Source: Corallochytrium limacisporum Hawaii | Lineage: Eukaryota; Protista; Pluriformea | NCBI GenBank assembly: GCA_002811645.1 | Contig: PDIP01000088.1 | Span: 81,282 to 145,281 of the forward strand | Length of the DNA stretch: 64,000 bases | Direction: 5' to 3' | In this document: piece by piece, positions 1 to 64,000 of the stretch | Numbering within the stretch: position 1 is the stretch's first letter | How the letters are laid out: every line of letters starts with the position of its first letter | Program-made: the position numbers and the translations under genes | The notes under the pieces: generated by a model | The model's input: only the letters and a program-made list of their open reading frames with translations | Databases searched by the model: none | Told to the model about the DNA's origin: nothing

Positions 1-1037
1 GGTGTATATGTCTGATGTACCCGAACTTTCTCCACGTTAACAAGAAACCTGAATGGCGGCGAAAAGCGGAGGTAGAAACGACAGGAGAGAGCAGCAAGTC
101 GTGGCCGCAGGTGACGCAGATCTCGTTTAGCCCGCTAGGGCGCGGTTGGTCCCGTGAGGACTAGGGCCGTAGGTGCAATCAATACGCCCAGCGGACCCTG
201 CCCCGAATTCGGTCATACCGGAGAGGGTGGGAGCTTGTGCCACTCTCTGCGCAGGGAACTGAACGTACGGCGGCGCCAACGCAGAAAGAAATTAATGAAC
301 TTAAAACAAGCCACTTAGAAACTTTGTTGCAGTGCGGTAAGTGTCCATTGTCCACGTCCCAGCTCCCAACCCCGGGGGGAGAGAAGGGGGGGCAGGGGGG
401 GGGGTTCCCCAGCTGGTCTCCCAGTTCAGATCCCTACCAGCTTCAGGAAGCTGATGGCTGCGTCTGCGTCTCGCCTTTGTTTATTTAGACGCGCCGTCCC
501 GTCGGGACTTGAGGCCGGTTTTGGGAATATCAGCCCCCTATCATCTTTTTGGTACTGAATGAACCGGCAGGTATTCCTACGCGGCGTTATAGTGAATGAA
601 CGGGGCAAGCTGCGTTCCAGTAGTGAATGCACCGGTGAGACCCGCACGAAGCGGGCTCAGCGATACTGAATGTACCGAAAGGGAGGCGAAGGATTGAGTC
701 TCAACGGGGTGCCGGGGCCGTGACAAGGAAATCGTGCGGTGGCTTGGGGACGAGAGGGGGAAAGGGGTGCGAGACGGGCTGACGCAGATCGTGGACAGTC
801 GAGATTCTGCATGACATCTCATTCTTCATCTCTCGTTCACTTGTTCACCATAATGTATGAGATTGAGCATAGATATACATTTAATTTGTCAGTTGCGCTG
901 CAGGCTCGGCCAAATATCCTGCACGTTGGTATTTGACCGGGATCTGTTGGGCGGGCGACTCACTCCGTGCTCAGCCTGATCACGAAGCGATCAGCATTGT
1001 AAAAAGTCAGGATTCACGTCTGTACTGATCTAAAAAT

Positions 1038-4000
1038 ATGACCAAGAAGCATAACCGGACAAAAAAGCGATCTAAGCGTCTCCTGCCACAGATCCTCGAC
1101 AATCATGGCCGATTATCGGACACTTCAAGAACGAAACCCACTTTCACATCTTGGCGCTACAGGAGCACCAGACTGCGTCAGAAGTCGCCACGGAGAGCAA
1201 TCGTCTTCCCTGTAGACGAAAACAGCTGTAACAACACCTCTCAAAGACATTGTATTCGACTAGAAGATGCTGAAGGAGGTAATGTACCTCCCACAGTGAC
1301 TCCGTGGAGATCTCAAATGAGCCAGGATGGGTCAGGGAGACACGCCGAATCTGTTCATATCGATGACGATGAGGACAATGTAGATGACGCAATTCCTGAG
1401 GAGGTTCATCACCAAGTATGTGATCTAGGAGCGGGTGGTAAAATGCTAGATTCGCCAAGATCTGAAGTGGAACCAGGGCGTAGAGACCAACCCAACCTAA
1501 ACCTCGCTCACAATCTGCGTACAGGTGGAAAACTGGGTGGTCATCTCCTCGATGACTTGATCTTGTACACCCACGACGACGCTGAAGTCACGGGAGCTCA
1601 ACATAACAGTTTTTACTCTCCAGCAAAGACTGTAGACTCCGTGCAAGATCTTTCTGCAGATCGTGAGGTTCATTCTGATGCTATTGTGGGTCAGCAACTG
1701 ATAGATGCTATTGGCAATATGTCTACCCCGATGATCAGTGTGGACTGCTTACCTGGTTCAGTGGTGGCCTCCAGCAAAGGAAACCAGCCAGTATTGGTTG
1801 CTGATGCCGATGCTCATACATTGGCGCTTGCTGATGCTCCTGACTCATCTGATATTGCCACCCAGACACCCTCCCGCAATTTCATCTTATCTTTTGGTGC
1901 CGGTGGCGGGTCCAGTGACTGTAAACGAGTGGCCAGAGAGCTTAACAATGAATTCTGTTCCGATTCGGAGGACGAAGAGGAAGATATGGCCTTTCCAATA
2001 TTATCTACTAGAAGTGGACTAGGTGGTGATAGCGAGGGCCATACTGACCATGGAACATTCTTGGACCTAAACTTCGCGACTGTACGGATCCCCGTCTCCG
2101 AACTCACACAGCACCTAGAAGGACCTTGGATAGAGTACCGCCATCTGTTTGAAGTAAATTCTTCTCCCGACGCAAAATCTAGGCATATGAATCCTGGTAA
2201 ACGCTCAGGTGTTGACAACACAGTGATAGGAGATAGGTCTCATCTTACCACAGAACAGCTTGGGTCGTCGCCGGAACCGAAGAAGACCTCGACACCGGCA
2301 AAGGAGCTGCAGGCGCTCCTGGAAGATCGGGAGGCACTGGAGAACAGAGGCGACGTGCCACCTTCCAGGGGAGGCTACCCCCAGCGCTGTGCCAACGTGA
2401 ATTGCAGGGACTCTGGCAAAGGTGAAGATGGCCTTCCCGTCCTACAGATGCGTGTTGGTATGGTCTATCTGGTTGCCAACAAAGGCTTCACCAGGGCCAA
2501 CGATATTCCCATGACCTACTGGGAGCGCTCAGATACTCTTTCGGCTCAAGAGTTTTCCAAGCTCATCCAGACTCGCCTGACCCGCCAATGGCACCATGAG
2601 ATAGAACAAAATCTACAAGTCATTACTGCAAGTCGAAAAGTCAACGAAACTAAAACAACAACGGATGCGGGCAAACACTTCCCGAAAACCGGCAGAGCCA
2701 ACCTCCAAGCAAACCTGGATAACGTGCAAAGTTTAATGGAACTGATCCGGCCAGGTCGCGCGGGGCAAGGCAATACGACTGATCGCTACCAAGACTTTCG
2801 CCGACGAGCCATCGAGCAAGCTGGTCTATTGAACGAGGGACTGCCCAAGCAAATCCTGGACCCGCGTCAATTTGTCTGGGACACGACGCGTTCTGAGGCT
2901 GAGGTTGAGAAGGAGAGTGACGCGATCCTGCGTCAAGTAACACGGGGCATGTTTTCCACTCTCCGAAAGCATGCCCGGTCTGCGCTAGCTATGGACGCAG
3001 TTGAAGACTTCGGGGGCAATCCACAGGCCAAGATTTGTGAGCCCTGTGTGGATCACTACTTGCAAACATTCCGTGTCCGCTCCACGGTTTGCTGCCTCTG
3101 CAACAAGCCGCTGGTGCTGACCCAATCATTCAGTACCACAGTACAAGAAATTGATGAATTGATGGCAGATCTTCCAGATGTGCTGAGGCCAAAATCGGAA
3201 GAGGATCATTTGATGGGTCCCAGTATGATCCAGAGGTTCTTTTCAAACTGCAATGTTTTGCTCTACGGTATGCCTGACTCTCCACACAACTTCTCTGTTG
3301 TATTGTGCGGTCAGATCGGATGTGCAGAGGCGTGTCATGCCTGGTGCTATTATGTTGCGCAATTCAAGGACAAGACAGAGAGCGCAGTAATGCGAATGGC
3401 CTCCAGGACGGCTGCATCAGCGCCACAGTTGAGATCGCCGTCGGGGACATCTTCTTCCGCAGAGGCACAGGTGCCTCGGCAGACGCGGTCTACCCAAGCC
3501 ACGAGTCAAACACAGAGCACGCCCTTCACGCCCTACTCATCCAGCACCTCTCCCGCGGCACCTGCTCTGAATGACAGCAGTCCTGCCATGGAAGTACGCT
3601 TCAAAGAGAATCTACGAATCGCCCTGCCCACTTTTGAGTGTGCGTACCACCACGGTCTGAGAGTAGCGCAGGACATGCAGTATAGATATATGGACATCCG
3701 GGCCAAGCAGCGACACGGCCAGAGATCGTTTCTCAAGTTCAAGCAAAACCTACAAAGTTCGGACTACAGCCCGCACCGGCGTATGTATATCAGTCGGTCT
3801 AATGCATACGAAGCGTGGCCTGCATGCCGCACCTACCTCCAGCTGGATGACGGAGGAGATCTGCGGCAGGGGGTAGATCTGGATAAGATCCACACACATT
3901 CCCTGCATCGTCCGTGGAAGAGTCTCAAGTTCCAGGGACTGCAACGACCTGATCAGGTTTTGAAAGTCATCTACCGTGCACTGGAGACCATGACGGGCCA

Positions 4001-4094
4001 AAAGGGACTCACCACGACATGGCTCCAGAACCGGGACAACCGCAAACATCAGATACAACTGCAAGAGCGGAAACGAAAGGCATCGCAAGATTGA
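1038..4094 (+). CDS. 1018-aa probable nuclear protein with a dispersed ADD/PHD-like zinc-finger module
   Basis: Long ATG-started ORF with basic N- and C-termini (possible NLS) and a disordered acidic N-half. Cys/His clusters CANVNC...ICEPC...CCLC...VVLCGQIGCAEACHAWC...FECAYH resemble ADD/PHD ligand spacing, with long insertions. Confidence 0.75.
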   Translation: MTKKHNRTKKRSKRLLPQILDNHGRLSDTSRTKPTFTSWRYRSTRLRQKSPRRAIVFPVDENSCNNTSQRHCIRLEDAEGGNVPPTVTPWRSQMSQDGSGRHAESVHIDDDEDNVDDAIPEEVHHQVCDLGAGGKMLDSPRSEVEPGRRDQPNLNLAHNLRTGGKLGGHLLDDLILYTHDDAEVTGAQHNSFYSPAKTVDSVQDLSADREVHSDAIVGQQLIDAIGNMSTPMISVDCLPGSVVASSKGNQPVLVADADAHTLALADAPDSSDIATQTPSRNFILSFGAGGGSSDCKRVARELNNEFCSDSEDEEEDMAFPILSTRSGLGGDSEGHTDHGTFLDLNFATVRIPVSELTQHLEGPWIEYRHLFEVNSSPDAKSRHMNPGKRSGVDNTVIGDRSHLTTEQLGSSPEPKKTSTPAKELQALLEDREALENRGDVPPSRGGYPQRCANVNCRDSGKGEDGLPVLQMRVGMVYLVANKGFTRANDIPMTYWERSDTLSAQEFSKLIQTRLTRQWHHEIEQNLQVITASRKVNETKTTTDAGKHFPKTGRANLQANLDNVQSLMELIRPGRAGQGNTTDRYQDFRRRAIEQAGLLNEGLPKQILDPRQFVWDTTRSEAEVEKESDAILRQVTRGMFSTLRKHARSALAMDAVEDFGGNPQAKICEPCVDHYLQTFRVRSTVCCLCNKPLVLTQSFSTTVQEIDELMADLPDVLRPKSEEDHLMGPSMIQRFFSNCNVLLYGMPDSPHNFSVVLCGQIGCAEACHAWCYYVAQFKDKTESAVMRMASRTAASAPQLRSPSGTSSSAEAQVPRQTRSTQATSQTQSTPFTPYSSSTSPAAPALNDSSPAMEVRFKENLRIALPTFECAYHHGLRVAQDMQYRYMDIRAKQRHGQRSFLKFKQNLQSSDYSPHRRMYISRSNAYEAWPACRTYLQLDDGGDLRQGVDLDKIHTHSLHRPWKSLKFQGLQRPDQVLKVIYRALETMTGQKGLTTTWLQNRDNRKHQIQLQERKRKASQD

Positions 4095-4240
4095 ACTGTC
4101 CCGGACAGGAACGATACCTCCATGAAACCCATTCAAAAATTTTGCGGTGGAGACAGTATCACGTTAACCTTCTCTCTCTTGAGCTTTCTAAAATGTTTAG
4201 TTAACTTTGTTTTTTAATATCACAATGGAAGCAGTCACAG

Positions 4241-6586
4241 TCACCCGACCCATCCCAACATGGTCAGCAAACTGTGCATTTCCTGGCGCTGCAAGGCCAA
4301 TCGTTCGGTGACTTCCCCCGCGATGTTGTGCCAGCAGGGCAAAGTGCCAATGTGTGTGCTCTCCTCGTCGTCGCTACGGTCACTGTCGCGCTTGGCCCAT
4401 GCCTGCAAACGCCGCACTTCGTGCCAGTGGCGCCTGAGCATGCTTTCGAGTCGGTGAGGGTAGTCCTTGCCAAAATTCGTGGCAAGACCGCTGTCTTTGT
4501 CGCCGCCATCCCGCGGCGTGGAGGCCTTCACACGATCCCATTCCGCACCAGAACGGTCGATAACCTGACCAATCATCGTCAAGTGGTCTACTGCCAGGAT
4601 TCTCCGCTCTGCACTGTCGTGAGCCATGAGCTGTTTCATAGAAAGGAAATCAAGCAGACGCTCTCGGAGACTCTGGCAAAGCTGTCCAACGCGAGCCCAC
4701 ACCTCTGTGGTGTCCGCCCGCAGAATGGACGGCGTGAGGGGCAGTGCAAGGGGGTTAACAGGCTGCTCAGGCTCCGCTGAAGGTTCCTCCACTACTTCGA
4801 TAGCAGCTGTGGTTTTCTCCTTTGGGCCCGCGTCGTGCTCGAGCGATGTGTTGAGCTGAGCCTTGGAGGCAGTTCGCTTGGTGGACGTCAAAGTCTTTAC
4901 CACAGTGCTCTGGTTTGTACCGGTGTTTACTCGCTCGTCGACCTCCTTGATAGAAGCCAGGGGTGTAGACATGGCCACAATATGCTTGCGTGGGCTCTTG
5001 GACTTCTTGTTTTTGGCAGGGACGACTGTCTCTATTTTGCGCCCCGGAGTTTGAGCCTTGAGCGTCAGTCCCGGGATCCGGCTTTTCGGCATGCGTTTCT
5101 TCATTGGCAGGAGGGGAATGGTCCCGTCACTGTCACTGTGCATTTCACTGTCGTCCTTTGCCTCGGACTCGGAGGGAACTGAGTCGTTTTCTTTGTCGCT
5201 GAGCGTGGATGAGACCAAACAGAGGCGCAGAGGGACTAGCATTTGACCGTTGCTAACGTCGCTTGGCTCGGCCTCGTGGTTGGTGGGTTTGCTTTTCGCA
5301 ACCAGGGGAGTGGCCTGCACACCCACGAGCTCAGAAGGCGAGGATGGTACGGCTGCAATATCTGCAGAGGAGCTCATATTCGATGGGGGAGTGCTTCCAG
5401 CACTGCTCGCGCTGCTGGTGCTGTGGTCGGAGCTAGAGGGCACCTTGGCCGAAGCGGGAGTCTGGGGTGAAGTTTCGGTCTTCTTCAATCCCCCAGCACT
5501 CTTGACAGCCGCCAGACGTTGCATGGCGAGTGAAGTAGCACTCCGGCGGCCCGAGGGAGGCAGCGTTTTCACGGAGGCGGGATTGGCGGTCTGTTCCTTC
5601 AGGGCGGATCTGGGTCCGGGTTGTTTTGACTCCGTAGCCTTGGCCTTCTTTGGCACCTTCTTTTCAGACAGCGGGCTGGCAAGGGATCCCCCCTTCAACG
5701 CCTCCGTTGCAGCCACCCTGGCCTTTGCCTTTGTCTTCTTGAGTACGGGAACAGTGTTTTCCTTGTCCTCATGATCAACACCAGAATTGCGACTTTTCTT
5801 TGATGAGTCTACTTTCTTAGCTTTCTGTTTCTTTTGCTTACCCTTTCGTGACAGGGATTGATCTGTGGGCGTGGTGGTAGCCGCCTTCTTGACGGTGGCC
5901 ATGGAATGCAACGCGGCTGGAATTTCAGTGATCGTTGCGGACTTGACCACGGGCGTTAAGGGGACAGCTGCGGTCTGCGGTGGCACGTTCTCCACATCCG
6001 TCACGACCATGACACTGTTTTTTTCGACCTGGGGTCTTTTTTCTCCGTTCAGGAGAGCGAGCAACTCCTGGAAGGTTTCTGTCTGTTCCTCACCTCCGTG
6101 TTCCTTCATTTCATGCATGAGTAGATCCTTTGGGGTCTGACCACGACTGTTTTTCAATGTCAGGGAGGCTCCAGAATCCAAGAGAAGCTTGGAAATTTCT
6201 ACGGAAGCGGTGGCAATGGCGTCGTGTAGCGGTGTTTCCGACTCGAAACCGACTGCGCTCGCATCAGCGCCGTGGTCCAGCAGGAGCTTCACCATTGCAA
6301 TATCTCCCTTACCGCAGGCTTCATGCAAAGGGGTCCAACCCGCATTATCGTTAACATTAATGAGCGCACCTTCCTTGATGAGATCGTTCACACGTTTGTG
6401 GTCGCTACGCAGGACGGCACGATGAAGAAGAGTCTCTCCACGGCCGTTTCGTGCCTCCAACTTGGACTTACTGCTTCGGGAAGGTGTGGAGCTCCGGGAC
6501 CGCGGAGAATCTTCAGTCTGCTCGTCCCGCATGATCTGCAGCATAAGCTGACGCTCCGTACGTGGAGCACAACCCAAAACAACCAT
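4241..6586 (-). CDS. Ankyrin-repeat protein, ANKRD11/ANKRD12-like
   Basis: N-terminal ankyrin repeats RNGRGETLLHRA...AGWTPLHEAC...ETPLHDA...RGQTP follow the ANKRD11/12/BARD1 pattern. They are followed by a K/S/T-rich disordered middle and a helical C-terminus. ATG context aaccATGG. Confidence 0.85.
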   Translation of the reverse strand: MVVLGCAPRTERQLMLQIMRDEQTEDSPRSRSSTPSRSSKSKLEARNGRGETLLHRAVLRSDHKRVNDLIKEGALINVNDNAGWTPLHEACGKGDIAMVKLLLDHGADASAVGFESETPLHDAIATASVEISKLLLDSGASLTLKNSRGQTPKDLLMHEMKEHGGEEQTETFQELLALLNGEKRPQVEKNSVMVVTDVENVPPQTAAVPLTPVVKSATITEIPAALHSMATVKKAATTTPTDQSLSRKGKQKKQKAKKVDSSKKSRNSGVDHEDKENTVPVLKKTKAKARVAATEALKGGSLASPLSEKKVPKKAKATESKQPGPRSALKEQTANPASVKTLPPSGRRSATSLAMQRLAAVKSAGGLKKTETSPQTPASAKVPSSSDHSTSSASSAGSTPPSNMSSSADIAAVPSSPSELVGVQATPLVAKSKPTNHEAEPSDVSNGQMLVPLRLCLVSSTLSDKENDSVPSESEAKDDSEMHSDSDGTIPLLPMKKRMPKSRIPGLTLKAQTPGRKIETVVPAKNKKSKSPRKHIVAMSTPLASIKEVDERVNTGTNQSTVVKTLTSTKRTASKAQLNTSLEHDAGPKEKTTAAIEVVEEPSAEPEQPVNPLALPLTPSILRADTTEVWARVGQLCQSLRERLLDFLSMKQLMAHDSAERRILAVDHLTMIGQVIDRSGAEWDRVKASTPRDGGDKDSGLATNFGKDYPHRLESMLRRHWHEVRRLQAWAKRDSDRSDDEESTHIGTLPCWHNIAGEVTERLALQRQEMHSLLTMLGWVG

Positions 6587-9086
6587 GGTTCGATTCTATG
6601 GTGTACTTTGTATGGTCAACGAAGGTTACGTTTTAATGTACAGTGCTGAGAAGGCTTGATCAGTAGATCTAAAATACCCAAGACCAACGAAGCATCGCAG
6701 AGTCACCAAAAGAAATTGCCGGTCAAATTATTTTTCGCCTGAGAATTTGGACACACCACGGGGTTCTCCGTTTTCTTCAACACCAACACAACAAAACAAA
6801 TAAATGTATCAGGTAAAAAAGGAAACACCATTACGACCACATGAGCACTTGGAAGCAGCGCCAATACCCGGGGAGAACCGGCCTCTCGATACCGGTGAAA
6901 CCCGCCACCCCTGTTTCCCCCAACTGGTCCTACGGGGTTCCCCCCCCCGTTTCCAGCTGTCTGTGGTACACTTTCAAAGTTTTCGCGCTCGCGCCGAAAC
7001 AGAAATTTGACTCCCTTTCGCGCGTTAAAAAATTACCAGGGCAAAACCAATTTTAAAAGGCCCCAGAACTTTCACTACGTCAGGTCCCCCCCCCCGGGGG
7101 ACACCAGTGGCTGGCAGTGCCACCGTGGCGGTCACCCTGGTTCTTAACTTGCCCCGGCACATTCATTATGTAGAGACCACACCCCGTGTATATTGGGTCT
7201 CCCGGTCATTGTGCATGGTGCGCCCGGACGTGGTTGTGTTTGGGGATTCTTGCAAATGCTACGATCTCTCGGGCCAGGTGCACATGCTAAAGATCGGGGT
7301 CCTTAGTGACGGGTGTTGGCATCACATCGGTTGAAACATGAATCCACTGATGATGCTACTGAAGTCGAGTCAAGAAGTGAGACGAGACTCCCCGGGGGGG
7401 GGGGGGGCTCTCGGCCAGTTTCAGCCCTTTTTCTTGCCAGCGGCATTGGGGCCCTCTTGCCTACCATTGTCACGTACACACTGTCGTCTTGCTTCCTTGG
7501 GATGCGCTTCCTCAATGCCCACTCCCAATTCCCCCCTCTTTCCCTTGCAGTCGGTTTGGTACGTGGGAACTGGCCACGGCGAAAGTGAATTACCACCGGT
7601 ACCCAACTGCGGAGTACGTGGCGGGGTCACATTTACCACCTGCCCCCGGTGCGCCCGCCCGCCCGACCGCCCGGCCCCCCCCTTCTCAAACACCCCCCAC
7701 CAAAAAGAAAATGAGAAGCAAAGAGAGAGAGAGAGAGACGGAGAGAGAGAGGGAGAAGAGAGAGAGAGAGAATCTAAGCCAAGAAGAAAAAAAAAAGTGA
7801 AGGAAAAAAATCTCTCTTCTCTTCCCCCCCCCCTCGGGGGATTTTTCCCGGTACTCTTTCTACGGGCGTCGACCAAAGAGGCAAAGGAGGAAATTTATCT
7901 TTTAAAGCGTTTTCAGTTGCGCACTGTCGTGTAGTAGTAGTAGTAGGTGGCCGGGCCGAAGAAGTAGGGGAGATGGCCGAGGCCGATAGTACCACCACCT
8001 GCTTTGGTCCCCCCCCGGCCCGCCCTCGACCCTTCCTTCTTCTTCTCCTCGCTCCTTCCCACCCCTACTTCGGGGTTAAGCCCCCGTAGCGGAGAGGGAG
8101 GAGTAAAGGAGACACAGAGAGAGAGAGAGAGAGCGAGGGAGAAGGTTTGAGCTTTGGTTTTTGGTTTTGGTTTTTTTTTTCCCTTTGGGTTCGAAAAGGT
8201 TTGTTGATCGAGAGCGCTGCAGTTTCCTTCTTTCCTCGGTAGCAGCAGTAGTAGTGGGACCACTTCTCCTCCTCCCCTCCCTTCCGGGCTCTCTCTACCG
8301 GTACGGTTCCCAAGCCCCCGGCCCCCGGGGGGGGGGGGCGCAGAAAGGAAGAGAGAGCGAGAGAGAGAGCGAGAGCGAGAGAGAGGGAGAGAGAGAAGGA
8401 GACTAAGTATGTTACCTCCCCCCCCCTACCTCCTCCAAAACATATTTTTTTCTTCCTTAAAGCGGAAGGTGGGTCTCTGTCGTCACTCCCTCTCTCTCTC
8501 TCTCCCCCCCCCCCCCAAAACCCCCGCGGGGCCCAAGGGGGAAAAAAGGGGGGGGGGGGGGGGGGGAAGAGAGAGAGAGAGAGCCGGAGAGAGGGTGGGG
8601 CCCCTATGGTCCAGGTACGGGAGGAAATTTTTATGGGGAGAGAGATTATCTCTTTTGTTGATCGGAACCGTTTCTTGAAGCAAACGACAAATATGGACGG
8701 TTCCGAAGAGGGAGGACAGAGAGCACACAGGCCACTCCCGCGGGATCTCCGATGGCCAGTGGCCTATGGGCAGTGACCGATTGGAAACGCTTGCCTGCTC
8801 TCCTCTTTGCCTTCCGTTTTGTTTGGGAACAGATGCGTTAAGAGACAATGGACACGGATTTAGGGGGTTTGGTTCTGATGGATTGCTTTTTTGTGTGCTT
8901 GGAGTGGTACTTGTGACGCCGTGCAGTAATGATCAAGGCCCTGACTACCCTACGCCTTCCAATCAATCCGGCAGAAAAGTACGCGCCTTCAGAAAGGAAC
9001 GCAATGGCATGAGGGAGGAAAGGATTTCATGAGAACAGTCATAATCTACCTTATCAATATTGATCAGCCCACACGTTTTACACTCA

Positions 9087-11069
9087 ATGAAAGGAAAATT
9101 GAACATGCCACCCACACGGGGCAATCAACAAAGCACGCGGGACAATTCTGCCAGTGACCTCCACCACCAGACCGGCTTCGGCAGCTTCCGGTCCCCCGAT
9201 GAGGCTATGACCCAATCAAGCGACAGTATAGGATCACACAGCCGCCGTAGTCGGAAGATCAGCGATAGTGATTGGTCCAATGCTGGACCACAAGCCTTCC
9301 TCAACATTGCAGCGGTGAGAGAAGTCGGAGAAGAGGAAGATCGGCATTCTCAGGAGCGGCGTGAGCGGAGGGAGGCGCGCCGACGGCGGTCGAGCGTCGT
9401 GGATCCCAACTCAGGCCGAGGCGATGGAAACAGCAGTGGTGGAGCAGGCACAGAGGGGCACGACAGCAGTGTGCCGGGTGTAGACATGGGAATAGCCAAA
9501 AACGAACACGGCAGGAGCAGCGTGGACGGTCTCAGTGATAGTAGCAGTGGGGGCGCGTTCCAACTTTCTAGGACTCAGCTGGCCGTGATCTTGACCACCA
9601 CGTTCATTGACTTTGCCGGGTTTGGCATGCTTTTGCCCTTACTGGCATACTATTTCACGATGCTCCCGGGATTTGACCATGAGCACAGCGGTTGGTGGAT
9701 TGGAGTATTATCAGGCGCGTACAGCGCTGGTCAGTTGGTCGGCAACCTTACCTTCGGCTCCCTATCCGACCGTTACGGCCGTCGCAGCCTTCTCCTTGTC
9801 ACCCTCTTTCTCAGCGCCTGCTTCTTCCTGGTCACGGGCTTTGTGTTCAATCTATATCTTCTTGTTGCGGTTCGGTTCATGACTGGTGTCTTTGCCACAT
9901 CTCAGTCTATCTGCAGTGCGTACGTTAGCGACTTGACCGTGGGACGCACGCGCGGAAGATACTTGGGCCTCGTAGGAGCCTGTCTGGGTTTGGGGATCAT
10001 CTGTGGACCGTTCATTGGCTCAAGTCTTGGCCTGATTTTCGGCGTCCAGCGAGGGTGGCTCTGGACCGCAGTGGTTGCTTCGGGAATTTGCTTTTGCAAC
10101 TTTTTGTTTGCATTGAAGATTCTGCCAGAATCACCGCGATTCCTTACTCCGGAACAGCGAGAGGAAGCTGGGTATGGTGCATGGGTCAGTCCAGAGGAAC
10201 AGGAGCGATTGATTTTGCGAAGGAAATTGCTTCGTAAGCAGCAGCAGACCACGGCGGGGCCAAACCATAGCACGGACGTCAACGGGAGCATTGATGCGGA
10301 CTTGGAAAAGGCCGAGCTGCTGTCTTCGGAGACGAACGACCCGCGAACAATGAGCATGAGTGAGTACATTCATACTGTCACGCGGGCGTTGATGCAGCGT
10401 GATCTGGCCCTTCTGATGGCGGCACTCTTCTTTGCATCTTTTGTCTTTGTGATCCTGGAGAACTTGGTCGCACTCTACGTGAAGGAGCGCTGGAACTTGC
10501 CGCCTGAGTATGCAGGTATTCTTTTCGGTGTGTATGGGCTGATTATCGTCTTGACGCGCGCAGGCTGCTATGCTTGGGTGGAACGTAACGTTGGCATCAA
10601 ATGGACCATCGTCATTAGCAGCGGTATCAGTTCATTGTGCATATTCGTGTTGCCATTCTACCGCAAGCCGTGGTCGGCCATTCTGAATAGTTACGTCCTC
10701 AGTGCAGCGCAGGGATTCCTGACTCCTTGCCACACTGTGGCCATCACACACTTGTCCAAGAACCAGTACGGTGCGATCATGGGATTCCGTTCGATCTTCA
10801 ATGAAGGTGCGCGGACCCTGGCGCCGTTCCTGGGCGGCTTTCTCTACGATTTGCCAATGTCGTTCCCGTCAAAGCACGCACACGCCGGGGCCTGGTTCGG
10901 AGCGGCGTTGTTGGGTACCATTGCCACTGTTTTATTGATTTGCGTTGACGGGGACGCAGTGGAGTACCATGACGAGGAGGACGAGGAGGACGAGGAGGTT
11001 GACGAGCAGTCTGACACGATCGTCGTAGAGGAGAATGATGAACGTCAACCATTACTTCAGCAAAAGTAA
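9087..11069 (+). CDS. Major facilitator superfamily transporter (DHA1/TetA/MFSD10-14-like)
   Basis: About 12 hydrophobic segments, MFS motif A (GSLSDRYGRR) and motif C-like GLGIICGPFIG. First ATG 9087 (alternative 9105); the track start at 9060 is TTG. Confidence 0.92.
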   Translation: MKGKLNMPPTRGNQQSTRDNSASDLHHQTGFGSFRSPDEAMTQSSDSIGSHSRRSRKISDSDWSNAGPQAFLNIAAVREVGEEEDRHSQERRERREARRRRSSVVDPNSGRGDGNSSGGAGTEGHDSSVPGVDMGIAKNEHGRSSVDGLSDSSSGGAFQLSRTQLAVILTTTFIDFAGFGMLLPLLAYYFTMLPGFDHEHSGWWIGVLSGAYSAGQLVGNLTFGSLSDRYGRRSLLLVTLFLSACFFLVTGFVFNLYLLVAVRFMTGVFATSQSICSAYVSDLTVGRTRGRYLGLVGACLGLGIICGPFIGSSLGLIFGVQRGWLWTAVVASGICFCNFLFALKILPESPRFLTPEQREEAGYGAWVSPEEQERLILRRKLLRKQQQTTAGPNHSTDVNGSIDADLEKAELLSSETNDPRTMSMSEYIHTVTRALMQRDLALLMAALFFASFVFVILENLVALYVKERWNLPPEYAGILFGVYGLIIVLTRAGCYAWVERNVGIKWTIVISSGISSLCIFVLPFYRKPWSAILNSYVLSAAQGFLTPCHTVAITHLSKNQYGAIMGFRSIFNEGARTLAPFLGGFLYDLPMSFPSKHAHAGAWFGAALLGTIATVLLICVDGDAVEYHDEEDEEDEEVDEQSDTIVVEENDERQPLLQQK

Positions 11070-11291
11070 ATCATTCTAAGGGCACAATCCACATATCACT
11101 CAGTAGTCCGTACATTTTTAAGCATCATTATCATCAAATCATCATCATCACCATCATCACCACGACGTAAAGAATAAGTACACATACAACACTAAGTTCC
11201 GCGCTGCGGCCCAAAAAGTCACTTTTATTGGTAAAGCCGGTGGCAAAACCATCGCCGGTTGTATTCCCCGTTTCGAAGCCTATTCTCCAGT

Positions 11292-13727
11292 TTACATCTT
11301 GCTGCTGGTGTAGCTGGAGTACTTCTCAATCTCTTCGGGTTTCAGACAGCCCACAATGAAGGCATAGTCAATAGCATTTTCCTTAAGGTATTCGTAACGT
11401 CCGCTGGCGCCAAAGTGACCGGAGCCCATCTTTGTATCGAGGAAGACGTTGCGGAGGGGTGCATCCGGCTGCGACTTCAACATTGCAGCCTGGTGGTGCC
11501 TAATCATGGCTGTGTACTTTGCCGGTTCCCAGTATTGCACGCGCGGATCGTTGAGACCGGCGCGGATCAGCAGCGCCGGATAGATCGTTGTGTCGGTGCG
11601 CAGATTATCATAGGGTGAGTAGGAGAGCATGTAGTCAAAGTACTCCAATGACGTGTTGCAAGGACCCCATTCCTCGTACTCCTGCTCAGTTAGCGGAATG
11701 CTCACATCCATCATTGTGTTGATCACATCCACAAAAGGCACACCCAGAATGGCACCAGTGCTCATCTCTGGCGCGAGGTTCAACACGGCACCCATAAGCA
11801 GGCCGCCAGCGCTCCGACCTTCAATCGTCATACGGTCTGGACGTGTGTAGTTCTGCTCTTGGAGGAACTTTCCAACAGCCACAAAGTCTGTGAATGTGTT
11901 GCGCTTGGCCAGAAACTTGCCGTCCAGGTACCACGTGCGACCATTGTCGCCACCACCGCGGATATGAGCCATGGCAAAGGCAATTCCGCGGTCGAGCAGA
12001 GAGATGCGTTGCCGACTGAAACTAGGCTCCACGGAAATGCCGTAGCTGCCGTATCCGTAGAGATGAAGTGGGCTGCTGCCGTCCTGTTTGAACAGGTCCT
12101 TCCGGTAACTTAAGCTGACTGGCACCAGGACTTCGCCGTTGTCATTCGTTCCGGACAAGTTATCGCCGTCTCCCTTGGGCACAGGTACAAAGATACGTTC
12201 AGTGGCGTAGTTGGCAGGGTCGAAGTTTGGGTCCGGGATCTCAGCGCGCTTGCGAAGCGTTGCCCCCCGGGACACCAGGTCGTAATCCCAGGTCTCATCC
12301 GGGGTCTTCGGGCTCGAGAATAGGTATCTCACCGTCGGATCGTCGTAGGAATGAGCGCTGGGAACAAAAGAGAGGTTGTAGACGGCCTCGTTCAAGGCGA
12401 GGTCGTAGGCGGCGCCAGTGTTGAGGGTGGCAGATTCACCGGTGCGATCGATGGGGAGGAAGCGCAGGCTCTTAAGACCCTGGCATCGGCGGTAGAGCAC
12501 GACAGTGTCTTGCTTTGCCACACAGTCCAAAAGATGAGTGGACGGATCATACTCGAGCACCGCTTTCTCGGTTTCTGAGGTCCAAATCGCTGTCTTCAGA
12601 TCCGCAGGCTTGGACTGGCTCACTTGCAACAGCTTGAAGTTGTGACACTCGCTCTCATTAGTGAGGACGAGGAAGCCCAAGTCCCGGTGATGAGTCAGTG
12701 CGTACAGCACAGAGTCCCGACGTCCTCGGAAGAGCTGGCACTGTGATTTGGGATCGTTTGCATCGATGAGCCACAGTTCAGCAGCTGTCGAGGACTCAAT
12801 CTCAACATAGATGAAATCTTCGGATGAGGTCTTGCCAAGACCAAGGTTGAACCGACCATTCTCCTCCTCAATGAGCAATTCGTCCGTCTTTGGATCGGCG
12901 CCAACAATGTGACGATACGCACGATAGGGCCGGAGCGCATCGTTGAGGACGTCGTAGTATAAGGTGGCACTATCATTTCCCCACTCTAGCGAAAAATACA
13001 GCATGTCCAGGCCCTGATACTCTGTATCTCCAGTCTTCAAATCCTTGACATAGAGCTTAAACTTTTCATCACCTGCCGTGTCCAGGGTATAGGCAACCTT
13101 AGTGTGATCCGGGCTGATGCGATAGGATCCGATGACCTGGTACTCGTTCTTGAGTTCATTCAGGTCCAACAACACCTCTTCCTCAGATCCTTCATCGACA
13201 GTTTTCCGGCAGTACTTCGGGTACTGCATGCCCTTAACGGTGCGACGGTAGTAAAGGTAGGGACCCTTACGCTTGGGAACCTCCTCGTCATCCTCCTTGA
13301 TCCGTCCAAGAAACTCATCGTAGAGCTTGGCGCGCAAGCCTGCCGTTGGAGTTAGGTACTCGGAAACGGTGTACTTGTTCTCGTCCTCAAGGTAGCCGAT
13401 CACCTCACTGCTAGTCTTTTCCCGGAGCCAGTGGTAGGCATCCGGGAAGTCACGCTCGTGATAGGTCCATTTCTTCGCGTCGTCCCTGCGGGCGACAGGA
13501 GTGGATGCCACTGACTTCGCGACAATGTTGGTCATAGCTTCTGGTGGGGACGCACTGAAGCTAGCTCTGCTGCGGGTGCTTATGCTCTGGTACAGGCTGA
13601 GTGGCGCTACCGTTGTTGGTGGTCCTTTTGTGAAGGGTCTGTAGAGATGGGATGGTGGTACTCCAATTCTGCAATGATACAATGACCTTGAATGGCTCCT
13701 TAGTGCTGTCGATGGTCCTCGCAGCAT
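11292..13727 (-). CDS. ptrB: Oligopeptidase B / protease II (prolyl oligopeptidase family S9A)
   Basis: DAYHWLR, YGYGSYG, HIRGGG, catalytic GRSAGG, EYEEWG, DPRVQYWEPAK and GHFGASGR motifs. First ATG 13727, second in-frame ATG 13535. Confidence 0.95.
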   Translation of the reverse strand: MLRGPSTALRSHSRSLYHCRIGVPPSHLYRPFTKGPPTTVAPLSLYQSISTRSRASFSASPPEAMTNIVAKSVASTPVARRDDAKKWTYHERDFPDAYHWLREKTSSEVIGYLEDENKYTVSEYLTPTAGLRAKLYDEFLGRIKEDDEEVPKRKGPYLYYRRTVKGMQYPKYCRKTVDEGSEEEVLLDLNELKNEYQVIGSYRISPDHTKVAYTLDTAGDEKFKLYVKDLKTGDTEYQGLDMLYFSLEWGNDSATLYYDVLNDALRPYRAYRHIVGADPKTDELLIEEENGRFNLGLGKTSSEDFIYVEIESSTAAELWLIDANDPKSQCQLFRGRRDSVLYALTHHRDLGFLVLTNESECHNFKLLQVSQSKPADLKTAIWTSETEKAVLEYDPSTHLLDCVAKQDTVVLYRRCQGLKSLRFLPIDRTGESATLNTGAAYDLALNEAVYNLSFVPSAHSYDDPTVRYLFSSPKTPDETWDYDLVSRGATLRKRAEIPDPNFDPANYATERIFVPVPKGDGDNLSGTNDNGEVLVPVSLSYRKDLFKQDGSSPLHLYGYGSYGISVEPSFSRQRISLLDRGIAFAMAHIRGGGDNGRTWYLDGKFLAKRNTFTDFVAVGKFLQEQNYTRPDRMTIEGRSAGGLLMGAVLNLAPEMSTGAILGVPFVDVINTMMDVSIPLTEQEYEEWGPCNTSLEYFDYMLSYSPYDNLRTDTTIYPALLIRAGLNDPRVQYWEPAKYTAMIRHHQAAMLKSQPDAPLRNVFLDTKMGSGHFGASGRYEYLKENAIDYAFIVGCLKPEEIEKYSSYTSSKM

Positions 13728-14148
13728 TGTTTTTGCATCGGAGCCTTCCAATGCTTTAAATACATTTGCTGACCGGAACACACTGACGAATTTGTGGCGT
13801 TTAAACAGCTAGCAAAGCACGGCCAACATCGAGAGCCACCGTGAAAGAAAAATAAAAGGGAACTACGGAAAATAAACAAAGGCAAAACACACCGAACGTG
13901 TTGCAAGCAACAGGCTGCGTGACCGTCCGGACGAGCACCCCCCTCGCGGTGCGCAAATCGATGGCCTCGGTACCACACAGTGGGAGAGAGTCGAGCTGGC
14001 GGGTTTTGCGGGGGCCGAGAGGGCAAACAATGGGGGCCCTTGGGTTTGTTACTTTGGCGGAGCTTGCCGACTTCGGGGCCCTCCCGGTGGTCGCGGCGAA
14101 TGCGATCGGGACATAGACACGGAGTAGGCGGACAGCAGAGAAGAAAAC

Positions 14149-14152
<4 letters not shown>

Positions 14153-14194
<42 letters not shown>
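14153..14194. repeat. (GA)n microsatellite in the divergent ptrB/TLC intergenic region
   Basis: About 21 perfect AG units. Confidence 0.95.
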
Positions 14195-14196
<2 letters not shown>

Positions 14197-14919
14197 GCTA
14201 ATGAGAATGATGTACGGCCCCCCCGGGGGGGGGGTCTCAAGGCTTTTCATGCATTTCTTTTTACTTTTTTTGTGTGTGCCGATGTTTTCTAAAAGATCGA
14301 TAGAAAAAAGAAAATGATCGCGGGCGTATTGAAATCGAAGCGCTCCTGTACCGGCCAGAAGAATTTAAAGAGAAACCGAACCGAAACCCCTCCCCCCCCA
14401 ACACACACAGCGCCCCTGTGCCGTGGAGAGTTGAAAAAGAACTGGCACGGAACCGTGGGGCGAGGGAACGAGAGAATTCCTCTCTCTCTCTCTCTTTTTC
14501 TTTTCTTTTCGTTTCTGGGTCGGCGGTTGTTGACGATCCTTCGCCCCTCGTTCCGTGGCTGGGCGGGGGGGGGGTGTTTTGCAGTTCCTTGTTACGATCT
14601 TTGTGTGGTGTGTGGAGTGGGCAGCAGGTTTGAATGGTCGGGCGCCACCGCTTTTGGCAAGGGTATTTGACCCTTGTGACAATCTGCACAGGCTTGTGTT
14701 GACACACGCCGACTAGCATCAGAGAATGCTATGTGACACAAGGATCTGACACACGTGGCCAAAGATCAAGTGGAGCGGCCAATATCTGGAAAAATTGAAG
14801 GTTGAGTCAGCCTTAAAGGAACAATATGATCTGAGGCAATGATCCGAATCAGAAAGTAAGGCAGAGGCAGAACGACCCGCAAGGCAAGCATTAGAAGCAT
14901 ATAGGTACTATACAGAACC

Positions 14920-16308
14920 ATGGAGGGATTTCAAGCCTTTGCAGAACAAAATCTGCGGGACTATCGCATGTTCCTTCGAACTCAGGAAGCCGCGGGTATG
15001 ACATTCGTGGAGCGCCTCAACATTGCTGAGATCGCCCTAGCTGCTGTGTTTGGGTACTTTGCTATATTCACACTGATCGGTCTTTGGAATCGATACACTC
15101 GCAGTCTCCTCTACGTCTCGCTGCCAGAGGTCGGCCGGTTGGAATGGTGCATGGCTACCACCCGCCTCATTTTTTCTCTGGTTATTTCCGCGCTGTCCGT
15201 ACGAATTGTAGGCATGCAATGGACGAATCTGCTAGACGATCCGGTCCGTGCCACAGTACCCATGGCACGGTTTCCTCTGTCACTGGCCGCCGGCTTTCTA
15301 TTGGCCGATGCAGTCGCCCGCGCTGCCGCCTTCGATTTCATCGTTCGTAGCGTTGAATATGGAGCACTTCGTTCGAACGAAGATAACGACGGCAAGGCCG
15401 TTCGCCGCGCGGAACTGAGCAAGGAAATTACGCGCAATCTCTTCGGCATGGTCGGGTGCCTGATTGCTGCCTACAGTGACTACTTTGTATTGCCCGCGAC
15501 CGCCCGGTTGCTGGGATTCATTACTATGGGCATAGAAGTCCTGCTCTGGCGGTCTCTGCAGGTACCTGGTGCTGGTCCCAACAATTCTACTTTCTATGAC
15601 GAGTCGATGGGATCAGGTACCCACGGCAGGGATGATGTCGATCTCTATGATGAAGAGGAGGAGGACAGCTACTGGGAAGAGGAAAATGTCGATGGGGGAC
15701 CGGGAGTGGGTGGTCCGGACCGGGACGATGTTGACTCGGGTGTAGCGGGATCGCTACGAAAGCTGCGCAAAGGGGGAGTCGGCGGTCCGGGCACAGAGGG
15801 AGGTGACGGCACCGGAGCAGGCTCCACTGAAGACGTGCTCGACCTAGGCGGCACAATCACCGTCACCACCCGAATGTGGGCATTCCTGCTCTTTTTGAGC
15901 TACATATGCAACAATCTATTCCCTTCAGGCATCCTCTGGCTGTGCCTGTTTATGGGCTACCGACCGGCACCACCCGCAGTCGTGGCCTTGTGCGCGACCG
16001 TTGCCGGATGCCTGGACATGATCGTGCTGACATGGTTCCCGGGTACGGTCAAATTGGCACTTTTTGCTCTGCAGCCGGGAGATGCGGCCATGAACTTCCC
16101 GGAAATGGACGCAGGCGGTACTGGCGGCGAGAACTTGGCCTCGGACACTCGGGGCTCGTACGGATCTATTGAAGAGAACGACCCGGGCGAGAGCTCGAGC
16201 GCGCAGATCCGGGGTCCGAGCAGCTCGGTGCGGAGACGTGGACTAGGAAGACGGGCCCCGGCAGCGGAAATTCGACGCAGTGGGTACAAAAGTGCTATAA
16301 TTCATTGA
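14920..16308 (+). CDS. Multi-pass membrane protein, probably a divergent TLC (TRAM/LAG1/CLN8)-domain protein
   Basis: aaccATGG start; 6-7 hydrophobic segments; EWCMATTRLIFSLVIS and SLAAGFLLAD resemble TMEM56/TLC helices; long acidic/Gly-rich loop. The ORF is solid but the family call is tentative. Confidence 0.6.
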   Translation: MEGFQAFAEQNLRDYRMFLRTQEAAGMTFVERLNIAEIALAAVFGYFAIFTLIGLWNRYTRSLLYVSLPEVGRLEWCMATTRLIFSLVISALSVRIVGMQWTNLLDDPVRATVPMARFPLSLAAGFLLADAVARAAAFDFIVRSVEYGALRSNEDNDGKAVRRAELSKEITRNLFGMVGCLIAAYSDYFVLPATARLLGFITMGIEVLLWRSLQVPGAGPNNSTFYDESMGSGTHGRDDVDLYDEEEEDSYWEEENVDGGPGVGGPDRDDVDSGVAGSLRKLRKGGVGGPGTEGGDGTGAGSTEDVLDLGGTITVTTRMWAFLLFLSYICNNLFPSGILWLCLFMGYRPAPPAVVALCATVAGCLDMIVLTWFPGTVKLALFALQPGDAAMNFPEMDAGGTGGENLASDTRGSYGSIEENDPGESSSAQIRGPSSSVRRRGLGRRAPAAEIRRSGYKSAIIH

Positions 16309-16504
16309 GGGCTGTTGATCAGTCGTTCGATCACGTTTTTGTGGAGGAAGTGATTGTGGTTTCAACGGTCTTCCGTTCATGACGCGTATATGTCTCGCTA
16401 TCATTACACCACTAGGAAATAGATCTCATGCTTTCTATTAATTCAGGTAAGTATGATATGTTCTGTATTTTCAAATGTGACAAAGTTTTCAAATTGGAAC
16501 CCGT

Positions 16505-17068
16505 TTAAGCCGTCAATCCGTGGGTCTTGGCGTATTCTACACGGTGAGGGTTCTTGGCCTGGGGGCGGTTCAGAGCGATCCACTTGGGTTCTTCCTTAAA
16601 CAGACGACGTGCCTTGATGTAGTTCTCAGTGTCCAGGGTGAAACGGTGGTAGATGCCAGCGGGAAGGACCAGCAGGTCACCGGGAGTCACCTTGATGCGA
16701 ATCCACTTGTCGTCCTTGTCGCGCACATCAAAGTAGCCGGAACCCTCCAGAACGTAACGAATCTCCTCATCCTCGTGGAGGTGTTCCTCGTAGAAGGACT
16801 TGATCTTCTCCTCGTAGTTGGGCAGCCTCTCCTTGCTGACCGTGATCTCGTCCATGTTGGCGTACTCCCGGTTCTTTCGGAGCTTCTCGATCATCTCTTC
16901 CCGGTCCTCACCGTTGGCAGGGATAAACTCGTAGTAAACACCGACGGCATGCAGAGCCTCAATATCAGCGGGTACGTTGGGCTGCAACTTGTGCTCGAAG
17001 CGCTGGTCCTCTAGGTCCTCGCACATGTACCAGGCCTCGGGCACGCGCTGCTCCTGTACGGGTGACAT
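16505..17068 (-). CDS. ADI1: Acireductone dioxygenase (methionine salvage, cupin)
   Basis: FYEEHLHEDEEIRYVLEGSGYFDVRD...LPAGIYHRFTLD signature. First ATG 17068 (aaccATG). Confidence 0.96.
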   Translation of the reverse strand: MSPVQEQRVPEAWYMCEDLEDQRFEHKLQPNVPADIEALHAVGVYYEFIPANGEDREEMIEKLRKNREYANMDEITVSKERLPNYEEKIKSFYEEHLHEDEEIRYVLEGSGYFDVRDKDDKWIRIKVTPGDLLVLPAGIYHRFTLDTENYIKARRLFKEEPKWIALNRPQAKNPHRVEYAKTHGLTA

Positions 17069-17578
17069 GGTTTCTACCTCGTTGGTTAGTGCTTGAAATA
17101 TAGTTCTATATAATGAAGACACACAGATTTGCTGTCAGTTTCCGACCGTGTTGTCCCCATTGGCCTTAAATACCCGTGGGTGCTCCGTGCAATACAAAAT
17201 ACTGACCTAAGCACTGAAAGATAAAAAGGGCCCGTTTAGTAATGGGCTGGGCACCGATAGCAATTATCCTGCAACTTCTGCTGAAAAATTTGGAAAAACA
17301 GGGAAGCAAGATGCGTTGGCATGAAAATGGAAAGCAAGGGGTAACACCTGCACGTACCCAGAATGACAAACCTGTCCATCCACCCCCGGGAACACAAAAA
17401 CGGAATAACCCGGGAGTGATGGGTACAGGACAGGATTGGTGGTGGAGTGGGGGTGCCAAAGCAGTGTATGTCTTCGGGTAAGATTGGGTGCTGTTTCCGG
17501 ACCGGGGAGAGAAGCCCTGGCATCAACGACAGCCGAAACGTGGCTCTCACAAAATGTGAAAAAAAAGCCAGTTCCAAG

Positions 17579-17699
<121 letters not shown>

Positions 17700-19142
17700 A
17701 TTGGTTTTCCTTTTTTTTTTCCACTGCCGCCATCGCCGGTTGCGGCAGCAAAAGCCCCGAAGATTGGAAGCAGTGGGCCACAGGAAGACTGAGGACCCCC
17801 GCGGGGGGGGGGTGTGATGTAAGAAATCTCTGACTAAATGATCGTGCGGAGTAGCGCTCGGATGCGCATCTGAGCGAGTTGTAAGCGTGGCGAGCATGAA
17901 AGGGGCGCGCCCGCTTGAACCGCAGCAAGCCTCTCTGCCTACCCTCTCAGAGCCGCAGACTGCACAAGTCCCAGCCTCACCCTAATTCATCACATCGCGT
18001 GCTCTCCATCAATGACCCGCATCAACCACAGCCTCTGTCATCATCCTAGAGGCCAGTACATAGATCTCAAGACTAATAATACGAGCATCCAACTGCCATG
18101 GCCTGTTTAGCATTCTTCAATAAACATTGCAGTGCAATGTGGCGATGGTCGAACGGCTGGTTTGCACGGACCGAGAGGTAGGTGCCGCACACCTGAACCC
18201 TTGCCCCCCCCCCCACACTGGGCTTCCTGTATTCACCGGAAAATGCCTGCCGCGGTCTTCGGTATTTAAAGGGGCGGGATATAAAATTTGTGGAAAAATA
18301 AAAGAAAGAGAAAAGGGAAAAAACCAAAAAAAAAAAAGAAAGAAAAAACAGAAAGGGGTAAATTTGAACAATTTACAAACAGCGCCAGAGAGAGAGAGAC
18401 CTCGCAAAGGCAAGGCAAAAGGGGGGGGGGTGTGAGGCCAGCCAAAAAATCCTGCGAATTTTTCCACAAAGCACGCGTCACCGGTGGGCGGGTGGGGCTT
18501 GTGCAGGGGGGGAAGCCAAGGCAGAGAGGGCGAGACCCGCGACGGTTAGCGCGCACAGAGCCAAACACGGCCCCGAGGGACACTGCGGGCTGGAGAGATG
18601 GATTAAATAGACTCCCGTTTATCGGTTGTTTATGTACTGCAGGTGGTATTCATAACCAGAACGTATATTGTATTAGGGCTGGTGCAAGAGGGATTTGGTA
18701 TGGACAAGTATGGGGACTTTGGTCACTGAGTATACCCATATACGCTGAAGTAAGTATATATAATAATAGCGAGAACTTTGCGCAGGAAACAAAAAGACGT
18801 CGGTGGCGGGTCGGTCGGAACCAGTGATGGCGCTACCAGCGGGAATCGGACTGCCAGGGTGGTTCTCTGTCTAGTCTGGCCTACGGGAAGGTGGAAGAGA
18901 GGCCTTTTCATCTTGGTGCCTTGTAACGGTATACAAATCATAATGCTGCTATTGCTTGTCACAGGTAGTATAACAAATATGTTTATGTAGTAAGAATGAT
19001 ATGCTTATGTGAATGGAAAATGGATGCAAGGGAATGATTGTGTGTGAATGAGTGAGTGAGTGTGTGCGCTTGTGCGTGTCGGTGTACATGCGGTGGCATG
19101 GCGAAAAAGAATTTTCAAGATTGAGAACAAGTAATGGCACTT

Positions 19143-19739
19143 TCAAACCTCATGCGTAGCGTACTTGTTGGCGAAATTGTCCCGAACGTTGCGTGCATGG
19201 GCGCTCGCGGTGTGCATCAAGTTGTTCTTCTCATCTTTCATCAGGTCGATGACGTACTGCAGGCCAACCTTGGTTTGCTCGTACTGTGTCTTGAAACGTT
19301 CTAATCCGAAAGATTCGACAATGGGGTGGAAGACAGAGATGCTACTGACAATTTTGGCCCGTGTCTCAGTCTCGGTCCATTGCCGGGGATTGTCGGGGTG
19401 CGGTCTGTACGTCACTGTCTCGCAGACGGATAGCACGTTCTTGTAAGTCAGGTTTTGTGTCGTGGTTTCCATGGTTTTGGCTTTGGAGTCGACGACAGAT
19501 TTTTCGATCACCCACGCCTTACCGCCAGACACAAAGCGCTGCGCTACTGCGGGCACTTTCTTGGTCTTCAGCAGCAGGCGAGTACTGTACATTTTCCCTT
19601 CCGCTTCGTCTACCCGACGGTCCAAGAGATCTGTTGACAAAACATGACGCGAATGCGGATTGGGATATTTGCGCCAAAAGGCAGCGGTCACCTCTTCCCA
19701 GGGTGCCTTGTAGGTAGCCAAGCTTGAAAAGAATCGCAT
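19143..19739 (-). CDS. PRELI/MSF1-domain mitochondrial lipid-transfer protein (Ups1/PRELID1-like)
   Basis: PWEEVTAAFWRKYPNPHSRHVLSTD and EKSVVD...TTTQNLTY...VCETVTYRPHPDNP motifs. Confidence 0.93.
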   Translation of the reverse strand: MRFFSSLATYKAPWEEVTAAFWRKYPNPHSRHVLSTDLLDRRVDEAEGKMYSTRLLLKTKKVPAVAQRFVSGGKAWVIEKSVVDSKAKTMETTTQNLTYKNVLSVCETVTYRPHPDNPRQWTETETRAKIVSSISVFHPIVESFGLERFKTQYEQTKVGLQYVIDLMKDEKNNLMHTASAHARNVRDNFANKYATHEV

Positions 19740-21978
19740 TTTATTGTACAGTGAACTTAGTCAGCTTGGAGTTCACTTAGAGGAATGATCAACTTCAAAA
19801 AGACCCTAGGTAATATCAAATTGGTTCGAACTGTGACCCAAATTGAAAGTCTCTATAATTTACAAGTCGTTCCAAATATGACCTCGGCCTATGGTGCTGA
19901 TCCATAATGCTAAACACAGTCGTGAAAAACAGCAACTGAAGAACAAAAACCTCTTGTACCTTCAGACCAGTGGTGTAAATTTATTCGATCCATAATTAAA
20001 TGTTAATATTTCCAACGCCAGCGGGACCGACATTATGTATCACAATCTTCATCACAGCCGTACATTTAATTGTCCACTTCAACGCAAAAGAAAGACAAAC
20101 GTCCCAATTCCCAGTGAGCCAGCACCTCGAACCGCCCCCGTCCCTCCACACCTCCTCCCTTCCGCGGGTCTGTGTGGCCAATGGAACTGTGGAGACTACC
20201 CTCCCCTCTTGTGACCTTGTGGTGTGCGCAAAAAAAGAACCGGGCGGCCGAGAGAAAAAATCTCCCCTCCCACCCCCCATGTGAAGGGTCAGGAGAAATT
20301 AGCGTAGGCAGGTGAGAGAATTCAGTGCCGTGGGTGGGGGAGTGTGTGTGTGTGGAGCGTGGTTCGGGTACTTTCACTACCGGGCAGGAATCTCCTGACG
20401 TGTAAGAAGGCGGAGGAGAACCCCCGCAGGGGGGGGGATGCAAGTTGGAGCGGTGGGTTGTTTCAAAAGGGGGCCTAATTTTAGGAGGGGTGGTTGAGAA
20501 TCGAGATATCCTCTCCTCCACACAGAGAGAGAGAGAGAGTGAGAGACTTCTTGGACAATTCAAGGAAAAAGAAGGGGGGTGGCAGGGGGTTTTAAAAAAC
20601 GTTGACGTTTGGTTAACCTTGAATTTTTGACTTCCTTTTGCTCCTTTTAATTTTTTATTGTCTGTCCCTTTTGTTTCATTGCGCAGAGCTTGGAGGCGGG
20701 TCGCGGCGCCTTCAGGAGATTATCGCGGAACGGGAATCTTTCGCTACCGGTGCTTTTCTGTACCGGGCCCCCCCCCTTCCCTTCCTCTCCTTTCCCGTCA
20801 CCAAGTTTCGGCAGAAACACGGAGCGGGGCCCAATTCCTTTGGCCTTTGATCCTGCACCAAAAAAAAGAAAAGAAGAGCCGTTCTTCATCATCGGTCGGA
20901 TCCCTCTGTTGTTCCATTCCATGGCGGTATGTACTATAATGCCTAAAGTAGCACTCACGTACGTCTGCACAGTGTGGAACCGTCGGGATGTAGAGACCTC
21001 GCTCTCAGGCATTATATCAGGCCCCGCCTTAGCCCAGGGGGGAGCGGCGGCGGGGTTTGCACCTCGTTTTCATGGCACATGCTTGCGGGCCCGTCCATAC
21101 TAAATGTACTGTAAAACGAAATGTGGGTTTGGTGAGATAGTAAAGAAAAAATGCCGGACCGAGATTTTGCAGTGTGGCTCTGCGGGCAAAACCCCACCCA
21201 CCACCAACCGAAGAAAGGAAAAAAAAGGGAAAGAGAAAGCAAGGAGGCAGGCAGGGATGGGGTGTTCCTCTCAACGCCCGGTCTGCGCTTGTTTTACGCA
21301 CAATGGCAGAAACCGCTGGGTCCCAGGCCACCACCAACCAACGCACAAAACACACACACACAACCCGCGCCACCGCCGCCAAACTGCAGCACCCGGCCCT
21401 GTGCGTACGAAAACCCGCCCGTCCCACCCGGACCTCAACTCTGAACTCGCCGAATCTCGAGAATGTCGGGCAGTGCGGCTGGCGGCCGTGGCCTTTGCCT
21501 TTCTCCCCTTTCCGCTCCGGAGGCGAGGGAGTCTATTTTCTGTTAAATGTTAATGATAGTTTAGGGTATTCAGCTATTTGTGTGGGATGGGCTGCCTGGG
21601 CATTTCGTTGGGGGCTTTCCCCCCCCCCCCTCTCTTCCCCCGTGGAGGCGGGCACTGTGCACGGTGGCCGGCCGATCAGGCCGTCCGGACCGGGTCGGAC
21701 TCGGTCCGACCGGGGGATTGACCCCACATGACATTGCTCCTTTTCTTTCTTTGTGGTATTTTCCGGAACCTTTCTGATTCTTGATCCTCATGCGCATTTT
21801 AAAATGTGTAGAACTGTAAAGCAATAAAAGCTCATGCGGTGATCCATGAAATGGATGAAGTGAAAGTTAACAATGGATAGGAAACAGAACGTTCATCACG
21901 GGATCCAGTGGATCCGACTCAGATCTCTTTTGTATAAATTAGGAATTGACACCAAACCAGACAGACACAGACATAATC

Positions 21979-22886
21979 ATGGTGGCCATCACAGAAGACG
22001 TTGTGCGTCGCGGTGCAGAGCACAACAATATGGAAATATGCACAGGCTGCGAAACAGGCCCTGGCCGCCAGCGACCTACGGTCATCGGTCGGCAATCAGT
22101 CCAGGAGCGGAGGTGCGGAACTTGCCAAGAATCAGGAGATGGTAAGAAAACTGCGAGGCGTTGCCGCCGCCAATGGTGAGGTAGTTGATCCGGAGACCAT
22201 CCCTTACACCCCAGAGTGCCGAGTGCTGCTGCATGATGCTCAACTTGGAGGACCACAAAGCCAAACATGCAGCCAGCGTGAACCAAGGATCAAGTGTCAA
22301 TGGTGTGCAGGATGAGGTGCGGACAGATATCCAAAGAGCGGCTCACGGCCGTTACATGCTAAGGACGGACGTGTGCTGCAGCCCAACGAAGGAAGCTATC
22401 CCTTTCCATCGATACGGACGAGCACGAATGCCGTCTGACGGTGAAATAGCCTAAATTTCTGGACACTACCGTAGTTGACATTGACATACAAGGACAAGGC
22501 ACTAGTGCATACTTTGCCTGATGAAGTAAAGTCTGATAACTGCAAGGCACAACGATCAACCGCTACAGGCAGTCTGGTGGTATCCATGCCTTGGGCGAAG
22601 GGCACAATTATCGGCTACCGTCACGAAGCCGAACTGAAAGAGAAGGATGGACATACCCGAACGAAGCCCAAGACAACGAACAAGGGCAAGGGGAATGAGT
22701 ATCTGGACAGTGGTATCGGCCACTTACAAAACACTGTGGATTACAAGAACATTGTTAAGGACTTGCGGGATTCGATCACGGGCACGATCGCACCCTTGGG
22801 CAAGCGTAATAGTCGGGCCGTTCAGAAGCCAGCGAAACCGTCCACGTCGACGACCCGGACGTGCCCCCCCCCTGGAATGTCAATAA
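21979..22886 (+). pseudogene. LRRC6: Pseudogene of axonemal dynein assembly factor LRRC6/DNAAF11 (tilB/Seahorse)
   Basis: Collinear fragments in shifting frames match LRRC6: MVAITEDVVRRGAEHN (N-terminus), PYTPECR, KDGRVLQPNEG, KFLDTTVVDIDIQ, LPDEVKSDNCKAQRSTATGSLVVSMP (CS domain), VDYKNIV, VDDPDVPP-L (C-terminus). The LRR region is deleted, there are about 7 frameshifts and an in-frame TAG at 22447-22449. Confidence 0.88.
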
Positions 22887-23088
22887 GGTACAAATCATTA
22901 AAAGGAAATCAGAAGACTTCTGATCGCAAAATTGACACACTCTTTCACCAAAAAAACTGTGACGTAGAGAGACTAGTCAATTCTAACCGGGACAATTGAT
23001 AATCTTTAAGAAAAAAAAAATGGGACAAGTGTTTCTTTCTGTATTGTCAGTCACGCCTCGGTTCCAGACCAGGTGCTACCAACCAAAA

Positions 23089-26000
23089 TCATTCGTGGTC
23101 GAGGGTGGAGTGGAAATGCTCAAAGTCGTGCTTCTGCCCGGGTTTGTGGCGGCCTCGGTCCCGATGAATCCGTTCCGAAGGACGTGCAGGGCGGCGACGG
23201 TCCCAGTAGCGCGTACTGTCATCACCCTTGTCAGTCGGAGATTCAGATACGGCGCCATCAACGTCACTGCCGGCACTGGTGCTGTTGGTGTCCTCATGTG
23301 TACTTTCCGCTGCGGATTTCTGGGCGCGGTCAAGTTCAATTTCATCCTCGATCATTCGGTCGCGCCAATTCCAATACTCGCGACGCAGGACCTCAGGGGG
23401 CGGCAGGCGATCGCCACTTTTGCGTGACTTGGCGTCACGGTAGACAATCCGGTCAAACTTTCCTTTCGTCAACGTCAGCCTCTGCCATGCTCCGGTCGGC
23501 ATACACACGTCCATGTGCATGTGGCCACCGCGTTTTATAGGGTCAAAGATCATACGCGGCCATAGCATACCTTGGTCTTGGTTCATCTGTTTGTGGTCGG
23601 TGGGCTTGCCTTTCTTAAATATCATGTAGCAGAATTTGTCTTCAACGTGGCTTTGTGCCTTGACCTTGCGGCTGAGGACCTGCGGAGCGATTGGTCGAAC
23701 CTTTTGCGTGCGGAAGCATATTTTCCGCCGCATGGTGCTGTCAAGCATGGCATCTTGCTCGGCCTCTTCCGCAAGCTTGGCCTCTTCTTCGCGCTGTAGC
23801 CGCTGCGCTTCCTGCCAGCGCCGCTCTGCATCAGCATCGTTGGCATCATTGTCGTCACCATCAGACCATTCAGAGCCACCATCATCTCCGCCGGCTTTGC
23901 GGCCGCCAACCGTCTTACCGCTGCCGACCAAATGCCCAAATGCTGCTTCGTGCTTGGCGTCTGCCTTGTGCGCTGATCGGGTGGACCGCCTGCGCTCCAT
24001 TTGGCGCGATAGACCCTGCCCCGACAGAGCCAACGGACAAGCGTGCATGTGGGGGCACGGACCCACGACATGACCCTCCATTGAGGTACCTTCCAACCCG
24101 ACCAATAGATCTCTCGCCCGCAGCGTGATGTCGGATCCCTTGTGATCCCCAAGCTCGACAATCACAAGGTAATCCTTGGTGCGGGACCAAAGCTCCAGGA
24201 ATAGTTCATCGCGTTGTTCATCGGAAGCTAGTTCAGACAGGGTATATGCAGCAATGACCAGGTCCTGGTCGCCAGGGTTGCCAAGGGGTAGATACTCACG
24301 GAAGAGTACGTTTGGCAGTGCCGGTACACGCGTTTGGGTCGAACCTGCCCACAGTTCGTACTGCGTGGCCTGTTCGCTGTTCTGTGGCCGCACAGCCGAA
24401 TCCCCGCCGTTCTGTAACAATGGATGGGATCCGGACGGTTCCATTCCGTTCGAACGGACCGGTGGGCTAGCATCGTTTCCAACCTGGCCCTTCTCGGCGA
24501 AGCTCTCTTCGTAGAGCCGGGCATCCTCGTCCGCGTCGACGGTAAAGAGCTGCTGGCTCAGGCTCAGCATCGGGGACGACGTATCGACCGCAGTGATGCG
24601 GGAGCTACCACGACGTAGATGCTGACCCCAAATCTCGCGCAACGCCCACAATGCAGTGCCCGTGCCACTACCAATATCAAGGATGGAGCGCGGCATGAAG
24701 TCCGGGTCGCGGCTGGCAATTTCCTTCAGCACACATAACGTAGCGGCGTATACCGGAGCCAGCATGCCGACGGCGTACGCAATGGACTCTCTCGGCCCGT
24801 AGTTCACAGTGTATACGCCCTGGGAGAGCAGTTTTTTGACGCGGCCGTCGATCTTCACTGGTTGGCCAATCTTTCCACCGCGATTCATCAGAAAGTCACG
24901 CAATTTCATTGTATCGTCACGGAGCACACTGCCCTTGGATGGCGGCGTGTTGCCGAGAATTGAAAGGAGATTATTTGCCAGAGGCTTCGGCAATTCCACT
25001 GTCGAAAGAGCGTGACGGCCACGGTCACCTTTAAACGTGAGCTGCGCGAATCGACGTAATTCGCGCAGGCTCTCCTGGGCGGTAGCGGCCGGGAGAGCAA
25101 CCTGTTCATAGAGCGAGGGATCCTGACGCAACTGCTGGAGCATGTCCCACACGTCCATGTTGCGATGAGCTACGCCTGCTGGTTCAACACTATTGCCATC
25201 CTCAAGATCGATTGGTTCCAAAGTATCTACATCAATGTCTCTGTCGCCATCAGTGCCATCTTCCATAGCACCCAGGGCAAGATTTCCGTCCTCTGTGGCT
25301 GTGTTGTTCTCCTCATGGCCTAACGGCGGCAAAGAGTTGAGCGTTTTGGCCTGTTCATGACTTAGCAATGGGTTGTTGGTGGTGCTTCTTGCGTCCCTTT
25401 CTAGCGCTACCATTAGCTCCTCGGCATTCGCTATTCGTTGTCGCGTGTCCTCTTCAACGCGGCTCAGCTTCGTTCCAAAGTGTTGAATATATCGCTCTTC
25501 GAGTTCCACCGAGCGAGGCAATTTGTAGCCACGCCCCGTCTCCGGGTCTACAACATCTACCGTAGCCGGTACCCGCATCTGAACGTCGTGGGCCCACGGA
25601 TGTCCATGGCGCAAATAAATTGGCTTTCCCTTTTCCCGCGCAGGGCGCATCTGATCCAATCTCTCCGAAGTTAGCTTGGCGAGTTCTTCAGGAGTTTCCT
25701 GATGAACCATGGACTTTTCCGTGGACGTCTTCTGTTCTTCTGCCCAAGCCTTTAGCCTATCTGAAGTCTTACGCTGTTGGTCAAATGAACGTGGCATCAC
25801 TTCGCCTTCTATAGTCTCGTTCATTGAACTGTCTGCTCCGGTGATATCTTCGCGCTCCTCCCGCGAAAGCCTCCGAGCATCATCGGCTTCGTACTTGCGT
25901 GCCACCAACCGTTCGCGTGCGATACGTCGAAGGTCTGTGGGGCTTGACAGCGACTGTTGCTCCAACCCTTCCTCAACATCTTGTTCAGTGGTGCCAAAGA

Positions 26001-26679
26001 AGCGCGGGTGGCCCTGCTCCTGCAAAATATTGTCTACGACTCCTTTGGCTACACTAGAGTTGACCCGGAACTCCTCCGCAACAAAGCGTGCCGCTGACTT
26101 GGGGTCAAGGCGGCACAGTTCGTGGAAATTGGGTAGCTCGGGCATGCCAATATGCAGCTTCGGTTCCTTCGGTTTCTTTGGTTTTTGTCTTGTCTCTTCC
26201 AATGGGTCCTGAGTCGCGGACACTGCCGCCTCACCGTGTACAAAGACGTCCAAAGTCTTACGAGCTTCCGCAAAACTCATGTTCCCGTGCTTCTGAATCA
26301 TTTTTAATGCCGCAGCTGGATCCTTCATGGCTAACTTACGCATCGCTTCGGCAGCGACATCGTCATCGGTGCCTTCCTCTGCGACCGTAGCATTGGTGGG
26401 TTTTGTTGGTTCACTAGAATTCAAGGCCTCAGACTCTGCACTAAACATAATCAGGGGCTCCGTTCCCGGCCGCGCATTCCTACCTTTCCGTCTGCCTCCC
26501 CGAGAACTAACAGTGTTCACATTTTGGGAATTCCCTGAAGATGGCTGATCACTTCCATCGCCAGGTCTTCCCCGCGGAAGCAGCAACGTCGGCGTTGCAT
26601 GATACTGCCGCAGCAAATTGCTTGCTATGGGTCGATTTCGCTGGCCGAATCCCAGACGCAGAGCACGGAATCGCAGCAT
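23089..26679 (-). CDS. RSM22: Mitochondrial small-subunit assembly factor Rsm22/METTL17 with a long N-terminal extension
   Basis: Arg-rich presequence; FMPRSILDIGSGTGTALW, DLVIAAYTLSEL, GPCPH..CPL, ICF, WPRMIFDPIKRGGHMHMDVC and YRDAK motifs. Confidence 0.92.
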   Translation of the reverse strand: MLRFRALRLGFGQRNRPIASNLLRQYHATPTLLLPRGRPGDGSDQPSSGNSQNVNTVSSRGGRRKGRNARPGTEPLIMFSAESEALNSSEPTKPTNATVAEEGTDDDVAAEAMRKLAMKDPAAALKMIQKHGNMSFAEARKTLDVFVHGEAAVSATQDPLEETRQKPKKPKEPKLHIGMPELPNFHELCRLDPKSAARFVAEEFRVNSSVAKGVVDNILQEQGHPRFFGTTEQDVEEGLEQQSLSSPTDLRRIARERLVARKYEADDARRLSREEREDITGADSSMNETIEGEVMPRSFDQQRKTSDRLKAWAEEQKTSTEKSMVHQETPEELAKLTSERLDQMRPAREKGKPIYLRHGHPWAHDVQMRVPATVDVVDPETGRGYKLPRSVELEERYIQHFGTKLSRVEEDTRQRIANAEELMVALERDARSTTNNPLLSHEQAKTLNSLPPLGHEENNTATEDGNLALGAMEDGTDGDRDIDVDTLEPIDLEDGNSVEPAGVAHRNMDVWDMLQQLRQDPSLYEQVALPAATAQESLRELRRFAQLTFKGDRGRHALSTVELPKPLANNLLSILGNTPPSKGSVLRDDTMKLRDFLMNRGGKIGQPVKIDGRVKKLLSQGVYTVNYGPRESIAYAVGMLAPVYAATLCVLKEIASRDPDFMPRSILDIGSGTGTALWALREIWGQHLRRGSSRITAVDTSSPMLSLSQQLFTVDADEDARLYEESFAEKGQVGNDASPPVRSNGMEPSGSHPLLQNGGDSAVRPQNSEQATQYELWAGSTQTRVPALPNVLFREYLPLGNPGDQDLVIAAYTLSELASDEQRDELFLELWSRTKDYLVIVELGDHKGSDITLRARDLLVGLEGTSMEGHVVGPCPHMHACPLALSGQGLSRQMERRRSTRSAHKADAKHEAAFGHLVGSGKTVGGRKAGGDDGGSEWSDGDDNDANDADAERRWQEAQRLQREEEAKLAEEAEQDAMLDSTMRRKICFRTQKVRPIAPQVLSRKVKAQSHVEDKFCYMIFKKGKPTDHKQMNQDQGMLWPRMIFDPIKRGGHMHMDVCMPTGAWQRLTLTKGKFDRIVYRDAKSRKSGDRLPPPEVLRREYWNWRDRMIEDEIELDRAQKSAAESTHEDTNSTSAGSDVDGAVSESPTDKGDDSTRYWDRRRPARPSERIHRDRGRHKPGQKHDFEHFHSTLDHE

Positions 26680-29483
26680 TCTCTTTCAAATTGAGAGTGC
26701 CAAAATAGTAAAGCTTACGTGATAACTTCCTGCATGGCTACGCAATGAAGAAATCTGCCATAATCAGTCTACTCCACCAACATCTACGTCGAGGAGTAAT
26801 GTCTCATTTCAAACATCTCTAGTCCTTTGGTGAAGTAATCGAACCACGTTCTCCGTCCAAAGTAGCCGTAGGTTGCCGATGACTCCACTTCATGCCGACC
26901 CAAAACAATAGTCCCAAAATTGACGAAGAAATAAAAGCTCCTATCTACATCAGAGTGAGCACTTGAGTCTCCGTCTTCCCGCACTCTTGAGACTCGCCCC
27001 CGCCGCATGGCCCGCCCGGCACTGAGACCCGCTTCCGACATCCCTTACTGTACATTTGCTATGGAATTTCCCAATTTCGATACTTTCACTATGGCGTCTT
27101 CTCCCAATGCCTGCGTAGTGGGGAACCTAGGTAGGGCGGGAGGAAGGCGTCGCCACGTACAGCCTGTGCCTGAACTCGGCCACCGCAAATGACATGCGCT
27201 CACATGGCCATAGTAACCTGTCATGCTCAACGCTTCCCGGAAAGTTTTCGACGTCAACAATGCCTCAAGATGTCCATACGGTAGCTGACAATTTTTTTGG
27301 GACCAACTAGAGTCTTAGTTTGACGCACATTGAGCCTGAAACGAAAAGTTGACATATTGGCATCGATGCAGCATAAGTGAACATGTAGCGCCATAATGAA
27401 TGAAAGACTGCCAATCACCGCTAGTGGGCATCTAAATCATCAACATTTTTGGATGGAAGATGTCGGGTAAGATAGGAAATAGTGGGCGCGTCACCACTGA
27501 CCTTCTAGCACAGCCGCTGCCAAGACCACCTACTTTGGTTGCAGTGTATCCTGCGGACTATCACCATCCATGAGCATGCTGTAATTGTTCACAATAAATT
27601 TATTTAGCCATGTTAAGGATTGCTGAATTGACAAAACGCCCGTGTGAAGGTGGCTGGCGAAAATTGTAGTCGTGGTCAATATTCAAGAGTAAGCCTTTGC
27701 GGAATACATGCGAATGGCACGGGATGAAAGCAAGCCCTGAAACCCCAGACTTTGAGTCTGCGGAACACCAACCGCAAGCAGTGAAGTCTGCGACATGTTC
27801 ACGATGCTTAAAATATACTTACTTGATTCTTCATCATGTTCTCAACAACACAGACGCTTCTGTGGAATTAAAAGCAATCGATGGAAATTAACCTGCCAGC
27901 CTGCTCCTGTGCATTGCGGACCTCCCCCAAGCGACTCTAAATTTGGACATGATAGTCCTCTACCTAGGACAAAGCAGCCTCTTTGGTATGGAACAGTGGG
28001 AGGCTTTCATGTGAGGCGACTGCGATGCTAATTTCTTGGTCATGACCTATCAAATGAATGATAAGAAGACCTGATAAACGAGATAGTTTCCGAACGTGAT
28101 TTCTCGATAAATAGACAGTCACCTATTAGGCGAAAATGTGGACATGGCGGGCACAGGTATCTCCGGCCCAGCACGAGAAAGTATTGCTAAAATTACACAG
28201 CTCGAGCGCTTGATGCATGCTCGAACGGGTGGATCCGGAAACACGGTATTTATTCGCATCTTGGTGGCTTCTAGAAAAAGCGCTTCGCACCATCTCCCCC
28301 CGCCCCATAGGCTGCCCCGGCTGTTTCTTCGCCCCAGGGATGATATGTCACTAAGATACTTGGAACATGCCTTGTGTACCCACAAACACTGAAATGTAAT
28401 GAAACGCGACAGAAACGAGGTGAACACATCCATCGTGAACATCATCCTGATCACCATCGACCTTTGTTGACAGTGGTTCTTCTTCTATTTTTTAAAGTGA
28501 TGATGTTGTCATGGTCATGTACTCCGTCGAAAACGGGAACATGTTCACAAATGGGGACCAAACTAATGGAGTACAACGGGGCTCTTGTGATGTACATGGT
28601 ATCTTCGTGAAGTCTGAGTTTGCAGTGATCATGGTTTGAAGCCGTCTGGAGTCAACAGTCAAAGGGAACCTGACGATGCCAACAATCACTGCTGTCCAGG
28701 CGAATATTCAAATCAACCAAAACCACATTTTCCCACCGGGGGGGCGTGTTGAATGTTATTGTAATCAAGTACTTACCGATTGCTCAAGCATTAAGGTTTC
28801 ATGGGCATGATACCGACATGCATGGTGTGACAAAAATAGAGACCTGCATTTAGGGAGGCAGACCAGCATCACAAAGCGCATGGTTGTGTTTTGGTTTGTC
28901 TCAAAAGTCGTCATTTGAGTCAGGCCCTGTTCCCCATTATTTTCCCAGATCTCCCAGTAGTGAAAGTACTCCAACGGGACCCCTTTTTTTCCTGGCAGGG
29001 GCTCGCTGCTGGCGTCGGGTTCCCAAGTCTACGTGTTGAAACGTAAAGTCTTGTTTTTCTTCAGATATGATTAGTAGTAAATGTACTACTGATTTTCCTG
29101 ACAGCATTGCAGTCGTGGCTGTCCAACATCGGAAAGGACAACGAAAGAAAAGAAACCCCAACAATTTCGAGCGGCTGCAGTTGGGGGTGGAGGAGACGAG
29201 CGAAGAAGATCGACAAGGATTTCCGCGATCCCGGGCCCGTGTCTGCGGTACCTTCACCACCCGCAACCAAAGATGGGAAATAGAAAACAGCCATCCAGCG
29301 TGGGGCACCTGTCCGCTCTTCCGACCCGCAGCAAACCCGGCCACTCTCTGGGAGTTCGATGGTCGGCGCAATTTTTTGGCGGACGTATTAGGGTATAAAA
29401 TTGACAGGCAGACAATCGATTTACTTCTGTTCAGGGGAAACGGGAGGTCAAATGATTGCGTGGCGGGGGAAAACGAGGGGGGG

Positions 29484-29772
29484 NNNNNNNNNNNNNNNNN
29501 NNNNNNNNNNNNNNNNNNNNNNNNNNNNNNNNNNNNNNNNNNNNNNNNNNNNNNNNNNNNNNNNNNNNNNNNNNNNNNNNNNNNNNNNNNNNNNNNNNNN
29601 NNNNNNNNNNNNNNNNNNNNNNNNNNNNNNNNNNNNNNNNNNNNNNNNNNNNNNNNNNNNNNNNNNNNNNNNNNNNNNNNNNNNNNNNNNNNNNNNNNNN
29701 NNNNNNNNNNNNNNNNNNNNNNNNNNNNNNNNNNNNNNNNNNNNNNNNNNNNNNNNNNNNNNNNNNNNNNNN
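29484..29772. other. Assembly gap (289 N)
   Basis: Run of N directly after a poly-G tract. Confidence 0.99.
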
Positions 29773-29848
29773 GAGCGAAAAGGTCGAAGCAGCCACGAGC
29801 GGTGGCTGCCTGCTTTTCCCGCTCGTGGCTGCTTCGACCTTTTCGCTC
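29773..29848. repeat. Perfect 30-bp inverted repeat with 16-nt loop at the contig edge
   Basis: GAGCGAAAAGGTCGAAGCAGCCACGAGCGG (29773-29802) and its exact reverse complement (29819-29848). Confidence 0.9.
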
Positions 29849-32023
29849 GCTCTGCTTTTTTTTCTCCTCTTTTTTTTCTTTCCTTTAAATCATTCTCTTC
29901 CTCGCTCCGACCGCCCCATCTCTCCTCCTCCTCCTTCCTCTCCTTCTCCCCTCCCCACCCCTCCTTCCTCTCGGCCTCCCGTCCGACCGGGGCGATCTCT
30001 CTCTCTTGCTCTCTCTCTCGCTCTCTCGTCTCATTCGTCCTTCTCGAGGGGCGCGCGCCCGTGTTTTCCCTTTTTCTGCATTATTTCTGTGGCTAGGGGA
30101 GAGGACGTTGGACACCGTGTGGGTCACCACGGAAAGTTTTTCCAGTTGCACGGCGGGCAGAGAGAAGGTGGGGGAGAGAAGCACAGTGGTCCGGCTATGC
30201 CTCTATGGTTGCGGTGACTGTGTGAAGGTGGGAAGGTGGGCTGGGGGTTGGGGGGGAGGGGAAGCCGTCCCCCCACCCAGCCCCTAATCGCGTTGTCACC
30301 GATTTTTCCATTTTTTTTGGCCGTGCTTGTGTCCTTCTGTGGTGTATATGTGTGTATGTGTGTGTGTTGTGTGTTTTGTGTGGGTGTGTGTGTTTTGTGT
30401 CTCGCCTGGCTTTTTCTTTGTTCTTGTGCTGGCTCCCCTCTCCCTTCCAAAGGTTGTTTTCATTATCTCTTCTCCTTGCCCTGTTGCGCTTCGGGACAGG
30501 GTGGAGAGGTAGGGGGTGGGGCCCCCTTTACACGTCTCAGCGGCCATGGCGTGAGGGTAGAGGGAGGCGTCCAAAGATCCCGTGACCAACCACTCTCCCG
30601 AAAGCCTTCCGGAACGATGAAAAAACACACACAACGCCGATGTGAGAGAACGGCCCAAATTTAAACACACACACACACAATCTCGGGGAAACCGAAGCCG
30701 CGAAACAAGGGCCAAAACCGCCGAAAATTGTCAGCATCGGGAACAAATGAGCAAGAATCTCCCAGAAATTCGAATTAAAAGGCCAAGGAACTTTGGGGAC
30801 CATCCGGGCTATCACGGGAAACCAAAAAAAAAAAAGAAAGAAAGGAAAAACTCGGGAATAAAAGATTGGCCGAGTACCGGAAATCACCACTCTGGGGCAG
30901 GGCGTGTGTGCCCACAGCCCGAACCCCCACCCCCCCTTCCCTTCTACCCTCGGCGTTGCCCCTTTGCCTTCCCGCCGTCCCCCAACCGCTGCCCATCCCC
31001 ACTCCCCCGCTCGGGCTCGGGTGTTTCCTCCTCTCTGCCTCCCTGCCCTCCTCCTCTCGGTCTCCCTTTGTGTTTTTCTCGCGTCTAAGGCAAATTACCC
31101 CGCAGTGCGTGATTTTGCCCTGCCCAGTGGTCGCGCTGGACCCCGAGTTTTCCTTGCTGCGGAGGGAGAGATTCCCGGGTGGTCCCTCGCGGGGTTTACA
31201 GTACCTCGGCTAGGGCCAGGCAAAGTGTGGGAGGACGGGCAAGTGGGCCACTCGGACATGGCCAGGTTTATCCGCTCGGTAAATGGAAATTCATTTTTGC
31301 CTTTTTCGTTCGTTTTATGTTTTTGGTATTCAGACCGGAGACTTTTTCGGCTTGGGGAGCCCATTCGTCCTCTCTTCCCCTTCTCCCACTCCCCCCCTCC
31401 TCCCTCCCCCCCTACCACCACTCATCCCGGACCGGGAAAAAAGTAGGGGCCCCACTCCGGCAGTACTGAGAGCATGGAAGTCAAATCTAAAGGGGGAGGA
31501 CGCAAGGTGACACACGAAGAATGCATAGTTGTTTCTGGAGAATGTGACTTTTGGGCAACACTGGAGACACTCACCGCTTTCTTAGTTTTATTTTTTTAAC
31601 GATGTTCTGTCTTCGTAGACGACGTGCATAGCATTTATTAACGTGTTTGTGTATTGTGTTAGCAACAAAGATACGTCTTGGTGAAGAAATGTTTCCAGTA
31701 CATCCGAATAAAATATTTACGGAATCGGGCAAATTCAAAAACCTATTAACAAGGTCACACTCTAGCAAACGGGATCATTTTATATTCTCAGCAACAAAGC
31801 TCTCAACATTAAATTTTAGACCTTCGGGTTGAAATTTTTTGTATCCCACTTACATCAAAGGACTCAGTTGAAAATATCCACTTTCCCCCATATGGCCTTC
31901 AGCGGAAGAGTCAATGTAATCTTCTGCTACACAGAAAAAAAGTGGCCAGTCGAAAGGCCAAGGTTTGATATAGACACCATTGTTGAATAAGTAGAGGATC
32001 AGCAAAAATTTAAACAGGTGCAA

Positions 32024-35000
32024 ATGGCGGAGACGGCTCCCTCAGTTGCAACACCGGCGACTGCCGCGGAAAGCACAAGAACGCAGGGCTCCGGCAATGA
32101 CGCACAGACAACGGCTGCTACTCCAGTCAGTGTCCCACTTAAGAAGCAAACGGGACCCCCTACAACAACCACGGCTCCTGCAGCAGGGTCTGTAGCGGAA
32201 CACACTGCAACCGCAGCTCCTGCAGCCGCACCTACTGGCAACGGCAACCCTGTGAACGATGCACACGTACGGTCTGTGGAGCAAGGAAAGGAATACAACG
32301 AAGAGGTTTCCGCCCAACGCAAGTCTTCGGGCATGGGCACCCTTGACCTGCTCACCGGAGCTGCACAATACATGCAGGTACGCGAGTACGAAGAGGAAAA
32401 ACAGCGCCAGACGTCGTCGCGAAGTCAAAGTTCGCATGGCACCGCGACTGCCCCGAACAGTCGGCCGCAGAGTCAGCCCGGGTCCTACGGTGCCAACCAC
32501 GACAGTGGCAGTCGCACAGCTGTGGCGTATTCCTCGCGCGGTCCTCTGCTGGACCAGGCACCCAAGGCTCAAAATGAACGGAAAGCGGCAGAACAGATTG
32601 CGCAGCGCACGAAAGAGGCAGAGGAGAGCGAACGCGTGGCCAAAGGCAGAATGCAGCGCAGCCACGACCTCAACAGTCTGCGCCAGAAGGAACGGCATTT
32701 GAACGAGCAAGGGGAACCCGTCGGTCGTCGCATACACAATGCGGAGAATGGTCAGCAAGATTCGAAGGCTACGGTTCCCAAGGCCGAGCATGACTCGGGC
32801 CATCCCCAGATGGCTAAGGACGCCTCGGTCCTGAAAGCACCCGAGGATGTGCTGAAAGACATCGAAAGGGAGCACGAAGCGTACCGTAGAGCATCCTCTG
32901 CCCATAGCAACCCGGCCCCTCCTACTGCCCAGAGCTACTATGGACAACACCACCATTACACGGCTCCTGACCGCAGGGATTCTTACGCATCCTCGCACGG
33001 CGGCTACCACGACCCCCGGGCGTCAACCGGTTCATATTCCGGTACAGCGGGCACGGCTACATACGACCAGGGTGGCCACTATGCCTACAACAGTCAGTAC
33101 TACAATACTAGCAGCTACTACAGGCAGCCCAGTGACCCGAGCAACAGTGGCTACACCCCCGTGGCGACCCAGCAGCAAGCGCGCAGGAGACCCTCCGTCC
33201 ATCACATGTACCCGTCAGAGTTGCCCAACCCTCCCTCTTCCACCCAAAATGACCAGTGGGCCGAAGACGAGAAGCAGCGCCTGCGGAATCACTGGGACAA
33301 TTACTATCGTCGGTACTATGCGGACTACTACCAGGATTTCTACAAACGGTACATGACCAATGTGAAGGATAAGGACGCACCTGGATGGGATCGGCAGCCG
33401 GTCGACTTGGAAACGAGTAATCGTGCGTCACAAACAGAATGGCATTTGGTGGATATGAAGCGAGGAGTTATGCTGGAGTCCAGCGAAACGGAACGCCGCT
33501 CTAGTGGCATCGTGGGAGAAGCAGATAGTGCGGACACTAAATCTAAACGCAAAGGTGGTCGACCCCGCAAGGATGGAACGGGATCCCGAACCAGCATCAG
33601 CGACTCCCTGGGCGACGGACAGAGCCACTCCGGACAAGATCAGCCTGGCAAGCGTGGCCGTCGCTCTAAAGCCGAACGCCGCGGCAGCACTCCGTCGTCG
33701 GAACCACGCGTCAGTGCATCAATGGGAGACGATGACAGCGGCAACGGTGAAGACAAGCTTTCCAAACGTGGCCGTGGCCGTCCTCGGAAAGAGGAGGGAC
33801 CAGCGGTGCCGGGAGAGGTCACATGGCAATTCGGTAAGTCAAACATGTGGAGCGACATGACCAGCAAAGTCACGGCCCAAGAGGAGGCCCGTGATGGAGA
33901 TCGTAACCGTCGAAATACCATCCCTGAACCTCCCAGCGGCTCCTATCGTGTGTCAGCTCCTGCGATGAAGGGTGGTCAGGAGGGCGCCGAAGCAGAGAAT
34001 ACTGATCCAGCAACGGCCGCGGCAGCAGCAGCGGCAGCAGCGGCAGCTCCAGCAGGAGAACCGCCCAAAGCAGCCAAGCAATCTGGTGCTGCCGACGGCC
34101 AGAGTTTGTCTAAGAAAGGCAAGACAAGCTTCGTGTTTGTGTCGAATGAACCGTCCAAGAACAGAAGCAAGGAGTCATCGAAGATGCATAAGTTCACATT
34201 TTTCGGACCAACTATGAACAGACCCGTGGGCGGCGGTACTGATTTCAAGGGAGAGGACCTCGACCGCGTCGGTCGTCCCAAGATGCGCCGGGCCTGGCAG
34301 GATGGACCCCTAACCCAGGAAGAAGCAGCCCAGCAGAAGAAAGGGTCTGATGAGTACGAATACGACAGTGTCATGGATATTGTCGTAAAACCATCCGAGA
34401 ATCCGGACCAGCCGACTGGCATCCCTCGGCAAAAGCCCATCCCTGCCTCACAGAAACCCGCACTTCCGGATGGCCGTGATAAGCAGCCATACGTGAGCAA
34501 GCCAACTAAGGCACAGATGCTCACCAAGGAAGAGCAGGACAAGAAAACAGCAACGTCTGCAACTACTGGTCAGGCCACAGTGGTTCCTGCCGTTATGGAT
34601 ACACGGGGATCGATTCAGGCATCAACAAAGGATCTACTGGACTATGCCCAGTCCACGCGCGAAATGGTCACCTCGGTCATGAAGTCGACCAAACCGAGAC
34701 ACAAGCCAGCGATACGCAAGTCCAGCGACGGTTTCCTCTCACCCGAGAGCTCCGAAGATGAGGACGAGGATATGGAAGACGAGAGGGACAGCGATGATGA
34801 GGACGTTGCGGGAGCAAGCCATGGCATTGCTTACAATCCGATGCCTCTGGGAAAGACCTTCCAAATGTCTGAGGATCTTAAGAAAGCCCTGACCCCCAGG
34901 CCCGCTGCTGCTCTGATGAGTGCGAGTGCGACGAAGGTTGAGGGCGCAGAAACAGACTCTGCCGAGGACGGCAGTGCAGGTCCCGTCAAGCGTGGTCGTG

Positions 35001-35839
35001 GCAGACCGCCGAAGGCGGCAACTCTGAAGGCCCGCGCTGCGGCTGCATCGGTAGCTGACGCCACGAGCACAGCGACTCCCATGGCAGTCGATCCGCTCCG
35101 CCGCTCCGCGGGCCGCGGTAGCACGGGTCGCGCCCAGACTCCCACAGCAGGCGCAGTCCCCGAGCCCAGAACTATCCCCCAAGCTGGCAGTGCGTCCGCT
35201 CCCGCAACTGTCGCCAAGAAGGGCGGTGACGTCAAACTCGAAGCCACAGCCACCCCGACTGCAGGCGGGAAGCCACCGCTCCCGGACCGGTTTTGTGATT
35301 TTTGCCTTGGCAAGGACAATGAGAACCCACGAAAGACTGTTAAGGAGAAGCAGATCTTGCTGCACTGCTCGGAATGCCCGCGTGCGGGCCACCCGGAGTG
35401 CCTACAACTGCCCTCTGAGATCATTCCCGTGCTGCACTCCTATGATTGGGAGTGCATCGACTGCAAGGGATGTCTGCACTGTGGTTTGAAGGACCAAGAA
35501 GAAAAGATCCTCTTCTGCGACAAGTGCGACCGCGGCGCCCATCTGTTCTGTCTGGACCCGCCACTCGAACAGGCTCCTGATGGAGACTGGTTCTGCCAGA
35601 TCTGTGAAGGTGTACCAAAAAGTCGAGTGCGCAAGGTCGACCGCAGCGCCGAGGCTGCCATGGCCGAATCGCGGCACAAAGAGGAGCTGGCAAAGGCCAG
35701 CAGAGAAGCTGAGAAGAACCTGAAGAAGCGCTTCGGCACGACTGCGGGCGCGGAGACCGCGGGCAATACCCCGGGCAGCCACCAGAAGCGCAAGGCCAAA
35801 ATCAAGACACCGGGTTCTCGAAAGAAGGCAAAGAAATGA
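32024..35839 (+). CDS. AT-hook and double-PHD-finger (DPF/d4/PHF10/MOZ-type) chromatin protein
   Basis: AT-hooks KGGRPRK, KRGRGRPRK and KRGRGRPPK. C-terminal tandem PHD FCDFCLG...CSECPRAGHPECL...WECIDCKGCLHC...LFCDKCDRGAHLFCLDPPL...GDWFCQIC. First ATG 32024. Confidence 0.92.
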   Translation: MAETAPSVATPATAAESTRTQGSGNDAQTTAATPVSVPLKKQTGPPTTTTAPAAGSVAEHTATAAPAAAPTGNGNPVNDAHVRSVEQGKEYNEEVSAQRKSSGMGTLDLLTGAAQYMQVREYEEEKQRQTSSRSQSSHGTATAPNSRPQSQPGSYGANHDSGSRTAVAYSSRGPLLDQAPKAQNERKAAEQIAQRTKEAEESERVAKGRMQRSHDLNSLRQKERHLNEQGEPVGRRIHNAENGQQDSKATVPKAEHDSGHPQMAKDASVLKAPEDVLKDIEREHEAYRRASSAHSNPAPPTAQSYYGQHHHYTAPDRRDSYASSHGGYHDPRASTGSYSGTAGTATYDQGGHYAYNSQYYNTSSYYRQPSDPSNSGYTPVATQQQARRRPSVHHMYPSELPNPPSSTQNDQWAEDEKQRLRNHWDNYYRRYYADYYQDFYKRYMTNVKDKDAPGWDRQPVDLETSNRASQTEWHLVDMKRGVMLESSETERRSSGIVGEADSADTKSKRKGGRPRKDGTGSRTSISDSLGDGQSHSGQDQPGKRGRRSKAERRGSTPSSEPRVSASMGDDDSGNGEDKLSKRGRGRPRKEEGPAVPGEVTWQFGKSNMWSDMTSKVTAQEEARDGDRNRRNTIPEPPSGSYRVSAPAMKGGQEGAEAENTDPATAAAAAAAAAAAPAGEPPKAAKQSGAADGQSLSKKGKTSFVFVSNEPSKNRSKESSKMHKFTFFGPTMNRPVGGGTDFKGEDLDRVGRPKMRRAWQDGPLTQEEAAQQKKGSDEYEYDSVMDIVVKPSENPDQPTGIPRQKPIPASQKPALPDGRDKQPYVSKPTKAQMLTKEEQDKKTATSATTGQATVVPAVMDTRGSIQASTKDLLDYAQSTREMVTSVMKSTKPRHKPAIRKSSDGFLSPESSEDEDEDMEDERDSDDEDVAGASHGIAYNPMPLGKTFQMSEDLKKALTPRPAAALMSASATKVEGAETDSAEDGSAGPVKRGRGRPPKAATLKARAAAASVADATSTATPMAVDPLRRSAGRGSTGRAQTPTAGAVPEPRTIPQAGSASAPATVAKKGGDVKLEATATPTAGGKPPLPDRFCDFCLGKDNENPRKTVKEKQILLHCSECPRAGHPECLQLPSEIIPVLHSYDWECIDCKGCLHCGLKDQEEKILFCDKCDRGAHLFCLDPPLEQAPDGDWFCQICEGVPKSRVRKVDRSAEAAMAESRHKEELAKASREAEKNLKKRFGTTAGAETAGNTPGSHQKRKAKIKTPGSRKKAKK

Positions 35840-36074
35840 GCACGCGATCGGGTGTCCCAGAATCGCCACAGAACACAAACACACACCCACACACAAACAG
35901 CCAAAAGAGTTTTGTTTGGAAATTGTCTTTTAAATGAACTTACAAGTATATCTAGGTCTTTTTACCATGTCATGGGTCTACATCATGTTTCCGCTCACCA
36001 CCACCACCACGTATTGATTGCGCCGACCACCTAATGTCCCACAACTCGATTAATGTTCAAAACTGGTATGGGAT

Positions 36075-37505
36075 CTATTTCACACGCAGCTCCACACCGA
36101 GCTGTTCCGCGGCTTCCTCCATGACCTGCTCGTGCATAACGTTCACTTCCTCACCCCAGAACGTGCGCTCGAATGAGCGGTACGTGATGCGGAAGCACTT
36201 GGATCTTCGCGACGTCTTCGGATGCTTGAAGTCATCGATCAATTCAACCTTCTCAACTACGTCTCCGTGCAAACCACGCACGAGATCAAAGAAAGTATTG
36301 TCAGAGAATCCACCGCTCTGTGCCTGGTTGTCGCCACTGTCACCTTCTGGAAGCCAGAAGGCGATATCGCGCAGCGCCGGGCTGTGGTTTGAGAACGGCT
36401 GGTAGCGCTCCGGTAAATCTTTGGCTGCCTTTTCCGCACTGAACTGAGACAGGAACCGTTCGTCCCGACTCCAGAAAAGGCGAATGTCTGGCACGGCGTA
36501 ACGAATCATAGCCCATCGTTCGATGCCCAGTCCAAAGGCCCAGGCCACACGGTCTGGCACTCCAGCAGCTGCCATGATATCCTGCCGAGTCACACCACAG
36601 CCTAATACTTCAAGCCATTCACCACCGAACTGGATTTCAAGCTCGAAAGAAGGGTGCGTGAACGGGAAATACGCGTCGATCCAGCGCATTTCGGTGTCCT
36701 TGCCGAAGACCCGGCGACAGGCGCCCTCCAGACTGCGCTTCATATCCTCCACGACCAAAGACGTGGCTTCGGGCGTGACTCCGGCTTGGTTCAGGTCCGA
36801 ATGAACCACAGACGGATCAAAGACGGCCACTCCATCGGCCAATTTGCCACTAGCCCGGATCTCGTCCTCGGTCAAGGCTCGCTGCGCGTCCACTTGATGA
36901 AAGACCGGGTAATGGCTGGCGTCGATCTCGTCCCGGCGGTAGACATCGCCAGCCAGAACCCACGCGTGGTGACCCGACCGCAGCAAATCCGCCTGGTGTG
37001 CGGTGCAATGCGCCCTGAACAGCTGATTGCGGTTTACATAGTAGTTATCATGCCGACTACGGGCCTCGTGATCCGACGGGAAGAGCAGAGAATCAAAGTT
37101 CTGCTGAACTGTGACCACCGGGTGATAATCACTGAAGGCGGCAAAGCCCGTTCCCGAGGCAGAGTCTAGCACGTTGGATGGAGGCGGAAAGTCAGAGTCT
37201 TTGGCGTAGCCGTCAGCATCAGTAAAGTAGCTGAAGATCCTGCTGCGAACTATTCCGATGGGATGGTTTTCGTCCTGGTGAAGGTTCCATCCCACTTTGC
37301 TCAGTACTCGATCTGTGACGTTTGCGTAGTCGTCGAGTTCAAAAGCCTTACCATCAATGTCGATGGTGCCTTGTTTTGGGACACTTGCTCCACTACAACG
37401 CGCGGCCGAAGTGACAAAGGGCGCAAACAATCGTTGCGACGTACCATATACAATAGCCCGGCGGCTGTGCCGTAGAGCGTATCTGTAGACGCCTGCCAGA
37501 GACAT
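36075..37505 (-). CDS. FARS2: Mitochondrial phenylalanyl-tRNA synthetase (monomeric, C-terminal FDX-ACB domain)
   Basis: QNFDSLLFPSDH, RAHCTAHQ, GDVYRRDEIDASHYPVFHQ, YFPFTHPSFELEI, WLEVLGCG, AFGLGIERWAM motifs. ATG 37505 precedes a presequence-like stretch. Confidence 0.96.
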   Translation of the reverse strand: MSLAGVYRYALRHSRRAIVYGTSQRLFAPFVTSAARCSGASVPKQGTIDIDGKAFELDDYANVTDRVLSKVGWNLHQDENHPIGIVRSRIFSYFTDADGYAKDSDFPPPSNVLDSASGTGFAAFSDYHPVVTVQQNFDSLLFPSDHEARSRHDNYYVNRNQLFRAHCTAHQADLLRSGHHAWVLAGDVYRRDEIDASHYPVFHQVDAQRALTEDEIRASGKLADGVAVFDPSVVHSDLNQAGVTPEATSLVVEDMKRSLEGACRRVFGKDTEMRWIDAYFPFTHPSFELEIQFGGEWLEVLGCGVTRQDIMAAAGVPDRVAWAFGLGIERWAMIRYAVPDIRLFWSRDERFLSQFSAEKAAKDLPERYQPFSNHSPALRDIAFWLPEGDSGDNQAQSGGFSDNTFFDLVRGLHGDVVEKVELIDDFKHPKTSRRSKCFRITYRSFERTFWGEEVNVMHEQVMEEAAEQLGVELRVK

Positions 37506-38106
37506 GGCTCTTTCTGTATTCGTTGAAACTAAGCCCTCTGTACTGAACGGAGCAGCAAAATAAAAAGCTCTTATTGATTGCTGTGTTTTTCCAGTCACAT
37601 CCTTGTTTTTAGTTTAGCCAGCTGATCTGTCCCTTACCACAGTGGCGTTGACTATGATATACCATAAGTTTACGAGTCTCAGTCTTGTCCATAGCTGTCA
37701 ACTTGCGTGGGCCTGAACCTTCCCCGAGGTTGTTGGATACGAGCGGCAAACCAACATTGACCCGCTCGCCGCCGCCAGGAGACGAAAGACCCTGGAAGCT
37801 GGCCAAGTTTTGTGTACAGTAGCGGGGAGAGTCGCACCTCGGCCACAACCACGGGCGGCGGGTCGAGTCGCGTGGGGGGGGGGAGAAGATTGCGAAGCCC
37901 CCCGCCCCCCGGGGGTCAGAAGCGGGGGTTTGGTGTGTTCCCTGTCGAACCCGGTCCAGCCTTGAGGCACCCTCGGCAGCAACTTCATGCTACTTCAGAG
38001 ACGACTGAAAGGACTATAAGTCACCCGGCCGACAGAGAAGGCAAGGAGAAAGCCTACTGTTCTAGTAAAATAATGGCGACACAAGAAGCAGAATTCTAAA
38101 GAAAGA

Positions 38107-39450
38107 ATGGAGGATGACGTGTTTGTGGACCAGAGAGAATCCATTGGTCCGGTGGCTCCGTGTGCCTGTCCGCAGGAGCGTGGCTTGATCATCGCACTCT
38201 ACAACTATACAGAGCACTTAATTTCAGAGTCTGAGATTGGCGAGACTATTGACCTTTTGGAAACAGAGATCACAACGCTGCGCAGACGGGCGGCAGAATC
38301 AGAGGAGGGACTCCCAGGAGTCTCCGGCAAACTTCGAATCGGCGTAGAAGGTATCAATGGGACTTTTGCGGGACCTACGGAGGACTGTGAGGCTCTCTTG
38401 AAGCTTATTGATCAGCAAATGGCTCGGTTCAAAGATGACAGCGCAGATGAAGATATCAACCGATGGTCCAGGTTGTACTCAAAGTCCGTAGTAGACTCAG
38501 GATGTGCGCATGTATTCCCTTGGGATCATCTGCGCGTAAAGCATGTGCCAGAGCTGGTACCGTTGGGGATTGAAGCCACAAAGGTTCGACCGGGCAAAGG
38601 ATGTCATGTCAGTCCGGACGAGTTCAGAGAGTACGTGTTGCAGGCGGCACGGACCAGTCGAAACCCAGGTCAAAAGAATGTCCGGGAAAGTGAGGGAAAG
38701 GCAACCGCAGATGATGTGGTCCTCCTGGACTGCCGGAATTGGTATGAATGGAAATTGGGTCATTTTGAAGGCAGCATTTTACCACCAACGCGGAAGTTTA
38801 GTCAGCTCCCAGAATGGCTGCAGCGCAACGAACACAAGTTCAAGGACAAGACTGTCGCTATGTACTGTACTGGAGGCGTACGCTGTGAGCGGGCAGCGGC
38901 GCTCCTAGAGCCGTTGGCAACTCGCGTGGTTCAGCTGGACGGTGGCATCCATCGCTACCTGCGCGAAGAAGCAGAGAATATAAACAGAAGCCGGAGAGGC
39001 AGCCAGAGTGAGCTCGAGGTCGAAACCCGACCAATGCAACCGTCCCTCTACAAAGGCAAAATCTATGTCTTCGACGCCCGGCAGAGCATCCGGCCATGCA
39101 ACACAGCGGTTCCTGCGGCTGATGATGCCATTGTCGGCGAGTGCGATACCTGCGCTGAATCGTGGGAGGTGCTTCGACGCTGTTCGAATCCGATTTGCGG
39201 TGAATTCGTCCTTCGCTGTCCGCGGTGCTGGAAGGAACTGAGCTACTGCTGCCTGGTCTGTGCGGAGGCTGGACCACAGAGCCTGGAGGCCGCCATGAAA
39301 GCACAGACGACGGATCTCACCACAAAAACGGACGACAGAGGCGCCCAATTGGAGCTCGGTAAGAGTCTTCTGAAAAGGGCTAGAAAGTCTCGCGGTGTCT
39401 GCATTTGCGAAAGACAAAGGGCAGCTGCGCTGCTGGAGACCTTGGCATGA
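38107..39450 (+). CDS. TSTD2: Rhodanese-domain protein TSTD2/TrhO (YceA)-like
   Basis: GKLRIGVEGINGT, LLDCRNWYEWKLGHF, MYCTGGVRCE, QLDGGIHRY, YKGKIYVFDAR and a C-terminal Cys cluster. Confidence 0.9.
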   Translation: MEDDVFVDQRESIGPVAPCACPQERGLIIALYNYTEHLISESEIGETIDLLETEITTLRRRAAESEEGLPGVSGKLRIGVEGINGTFAGPTEDCEALLKLIDQQMARFKDDSADEDINRWSRLYSKSVVDSGCAHVFPWDHLRVKHVPELVPLGIEATKVRPGKGCHVSPDEFREYVLQAARTSRNPGQKNVRESEGKATADDVVLLDCRNWYEWKLGHFEGSILPPTRKFSQLPEWLQRNEHKFKDKTVAMYCTGGVRCERAAALLEPLATRVVQLDGGIHRYLREEAENINRSRRGSQSELEVETRPMQPSLYKGKIYVFDARQSIRPCNTAVPAADDAIVGECDTCAESWEVLRRCSNPICGEFVLRCPRCWKELSYCCLVCAEAGPQSLEAAMKAQTTDLTTKTDDRGAQLELGKSLLKRARKSRGVCICERQRAAALLETLA

Positions 39451-39682
39451 AGTGGGTAGGTGACTGCCCATGAGCAATCCCTATTGACGGCACAATCCTG
39501 ATAGAAGGTATGTAATCAATATATAAAGGAAAATGATCTCGGAGAAATAACAATCTGTTGTGATGACCAAGAGAGTGGATATTTGTCCTCTAAAGACGTG
39601 ACGATGGTGAATGCGAGGATGGATGCCCACAGTTCTTCCGCGCGGGACCATGACGATGATTGTAGTCGTGACCCGAGCGTGG

Positions 39683-41038
39683 TCAGCCGGCCTCGCAAGC
39701 CTTCAGCTTCTCCACCGATGCCTGCGCTGCTTTCACAAGTCCCAGTCCACGATGGTCGCCCAATGCAGCCAATCCCAATGCAGTCATGGCGTAGCCCACG
39801 GCAAGGTCATGTTCAGAGTCGTAGAGGATCAATGATCCACCGTATCCACCCCAGCCCTTGGCTCGGAGTCCATGGATCTCAGGCGTGAACAAACCCCAAC
39901 CACCTGTGTTATATTTCACAGGGCGGTAAAGAACCTTGTCCAGTGTCTTGCTGTGATCCTCCGGGATGGTCTCAGCATAGACCACCGTATCTTCCGAAAG
40001 AATCCGCACACCGTCAATCTCTCCATGGTTGCAGAGCATGGCCGCAAGCCGTGCCATGCTCCAGGCATTGCTGAAACCGTTGTGCGAGGCACCAAGCACG
40101 GCCTGACCGACTGGCTTGTTGAAGTTGGTTTCCGAATGCCTAATGCTGTAGCTCAGCGCTCGCCGTGGGTAGGAGTTTTGGTCCCGGAGACGGGGAATAA
40201 GCTTCTTCGAGATCTTGGGCATCTGGTTGTACGGATTCGTGTAGAAATAGTCAGCTACCGCATTCGGCAGTATGGTCTGGGGCAAAATCTGCGTGAACAT
40301 GTCTTTGGGGCCCATAAAAGTTAGTGGACTGACTCGCTTCAAGTGTTCTAGCTCCGTGAGGCCAATGTAGAACTCGATGCCGAGAGGGTCACAGATCTCT
40401 TCCTTGGCAAATTCGCGGATGCTGCGTTTCTTGGGATCCACTCGGCGGATAATTTGATTGACGTACAGACCACGGGTGGTGGCATGGTAGCCGAAAGGCT
40501 TGGGGTAGCCTTCAAAATTTGTGGCCTGGGCGGCCAGATAGTCACCTAGCGCGTCCTGGTTCTCCGCGTGGCACTCTTCGACCGATAGGCGCCGGTCAAG
40601 GACGGCGAGCCCGGCGCGGTGCTGCATGAGATCCCGGACTGTAATTTGTTCCTTGTCATTCTGAGCGAATTCCGGCCAGTGCTTAGCAATTGGGTCGTCA
40701 TAGTGGAGATAACCACGGTCGTGGCACACGGCAATGCACACAGCCTCCAGCAACTTTGTGCTTGAGAAGACCATCTGCAGACAGTCTTCCGAGTAGGGGT
40801 CAGCGTTTCCGTCGGTTGGATTGCCGCCCTTACAGCCGCCCACCAAGCGCACAACCTCCTTGCCCCGGAAGTATACCGCCGCACTGGCTCCCAGATCGTT
40901 ACCGCTCTCGATCGAGTGTTGGAAAAAGTCCTTGACGTCCTCAAAGCCAGGTTCACACTTCAGCACAGTGACCTTGCGGTGGGGTCGGTCTCGGTGCTTA
41001 GGTGCATCGTAGTTCCAGACGGCACTGAGGTAGTCCAT
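39683..41038 (-). CDS. Beta-lactamase-fold serine hydrolase (family VIII esterase/class C-like)
   Basis: SxxK (FSSTK), YDDPIAKHWPEFAQNDK.ITVRDLMQHRAGL, GYHA and WGGYGGS motifs. ATG 41038. Confidence 0.92.
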   Translation of the reverse strand: MDYLSAVWNYDAPKHRDRPHRKVTVLKCEPGFEDVKDFFQHSIESGNDLGASAAVYFRGKEVVRLVGGCKGGNPTDGNADPYSEDCLQMVFSSTKLLEAVCIAVCHDRGYLHYDDPIAKHWPEFAQNDKEQITVRDLMQHRAGLAVLDRRLSVEECHAENQDALGDYLAAQATNFEGYPKPFGYHATTRGLYVNQIIRRVDPKKRSIREFAKEEICDPLGIEFYIGLTELEHLKRVSPLTFMGPKDMFTQILPQTILPNAVADYFYTNPYNQMPKISKKLIPRLRDQNSYPRRALSYSIRHSETNFNKPVGQAVLGASHNGFSNAWSMARLAAMLCNHGEIDGVRILSEDTVVYAETIPEDHSKTLDKVLYRPVKYNTGGWGLFTPEIHGLRAKGWGGYGGSLILYDSEHDLAVGYAMTALGLAALGDHRGLGLVKAAQASVEKLKACEAG

Positions 41039-42781
41039 GATGATCACTGGTTGCAGCTAAAGTCTCTTTGGGAATCCTCTGGACTGCGTGACTCAACAGT
41101 CCTTCTGAATGATGAGCACTGACGCGCCTGGTATCATTTGTTAAGTACCCTTCAGTCGAGATCACTGTGGGCTAAAGATATCATACCCACGCCTCCTCAG
41201 TGGTTCACTGTGCACTGCTCAGGTTAACCTCGATATCATATTTCCTGGCGGAGGTGTGGTCCCACTGCGCAGCGTACCTGAACATTTGTGTGCCTGTTAC
41301 GCGCCCTTACAGTGCGTCGACTCACGAACACTCACACACACAAGCCAGCCCACACCCCGTGAGGGATTAGCCCAAAAGCGCGTTCGGCCCGACGGGGCTC
41401 AAGCGATAGGGGGAAAAGGTGGGCGGAACCCGTGCCCGTGTATTATTTTCGTTCCGGCTTTGTGCGTGCGTTGAACAAGGGCGGATACATACCCGTGCAA
41501 AGGGGTAGAACAGCCCCACTGCAGCACCACCACCACACACACACACACACTCCTTTTTTATCATCAGTCCGGTTTCCTCCCATCTCCGCAACGACCAACC
41601 GGGTACCAACCAGATACCACTGGACACACACGTATCAGGAGTATTGGGGTTGGGGTAAGGCCTAAGCCTTCTCTCTTTTCTCCCTCGCTCTCTTCTCTTT
41701 TCTCTTTTTTTTTTTTTTTCCCTTCTGCCCCGGGTGAGGGGCGGCCCCCCTCCCCCCCTCCCTAAGTTTCCTTCTCTGTTTTTGGTCATTCTATCAGCCG
41801 ACCGGTCACCAGACAGCCCAGCGTACGCGTCACCACTTCCACGAAGAACCATAGGCGCAAAAAGCTTATATTATTGTACACAAGCAAAGAAGAAGAACAA
41901 AAGGGAGAAATAGACCACCAAACCGGGAGCCCGTCCCACTTCCCCCCGTCACCTCCCCGGGTGGCTTTAAAGACATACACACACACACACACACACAGAG
42001 CCAGCGAGGGGCCAGGAAGGCAGATGCGGCGGCGGCGCAAGCGAGGCCTGGGTTGTATGCCGGAAGACGGGAAGAGCATGCCAAACTGAGGTACGCACTG
42101 GGAGCCGCAGTCCCCGCCAGTAGAGCACTCCGTTCAGAGGAAAACATGGGTATATAACCTGACAGCCGCTGCTGGTGCCGCACTCCTCTGAGCGGCAGCC
42201 ATGTATGTGTGTGTGTGTGTGTTGGTTGTGGGGGGCCCTTGGCTTCTTTTGGAGGGCCGCGGGGGTGAGGGTTAAAAGTGCGTGACCTGCGGGAAGAGAG
42301 GAGAGAGATTGGAAGCGCCACTACGCGGTTCTCCCCGCCCTCCACCGTCCTCTCCAGGGCCCAAGGGAGAGGAACGACGGTGGTGCGTTGCACCACTATC
42401 GTCGCTCATACAGCATCCCATTTCTATACTGAACGTATGGACAAAAGATGACGACAAGGGCAAAAGGACCGAAATTTGACGACGGTGCCCCTTTTTCTTT
42501 TTGGGTGTTCTTGCTCTCCTTTGGTTCCTGTTCCTCTTCGGTTGTCCTTTTTGGCCCTCCGGAGAGTGTGGTACGAGTCGACAAGTGCTTGAGCACCACC
42601 GCGACACGGGAACGAAGCGAGCGACAGCGAGAGAGACAGACAGATAGACAGACACACACACACACACACACCGCGAGAGAGCCAGTGCACAAGAACCGGG
42701 AGCGATGGGACGAGGATGTCGGAGAGGAAGGAGAAGGGAAGGAGGAAGGGGGCCTGGGGAGGACACCGGTTTTGGTGGCCT

Positions 42782-42792
42782 AGAGAGAGAGC

Positions 42793-42826
<34 letters not shown>

Positions 42827-42850
42827 GGGAGAGGGAGAGGGAGAGAGAGA
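42782..42850. repeat. (GA)n/(GAGAGG)n microsatellite
   Basis: Purine-rich GA tract upstream of the minus-strand hydrolase gene. Confidence 0.9.
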
Positions 42851-43560
42851 TAGTTTCTTCAGCGTGTTTTCGCGTTTTTGCCTCTTTCCTTCGGGACTGG
42901 GTTCGGCACCCCTTTTTTGCCCCTTGTCATTATCCCTGGTGCCGGGAGTTCTAAAAATAAAAATCACCGTGACCAGGTGGCGAGAGGAGACCCCAGAACG
43001 CGCAGAAGCTTTGTACACCGACTCGCCTTCTGTGTGGTGGTTGGATCCAATTCCGTGTACAGCATGCACGGAGGCTGTAGATTGGATGTCTAAGGCGATG
43101 GTTGCTGATCACAAGTGTGAGATAGAGCATGACACAGCGCCGATGAGGTGGCAGGACCGCGCGTTACCAACCCGGCTGCCTTTCGAGAAGTTACTCAGGT
43201 GTGCGGTGGAAAGAAAGGGGGGGGGAACCATAATCATGAAAATTAATATACGGAAATATTTATAACCGCCATTGAAGTAAATAGATTATACGGACATTTA
43301 TAATTTGGTTTAACCGTCGTTCTCAGGTCCACCTGGGAGGGTGCATGAGATTGGGGCTGAGCGTTTGTGCTCAGAGCCACGGTGGTTCGACGACAGTCTA
43401 AGAGATAATCTTCAGAAGCAATAACTATCCTAGGGTGCAGTGAACGATGATGGAAGACTATACTATGTTATGCTTTATAAATGTTGGGAATGGAAACATG
43501 TGAAATGTAAAAGAAAATGGATACGCGGGTATGAAAGGTTTGGTTTACAGACCTCGCTCG

Positions 43561-46374
43561 TCACTCTTCGTCGCTCTCAGAAACCTCTGTAATCTCGTGG
43601 TGCTCTGAGTGGTCAGTGTGATAGTCGTCCTCACTCTCCTCCCTGATGGTCGCCGTGCAAGTGGAATTGGATGTGGCTGATAGGCTGGTTCGATTCTCGT
43701 GGCTGACCACCACGCGACGCAGATCTTCTAGCTTGATTGGCTTTGGCAAGAGACCGTCAAAGACCTTGTCAATCTCGGCGGTCTGACTCAGGGCACTGAT
43801 GGACACCATGGTGCAGTCTGGGTACGTTTCTTTGAGCCTAGTGGCAAATTCGTTACCCTTCATGCCTGGCATATCAAAGTCGACCAAGGCAAAGTCAATG
43901 TGCATAGAGGGATCAGCACGCTTACGCTCCTGGAGCTCCTCCAGGGCAGTCTCCGGTTCAGTGAACGGCAACGGGTCCACATTGAACCACTGCAGCATCT
44001 TGACGATAATGTCAACATTAACGACGGCATCATCCATGACTACAGCCTGCAAACGGTGTAGTTCAATGGAGGAAGATGGGCTCGGGGTAAGTCCCATCTT
44101 CTCCGGCAAAGTCTTGGTGATGTTGGTGGTCATGTGGCTGGCGCGGTGCGAAGCAGCATCTACAACGGGAAGCACCATCTTGATGGTGGCCTTGGTTCCC
44201 TGGCCAGCAACGCTAGACACCTTCAGCGTGCCACCCATAGCTTCTACCAACTTCTTGCACAACGGTAGTCCCAAACCAGTGGATCCAGCCTTCTTGTTCT
44301 GGGCCGTGTGCATGCGCTTGATCGCAGAGTTGGGCTCAAAGATGTAAGGCATGATATGAGCGGGGATTCCAGGACCATTGTCAACAATAGTCATGATGAC
44401 TGCCACCTTGTCCTTGGCCTGGCCCTGTGTAGAAGACTCGACACGCAGTGTTACACGATTCTCTGGTTCACAGGCCTCTAGAGCATTGCGGATCAGATTA
44501 TCCAAAACCTGGCGCATGCGCACGAAGTCCATGGACACGTAGAGTTGGTTCACATCGTTGCGCACCACGCCGTCGAAATTGGCCACTTCGGGAGTCTGCT
44601 CGCTGGCGTGAGCTGACAAGAGATCATTGAAGAAATTCTTCAGGCTCACGGTCGAGGGCTGAATGCTCAACTTGCCGGTGTCAAGACGGTGCACATCGAG
44701 TAAATCGAACACAATGCGCAGGACTCGCTGAGTGGCCTCCTCCATGGGAACCAAATAGTTGCGGCAGACATCCTCACGCACAAGGCCGCCGACACTGAGC
44801 ATCTCCAGCTGTCCACTAATGACCTGCAACGGATTGCGCAATTCGTGGCAAATGTACGAGACAAACTCAGACTTGGCGGACACGGCTCGCTCCTTCTCAT
44901 TCACAGCTGCCAGCAGCTGGCCAGTCTTGACGCGGACCTCCTTTTCGACTTGGCTCAAACGGGTCAGGGATACGACCAGAACCCACAGGACCATAGCACC
45001 CAGCAAGAGCGTCACGGCCATAATGAGAATGGTGCTCAGAATCGCAGAGCTGTCCAGGCTGTCCTGAGAGCACTCTAGTCCAAAGTTGGTTGGGCCAGGC
45101 CAATCAATTGCGACATTATCGTGAACGACGGCGCTGTCGGCCGGGAAGGTTGTACGGAACGGAACGCCCTCCCTGGCTCTGGCTGTGTCGTTCAGGGTTA
45201 CACCGCCAGGCATCGGTCCTTCAATTGTGTTCAGGAGGTGAATTGGGAACCGGCCCACATTGATACGATTCTCGTAAAAGAGGAAGTCAATGTTGGCTGT
45301 GTTGGGGGAGTCCCTATACTTTTGGAACATGTTGTTGACCAAATCCTTGGCATTGAACGAGGCCTGCACAATCATACCAATGGATGATAATGAAGAGTAG
45401 ACAGGGGTCGAAAACTGACCAAAATTGAGGCTGGTAATTGAGAACAGGGCACCATCACCTTGCAGGAGTACTGGCATGACAATGGTGTGGTCACTCTCAT
45501 AAGACTCATAAGACTCCAGAGTTAGAGCCCGCAGGATGGTTCCTTCAGGCGCCTCATCATTGGGAACGACAAAGATGTCAACATTTCTTACACCGCCAAA
45601 CTCACGTTCATCATCGTTGTCGTAAATCTGCAGTGTCGGATATGAGACCGGAGTCTCGGCCATCACGGCCGCTTCGCCGTAGATAGCTCCTGTGTCAGGC
45701 TGCTGTACCCAAACAGTACGCATTGGTGCTGAGGTGTGGTTCTGAGCGTACAGGTCGTACTGAGACTCGGGCACAGCCCAGCCGGCGGCAACACCCGAAA
45801 ACGTCCGTAATGTACTATCATTGTCCGCCAAAAGACTGTTATAAATCTGTTGAATTGTTTCAATGTCGGTCAAGTTATCACCACCGACCCAACCTTCGGC
45901 GCCAATAAGTGAGGCCGTCGAAATTTGCAGAGCTTCCACAACCTTGATCTGAATGGCAATTTCCCGCTCGAACAAACTGGCCACAATACTGCACTGCTTT
46001 TCTAATTCTCTCTGTTGACTATCGACCTGTGACGTGTACGTCAGCCATCCCAATACTGCTGCTAATCCAAGAGTAATGGTAACTACCAAAACAATACTGA
46101 TCTGCAACCGCCGCCGCCGCCGTAAGTCTCCAGGAAAGCTTCTACTTGACTGGTGGTCCGATGACCACATACCGAAACCTTGACTTCCGCTAATACTGTG
46201 TGATCGCTCTTTACAGAAATCTCCATTTGAGCCCTCCGAATCTCTTGTAGACTCCGGATCCTGTACGGAGACCATTTTTGTATTTGTTTCCTCATTTTCT
46301 GTACAGGAAAACCGATGGATCGGGTCCTCTGTGGGAGAGTCCCTTGTTGGTACCGATGTCATGTTTGGTGTCAT
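43561..46374 (-). CDS. Transmembrane hybrid sensor histidine kinase (TM - extracytoplasmic sensor - TM - HisKA - HATPase_c - REC)
   Basis: H-box FVSYICHELRNPL, N-box QVLDNLIRNA, G1 DNGPGI, F-box IFEP, G2 GSTGLGL, receiver VMDD...VDFDMPGMKG...LPKP. Two TM helices flank a ~330-aa loop. Confidence 0.94.
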   Translation of the reverse strand: MTPNMTSVPTRDSPTEDPIHRFSCTENEETNTKMVSVQDPESTRDSEGSNGDFCKERSHSISGSQGFGMWSSDHQSSRSFPGDLRRRRRLQISIVLVVTITLGLAAVLGWLTYTSQVDSQQRELEKQCSIVASLFEREIAIQIKVVEALQISTASLIGAEGWVGGDNLTDIETIQQIYNSLLADNDSTLRTFSGVAAGWAVPESQYDLYAQNHTSAPMRTVWVQQPDTGAIYGEAAVMAETPVSYPTLQIYDNDDEREFGGVRNVDIFVVPNDEAPEGTILRALTLESYESYESDHTIVMPVLLQGDGALFSITSLNFGQFSTPVYSSLSSIGMIVQASFNAKDLVNNMFQKYRDSPNTANIDFLFYENRINVGRFPIHLLNTIEGPMPGGVTLNDTARAREGVPFRTTFPADSAVVHDNVAIDWPGPTNFGLECSQDSLDSSAILSTILIMAVTLLLGAMVLWVLVVSLTRLSQVEKEVRVKTGQLLAAVNEKERAVSAKSEFVSYICHELRNPLQVISGQLEMLSVGGLVREDVCRNYLVPMEEATQRVLRIVFDLLDVHRLDTGKLSIQPSTVSLKNFFNDLLSAHASEQTPEVANFDGVVRNDVNQLYVSMDFVRMRQVLDNLIRNALEACEPENRVTLRVESSTQGQAKDKVAVIMTIVDNGPGIPAHIMPYIFEPNSAIKRMHTAQNKKAGSTGLGLPLCKKLVEAMGGTLKVSSVAGQGTKATIKMVLPVVDAASHRASHMTTNITKTLPEKMGLTPSPSSSIELHRLQAVVMDDAVVNVDIIVKMLQWFNVDPLPFTEPETALEELQERKRADPSMHIDFALVDFDMPGMKGNEFATRLKETYPDCTMVSISALSQTAEIDKVFDGLLPKPIKLEDLRRVVVSHENRTSLSATSNSTCTATIREESEDDYHTDHSEHHEITEVSESDEE

Positions 46375-49300
46375 CGTGGTACGTTTCCTAATTCCGAGTT
46401 AAATTTTCAAATATCCCGGGTTTATTCCTTAAGTCTTCATATTGAACAATAACTTCGAATTGTATAAAATATATCCCGAAGCCGATCGTATTGAGTATTT
46501 ATGATGCAATCGTATGTGTATGTAAGGCGTTCCAATCGCAGTGGCTCTGTTTGTATCCGTTCTCAAAAACCTTCACGCTAGTGATTTATTTTGAGTTCTG
46601 TTATGATTGGTTACAAAGTATATGAATACGAAATTAAAAGTACAAGGCGCTGCGTACAATGGTTTTCGCACATGGACACCGTTCGTTACGAGGGTGAACA
46701 CTGGAGTCCAACGCATCAAAAGATAACATAGTCGCCTAAATTGCTCGCTTGACGAACAAACCCCTGCCACAGAGCAATCCTTGCTCTCCTTCATCGACAG
46801 CACTTATTTTGACAGCGTTTTGTATGGGTAGACGCTAGTTCATTCACTATGGGACGCACCTCAGGACCAATTCGAAAGGGTTGACTTTCCTCGGGCCATT
46901 TTTTTTTTCGGGTTATCCGATCTATTCTCCCCTCCCCCCCTCCCCCCTTCACCAATTTCCAAACACGTCTTTTCTTGTCCCACCACCACCAAGCAAAGCA
47001 CCACCACACCTCGATGCTGGCTGGCTGACTATTGGGAAAGAACGGATGATTTTTTTTTGCTTTTCTCTGTTCAGAAATAGAAAAAGGGGTAAGGTAAATT
47101 TTCCCCTCTCCGCTCAGTCAGAGTCCGTCCCCTAATCTTGAACGGTTCAAGAGATTTCTGTAATAAATCACAGTGCATTCAATACTGAACAGGGGTACTT
47201 GGTGTCTGGACTTGAGGTACACTGGCCTGGATGGTAGAGTGTATCCCTCCTTCCGATTTCGTGCTTTTTTTTACCTCTCGGAAGAAATTTTTTCAACAAT
47301 CCTTCGTTCTCGTCACAGCAAAATCTCTCTCAAACCCTCAGTATATTTAGTACTGGATTGAGATTCATGCCCTAGAACAAGCCGTCATACAGGAGGAAAG
47401 AGTGTGTCTGGAAGGGCGCAGAGTGGCGAAGGGGGAAAGGGAAGTAAACTGAGACCATTTTTGGGCGGAGCGAAGGGGAAGAAAAAAGTTTGTGGGCCCC
47501 CCTTTCTCTTTTTTTTTTCCTCTTTGTTTCTTTGTCTTGCCCTCTCTGTTACCCCCCCCCCCCCCGGGGGGTACACGAGCCCGAATCTCCTCCCCTCTCC
47601 GACTTCATTGGTTTAGTATGGAACAATTCACGATTGAGTGCCTGGGCCCATTGTCGCCTGAGAAGAGAAATCGGTCCAGGGTGTTTGAGTTGGGGGGAGA
47701 GAGGAGAAGGGGGGGGGAGGGGTGAGAGGGAGGGGGGAGAACACCCGGAGCAGTGACGAGAGAGGTCGGAGCCGAGAGAGGCAGGTGAGGGCAGAGATAG
47801 GTAGAGAGAGAAAAAAAGGAAGGAAAAGAGCTCTATATTTCGTGGCTGAAGTTGCTATTGCAAACTTCGAGGGGAGGGGAAGGGGGTGTAGGCACCCGTC
47901 TGTTTCTTTCTGGGTGTGGACACACCTGACTAGGACAATTTTGGATCAGAACTAAAGATAAGCCACATGAAACGGGAAAAGAGAATTATTGAGATGTGAT
48001 TTGATTCCAAGTTTTCCTTATGTAGTTAACATATGAATCGGACCCTAATGACAGCGGAGACCTATTAGGCTGTCCCTGTTGAGCGTCCGTCATCTCGCTC
48101 ACTGATATGCTCGGTTGTGCGTAAAGATTTTGTGCTTGGGGCGTACTTACCCTCAACTACTTACCTCTACCAATTTTTGTCCATATATTTAGCACTAACG
48201 AGCACAAACATAACCATGAAACCATCTACTGTGGTGTGGCTGATGTTGGTGGGTAGTACGCGGGGACCCCAGCCAACGCATGGGTTGCTCCCGATTGTAC
48301 CATCTCCAAAATTGGGCTGCACGATCCTATCCTGACCTTACCGAACCACTTTTTCGGCCAGGTGTGTTTAATATCGAATTGGTTACCCATCCCATGCAGC
48401 GCCCGGGAAAGGGGGGGGGGGGCCTTGGACAAGGGATGCGCAGCGTCGGGGGTGGCGGAGGAGAGAGGGGAGTCGGATTCACTTCCCAAGAGTGCAAAAA
48501 AAAAAGAGGGGAGGGGGGGGGACTCGGAGGGGGCCAAGGTTTACGATTAGGAGGGGAGGCCATGTCCCCATGCTGTCTTCATACACGTTTTAATACTAAA
48601 TATATAGAGCTTTGCCACCCGTATTTTCCTAAGACGTCCTGAAACAGAGTAGGGTGGCAAAGGATTTACCTCACAGACGAATGGTGCCAACCAAAATTGC
48701 CAATGTTTTGTATAGTAAAATTGGATCAGATACGCGGAAGCTCCTGCGGCATCATTCATTCTGGCGAAGAGAGCACAGAAAGAACCAGCTCAGCCAACCC
48801 CAGTTCGCCTGAAATCCGCCGAACAGGCTGAGCCGTGCTGCGGGTCCATATGCGAATACTGAAGAAGTTTGCAACACCAAGAATTGGTAGATCTCTCCCA
48901 CTTTTCGATCGAAGACGGCTGGCCGTGATACCACCCACCACCACCCACTTACCTCAGCCAGTGGGTCCCAGTTCTCTGCTACCGGGGTGGGGGGAGTTGG
49001 TTGTTGATATTTTCACTGTGTCTACTTGGATACTGTCACTACTGTGAGGTAATTTATGCATCACACGGCGAGAAGGCGGTCCGATTAGAAGGTCCGAGAG
49101 GGGGATAAGGGGGGGTGTATACACGCATGCCAGGCCTGCTTTGTGGGCTGCCTCGATTCATAAACTGCAATATCCCATGAGCGGAGGACGAATGCGCCTA
49201 TTCCAAGGTTGTTCAACCTTGCCCACGATGTATACGGAATGCACCTGTCCTCGGCTAAGTTGAGCGTGGAAAAAGGAACACGACTAGGTTAATTTGATCA

Positions 49301-52300
49301 TTTGGAGCATCGTACTAGTCAAGTAATACAACTATTACAGTAATGGGTGCACCTGGAGGAGTATGGTTGTGTGGTGATGACTTGTCCAGGTTGGTTCACA
49401 CTCTGGGACTATGCGCCACTCGATCTGGCCCACAGACAAATTGACACAACCGCTTCCCAACGGGAGCGGCGCAGCATAGATTTTCCTCTGACTTAGTTAA
49501 GTGGTACACAAGGTCTTGTTATCAATGGCACTGTGGTTTTTCCATAGGATTTGACCGTCTGGGAACTCCTGTCTTTTCGTTGATGAGTGGTTCATAGTAT
49601 ATGTAATGTATTACAAGTTTTCGAGAAAGTGGAGCGGTGGGGGGGAGTAGACCGATCTCAGGAAAGTGTTTCTGCTGCATTCAAGCTGACCACGAAATCG
49701 CCGACAACGGCCTCCGATGCCATTTTATTTTGGTGAAGTATAGGCGATTTATGGACTCAAGTTAGTCCAGGTGTGCGAGCAAGGAAAGATCCCGAGTCCG
49801 GTGTAATGGGTTTATTGCTGATCCGTTAGTCGGTATGATAGTACCTGGCATGATGGTTGATTCGTCATTAGGTGGGGGCGTCCCCTTAATGAGCAAGTTC
49901 ATCCAAAAGGCAAAGTGTCACATCGCAAACCCCTTCGCGGTCGCAACAGGTGATCGCTGGCTATAGGTCGAGTTCTGCTGAACACAAGGATCGGAACTGG
50001 AGTCAACCCCCCCCCCCTTCCCTGCTCGCGGCCAATACTAGAGCCCGGTTGTGCCTTGTTGGCACCCTACTTGACTCCAATAAAGTGCCCATTCCGGATT
50101 ACCTAGAAAATGTAGGCCAGCGAAGCCAAAATGGAACCCCATATGGTCTCCTGCTGAGAATGCTGTCAAGCAGATCAGAAGATCAAGCGGGTACGTCTGT
50201 ATTCTCCATACTGACACTATGACCGATCTAGCGCTATCCAGACCTCGCACCCTCTCGAGAAATGAAACTGATGACTACTTCTGCTGCAGTGGTACCGACG
50301 GGAAGCACCAATGCTAGCTTTATTCCGCACGTTCATTATGCGAACTGATCGAGAGTGGAATTTGATGTGAACTTGGTGGTGTCGGGTCCCCGGAAACTAT
50401 CACAGAACGTTGCAATTGCAAAAACTCTCCTGTCCGTGTTCTCTGTCTTCTCCCCCCCACCCTCCTAATCTTCTCTCCCTCCCTTTCTGCACCGCTTCGC
50501 AACACTCCCCCCACCCACACACTCACGAAGCCGAACAGCAGCCGGCGCCCCCACAGTCTGAGGGGGGGGAGAGAGAGAGAGATGCAAGACTGTCCACAGT
50601 TATCTCCCATCAACCAAACGATCGAATAGGATTTGACAGGCATCCCTGGCGCCAGCGATGGGGGCTTTTATGTTCCCGCGGGCAGTTTTCTCAGCACTGA
50701 ATATCGGTACATTCATACACAAATCTCCGTACTGCACATGTACTCTCTGTTTAGCATCGCACAACGTAAATATCCCAGGTACGCACCTCCTAAATTACAC
50801 AGATCGGTTACTTGGCAAAGGGAAACCTGCTCTTTCTCAGTAGTTCACCCTCAAAAGCTTAATAGCCGCCCCCTCCCTCATCTCTCGCTCTCGATTTCCG
50901 CGTCGTTCTTTCGTGTGACATTGGCACGGGGCGAGGTAGGGCAGTTCATCTGTGGTCGTGGATTATACGGTCTCAATAATACCCAATATAGACGCCGTTA
51001 GACCATACCAAGCAGACGGCTGAAAGATTTTGCAGCCCTGCGCGTCTCGCACGAACAGGGTCACCATAGTTAATAGTTTTCGGTGCTCCAACTTTGGCCC
51101 ATATATTTACTATGCGTATATGATATCTTGCACCTTAGAAAATTCCCTACACAATGACGAAATGACCGGCCCCTGCAGTACCTGAACCTGTGTCCATCCC
51201 TTCACTTTCTTGCCGAATAAAAATTCATAGTTAAGGTGCCGCTGGTGGGTATTGCTAGATTTCTTGGGAATGTTGGGACGTGGACATACAATACATTGCA
51301 AATGGAATGAATTACACTTCCTCGTGAGATTCTCGTTCAAGCAAACAGATGAGCGCACTACAGCACGGAAAGAGTTTGAAGACTTGACTGACTACTGACT
51401 GAGACTGACTGCGCCACACAGGGGTGGAGGATTCTGATCTGTTCACCAGCGGGCCCTTTGCATTGTACGGGGTAGGAGCCAGGGTTGTTTTGAGGAAGGG
51501 TCTGCTTGGTAGTGAGGGTGTCCGTCCTTCTCTGGAGCGCCTGTGATAGACGCCTGCATACAGTGAACGTTTGGTTCAATTCTAGAGGAAGTAATTAAAA
51601 TACGAAAGAAAGACGTACTAGAAAACTAGGAAAACACCAGATCGACGATGTCCGACCGAGTTTAGAAAACTGCTGTGCGATCGAGACCTTGCCCTCCTGC
51701 TTTTTCTCGATTTATGTGTTCCAAACCTGTAAAACTGTACAAGGGACCTGAATTAAGAAGGATTGTGATTGAGACAAATTCTTACCTGATTTTTTTCCCT
51801 CGTCACGATCAACGGAGAACCAAGCCTCTCCATCGGCGTCGCCCCCCACACCCCCCCCCTCCCTTCCCCTCCGCTACCCACTTCTCCTCTGGAGAGTGGG
51901 GCGTTCTCGCTCTGTCTTCTTGGGCTTTGCCCTCATTCCTGGTCACCCAGAGCGCAGCAGCCAAATCCCGAGCCAGACTTGGGTGGGGTTCTGTTATTGC
52001 TGCACAAGGTCTGAAATATGTTTTGAAACTACAGATCGCATCGGCGAGAGGTAACCATTTTTAGGGAACGTGTTACACGTTGTCGACCAATAGTGGATAG
52101 ACTGCAAGTTTTACGCAGATACGACTCGATTTGATGATACGTAGGCAGAACGGGGTACACGATTTTCGGAAAACTCGAAACCTCTTCTATTGATCCGTTC
52201 CCAGTACTGTACCAGTGTGAACCCGGTGGCTTTTGGTGAAATTGCCCAACATTTTTCATAGTAGCAAATATACAGCTAATCTAGCCAGTGAAACTCTAAT

Positions 52301-54071
52301 TGGGGCGTACACCAATCTTGCGTTGCTGGTTTCGAGGTCGCGCGGCCTCGCAGCTCTTTGCTACCTCTGGTACCAGCGATGAAACAGAAAACGCCTTCTT
52401 GCTCACGTGGAAACACAGCCGCCGACCCGCAACGATACTCATCAAGTGGGTTCGGGATTTTTCTGTTCGGGTGGAATATTGGCGGTAGTTCCACCCGAAT
52501 AATTGGGTAGACACGAGCCCTCCGAACCGCTGTAATTATCCATCGATCATCACTTTTGTCGGGCACTGACTTCTTGGCATCATACCGCCATGAAACACCT
52601 CGATGCACCCGTCACAGTCGGCAATGGAGCTCTTGGATGCTGCAACATCCCTAGGACGCACGGAGAGGTGATGAGGACTGCGGGTGCGGACTGCGGTCGC
52701 AGTATGATCTCGGTCCACACTACATAGATCTTAAGTCTTCCCCATCAAACTCGAGCAGTTCCCGCTGCTCCGAAAGCTCCTCGTGTGCACTACGGCAATA
52801 TGCGATTGGGCCAAGCAACTGTTCCTTCCCATTATCATGGAAACGGTGGAACTTAAGTGACGCAGAGAATATTATATCTTCGCATAATTTTCGTGCCGAT
52901 TGAGTGCCACCAGGCTCGCACTGCACGCTCAAAAGAACTTCAATACTAACTCAGCAAGGTACCACCTTGCTCGGACAGAGTTGATCATCGCTCGTACTAA
53001 GTGAATATTATAGAACCCGGGAAGCGCATGTGGAAGGAGATTTGCAGGATCCCTTTCTGCAAGTTCCATTCAGTAGGTGCCATTGCAGCAGCATAATATT
53101 AGACGTCAGTGAATAATCACAGAATGTTCAGGATCCAACCGTTAAAAGAGGAAGTCCATGCCGTGCGAGGGCGTATTCTGCCTCATGAATTTTGCTCGGC
53201 TCAGTGATCAAGTGGCTTGCGAGTGCTCGTGATGAACCCATCAGGTCTGCAGCCGTGAGGGCGGACCTTGCTGCCAAACAGGCGGAGGATCCTCGTTCTG
53301 AAAGAGCGTCTGTGTCTCCAAGATGTGTGCAGGGGAACGAGCATCTGTGGATTCTATTAACGAAACTGTGACGCCGACTCTGCGACACCGAAACCCTCTG
53401 TATTGATTTTGGGTGTTGTCCTTGCGCGCACCTTACTCTTCGTACATCAAACTGCTATCTGTCCTATCCACTCGAGATTGTGGAGAACAGGCAGTGTGCC
53501 AAGGTAGCGAAGAAAACAACAAAATCTTTCAGAAGTCTGCGGTGGTGGCCTGGCTGTAGAATGAAGTGCACAGTGCTGAACCCACCAAGGACACTGCCTT
53601 TCAGCCAGACTCTGCGGCGAGACTGGTCACTGACTTTTGCACCATATGAGTAGATATATACGAATTTTGGAGAGATCGAAGGAATACGTAAAGTCCTTTT
53701 TGGCATTTGAGTTTTCTCCGCGCGTACTTTCTGTATGGTCTACTCTCACTCTGGTACGGCCGCATCAATAAATTATCGCACGGAGATTGAACGGTCATGA
53801 GTTCCTGATGCTCAGGATTAGTGAAACTATGAGAGGGAGAACAAACCCAGGCGGCCAGTGGGCGACGGGAAAGCAATAGGAAACACAGGAAGGGTGGGAA
53901 GGGGGAGTGTAAGGGGCCGAAAAACTGTGAACGCTGTCTACACTTCCGACGGACACAGCCAAATACGATATCCGGACATATTTATAAGAATTACTATATT
54001 TATATTGATATACGTACGGTTTTCAATTTATTGAAGGCGGTCAGAAGACATACCCAGTAAAATTTGTAAAC

Positions 54072-54088
54072 AAAAAAAAAAAAAAAAA
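54072..54088 (-). terminator. Pol III poly-T terminator of the tRNA-Arg gene
   Basis: A17 on the + strand is T17 on the - strand, just downstream of the tRNA 3' end. Confidence 0.75.
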
Positions 54089-54113
54089 GAAGTTCGCTGC
54101 TGAACAGTCAGAG

Positions 54114-54239
54114 AGACCTCGGCGGGATATTCACTTGACTGTAAGCCCGGTGCTGTAAAGCTCCGTGGTTTGGGTCGGTCTTGAACCCACAATCTCCAGA
54201 TCCGTAGTCTGGCGCCTTATCCAATTTGGCCACGAGGCC
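54114..54239 (-). tRNA. tRNA-Arg(ACG) with a 52-nt non-canonical intron at T-loop position 59/60 (exon 1 54239-54180, intron 54179-54128, exon 2 54127-54114)
   Basis: After intron removal it folds into a full cloverleaf: acceptor GGCCTCG/CGAGGTC, D-arm GCC/GGC with G18G19A20, anticodon stem CCAGA/TCTGG with loop CTACGGA, T-stem GTGGG/CCCGC with loop TTCAAGT. BHB motif at the junctions; poly-T terminator about 25 nt downstream. Confidence 0.9.
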
Positions 54240-54405
54240 TGATAAGTCCTGCAGCTCGTAACCTGGTACTTTGAGTACCGGGTTGCGCTTCGCTGAAAGA
54301 GGTGGAGAAAAATAGCAATATATAGTACTGAGTAATGGTTGTCCCGCGTTGCCCCCCATGACAAAATGTATTCAAGATATATATTAGTTTTTCCCTTCCT
54401 CGAAT

Positions 54406-54523
54406 ATCACCGATCAAACCACGTTGAACGCTCCAGGTCCCGTCCGATCCCTGAAGATAAGCAACGTCGGGTCAGGTTAGCCATCGTGGGAGACCAGATG
54501 GGAATTCCTGATGTTGGTGGTCC
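54406..54523 (+). rRNA. 5S rRNA gene (variant lacking 2 nt in loop E)
   Basis: Collinear with eukaryotic 5S (ACCAC..TGAACGC, TCCCGTCCGATC, GAAG.TAAGC, GGTTAG, TGGGAGACC, GGGAAT). Helices I-V pair by compensatory changes. Followed directly by a poly-T run, with TATA-like GATATATATT at about -30. Confidence 0.9.
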
Positions 54524-55392
54524 TTTTTTTTTTTCTTTTTGATATAGATAATGTACCAGGGTGGAGAGCCTCCCCTTTTTTTTTTGAGTTAGTTGGTTAG
54601 TTTGGTTTCTCGTCTTAAGAGTTGTCTCAGCCACTTTGAACCTCGGTGTTGTTTCCTGCCTGTTCTCGTTGGTTAGTCTTTGAACCAGGGGCCTATTTAA
54701 TACTCGCCGGGGCAAGGGACGAGTCTCGAATTCGGCTGTTTTGCGATTGTCGGTGAACCGGTGAGTCCGAACTGTTTGAAGAACAGAAGAAGGTAAAGGG
54801 TCTTTCCCCCTTTTTATCTGTTGTCCGAATTTCCCGCCAACTCTTTTCTCGCCTCTTTGGTGCCTGTATTGCCCCACACGGACTACCCTCCCACACACAC
54901 AACTGCTCAGTACAGACGGCGACAGCAGGGGTACACCGAGGAGTGTCATCGCACGTCGGGTCAGAGCCGAGCTCCCGGCCGTAAACCGCTACATGGAAGA
55001 CTTTGGTGTGCACGCCGTAGACAGTTCATCGTTTACATCGTCTTTCACTCAAAGGGACATGGATGACGGTGGAGTTTTCACATCATCTGAATAGATCGCG
55101 CCCCCTGACAGGGAGCAGAACTTAAGAGATTTTCTGTAGCTGTATACACACGGATTACAGATATATCACCACTGCCCGTGCCGAGCATACTCTTCAAGAT
55201 TGCTTGACGCGGCGTATGAGTTGGGTGGCATAAAATCGCAGGTACGAAAGGAAATGTAGGCCCAGTCCACTAGCGAAGGGAATTCGTCTTGGCATACAAT
55301 CTAACTTCATATCTAGCATACAATATTGTAGCGTGTGCATTAGTTTCAGGCGTCCTAGACTCTGTTCAAGGGAAAATAGATCAGAGGCAACC

Positions 55393-56346
55393 ATGGAACA
55401 TTCTATACCGGATAGGTTTGACCTGAATGAGACACTGCTACGTGTCCACCATTTCCTTGAATTGCGGCATTACTTTGGCAACCCGGAGGAGTTCACCTTT
55501 GTGCCAGAGGTGACCCCACTTACCGCAATTAGTTTTGTTGTCACCGTCTGGACAGCCTACTGGCTGCACATTCTTATTGGTCAGCTTATCCTCGGTGGCT
55601 GGGCTCGGAACTTAGTCCTTGGGAAGCAGGAAACCACACGGGCAGCAGCGCCGACAAAGAGTCATGGACCGTCTTTGATTGACTACGGTGTCGCCCTCCA
55701 CAACCTGATTCTGACTATTTGGTCCGCCCACATGGCCGGTTGCATCGCGTACGATCTATACGAGGCTCATCAGGACAGTAAATTCTCAGTGTATGCATTT
55801 TGTATGCAGCAGGCTGAACTGCCCCAGCCTCTCGGCCGCCGGGCCTTCTACCATCTATTCATCTATTACGTGAGCAAGTTCTACGAGCTCTTCGACACCA
55901 CGTTCCTCGTGCTCAAGAAGAAGCCGGTAATCTTCCTGCACTGGTACCACCACAGCATTGTCATTGCTATGGTCTGGCTCTGGCTGTACGACCACTTAGC
56001 CTACGGGCACATCGGCATGCTCTTCAACACTGTCGTACACGTCATCATGTACAACTACTACATGCTGTCAGCCCTGAAGATCAACGTGCCCTGGAAGCGC
56101 TACATAACCAGCCTGCAGATCTTCCAGTTCATGTGCTCCTTCGCTTTGGCTATTCCGTACGTCTATATGTGCTATAGCGGTGGTTGTCTCGGATGGAATG
56201 CCTTCATCTTCTCGTGCTTCACAAATGGCTCATTCCTCCTCCTGTTCATCCAGTTCTCGAAGCGCACCTACGGTTCCGCGAAGAAGTCTTCTGCCAGGAA
56301 ACCCGCCGTCAAGAAGTCCGTCACCAACGGCAAGAAGCGGAACTGA
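55393..56346 (+). CDS. ELO/GNS1/SUR4 family very-long-chain fatty acid elongase
   Basis: SKFYELFDT, FLHWYHH, NTVVHVIMYNYY and ITSLQIFQF motifs; C-terminal KKRN ER-retrieval signal. ATG 55393 (aaccATGG). Confidence 0.96.
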   Translation: MEHSIPDRFDLNETLLRVHHFLELRHYFGNPEEFTFVPEVTPLTAISFVVTVWTAYWLHILIGQLILGGWARNLVLGKQETTRAAAPTKSHGPSLIDYGVALHNLILTIWSAHMAGCIAYDLYEAHQDSKFSVYAFCMQQAELPQPLGRRAFYHLFIYYVSKFYELFDTTFLVLKKKPVIFLHWYHHSIVIAMVWLWLYDHLAYGHIGMLFNTVVHVIMYNYYMLSALKINVPWKRYITSLQIFQFMCSFALAIPYVYMCYSGGCLGWNAFIFSCFTNGSFLLLFIQFSKRTYGSAKKSSARKPAVKKSVTNGKKRN

Positions 56347-56509
56347 ACAGACCCTCACAGTCAAATTGTCTTTTCTCTAAACAAAGGTACCAGAAGTCAT
56401 TCTCATGTAGTCCTAAGAACGCACCAAAACGGACAATTCCATCTGTATATAATGTTAAAATCCGTAATCTGAGTTTCCATTAAAAGTGCAGTCAAGTTCT
56501 TACCTTCTT

Positions 56510-57709
56510 TCAGAAATTTGATGTTTTTGGGGCAGCGCTCTTCAGGCGAAATCCACCCGGTAGAACAGACGGTCGCAGGACGCCATTCTCATTAGACTTT
56601 GCCTCATACCATGCAGACCAGGAAATGAACTCACTGGGTAGAACAAGAGCCTCCTCCTTTCCCTTGTCAGCTTGGCCAACGCCACGAGTCACTGCCACAA
56701 TGACAAAGCCACCCTCGTAAGATTGGGCCTCTTGGTATGTGCCCTCATTCATAACTATGACGTTGACGGGTCCCTGGCAAGAGGACACGTCGACTGGGGC
56801 CAGGTGCACAAGCAGACCAACAGCCTCACAGCGCCGCACGAATTCCTTGAATAGATCCAGGCGTCGGACGGCAAGGCTGATCAGACCCACAGAAGCCATC
56901 GAGTTGGCGAGCGAGTGCGTGAGCAGGCCTGACACCAACAGTGGGTGCTCATCGTCGTAGACAATGTCAGCGCCGAAAATAAGATCGTATGAACGAGGCG
57001 GCACAGAGTCTAGCTGGTCCCACTGGAGTCTCTTGATGGACACGCGGGCACCACAGAGGCCAACCGAGTTCTGGGAAACATTTTCATTGAGTTGCTTAAT
57101 GACGGCTTCGCTACCGTCGGTAAAGATCAGTTCATCGGGGCGCACGTTAGCCTTGTGTAGAGTTTGCATCAGAGTCACAGCTCCCAGACCCAGGCCGGAG
57201 CCAACCTCCATGATGCGCTTACCTTCCAACCAGGCCCAGCCGTACTTGTTCTGAGCGATCCACCGAGCCATGACCTCAGAGGCACGCCACACGGCCCACC
57301 CAGTCTCGCCATCATCGTAATCCATCTCTTTCAGCTGAATAATCTCATTGTCGATCTTATACTGGAGCATACGCGACCGGCGCGCTGTGGATCCAGACAT
57401 GTTTGCCAGCACAGTGGCAGCCCGATCAGTTACATCAGTGTTCTGTAAGCTCAGCAAACGTACAAGCAGACCTGAAATGTCATACGTGTCCAGTTGTCGC
57501 AGATAGGCCGCATCTTGATCACTCACAGAGATGAGCTCATCCAGCAGCTTGATGATCTCCCCATTGCTTGCCACATCTCCCCGCTTTGCAGCAGGGTACA
57601 GGGCACGCAGCAGGTCGATACGGCGCGCGAGTTTCCCCTCGGCGCGCCACGACCCGGCGTCGAGATCCGATTTCTGTTCCTCAATGTTGACGATGCTTGA
57701 AATTTTCAA
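56510..57709 (-). CDS. Family-16 (METTL21/Efm-like) SAM-dependent protein methyltransferase with an N-terminal ARM-like region; true start unresolved
   Basis: TGWAVWRAS, IMEVGSGLG (motif I), FTDGS, LQWD and DLIFGADIVY motifs. ARM-like LLVRLLSLQNTDVTDRAATVLANM. No in-frame ATG before 57400. Confidence 0.85.
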   Translation of the reverse strand: MKISSIVNIEEQKSDLDAGSWRAEGKLARRIDLLRALYPAAKRGDVASNGEIIKLLDELISVSDQDAAYLRQLDTYDISGLLVRLLSLQNTDVTDRAATVLANMSGSTARRSRMLQYKIDNEIIQLKEMDYDDGETGWAVWRASEVMARWIAQNKYGWAWLEGKRIMEVGSGLGLGAVTLMQTLHKANVRPDELIFTDGSEAVIKQLNENVSQNSVGLCGARVSIKRLQWDQLDSVPPRSYDLIFGADIVYDDEHPLLVSGLLTHSLANSMASVGLISLAVRRLDLFKEFVRRCEAVGLLVHLAPVDVSSCQGPVNVIVMNEGTYQEAQSYEGGFVIVAVTRGVGQADKGKEEALVLPSEFISWSAWYEAKSNENGVLRPSVLPGGFRLKSAAPKTSNF

Positions 57710-58159
57710 GAATAGCCTGCATCAAAACCCATGAAATACGTCGCAGTGAAAGGGCGTTTGGTGTAGTCTATTGTCGCAGACGGCTTCTGACCTCCCTTAC
57801 GTTGGCGCGTCTAGTAACTTGCTTGTATGATCTGGTATGTAGTGGCACGCCTTTGCTGAATTTGGTGGCCAAACTTTGAATTGAAATCGAGAAACCATTA
57901 AATGCTATACTGTTTTCAGGTGAGGCATCTTCATATACCAATGACTCGCCGGACAAATTTACTATAACAGGACGAATGATGTAAAGCTCGCACACGCACC
58001 CGCGTTGGCCCCCCCCTAGGCCCTGTGTCCACCCTCTTGCAAAGAGAAATTCGACCCACTCACCCCTTCCCGATTCCCCGCTCCACTCCCCTCCTCCCCG
58101 AGCGGGTCGAGAGGCTGGGACAGGGGGACGGGCATGGAAATGCCTGCACGTTGTGCCCT

Positions 58160-59776
58160 TCATGATCGTGCCATTCTCAAACTGTGATTGAGTAGAGCGG
58201 GTAGGATGTCTCCGTAAAGATCATTGCATTCGGTGAGTAGCGCAGTGATTTCTTCCAGGTCGAGCTCACCATTTTGATCCAAATCATAGACCTTGAAGAT
58301 GCAGTCTATTTCGTCCCGCGTAACCTGGATTTGTTCTTGTGGTCGCGCAAGCCGGAAGGCTTGCTCCAATTCTTTACGGTCAAGCTGGTGATCCCCGGAT
58401 ACATCGTACAAGCGCAAAAGAAATTTAGCCTGCTCGTGGGGATCATCGGCTCGACTCTTAATTTGGTCTTGCATAGCTTTCAGGCCTAATATGAACTCAC
58501 GGAACTCAACAGTGCCATCATGATTTGCATCAATAAGATCGAAGAGCGTTGTCGCCACACCTTGAGGTAAGTCGATCATCTTGGCAAACTCAGGAGCCGT
58601 AATCGTTCCCGAGTGGTTCTGATCCGCCTGGGTAAACTGTTTGAAGAGCTTGTACAAGGCATGACGAATGTCTGAACATTCAGCCACATCCTGCGCCATC
58701 ACACCCACATCTTTGAGACCAGCCCGGATGGCCATGCCAAGAAGCCGAGCTTCGTCTATCCAGTGATCTGTGACTGTCACATGCCTCTCTTGCAGTGCTT
58801 CGGCCATCGCAACCCGGACCTTAGAAGCATACAGATTAGCGTTGATCTTTTCTTCCCTGCTTGGCCGGTATAGAGGCAGAAACTCGATGGTTGCAGAGTT
58901 GTACAGCTGGAAATAGTGTCTGAAGATAATGGGAAATAGTCCATCACCCTGGGTGCACCAAGCAGGATCAAAGTTGCGACTAGGGTACTGGACAACGATG
59001 GGCTGTACTGGTGCACCTGACCGGAAAGAGCCGGCCTTGAAGTTGATCAGTGTGTTGCCACTCTTAGTGGTGCCCTCCGGAAAGATTAGCAATGGAAAGT
59101 CTTCTCCAGCTTTTCCACGAGCACGAGAATCAATGGCAGCCTGTACCTTATGCCGCGATGCTGGATCAAACCGATTGACAGGGATACCCCGTGTGATGCG
59201 CATGTACTCCCCAGCAATGGGCAATCCCAAATTTGATGCCTCTGCCACAAAGCACACGGGCACTCGTGTGGCAATCAAGAACGGGTCAAGGAAGGAAATA
59301 TGGTTACACACTAAAAGCGATGCATCGGGATGCAGTCTGCCGGTGACTGTGATGTGGTGGTAGCCTAGGCAGAACAACAGCACCCGGGCAAAGAATGGGG
59401 CAGCCACCTCAAGTAATTTTCGACGCCATGGTGCCAATATAGGCGGATTGACTGTCCTTAGCCCATCTTCTAGAGTACGGTTGAGACCAATGTTGACCGG
59501 AATCAGCACCAAAAGGTACAATGCGATAACTGTAATAAGAGTTGCTCCCATCCGCAAAAGTGCTAGAGGAGACAGTACTATAGCCTTGGTCAGCTCATAC
59601 GGATGATGCCAAGGTAAACCAGTCTGTACGAACGGTTGAATCTTAGGACCTACTTGGTCAGGCCAAACTGCAGATGAGCGCAACAGAGGCTTAGCCGATG
59701 GCACTGATCCCGAAATGGCGGAACGCTTGAGTCGTTCCTCTCGAAGCGACTGGGACCTTCGGAGCAAAGCGGCCAT
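58160..59776 (-). CDS. Lysophosphatidylcholine acyltransferase LPCAT1/2-like with C-terminal EF-hands
   Basis: NHISFLD, FPEGT and GAPVQPI motifs; four EF-hand-like loops (DQNHSGTI, DANHDGTV, DVSGDHQL, DLDQNGEL). Confidence 0.94.
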   Translation of the reverse strand: MAALLRRSQSLREERLKRSAISGSVPSAKPLLRSSAVWPDQVGPKIQPFVQTGLPWHHPYELTKAIVLSPLALLRMGATLITVIALYLLVLIPVNIGLNRTLEDGLRTVNPPILAPWRRKLLEVAAPFFARVLLFCLGYHHITVTGRLHPDASLLVCNHISFLDPFLIATRVPVCFVAEASNLGLPIAGEYMRITRGIPVNRFDPASRHKVQAAIDSRARGKAGEDFPLLIFPEGTTKSGNTLINFKAGSFRSGAPVQPIVVQYPSRNFDPAWCTQGDGLFPIIFRHYFQLYNSATIEFLPLYRPSREEKINANLYASKVRVAMAEALQERHVTVTDHWIDEARLLGMAIRAGLKDVGVMAQDVAECSDIRHALYKLFKQFTQADQNHSGTITAPEFAKMIDLPQGVATTLFDLIDANHDGTVEFREFILGLKAMQDQIKSRADDPHEQAKFLLRLYDVSGDHQLDRKELEQAFRLARPQEQIQVTRDEIDCIFKVYDLDQNGELDLEEITALLTECNDLYGDILPALLNHSLRMARS

Positions 59777-60699
59777 CGTGATCTTTATCTTCGATGTCTC
59801 TAGCGGATAGAATCCAAAAAGCTAAATCCTCCGAGTCGGTGCACTGACAGCCCAATTAGTAGCACAGCATGCATCATTTGGGACAGGAACTTAAGAATCT
59901 TAAAACGCAGGGCATCTACGCATTCTCCAGACCTTCGTGGTGTTGACTGATTCGTCCCTCTGGAAGATGTAGCAGCAGTGGGAAGGATCCTACTCCCACC
60001 CGACACGGGTGTTTGTGGTAAAGCTCTGGTATGGATGAATAATGATTACTTGTCTCCTATGGAAATAGGGAACCAAGATGATCACCCGCCTTAGTGGGAG
60101 ACCATTGGGGATGAGTTACATTTTGCACTTCGATACCTCAAATCCATCCCTGTGTAACCGGGCAATCCCGCTTAGGAGGTATAGCCCTTCAGAGCGCGAA
60201 TCGAGCTAGCTAGCGTACGTGCCATACTATGAGGCGGTCAGGAATTTTTTGTGGCCAGAATACAGAAACAGATTCTGTGTAGATTCGTCGTTTAACACAG
60301 CCCCGACGGAAAGGGGGGGGGCTGGGTGGGGTGGGGTATCCAGTTCTGTCTCTGCCTGGGGGTGGCACCGAAGTGCGCGTCCAGTAGACGGGGCCTTGGG
60401 GGGGGTGGCGGCGCGGAATTGTTAACCCCTCACCTAAAGCACCCTGGGCTGCCGGCCACTTGATAGAGTGCCGCTGGGCGACTGGGCCGCGTGGTGGAGG
60501 GTGGGGTTTGTTTTCTATTTGCCATCATTTGATCCTCGAGCTATTTCTGGCCTTCTCATCAAGACAGAGTATAAAGGTTTAGCTCCAAACCATCTGTGAA
60601 CATCTTGAGAAGGGATGAAGGTTCGATTTCGGCACCCATGGGCGGGAGAAAATTTTAGACGCAAGAGAGCATAGTTAGTTCGAGGAGCCTGCAAGGACA

Positions 60700-61230
60700 A
60701 TGTTTTACTTTATTGAACTGGATCACGATGTGCTACTGCACTCCCAGTTCTTTGACAAAGATATCAAACAACACGTAAAGAATATTTTACTTCAAGAGGT
60801 AGAGAACCAAAAGCTTCCTCGATATGGGTGGTGCGTCATGGTCACCAACATTAAGTCGATCGACAAGGGCCGGATACAAGAGGGAACTGGTATGGTTACC
60901 TTCAAGGTATCGTATCAGGCTGTCATTTACAGACCCATTGAAGATGAAGTCATTGATGCTACTGTAGGACTTGTGAATCAACACGGTGTGTGGATCGATG
61001 TGGGACCAATCAGGTGCATTGTCAGTAAGTTGCACCTGCCTCCTGAGTTTGTATATGATCCCCACGGATCCGCTGGCCAACCGTGCTACAAAAGCGAAAA
61101 GAGTGAAGGGGGAATGGAAGTTATTACCACCGGTACAGATGTCCGTGTTCGCATGTTTGGAACGCGAGTAACTGACTTCTCCGCTGTGTGCACCATGAAG
61201 GAAGAGTATCTGGGTATCTATAAAACGTAA
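60700..61230 (+). CDS. RPB7: RNA polymerase II subunit RPB7
   Basis: MFYFIELDHDVLLH...EVE...RYG...GRIQEGTG.VTFKVSYQAVIYRP..EVIDATV...TMKEEYLG; 176 aa. Confidence 0.93.
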   Translation: MFYFIELDHDVLLHSQFFDKDIKQHVKNILLQEVENQKLPRYGWCVMVTNIKSIDKGRIQEGTGMVTFKVSYQAVIYRPIEDEVIDATVGLVNQHGVWIDVGPIRCIVSKLHLPPEFVYDPHGSAGQPCYKSEKSEGGMEVITTGTDVRVRMFGTRVTDFSAVCTMKEEYLGIYKT

Positions 61231-61813
61231 GTCATAGTCTTCCGATGGCTATAGAATGAAATACATACAGTAATTACAAATAGGAACAACTACCAGTGGG
61301 ATCAACTATGTTCTCGCGTCCGTCACTTCGGTTTTTCTGTTTCTTGTTCATGTATCCAGCATGACGACAATCATCAAACACGGTCTCTTGGCGGGACCCG
61401 TATATCCTGTTTTGGACCACAGACCTCAACAGACCGTATTGACGTGTCTTCATCCTTTGGAACTCAAGCAGGTCCCGTCTCAGGTTCACAATCGGTCGCG
61501 GCGCGCCGAGCATAATCAGTGGATGTTGAACATATGCAAGGGACCAGCGGCTAACAATTGAAGTCCCGTTCCAGGCCTAAATGGAGGCTCCCCGAGTGGT
61601 CGCGTCCCCGACTGCTGGCGACCGACAAAAGATTACACTTTTGGACGGCCCGTGCCCATTGGCACTCTTTAGACCTTACCCACGAAGCACCCGTGTTTGT
61701 CTTTTTTGGTTTCAGTCAATGTATGAGTCAATGAATGGTTGGTATACTAATGACTGCCCCAGGAAGGAAAGCCTGGCATTGGGAACGGAAAATTTTTATT
61801 CGGTAAGGACAAC

Positions 61814-61875
61814 TTGCTGGGGATAAGGAGAGAGAAAAATTTGTTGGGGATAACGAGGGAGAAAAATTCGTTGGG
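61814..61875 (+). repeat. 27-bp tandem repeat, about 2.3 copies
   Basis: TTGCTGGGGATAAGGAGAGAGAAAAAT / TTGTTGGGGATAACGAGGGAGAAAAAT / TCGTTGGG. Confidence 0.8.
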
Positions 61876-62329
61876 CTTGAAAGGATAAGAAAGTGTGGTT
61901 CCAAGGGCTTATGAGTGCGCGCTCCCCTACTGAATCTACGTCATGATAAGTGTGGCAGTTTACTGGCACGGTCGTCTTCGTAGACTTAGGAATCCTTCCG
62001 TATTTGGGAAAAAACAGTCATACATCCTAGCATTTGGGCCAGGAATGAGATTCTTTTCGGGGTATACGCAGAAGGGGGTTGGTTGGTCGTGCGTGGTGGG
62101 CAAAGCTAAGCACTGGCATGCAATGGAATTCATGGCATTCAGGGCTCGTAAGGTAGAAAGAGCGCGGTGATCAAGCTGAGACTAAGAAATGATTTGTGGC
62201 CAGCCATAGTTGATCGTATTAAGTTCTGCGCATTTGTACAACTGTGTGGTCATTACAGAATCACACAGAATAACCTGAGATATTTCAAGGGAAGTAGTGT
62301 CGCCTATTGTATCGTTGAGAGCGACCGCC

Positions 62330-63391
62330 ATGAACCACCACAATCACCACCACAGCCATGCGACTGGCATGCACAGCCACCACGCCCATGCCCATGCAAC
62401 CGCCATGCACCATCACCATGGGAGTACCCTTCACCATCGTCGTAATGGCTACTATTCTCAGCAAACTGACGTCCGTTTGTGCGTGCAAATTTTGAACACT
62501 ATGCTTATCGGGAACATACCACCTGCAAATTACGACAATGCAAAAGTAACACAAACCATATTAGAGAGTCGGCCCACCTCGGCGAAAATCACTCCGCTTT
62601 GGAACCTTGAAGGAACCTTTGCTAAAGTGTTTCCGAAGGACATGTTGGATAGCCTGGTTTCCCCGTTGTTCTATTCATACATGATTGACGGCTTGAATGT
62701 CCATCTGAGTGCGTTTTACCAATATCATGATCAGATCAGAATCTATAAGACAGGGCGACTCCTTCCTTTGATTCTAAGCTGTGGCCTCTTTTTGCCTTGT
62801 GTTTATGGTGTGGGCGTTAAAATGGACAACACAGTGCTGGTAATGCGAAGCGCTATCTTTGCCTATTTGAACGCTATCAATAATTTCTTAGCCCCTGTGG
62901 GTGTCAAGGTCACGTTGACGTTTGTTGAAGTTCCTGAATCTGAAGTGGACAAGTTAGACAGTGTTCGCAAACTGATGAAGAACGGTGAGAAGAATATCAC
63001 TCACCACCTAGTCCTCGAACTCGTCCAACCAACTAGTGACCCCGTAAGTGTTCACACGTTCTCCGATCAAGCTATAATGCAGATGCAGATCACAGAAATG
63101 GAGCGGCTGATGGTATACGACATGCGGATGAATCCAGCACAGCTGCTCGTATTGCAACAGACGATGGCTTCTATGAGGAACCGAGCACTTGCAGTATCTC
63201 CAAACGCAGGGACTTCCGCGAATGTAACAGTGCCTGGCACAAACACCGGACAGATGCAACCGCAACCGAGTAGCCTTCCTTCATACACAGCACAGGCACA
63301 GCCTCAACTGATTGACGTCCCACCCCCATATATGGGACCAAATGCCTCGAATGCTGCGGACGCTACACCACCGGAAGCTAAAGGCAAATGA
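62330..63391 (+). CDS. His-rich protein with a Golgin-A7/ERF4-like domain and a C-terminal PPPY motif
   Basis: ATG 62330 (gccATG). FPKDMLDSLVS...MIDGLN...LSCGLFLPC...YLNAINNFLAPVGVKV resembles the ERF4 domain. P/Q-rich tail with LPSY and PPPY. Confidence 0.65.
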   Translation: MNHHNHHHSHATGMHSHHAHAHATAMHHHHGSTLHHRRNGYYSQQTDVRLCVQILNTMLIGNIPPANYDNAKVTQTILESRPTSAKITPLWNLEGTFAKVFPKDMLDSLVSPLFYSYMIDGLNVHLSAFYQYHDQIRIYKTGRLLPLILSCGLFLPCVYGVGVKMDNTVLVMRSAIFAYLNAINNFLAPVGVKVTLTFVEVPESEVDKLDSVRKLMKNGEKNITHHLVLELVQPTSDPVSVHTFSDQAIMQMQITEMERLMVYDMRMNPAQLLVLQQTMASMRNRALAVSPNAGTSANVTVPGTNTGQMQPQPSSLPSYTAQAQPQLIDVPPPYMGPNASNAADATPPEAKGK

Positions 63392-63987
63392 AATGCCAAC
63401 GCACGCAACATAATATATTCGTTTGTTTAAGCATGTGAAATTTAGGTTGGAATTGAACTCAGGCAGTCAGGGTCGGGCATCATCGGTGACGAGTGAAGGT
63501 GGGGTGGCCGCATCCGGGCCATCGTCTCAGCACCAGAGACCCCCCCCCCGGGGGGGGCGGCGGTTCAAAATGGTTCAGCTTAGTAGTGGTGAGATCCCTA
63601 AGCCGTGGTCTCCTTGGTAAAGCGACAGGATTGGGGAGAATTGACTCGCCATTGTTATAAATTAGGCCAGCGTTCAGCCGTGGTGGGGGGCTCCACTTGC
63701 ATTTCTATTGCCAGTATTACCACAAAAATCGTGCGTTCCCCTAGTTGTCCAACAAATTTACATATAGTTCAGGGAAACAAAGTGTCGTTTATCAGATCGT
63801 AAGGGAAGAAATACCGTCCTGTGCAACTGTCAAGGGTTTCCGCCCGGCCTTATGTAATACAGGCTTGCATATACACAGGTTGACGTTAGCCTCATGGACA
63901 GCCTTCCACATCCTTCTGCCCCACACTGGGCACGTCTATCACTGCTTGCTGATTACCGTGTTCAGTTCGGTCTCCCTCTTGAAGTGT

Positions 63988-64000
63988 GGGGTTAGGGTTA
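63988..64000 (+). repeat. Candidate start of a (TTAGGG)n telomere
   Basis: The window ends in GGGGTTAGGGTTA with the G-rich strand running toward the end, as expected for a chromosome right end. Only two units are visible. Confidence 0.5.

What the first reader, a model, noticed from the sequence alone, without database searches (positions are those of the whole stretch)
54114..54239. tRNA-Arg(ACG) split in the T-loop by an archaeal-type bulge-helix-bulge intron (position 59/60)
Seen: the minus strand reads ...GTGGG-TTCA-AG^A-CCGAC...GTCAAG-TGAA-TA^T-CCCGC-CGAGGTC. GGG/CCC forms the outer helix. TTCA/TGAA forms a 4-bp central helix flanked by two 3-nt bulges (AGA and TAT) on opposite strands, and C-G plus GAC/GTC close the inner side. 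Cutting after the second nucleotide of each bulge (the BHB rule) removes 52 nt (54179-54128) and restores a canonical T-loop TTCAAGT and a complete cloverleaf with Arg identity elements A20/C35/G36. Established: eukaryotic nuclear tRNA introns normally sit at 37/38 and TSEN cuts them with a ruler mechanism. BHB introns at non-canonical positions are typical of Thermoproteales archaea and a few algae/nucleomorphs such as Cyanidioschyzon. Inference: in an opisthokont-like genome this implies a TSEN with structure-based, ruler-independent recognition, and probably a hidden set of disrupted or permuted tRNAs that standard eukaryotic tRNA scans miss. This is the best candidate for an undescribed system in the window.
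Basis: partly seen in the sequence, partly recalled or inferred. Interest (0 to 1): 0.92.

Follow-up and report, generated by a model that had tools for sequence, protein, structure and literature searches.

The report
Archaeal-style tRNA intron in animal relative
The only arginine tRNA found for CGU/CGC codons in Corallochytrium limacisporum, a single-celled relative of animals, is split in its T-loop by a 52-base intron with an archaeal-style cutting signal, one of nine such genes here, although animal- and fungal-type splicing enzymes are described as cutting only next to the anticodon; splicing is inferred from DNA and still needs RNA proof.

Summary
Observation confirmed. Removing 54179-54128 (52 nt) by the bulge-helix-bulge (BHB) rule restores a full tRNA-Arg(ACG), the only ACG gene found. 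The genome is Corallochytrium limacisporum. A public run holds a 193-nt contig spanning exactly the unspliced precursor with no differences, so the insert is no assembly artefact; no spliced junction was seen. Eight more genes (Cys, Gly-GCC x2, Gly-TCC, Ser-CGA, Leu-CAA, Leu-TAA, Sec) carry unrelated introns at 59/60 in the same strict register. Initiator Met has a 43/44 BHB intron and Ala-CGC is circularly permuted. The scan already noted several of these on other DNA of this genome. TSEN2, TSEN34, TSEN54 (N-terminal extension and Lys41 kept) and RtcB are present; Sen15 was not detected. Canonical introns here are mostly relaxed (2 of 9 strict versus 9 of 9), which suggests a two-mode enzyme rather than loss of the ruler. 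Caveat: the Arg BHB folds about 4 kcal/mol above a rival hairpin. The kind is known from archaea and algae; I found no opisthokont report. In passing: five nuclear tRNAs look 5'-truncated, and the genome has a Thg1-like polymerase.

The parts
54307..54324 (-). Upstream TATA-like Pol III element (TATATA, 6 nt, TTTTTC) shared by nearly all nuclear tRNA and 5S genes of this genome
54240..54294 (-). Predicted 5' leader; start at 54294 inferred from the 12-nt spacing seen at 5S genes
   Evidence: inference; contig of run X1 begins at 54285
54180..54239 (-). 5' exon of tRNA-Arg(ACG), positions 1-59, with A box, A20, anticodon ACG and most of the B box
54182..54185 (-). 5' strand of the BHB central helix (T54-A57, TTCA)
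54179..54181 (-). 5' bulge AG^A; predicted cut between 54180 and 54179
54128..54179 (-). 52-nt intron at position 59/60
   Evidence: present without differences in an independent run
54130..54133 (-). 3' strand of the BHB central helix (TGAA, intronic)
54127..54129 (-). 3' bulge TA^T; predicted cut between 54128 and 54127
54114..54127 (-). 3' exon, positions 60-73 (T-stem and acceptor 3' strands, U73)
54072..54113 (-). 3' trailer and 17-T Pol III terminator (54088-54072)
   Evidence: contig of run X1 ends at 54099 beside the T run
54406..54522 (+). Divergent neighbouring 5S rRNA gene with its own TATA-like element (54378-54393); lacks 2 nt (TA) found in other copies

Best explanation
A working, probably essential tRNA-Arg(ACG) gene with a true intron at 59/60. 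Pol III transcribes it from the upstream TATA-like element to the T run (precursor seen if run X1 is RNA). The precursor forms a BHB in which the invariant T-loop bases 54-57 pair with the intron end (shown by sequence; the fold is inferred). The genome's own TSEN (TSEN2/34/54, with or without an unrecognised Sen15) cuts both bulges using local BHB recognition, a mode that eukaryotic TSEN is reported to retain (inferred). RtcB joins the exons (inferred), then ends are trimmed, CCA is added and A34 becomes inosine (established pathway, not tested). The same enzyme still uses the ruler/A-I-pair mode for the relaxed 37/38 introns. Upstream promoter elements lessen the cost of disturbing the internal B box, which lets ectopic introns and a permuted gene persist (inferred). 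Probability that the intron is really spliced out in vivo, by any enzyme: about 0.93.
For: Exact restoration of the cloverleaf. Nine genes with unrelated introns of 23-57 nt, all in the same register and all with a 4-pair central helix; product of shuffle P values about 1e-19 over eight genes, the two Gly-GCC copies not independent. The central helix co-varies with the exon: TTCA pairs with TGAA in Arg, TTCG with CGAA/CGGA/CGGG elsewhere. No other ACG gene was found by DNA, Rfam or two pattern searches, while CGT plus CGC make up 254 of 554 Arg codons in window ORFs. Every Gly, Cys and Sec gene found has a T-loop intron. Unspliced precursor contig at depth 44 with empty flanks. TSEN34 and TSEN2 align to the human subunits with the catalytic Tyr/His/Lys and partner Arg/Trp positions kept; TSEN54; RtcB. 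Strict central helix in 9/9 T-loop versus 2/9 canonical introns, Fisher P=0.002, with all 9 canonical ones keeping the A-I pair. Literature: eukaryotic enzyme splices archaeal-type BHB pre-tRNAs (PMC4090602; PMC6379350).
Against: No spliced junction in any contig (contigs cannot show short modified tRNAs, so this is weak). The Arg BHB is not the predicted lowest-energy fold. A 2023 review states that the four-subunit TSEN removes introns only at 37/38 (PMC10485636), and the S. pombe enzyme is reported not to cut a minimal BHB at 30 C (PMC8707768). A T-loop BHB destroys the elbow that human TSEN grips (PMC10539383). Sen15 was not found. The genome-wide tRNA inventory is a lower bound.
Confidence: 0.65

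Rival explanations
1. The intron is spliced, but by a remodelled TSEN (for example lacking Sen15, or with loosened contacts to the tRNA body) that has gained broad BHB specificity, convergent with C. merolae.
For: Sen15 not detected (two spurious low-scoring hits), the same three-subunit picture as C. merolae (PMC3978253). TSEN34 residues aligned to human Arg31 and Arg41 are Ala. The TSEN2 GLKYG motif reads GLRMA. The permuted Ala junction lacks an outer helix and Gly-TCC lacks the first inner pair, so relaxed motifs also seem to be cut.
Against: TSEN54 N-terminal extension, Lys41, the long TSEN34 helix region and a basic TSEN2 N-terminus are kept. Canonical introns are relaxed and imply a working ruler mode. 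Sen15 is short and divergent, so a Pfam blank is weak. The substitutions were not compared with other holozoans.
Confidence: 0.25
2. The gene is dead: a chance insertion in a pseudogene, with CGU/CGC read by an undetected gene.
For: Short D- or T-arm insertions in eukaryotic tRNA genes are usually pseudogenes (PMC4090602). The inventory is incomplete (Val-CAC was missed by the Rfam scan; Ile-TAT is still missing). The BHB is not the MFE fold.
Against: Single copy with intact exons, promoter and terminator. Shuffle P=0.0006 for this gene alone. Eight other genes share the register, including all Gly and Cys genes found. Precursor-sized contig.
Confidence: 0.04
3. The intron is removed by another nuclease or a different cut register, or the precursor works unspliced using the mimic T-arm that ARAGORN calls (54239-54165).
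For: ARAGORN and Rfam call a tRNA on the unspliced sequence; a rival hairpin with the intron 5' end is predicted.
Against: The unspliced call has a broken T-stem and a broken acceptor (42 bits). Five of the other genes give no call unspliced. The exact 4-3-3 geometry is the TSEN/EndA signature.
Confidence: 0.05
4. Assembly artefact or contaminating contig (alga or archaeon).
For: None beyond the rarity of such introns.
Against: An independent run carries the same 187 nt without a difference. The genes lie on nine different contigs with one shared promoter motif that also precedes the 5S genes. A window protein and three off-window proteins are in the EukProt set, the latter named Clim_.
Confidence: 0.01

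Closest known systems
[quoted passage not shown]
   Same: Ectopic BHB introns including T-loop introns, multi-intron tRNAs, permuted genes, upstream TATA-like elements, recognisable Sen2/Sen34/Sen54 with no Sen15 found.
   Different: Here an opisthokont. Ectopic introns are concentrated at 59/60 (9 of 10 found) and nearly all strict, rather than scattered and often relaxed. About 11 of 51 genes found are atypically disrupted, a lower share. TFIIIC Tau95 is present, whereas no TFIIIC box-binding homologues were found in C. merolae. Permuted junction at 15/16, not among the four classes listed in PMC3978253.
Archaeal non-canonical BHB tRNA introns (Thermoproteales and others; 59/60 is a listed site, PMC4090602)
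   Same: 4-bp helix flanked by two 3-nt bulges; cuts after the second bulge base; position 59/60.
   Different: Nuclear Pol III gene; enzyme is animal-type TSEN (best matches human TSEN2/34/54 and vertebrate Sen34), not an archaeal EndA; intron bodies are unrelated to one another, unlike the transposed Thermoproteales introns.
Non-canonical introns of cryptophyte nucleomorphs and Chondrus crispus; permuted tRNAs of prasinophytes and chlorarachniophyte nucleomorphs (PMC4090602, PMC13578239)
   Same: Eukaryotic D- and T-arm introns and permuted genes.
   Different: All reported cases are algae or algal remnants; none is an opisthokont in the papers I could search.
Canonical eukaryotic 37/38 tRNA intron cut by TSEN with ruler and A-I pair
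   Same: Same inferred enzymes (TSEN, RtcB); nine such introns examined in this genome.
   Different: Position 59/60; strict BHB; the ruler cannot place these cuts.

Membership tests
BHB-type non-canonical tRNA intron | 4-bp central helix between exon and intron | tested here: met
   TTCA/TGAA, 4 WC pairs; shuffle P=0.0014
BHB-type non-canonical tRNA intron | Two 3-nt bulges on opposite strands with an outer helix | tested here: met
   AGA and TAT; outer helix is the T-stem, 5/5
BHB-type non-canonical tRNA intron | Inner helix h' closing the 5' bulge (strict hBHBh') | tested here: inconclusive
   One C-G pair, 1x2 loop, then 3 pairs; weaker than in Cys, Ser, Leu, Sec
BHB-type non-canonical tRNA intron | Cuts after the second base of each bulge restore a standard tRNA | tested here: met
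   74-nt cloverleaf, 7-nt T-loop, ARAGORN Arg(ACG)
BHB-type non-canonical tRNA intron | BHB is actually adopted by the precursor | tested here: inconclusive
   Formed when the T-arm plus intron is folded alone but 3.7-4.6 kcal/mol above the MFE in the whole precursor; model ignores tertiary contacts, modifications and proteins
BHB-type non-canonical tRNA intron | Spliced product exists in RNA | tested here: inconclusive
   Only the unspliced form seen, in assembled contigs that cannot show mature tRNA
BHB-type non-canonical tRNA intron | Cleavage by EndA/TSEN | not testable with these tools
   Needs in vitro assay
Canonical eukaryotic tRNA intron | Position 37/38 with A-I pair | tested here: not met
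   Anticodon loop is uninterrupted; insert is at 59/60
C. merolae-type disrupted tRNA set | Several ectopic introns, multi-intron genes and permuted genes in one nucleus | tested here: met
   9 T-loop introns, iMet with 37/38 plus 43/44, permuted Ala-CGC
C. merolae-type disrupted tRNA set | Upstream TATA-like element at most tRNA genes | tested here: met
   41 of 43 genes scored by one pattern; tight pattern 25 hits versus 4 in control
C. merolae-type disrupted tRNA set | No TFIIIC box-binding subunits | tested here: not met
   Tau95 E=1e-13; weak B-block candidate in a frame of over 1400 aa
Four-subunit animal/fungal TSEN | Distinct TSEN2, TSEN34 and TSEN54 with eukaryote-specific extensions | tested here: met
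Four-subunit animal/fungal TSEN | TSEN15 subunit | tested here: inconclusive
   PF09631 gave no hit over cut-off; no tool-supplied Sen15 protein was available as a query
tRNA pseudogene | Redundant intact copy and decayed exons or promoter | tested here: not met
   No second ACG gene found; exons, promoter and terminator intact

The most novel reading that the evidence does not exclude
A close relative of animals has remodelled its animal-type TSEN (possibly without Sen15) into a broad BHB-reading enzyme on which translation depends, and this, with upstream promoters and perhaps a 3'-5' polymerase that writes missing 5' ends, supports a whole set of disrupted nuclear tRNAs that arose independently of algae and archaea.
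Probability: 0.25. Interest if true: 0.88.

Novelty: new variant of a known kind. Interest (0 to 1): 0.72.

Why it matters
Recent reviews place non-canonical tRNA introns and permuted genes in archaea and some algae only (PMC13578239), and say the animal/fungal TSEN cuts only at 37/38, so standard eukaryotic tRNA scans are trusted for these groups (PMC10485636). A holozoan whose only Arg(ACG), Gly, Cys and Sec genes found need cuts at 59/60 contradicts that picture. It offers natural substrates to test whether BHB reading is a latent ability of every TSEN or needs a changed enzyme, and it bears on whether ectopic introns are ancestral or arise repeatedly. It also warns that tRNA sets of unicellular opisthokonts may be under-annotated.

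Tried and rejected
Metagenome scan for an Arg(ACG) gene with a T-loop BHB gave 5 hits, all intronless genes or fragments with chance downstream matches; no relative was found, so conservation across species is untested. Four exact matches to the anticodon arm and 14 of 60 T-loop pattern hits were fetched; none gave a credible tRNA (two relaxed-threshold calls without promoter were judged noise). Ile-TAT was not found and Gly-CCC was not seen. Sen15 search was blank. A remembered yeast precedent (long Leu-CAG introns, PMC5951914) turned out to be canonical-position with no BHB mention. Intron transposition between genes: no similarity except between the two Gly-GCC copies. The first null for 3' restoration used a shifted T-stem and was redone. 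The bacterial promoter scan is not informative here. Joined (spliced) sequences were built only inside local scripts from stored files and were not sent to any database search.

Full report
Observation. ARAGORN and Rfam call only a damaged tRNA-Arg(ACG) on the unspliced DNA, with broken T-stem and acceptor, 42 bits. Removing 54179-54128 gives a 74-nt tRNA with T-stem 5/5, acceptor 7/7, T-loop TTCAAGT and a cloverleaf MFE. The junction has an outer helix (the T-stem), bulge TA^T, central helix TTCA/TGAA, bulge AG^A and a weak inner side. Shuffling the intron gives four WC pairs in that register with P=0.0014, or 0.0006 with the first inner pair. No window 110-mer out of 1162 matches the 3' exon's pairing quality. 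Against: folded whole, the precursor prefers a rival hairpin between the T-stem 5' strand and the intron start, 3.7-4.6 kcal/mol lower at 37 C, although the T-arm plus intron alone folds into the BHB.

Organism and context. The assembly is 24.11 Mb in 286 contigs, matching the 24.1 Mb reported for Corallochytrium limacisporum (PMC5560861). Three off-window proteins are exact EukProt entries named Clim_. The gene has an upstream TATATA-N-TTTTTC element (54324-54307) and a 17-T terminator, and sits head to head with a 5S gene. The same element precedes almost all nuclear tRNA and 5S genes. At 5S genes the first base lies 12-13 nt after it, which predicts a start at 54294 for this gene.

Reads. 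Three runs hold parts of the stretch, none on record as RNA. Run X1 has a 193-nt contig covering 54285-54099 with no differences, depth 44 and zero depth on both flanks. That is the predicted primary transcript with the intron in place. It excludes an assembly artefact and suggests transcription if X1 is RNA. No joint was seen, but assembled contigs cannot show a short, modified tRNA. X1 differs from the assembly at 6 places in 307 nt nearby, so it may be another strain with an identical precursor; that contig has depth 5 and this point is weak.

Is the gene needed? A DNA search found one copy. An anticodon-to-T-loop pattern found no other tRNA-like ACG gene, and the four other exact anticodon-arm matches are not tRNAs. 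CGT and CGC are 254 of 554 Arg codons in twelve window ORFs. The inventory is a lower bound: the Rfam scan scored 63 of 584 candidates and missed even an intronless Val-CAC.

The wider set. Rfam rows, promoter patterns and the Sec model gave 51 nuclear tRNA genes. Nine carry an intron at 59/60: Arg-ACG 52 nt, Cys-GCA 23, Gly-TCC 45, Gly-GCC 50 and 49, Ser-CGA 36, Leu-CAA 32, Leu-TAA 57, Sec 56. All have four central pairs in the same register, and the intron strand follows the exon (TGAA for TTCA; CGAA, CGGA or CGGG for TTCG). The bodies are unrelated except for the two Gly-GCC copies. All Gly, Cys and Sec genes found are interrupted, so this route is probably essential. The initiator Met gene has a 31-nt 37/38 intron and a 57-nt 43/44 intron whose outer helix uses the first intron's end, which implies an order of removal. 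Ala-CGC is circularly permuted with a 15/16 junction, a 26-nt spacer and an HBh'-type motif; rejoined locally it is a perfect 72-nt cloverleaf. Earlier notes of this scan on other DNA of this genome report the Ser, Gly, Leu-CAA, iMet, Sec and Ala cases; I found all but Sec independently and checked Sec afterwards.

Machinery. TSEN34 (312 aa), TSEN2 (323 aa) and TSEN54 (504 aa) are present and match the human subunits best. Positions aligned to the catalytic Tyr/His/Lys and to the cross-subunit Arg/Trp are kept. TSEN54 keeps the N-terminal extension and the Lys aligned to human Lys41, which contact the D arm, anticodon stem and 3' splice site (PMC10539383). TSEN34 has Ala at human Arg31 and Arg41, of unknown meaning. 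Sen15 was not detected. RtcB is present. TFIIIC Tau95 is present, with a weak B-block candidate. The intron start rebuilds the B-box consensus in the Arg gene but not in Ser-CGA, Gly-GCC or Leu-CAA.

Mechanism. Nine canonical 37/38 introns all keep the A-I pair, but only two have a four-pair central helix, against nine of nine at 59/60 (P=0.002). This is what a two-mode enzyme would leave: ruler plus A-I pair at 37/38, strict local BHB elsewhere. Eukaryotic TSEN is reported to splice archaeal-type BHB precursors (PMC4090602; PMC6379350), so no new enzyme is strictly required. A remodelled enzyme stays open because Sen15 is unseen, two ectopic motifs are relaxed, and the S. pombe enzyme is reported not to cut a minimal BHB at 30 C (PMC8707768). 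Shown: gene anatomy, recurrence, precursor-sized contig, enzyme genes. Inferred: folding, cutting, ligation, function. Position 59/60 may be favoured because bases 54-57 are nearly invariant, so one intron end fits any tRNA (inference).

Comparison and novelty. The kind is known: archaeal 59/60 introns and the C. merolae set with four T-loop introns, permuted genes and TATA-like upstream elements (PMC3728597; PMC3978253). A 2026 review lists only algal exceptions among eukaryotes (PMC13578239), and a 2023 review says the four-subunit TSEN cuts only at 37/38 (PMC10485636). Eight paper searches found no opisthokont case, though the library lacks most subscription papers. It works like a C. merolae or archaeal BHB intron and meets the sequence-level tests, but differs in lineage, in the single hot spot and in keeping TFIIIC. 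I class it as a new variant of a known kind.

Limits. No relative genome was reachable and the metagenome scan was empty of true hits. Joined sequences were analysed only in local scripts and never sent to a database search.

Verdict. Observation confirmed; interpretation partly supported; about 0.93 that the intron is spliced in vivo; interest 0.72.

Noticed in passing
L037/L097 (His-GTG, C163:17786+), L041 (Ser-AGA, C21:607+), L044 (Thr-CGT, C257:40829+), L071 (Ser-TGA, C11 near 252780-), L081 (Leu-TAA, C238 near 23533+): Five single-copy nuclear tRNA genes have only 9-10 nt between the upstream element and position 1 (5S genes 12-13, all other tRNAs 14-155), so the predicted start lies at tRNA position 3-4, and all five have acceptor mismatches within positions 1-4 (Fisher P about 1e-5). 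The Ser-TGA trailer has no GA or GG to supply by permutation. The genome has a second Thg1-family gene of the TLP type (L094, best match bacterial TLP), and the mitochondrial tRNAs seen have no such 5' mismatches. Suggests 5' ends of nuclear tRNAs written by a 3'-5' polymerase; I found this described only for mitochondrial tRNAs (PMC6471195). May deserve its own follow-up.
   Followed up: partly
L096 / G000:C242:178000-178180 (-): Circularly permuted tRNA-Ala(CGC) with junction at 15/16 and 26-nt spacer.
   Followed up: yes
L054 / G000:C22:166300-166670 (-): Initiator tRNA-Met with nested-order introns at 37/38 and 43/44; invisible to Rfam.
   Followed up: yes
L090:380-610 (G000:C173:7880-8110 +): A second permuted-looking tRNA-like gene with a D-loop insert at 15/16, a 6-bp T-stem and an anticodon loop that I could not resolve (TTC or TCA); unexplained.
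   Followed up: partly
window 54406-54522 (+): Dispersed 5S gene lacking the TA at 54480 that other copies and the reads have; divergent from the tRNA, starts about 112 nt apart.
   Followed up: partly
L081 intron (Leu-TAA): The intron holds a run of six T, normally a Pol III stop; terminators in this genome are mostly longer runs, so read-through is implied.
   Followed up: no
L095 (Arg-TCT, C278 near 92300 -): 133-nt canonical intron, and an A at position 54 of the T-loop; promoter element about 200 nt upstream.
   Followed up: no
genome-wide: No Ile-TAT or Gly-CCC gene found; ATA codons occur (30 of 7917 in window ORFs), so a further hidden gene may exist. Many tRNA leaders and trailers carry GTAC-containing hairpins.
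   Followed up: partly
window 54173-54179 and 54139-54133 (-): The intron start resembles the 3' exon start and its end contains TCAAGT, the mature T-loop sequence, a hint that it arose by local duplication of the T-arm.
   Followed up: no
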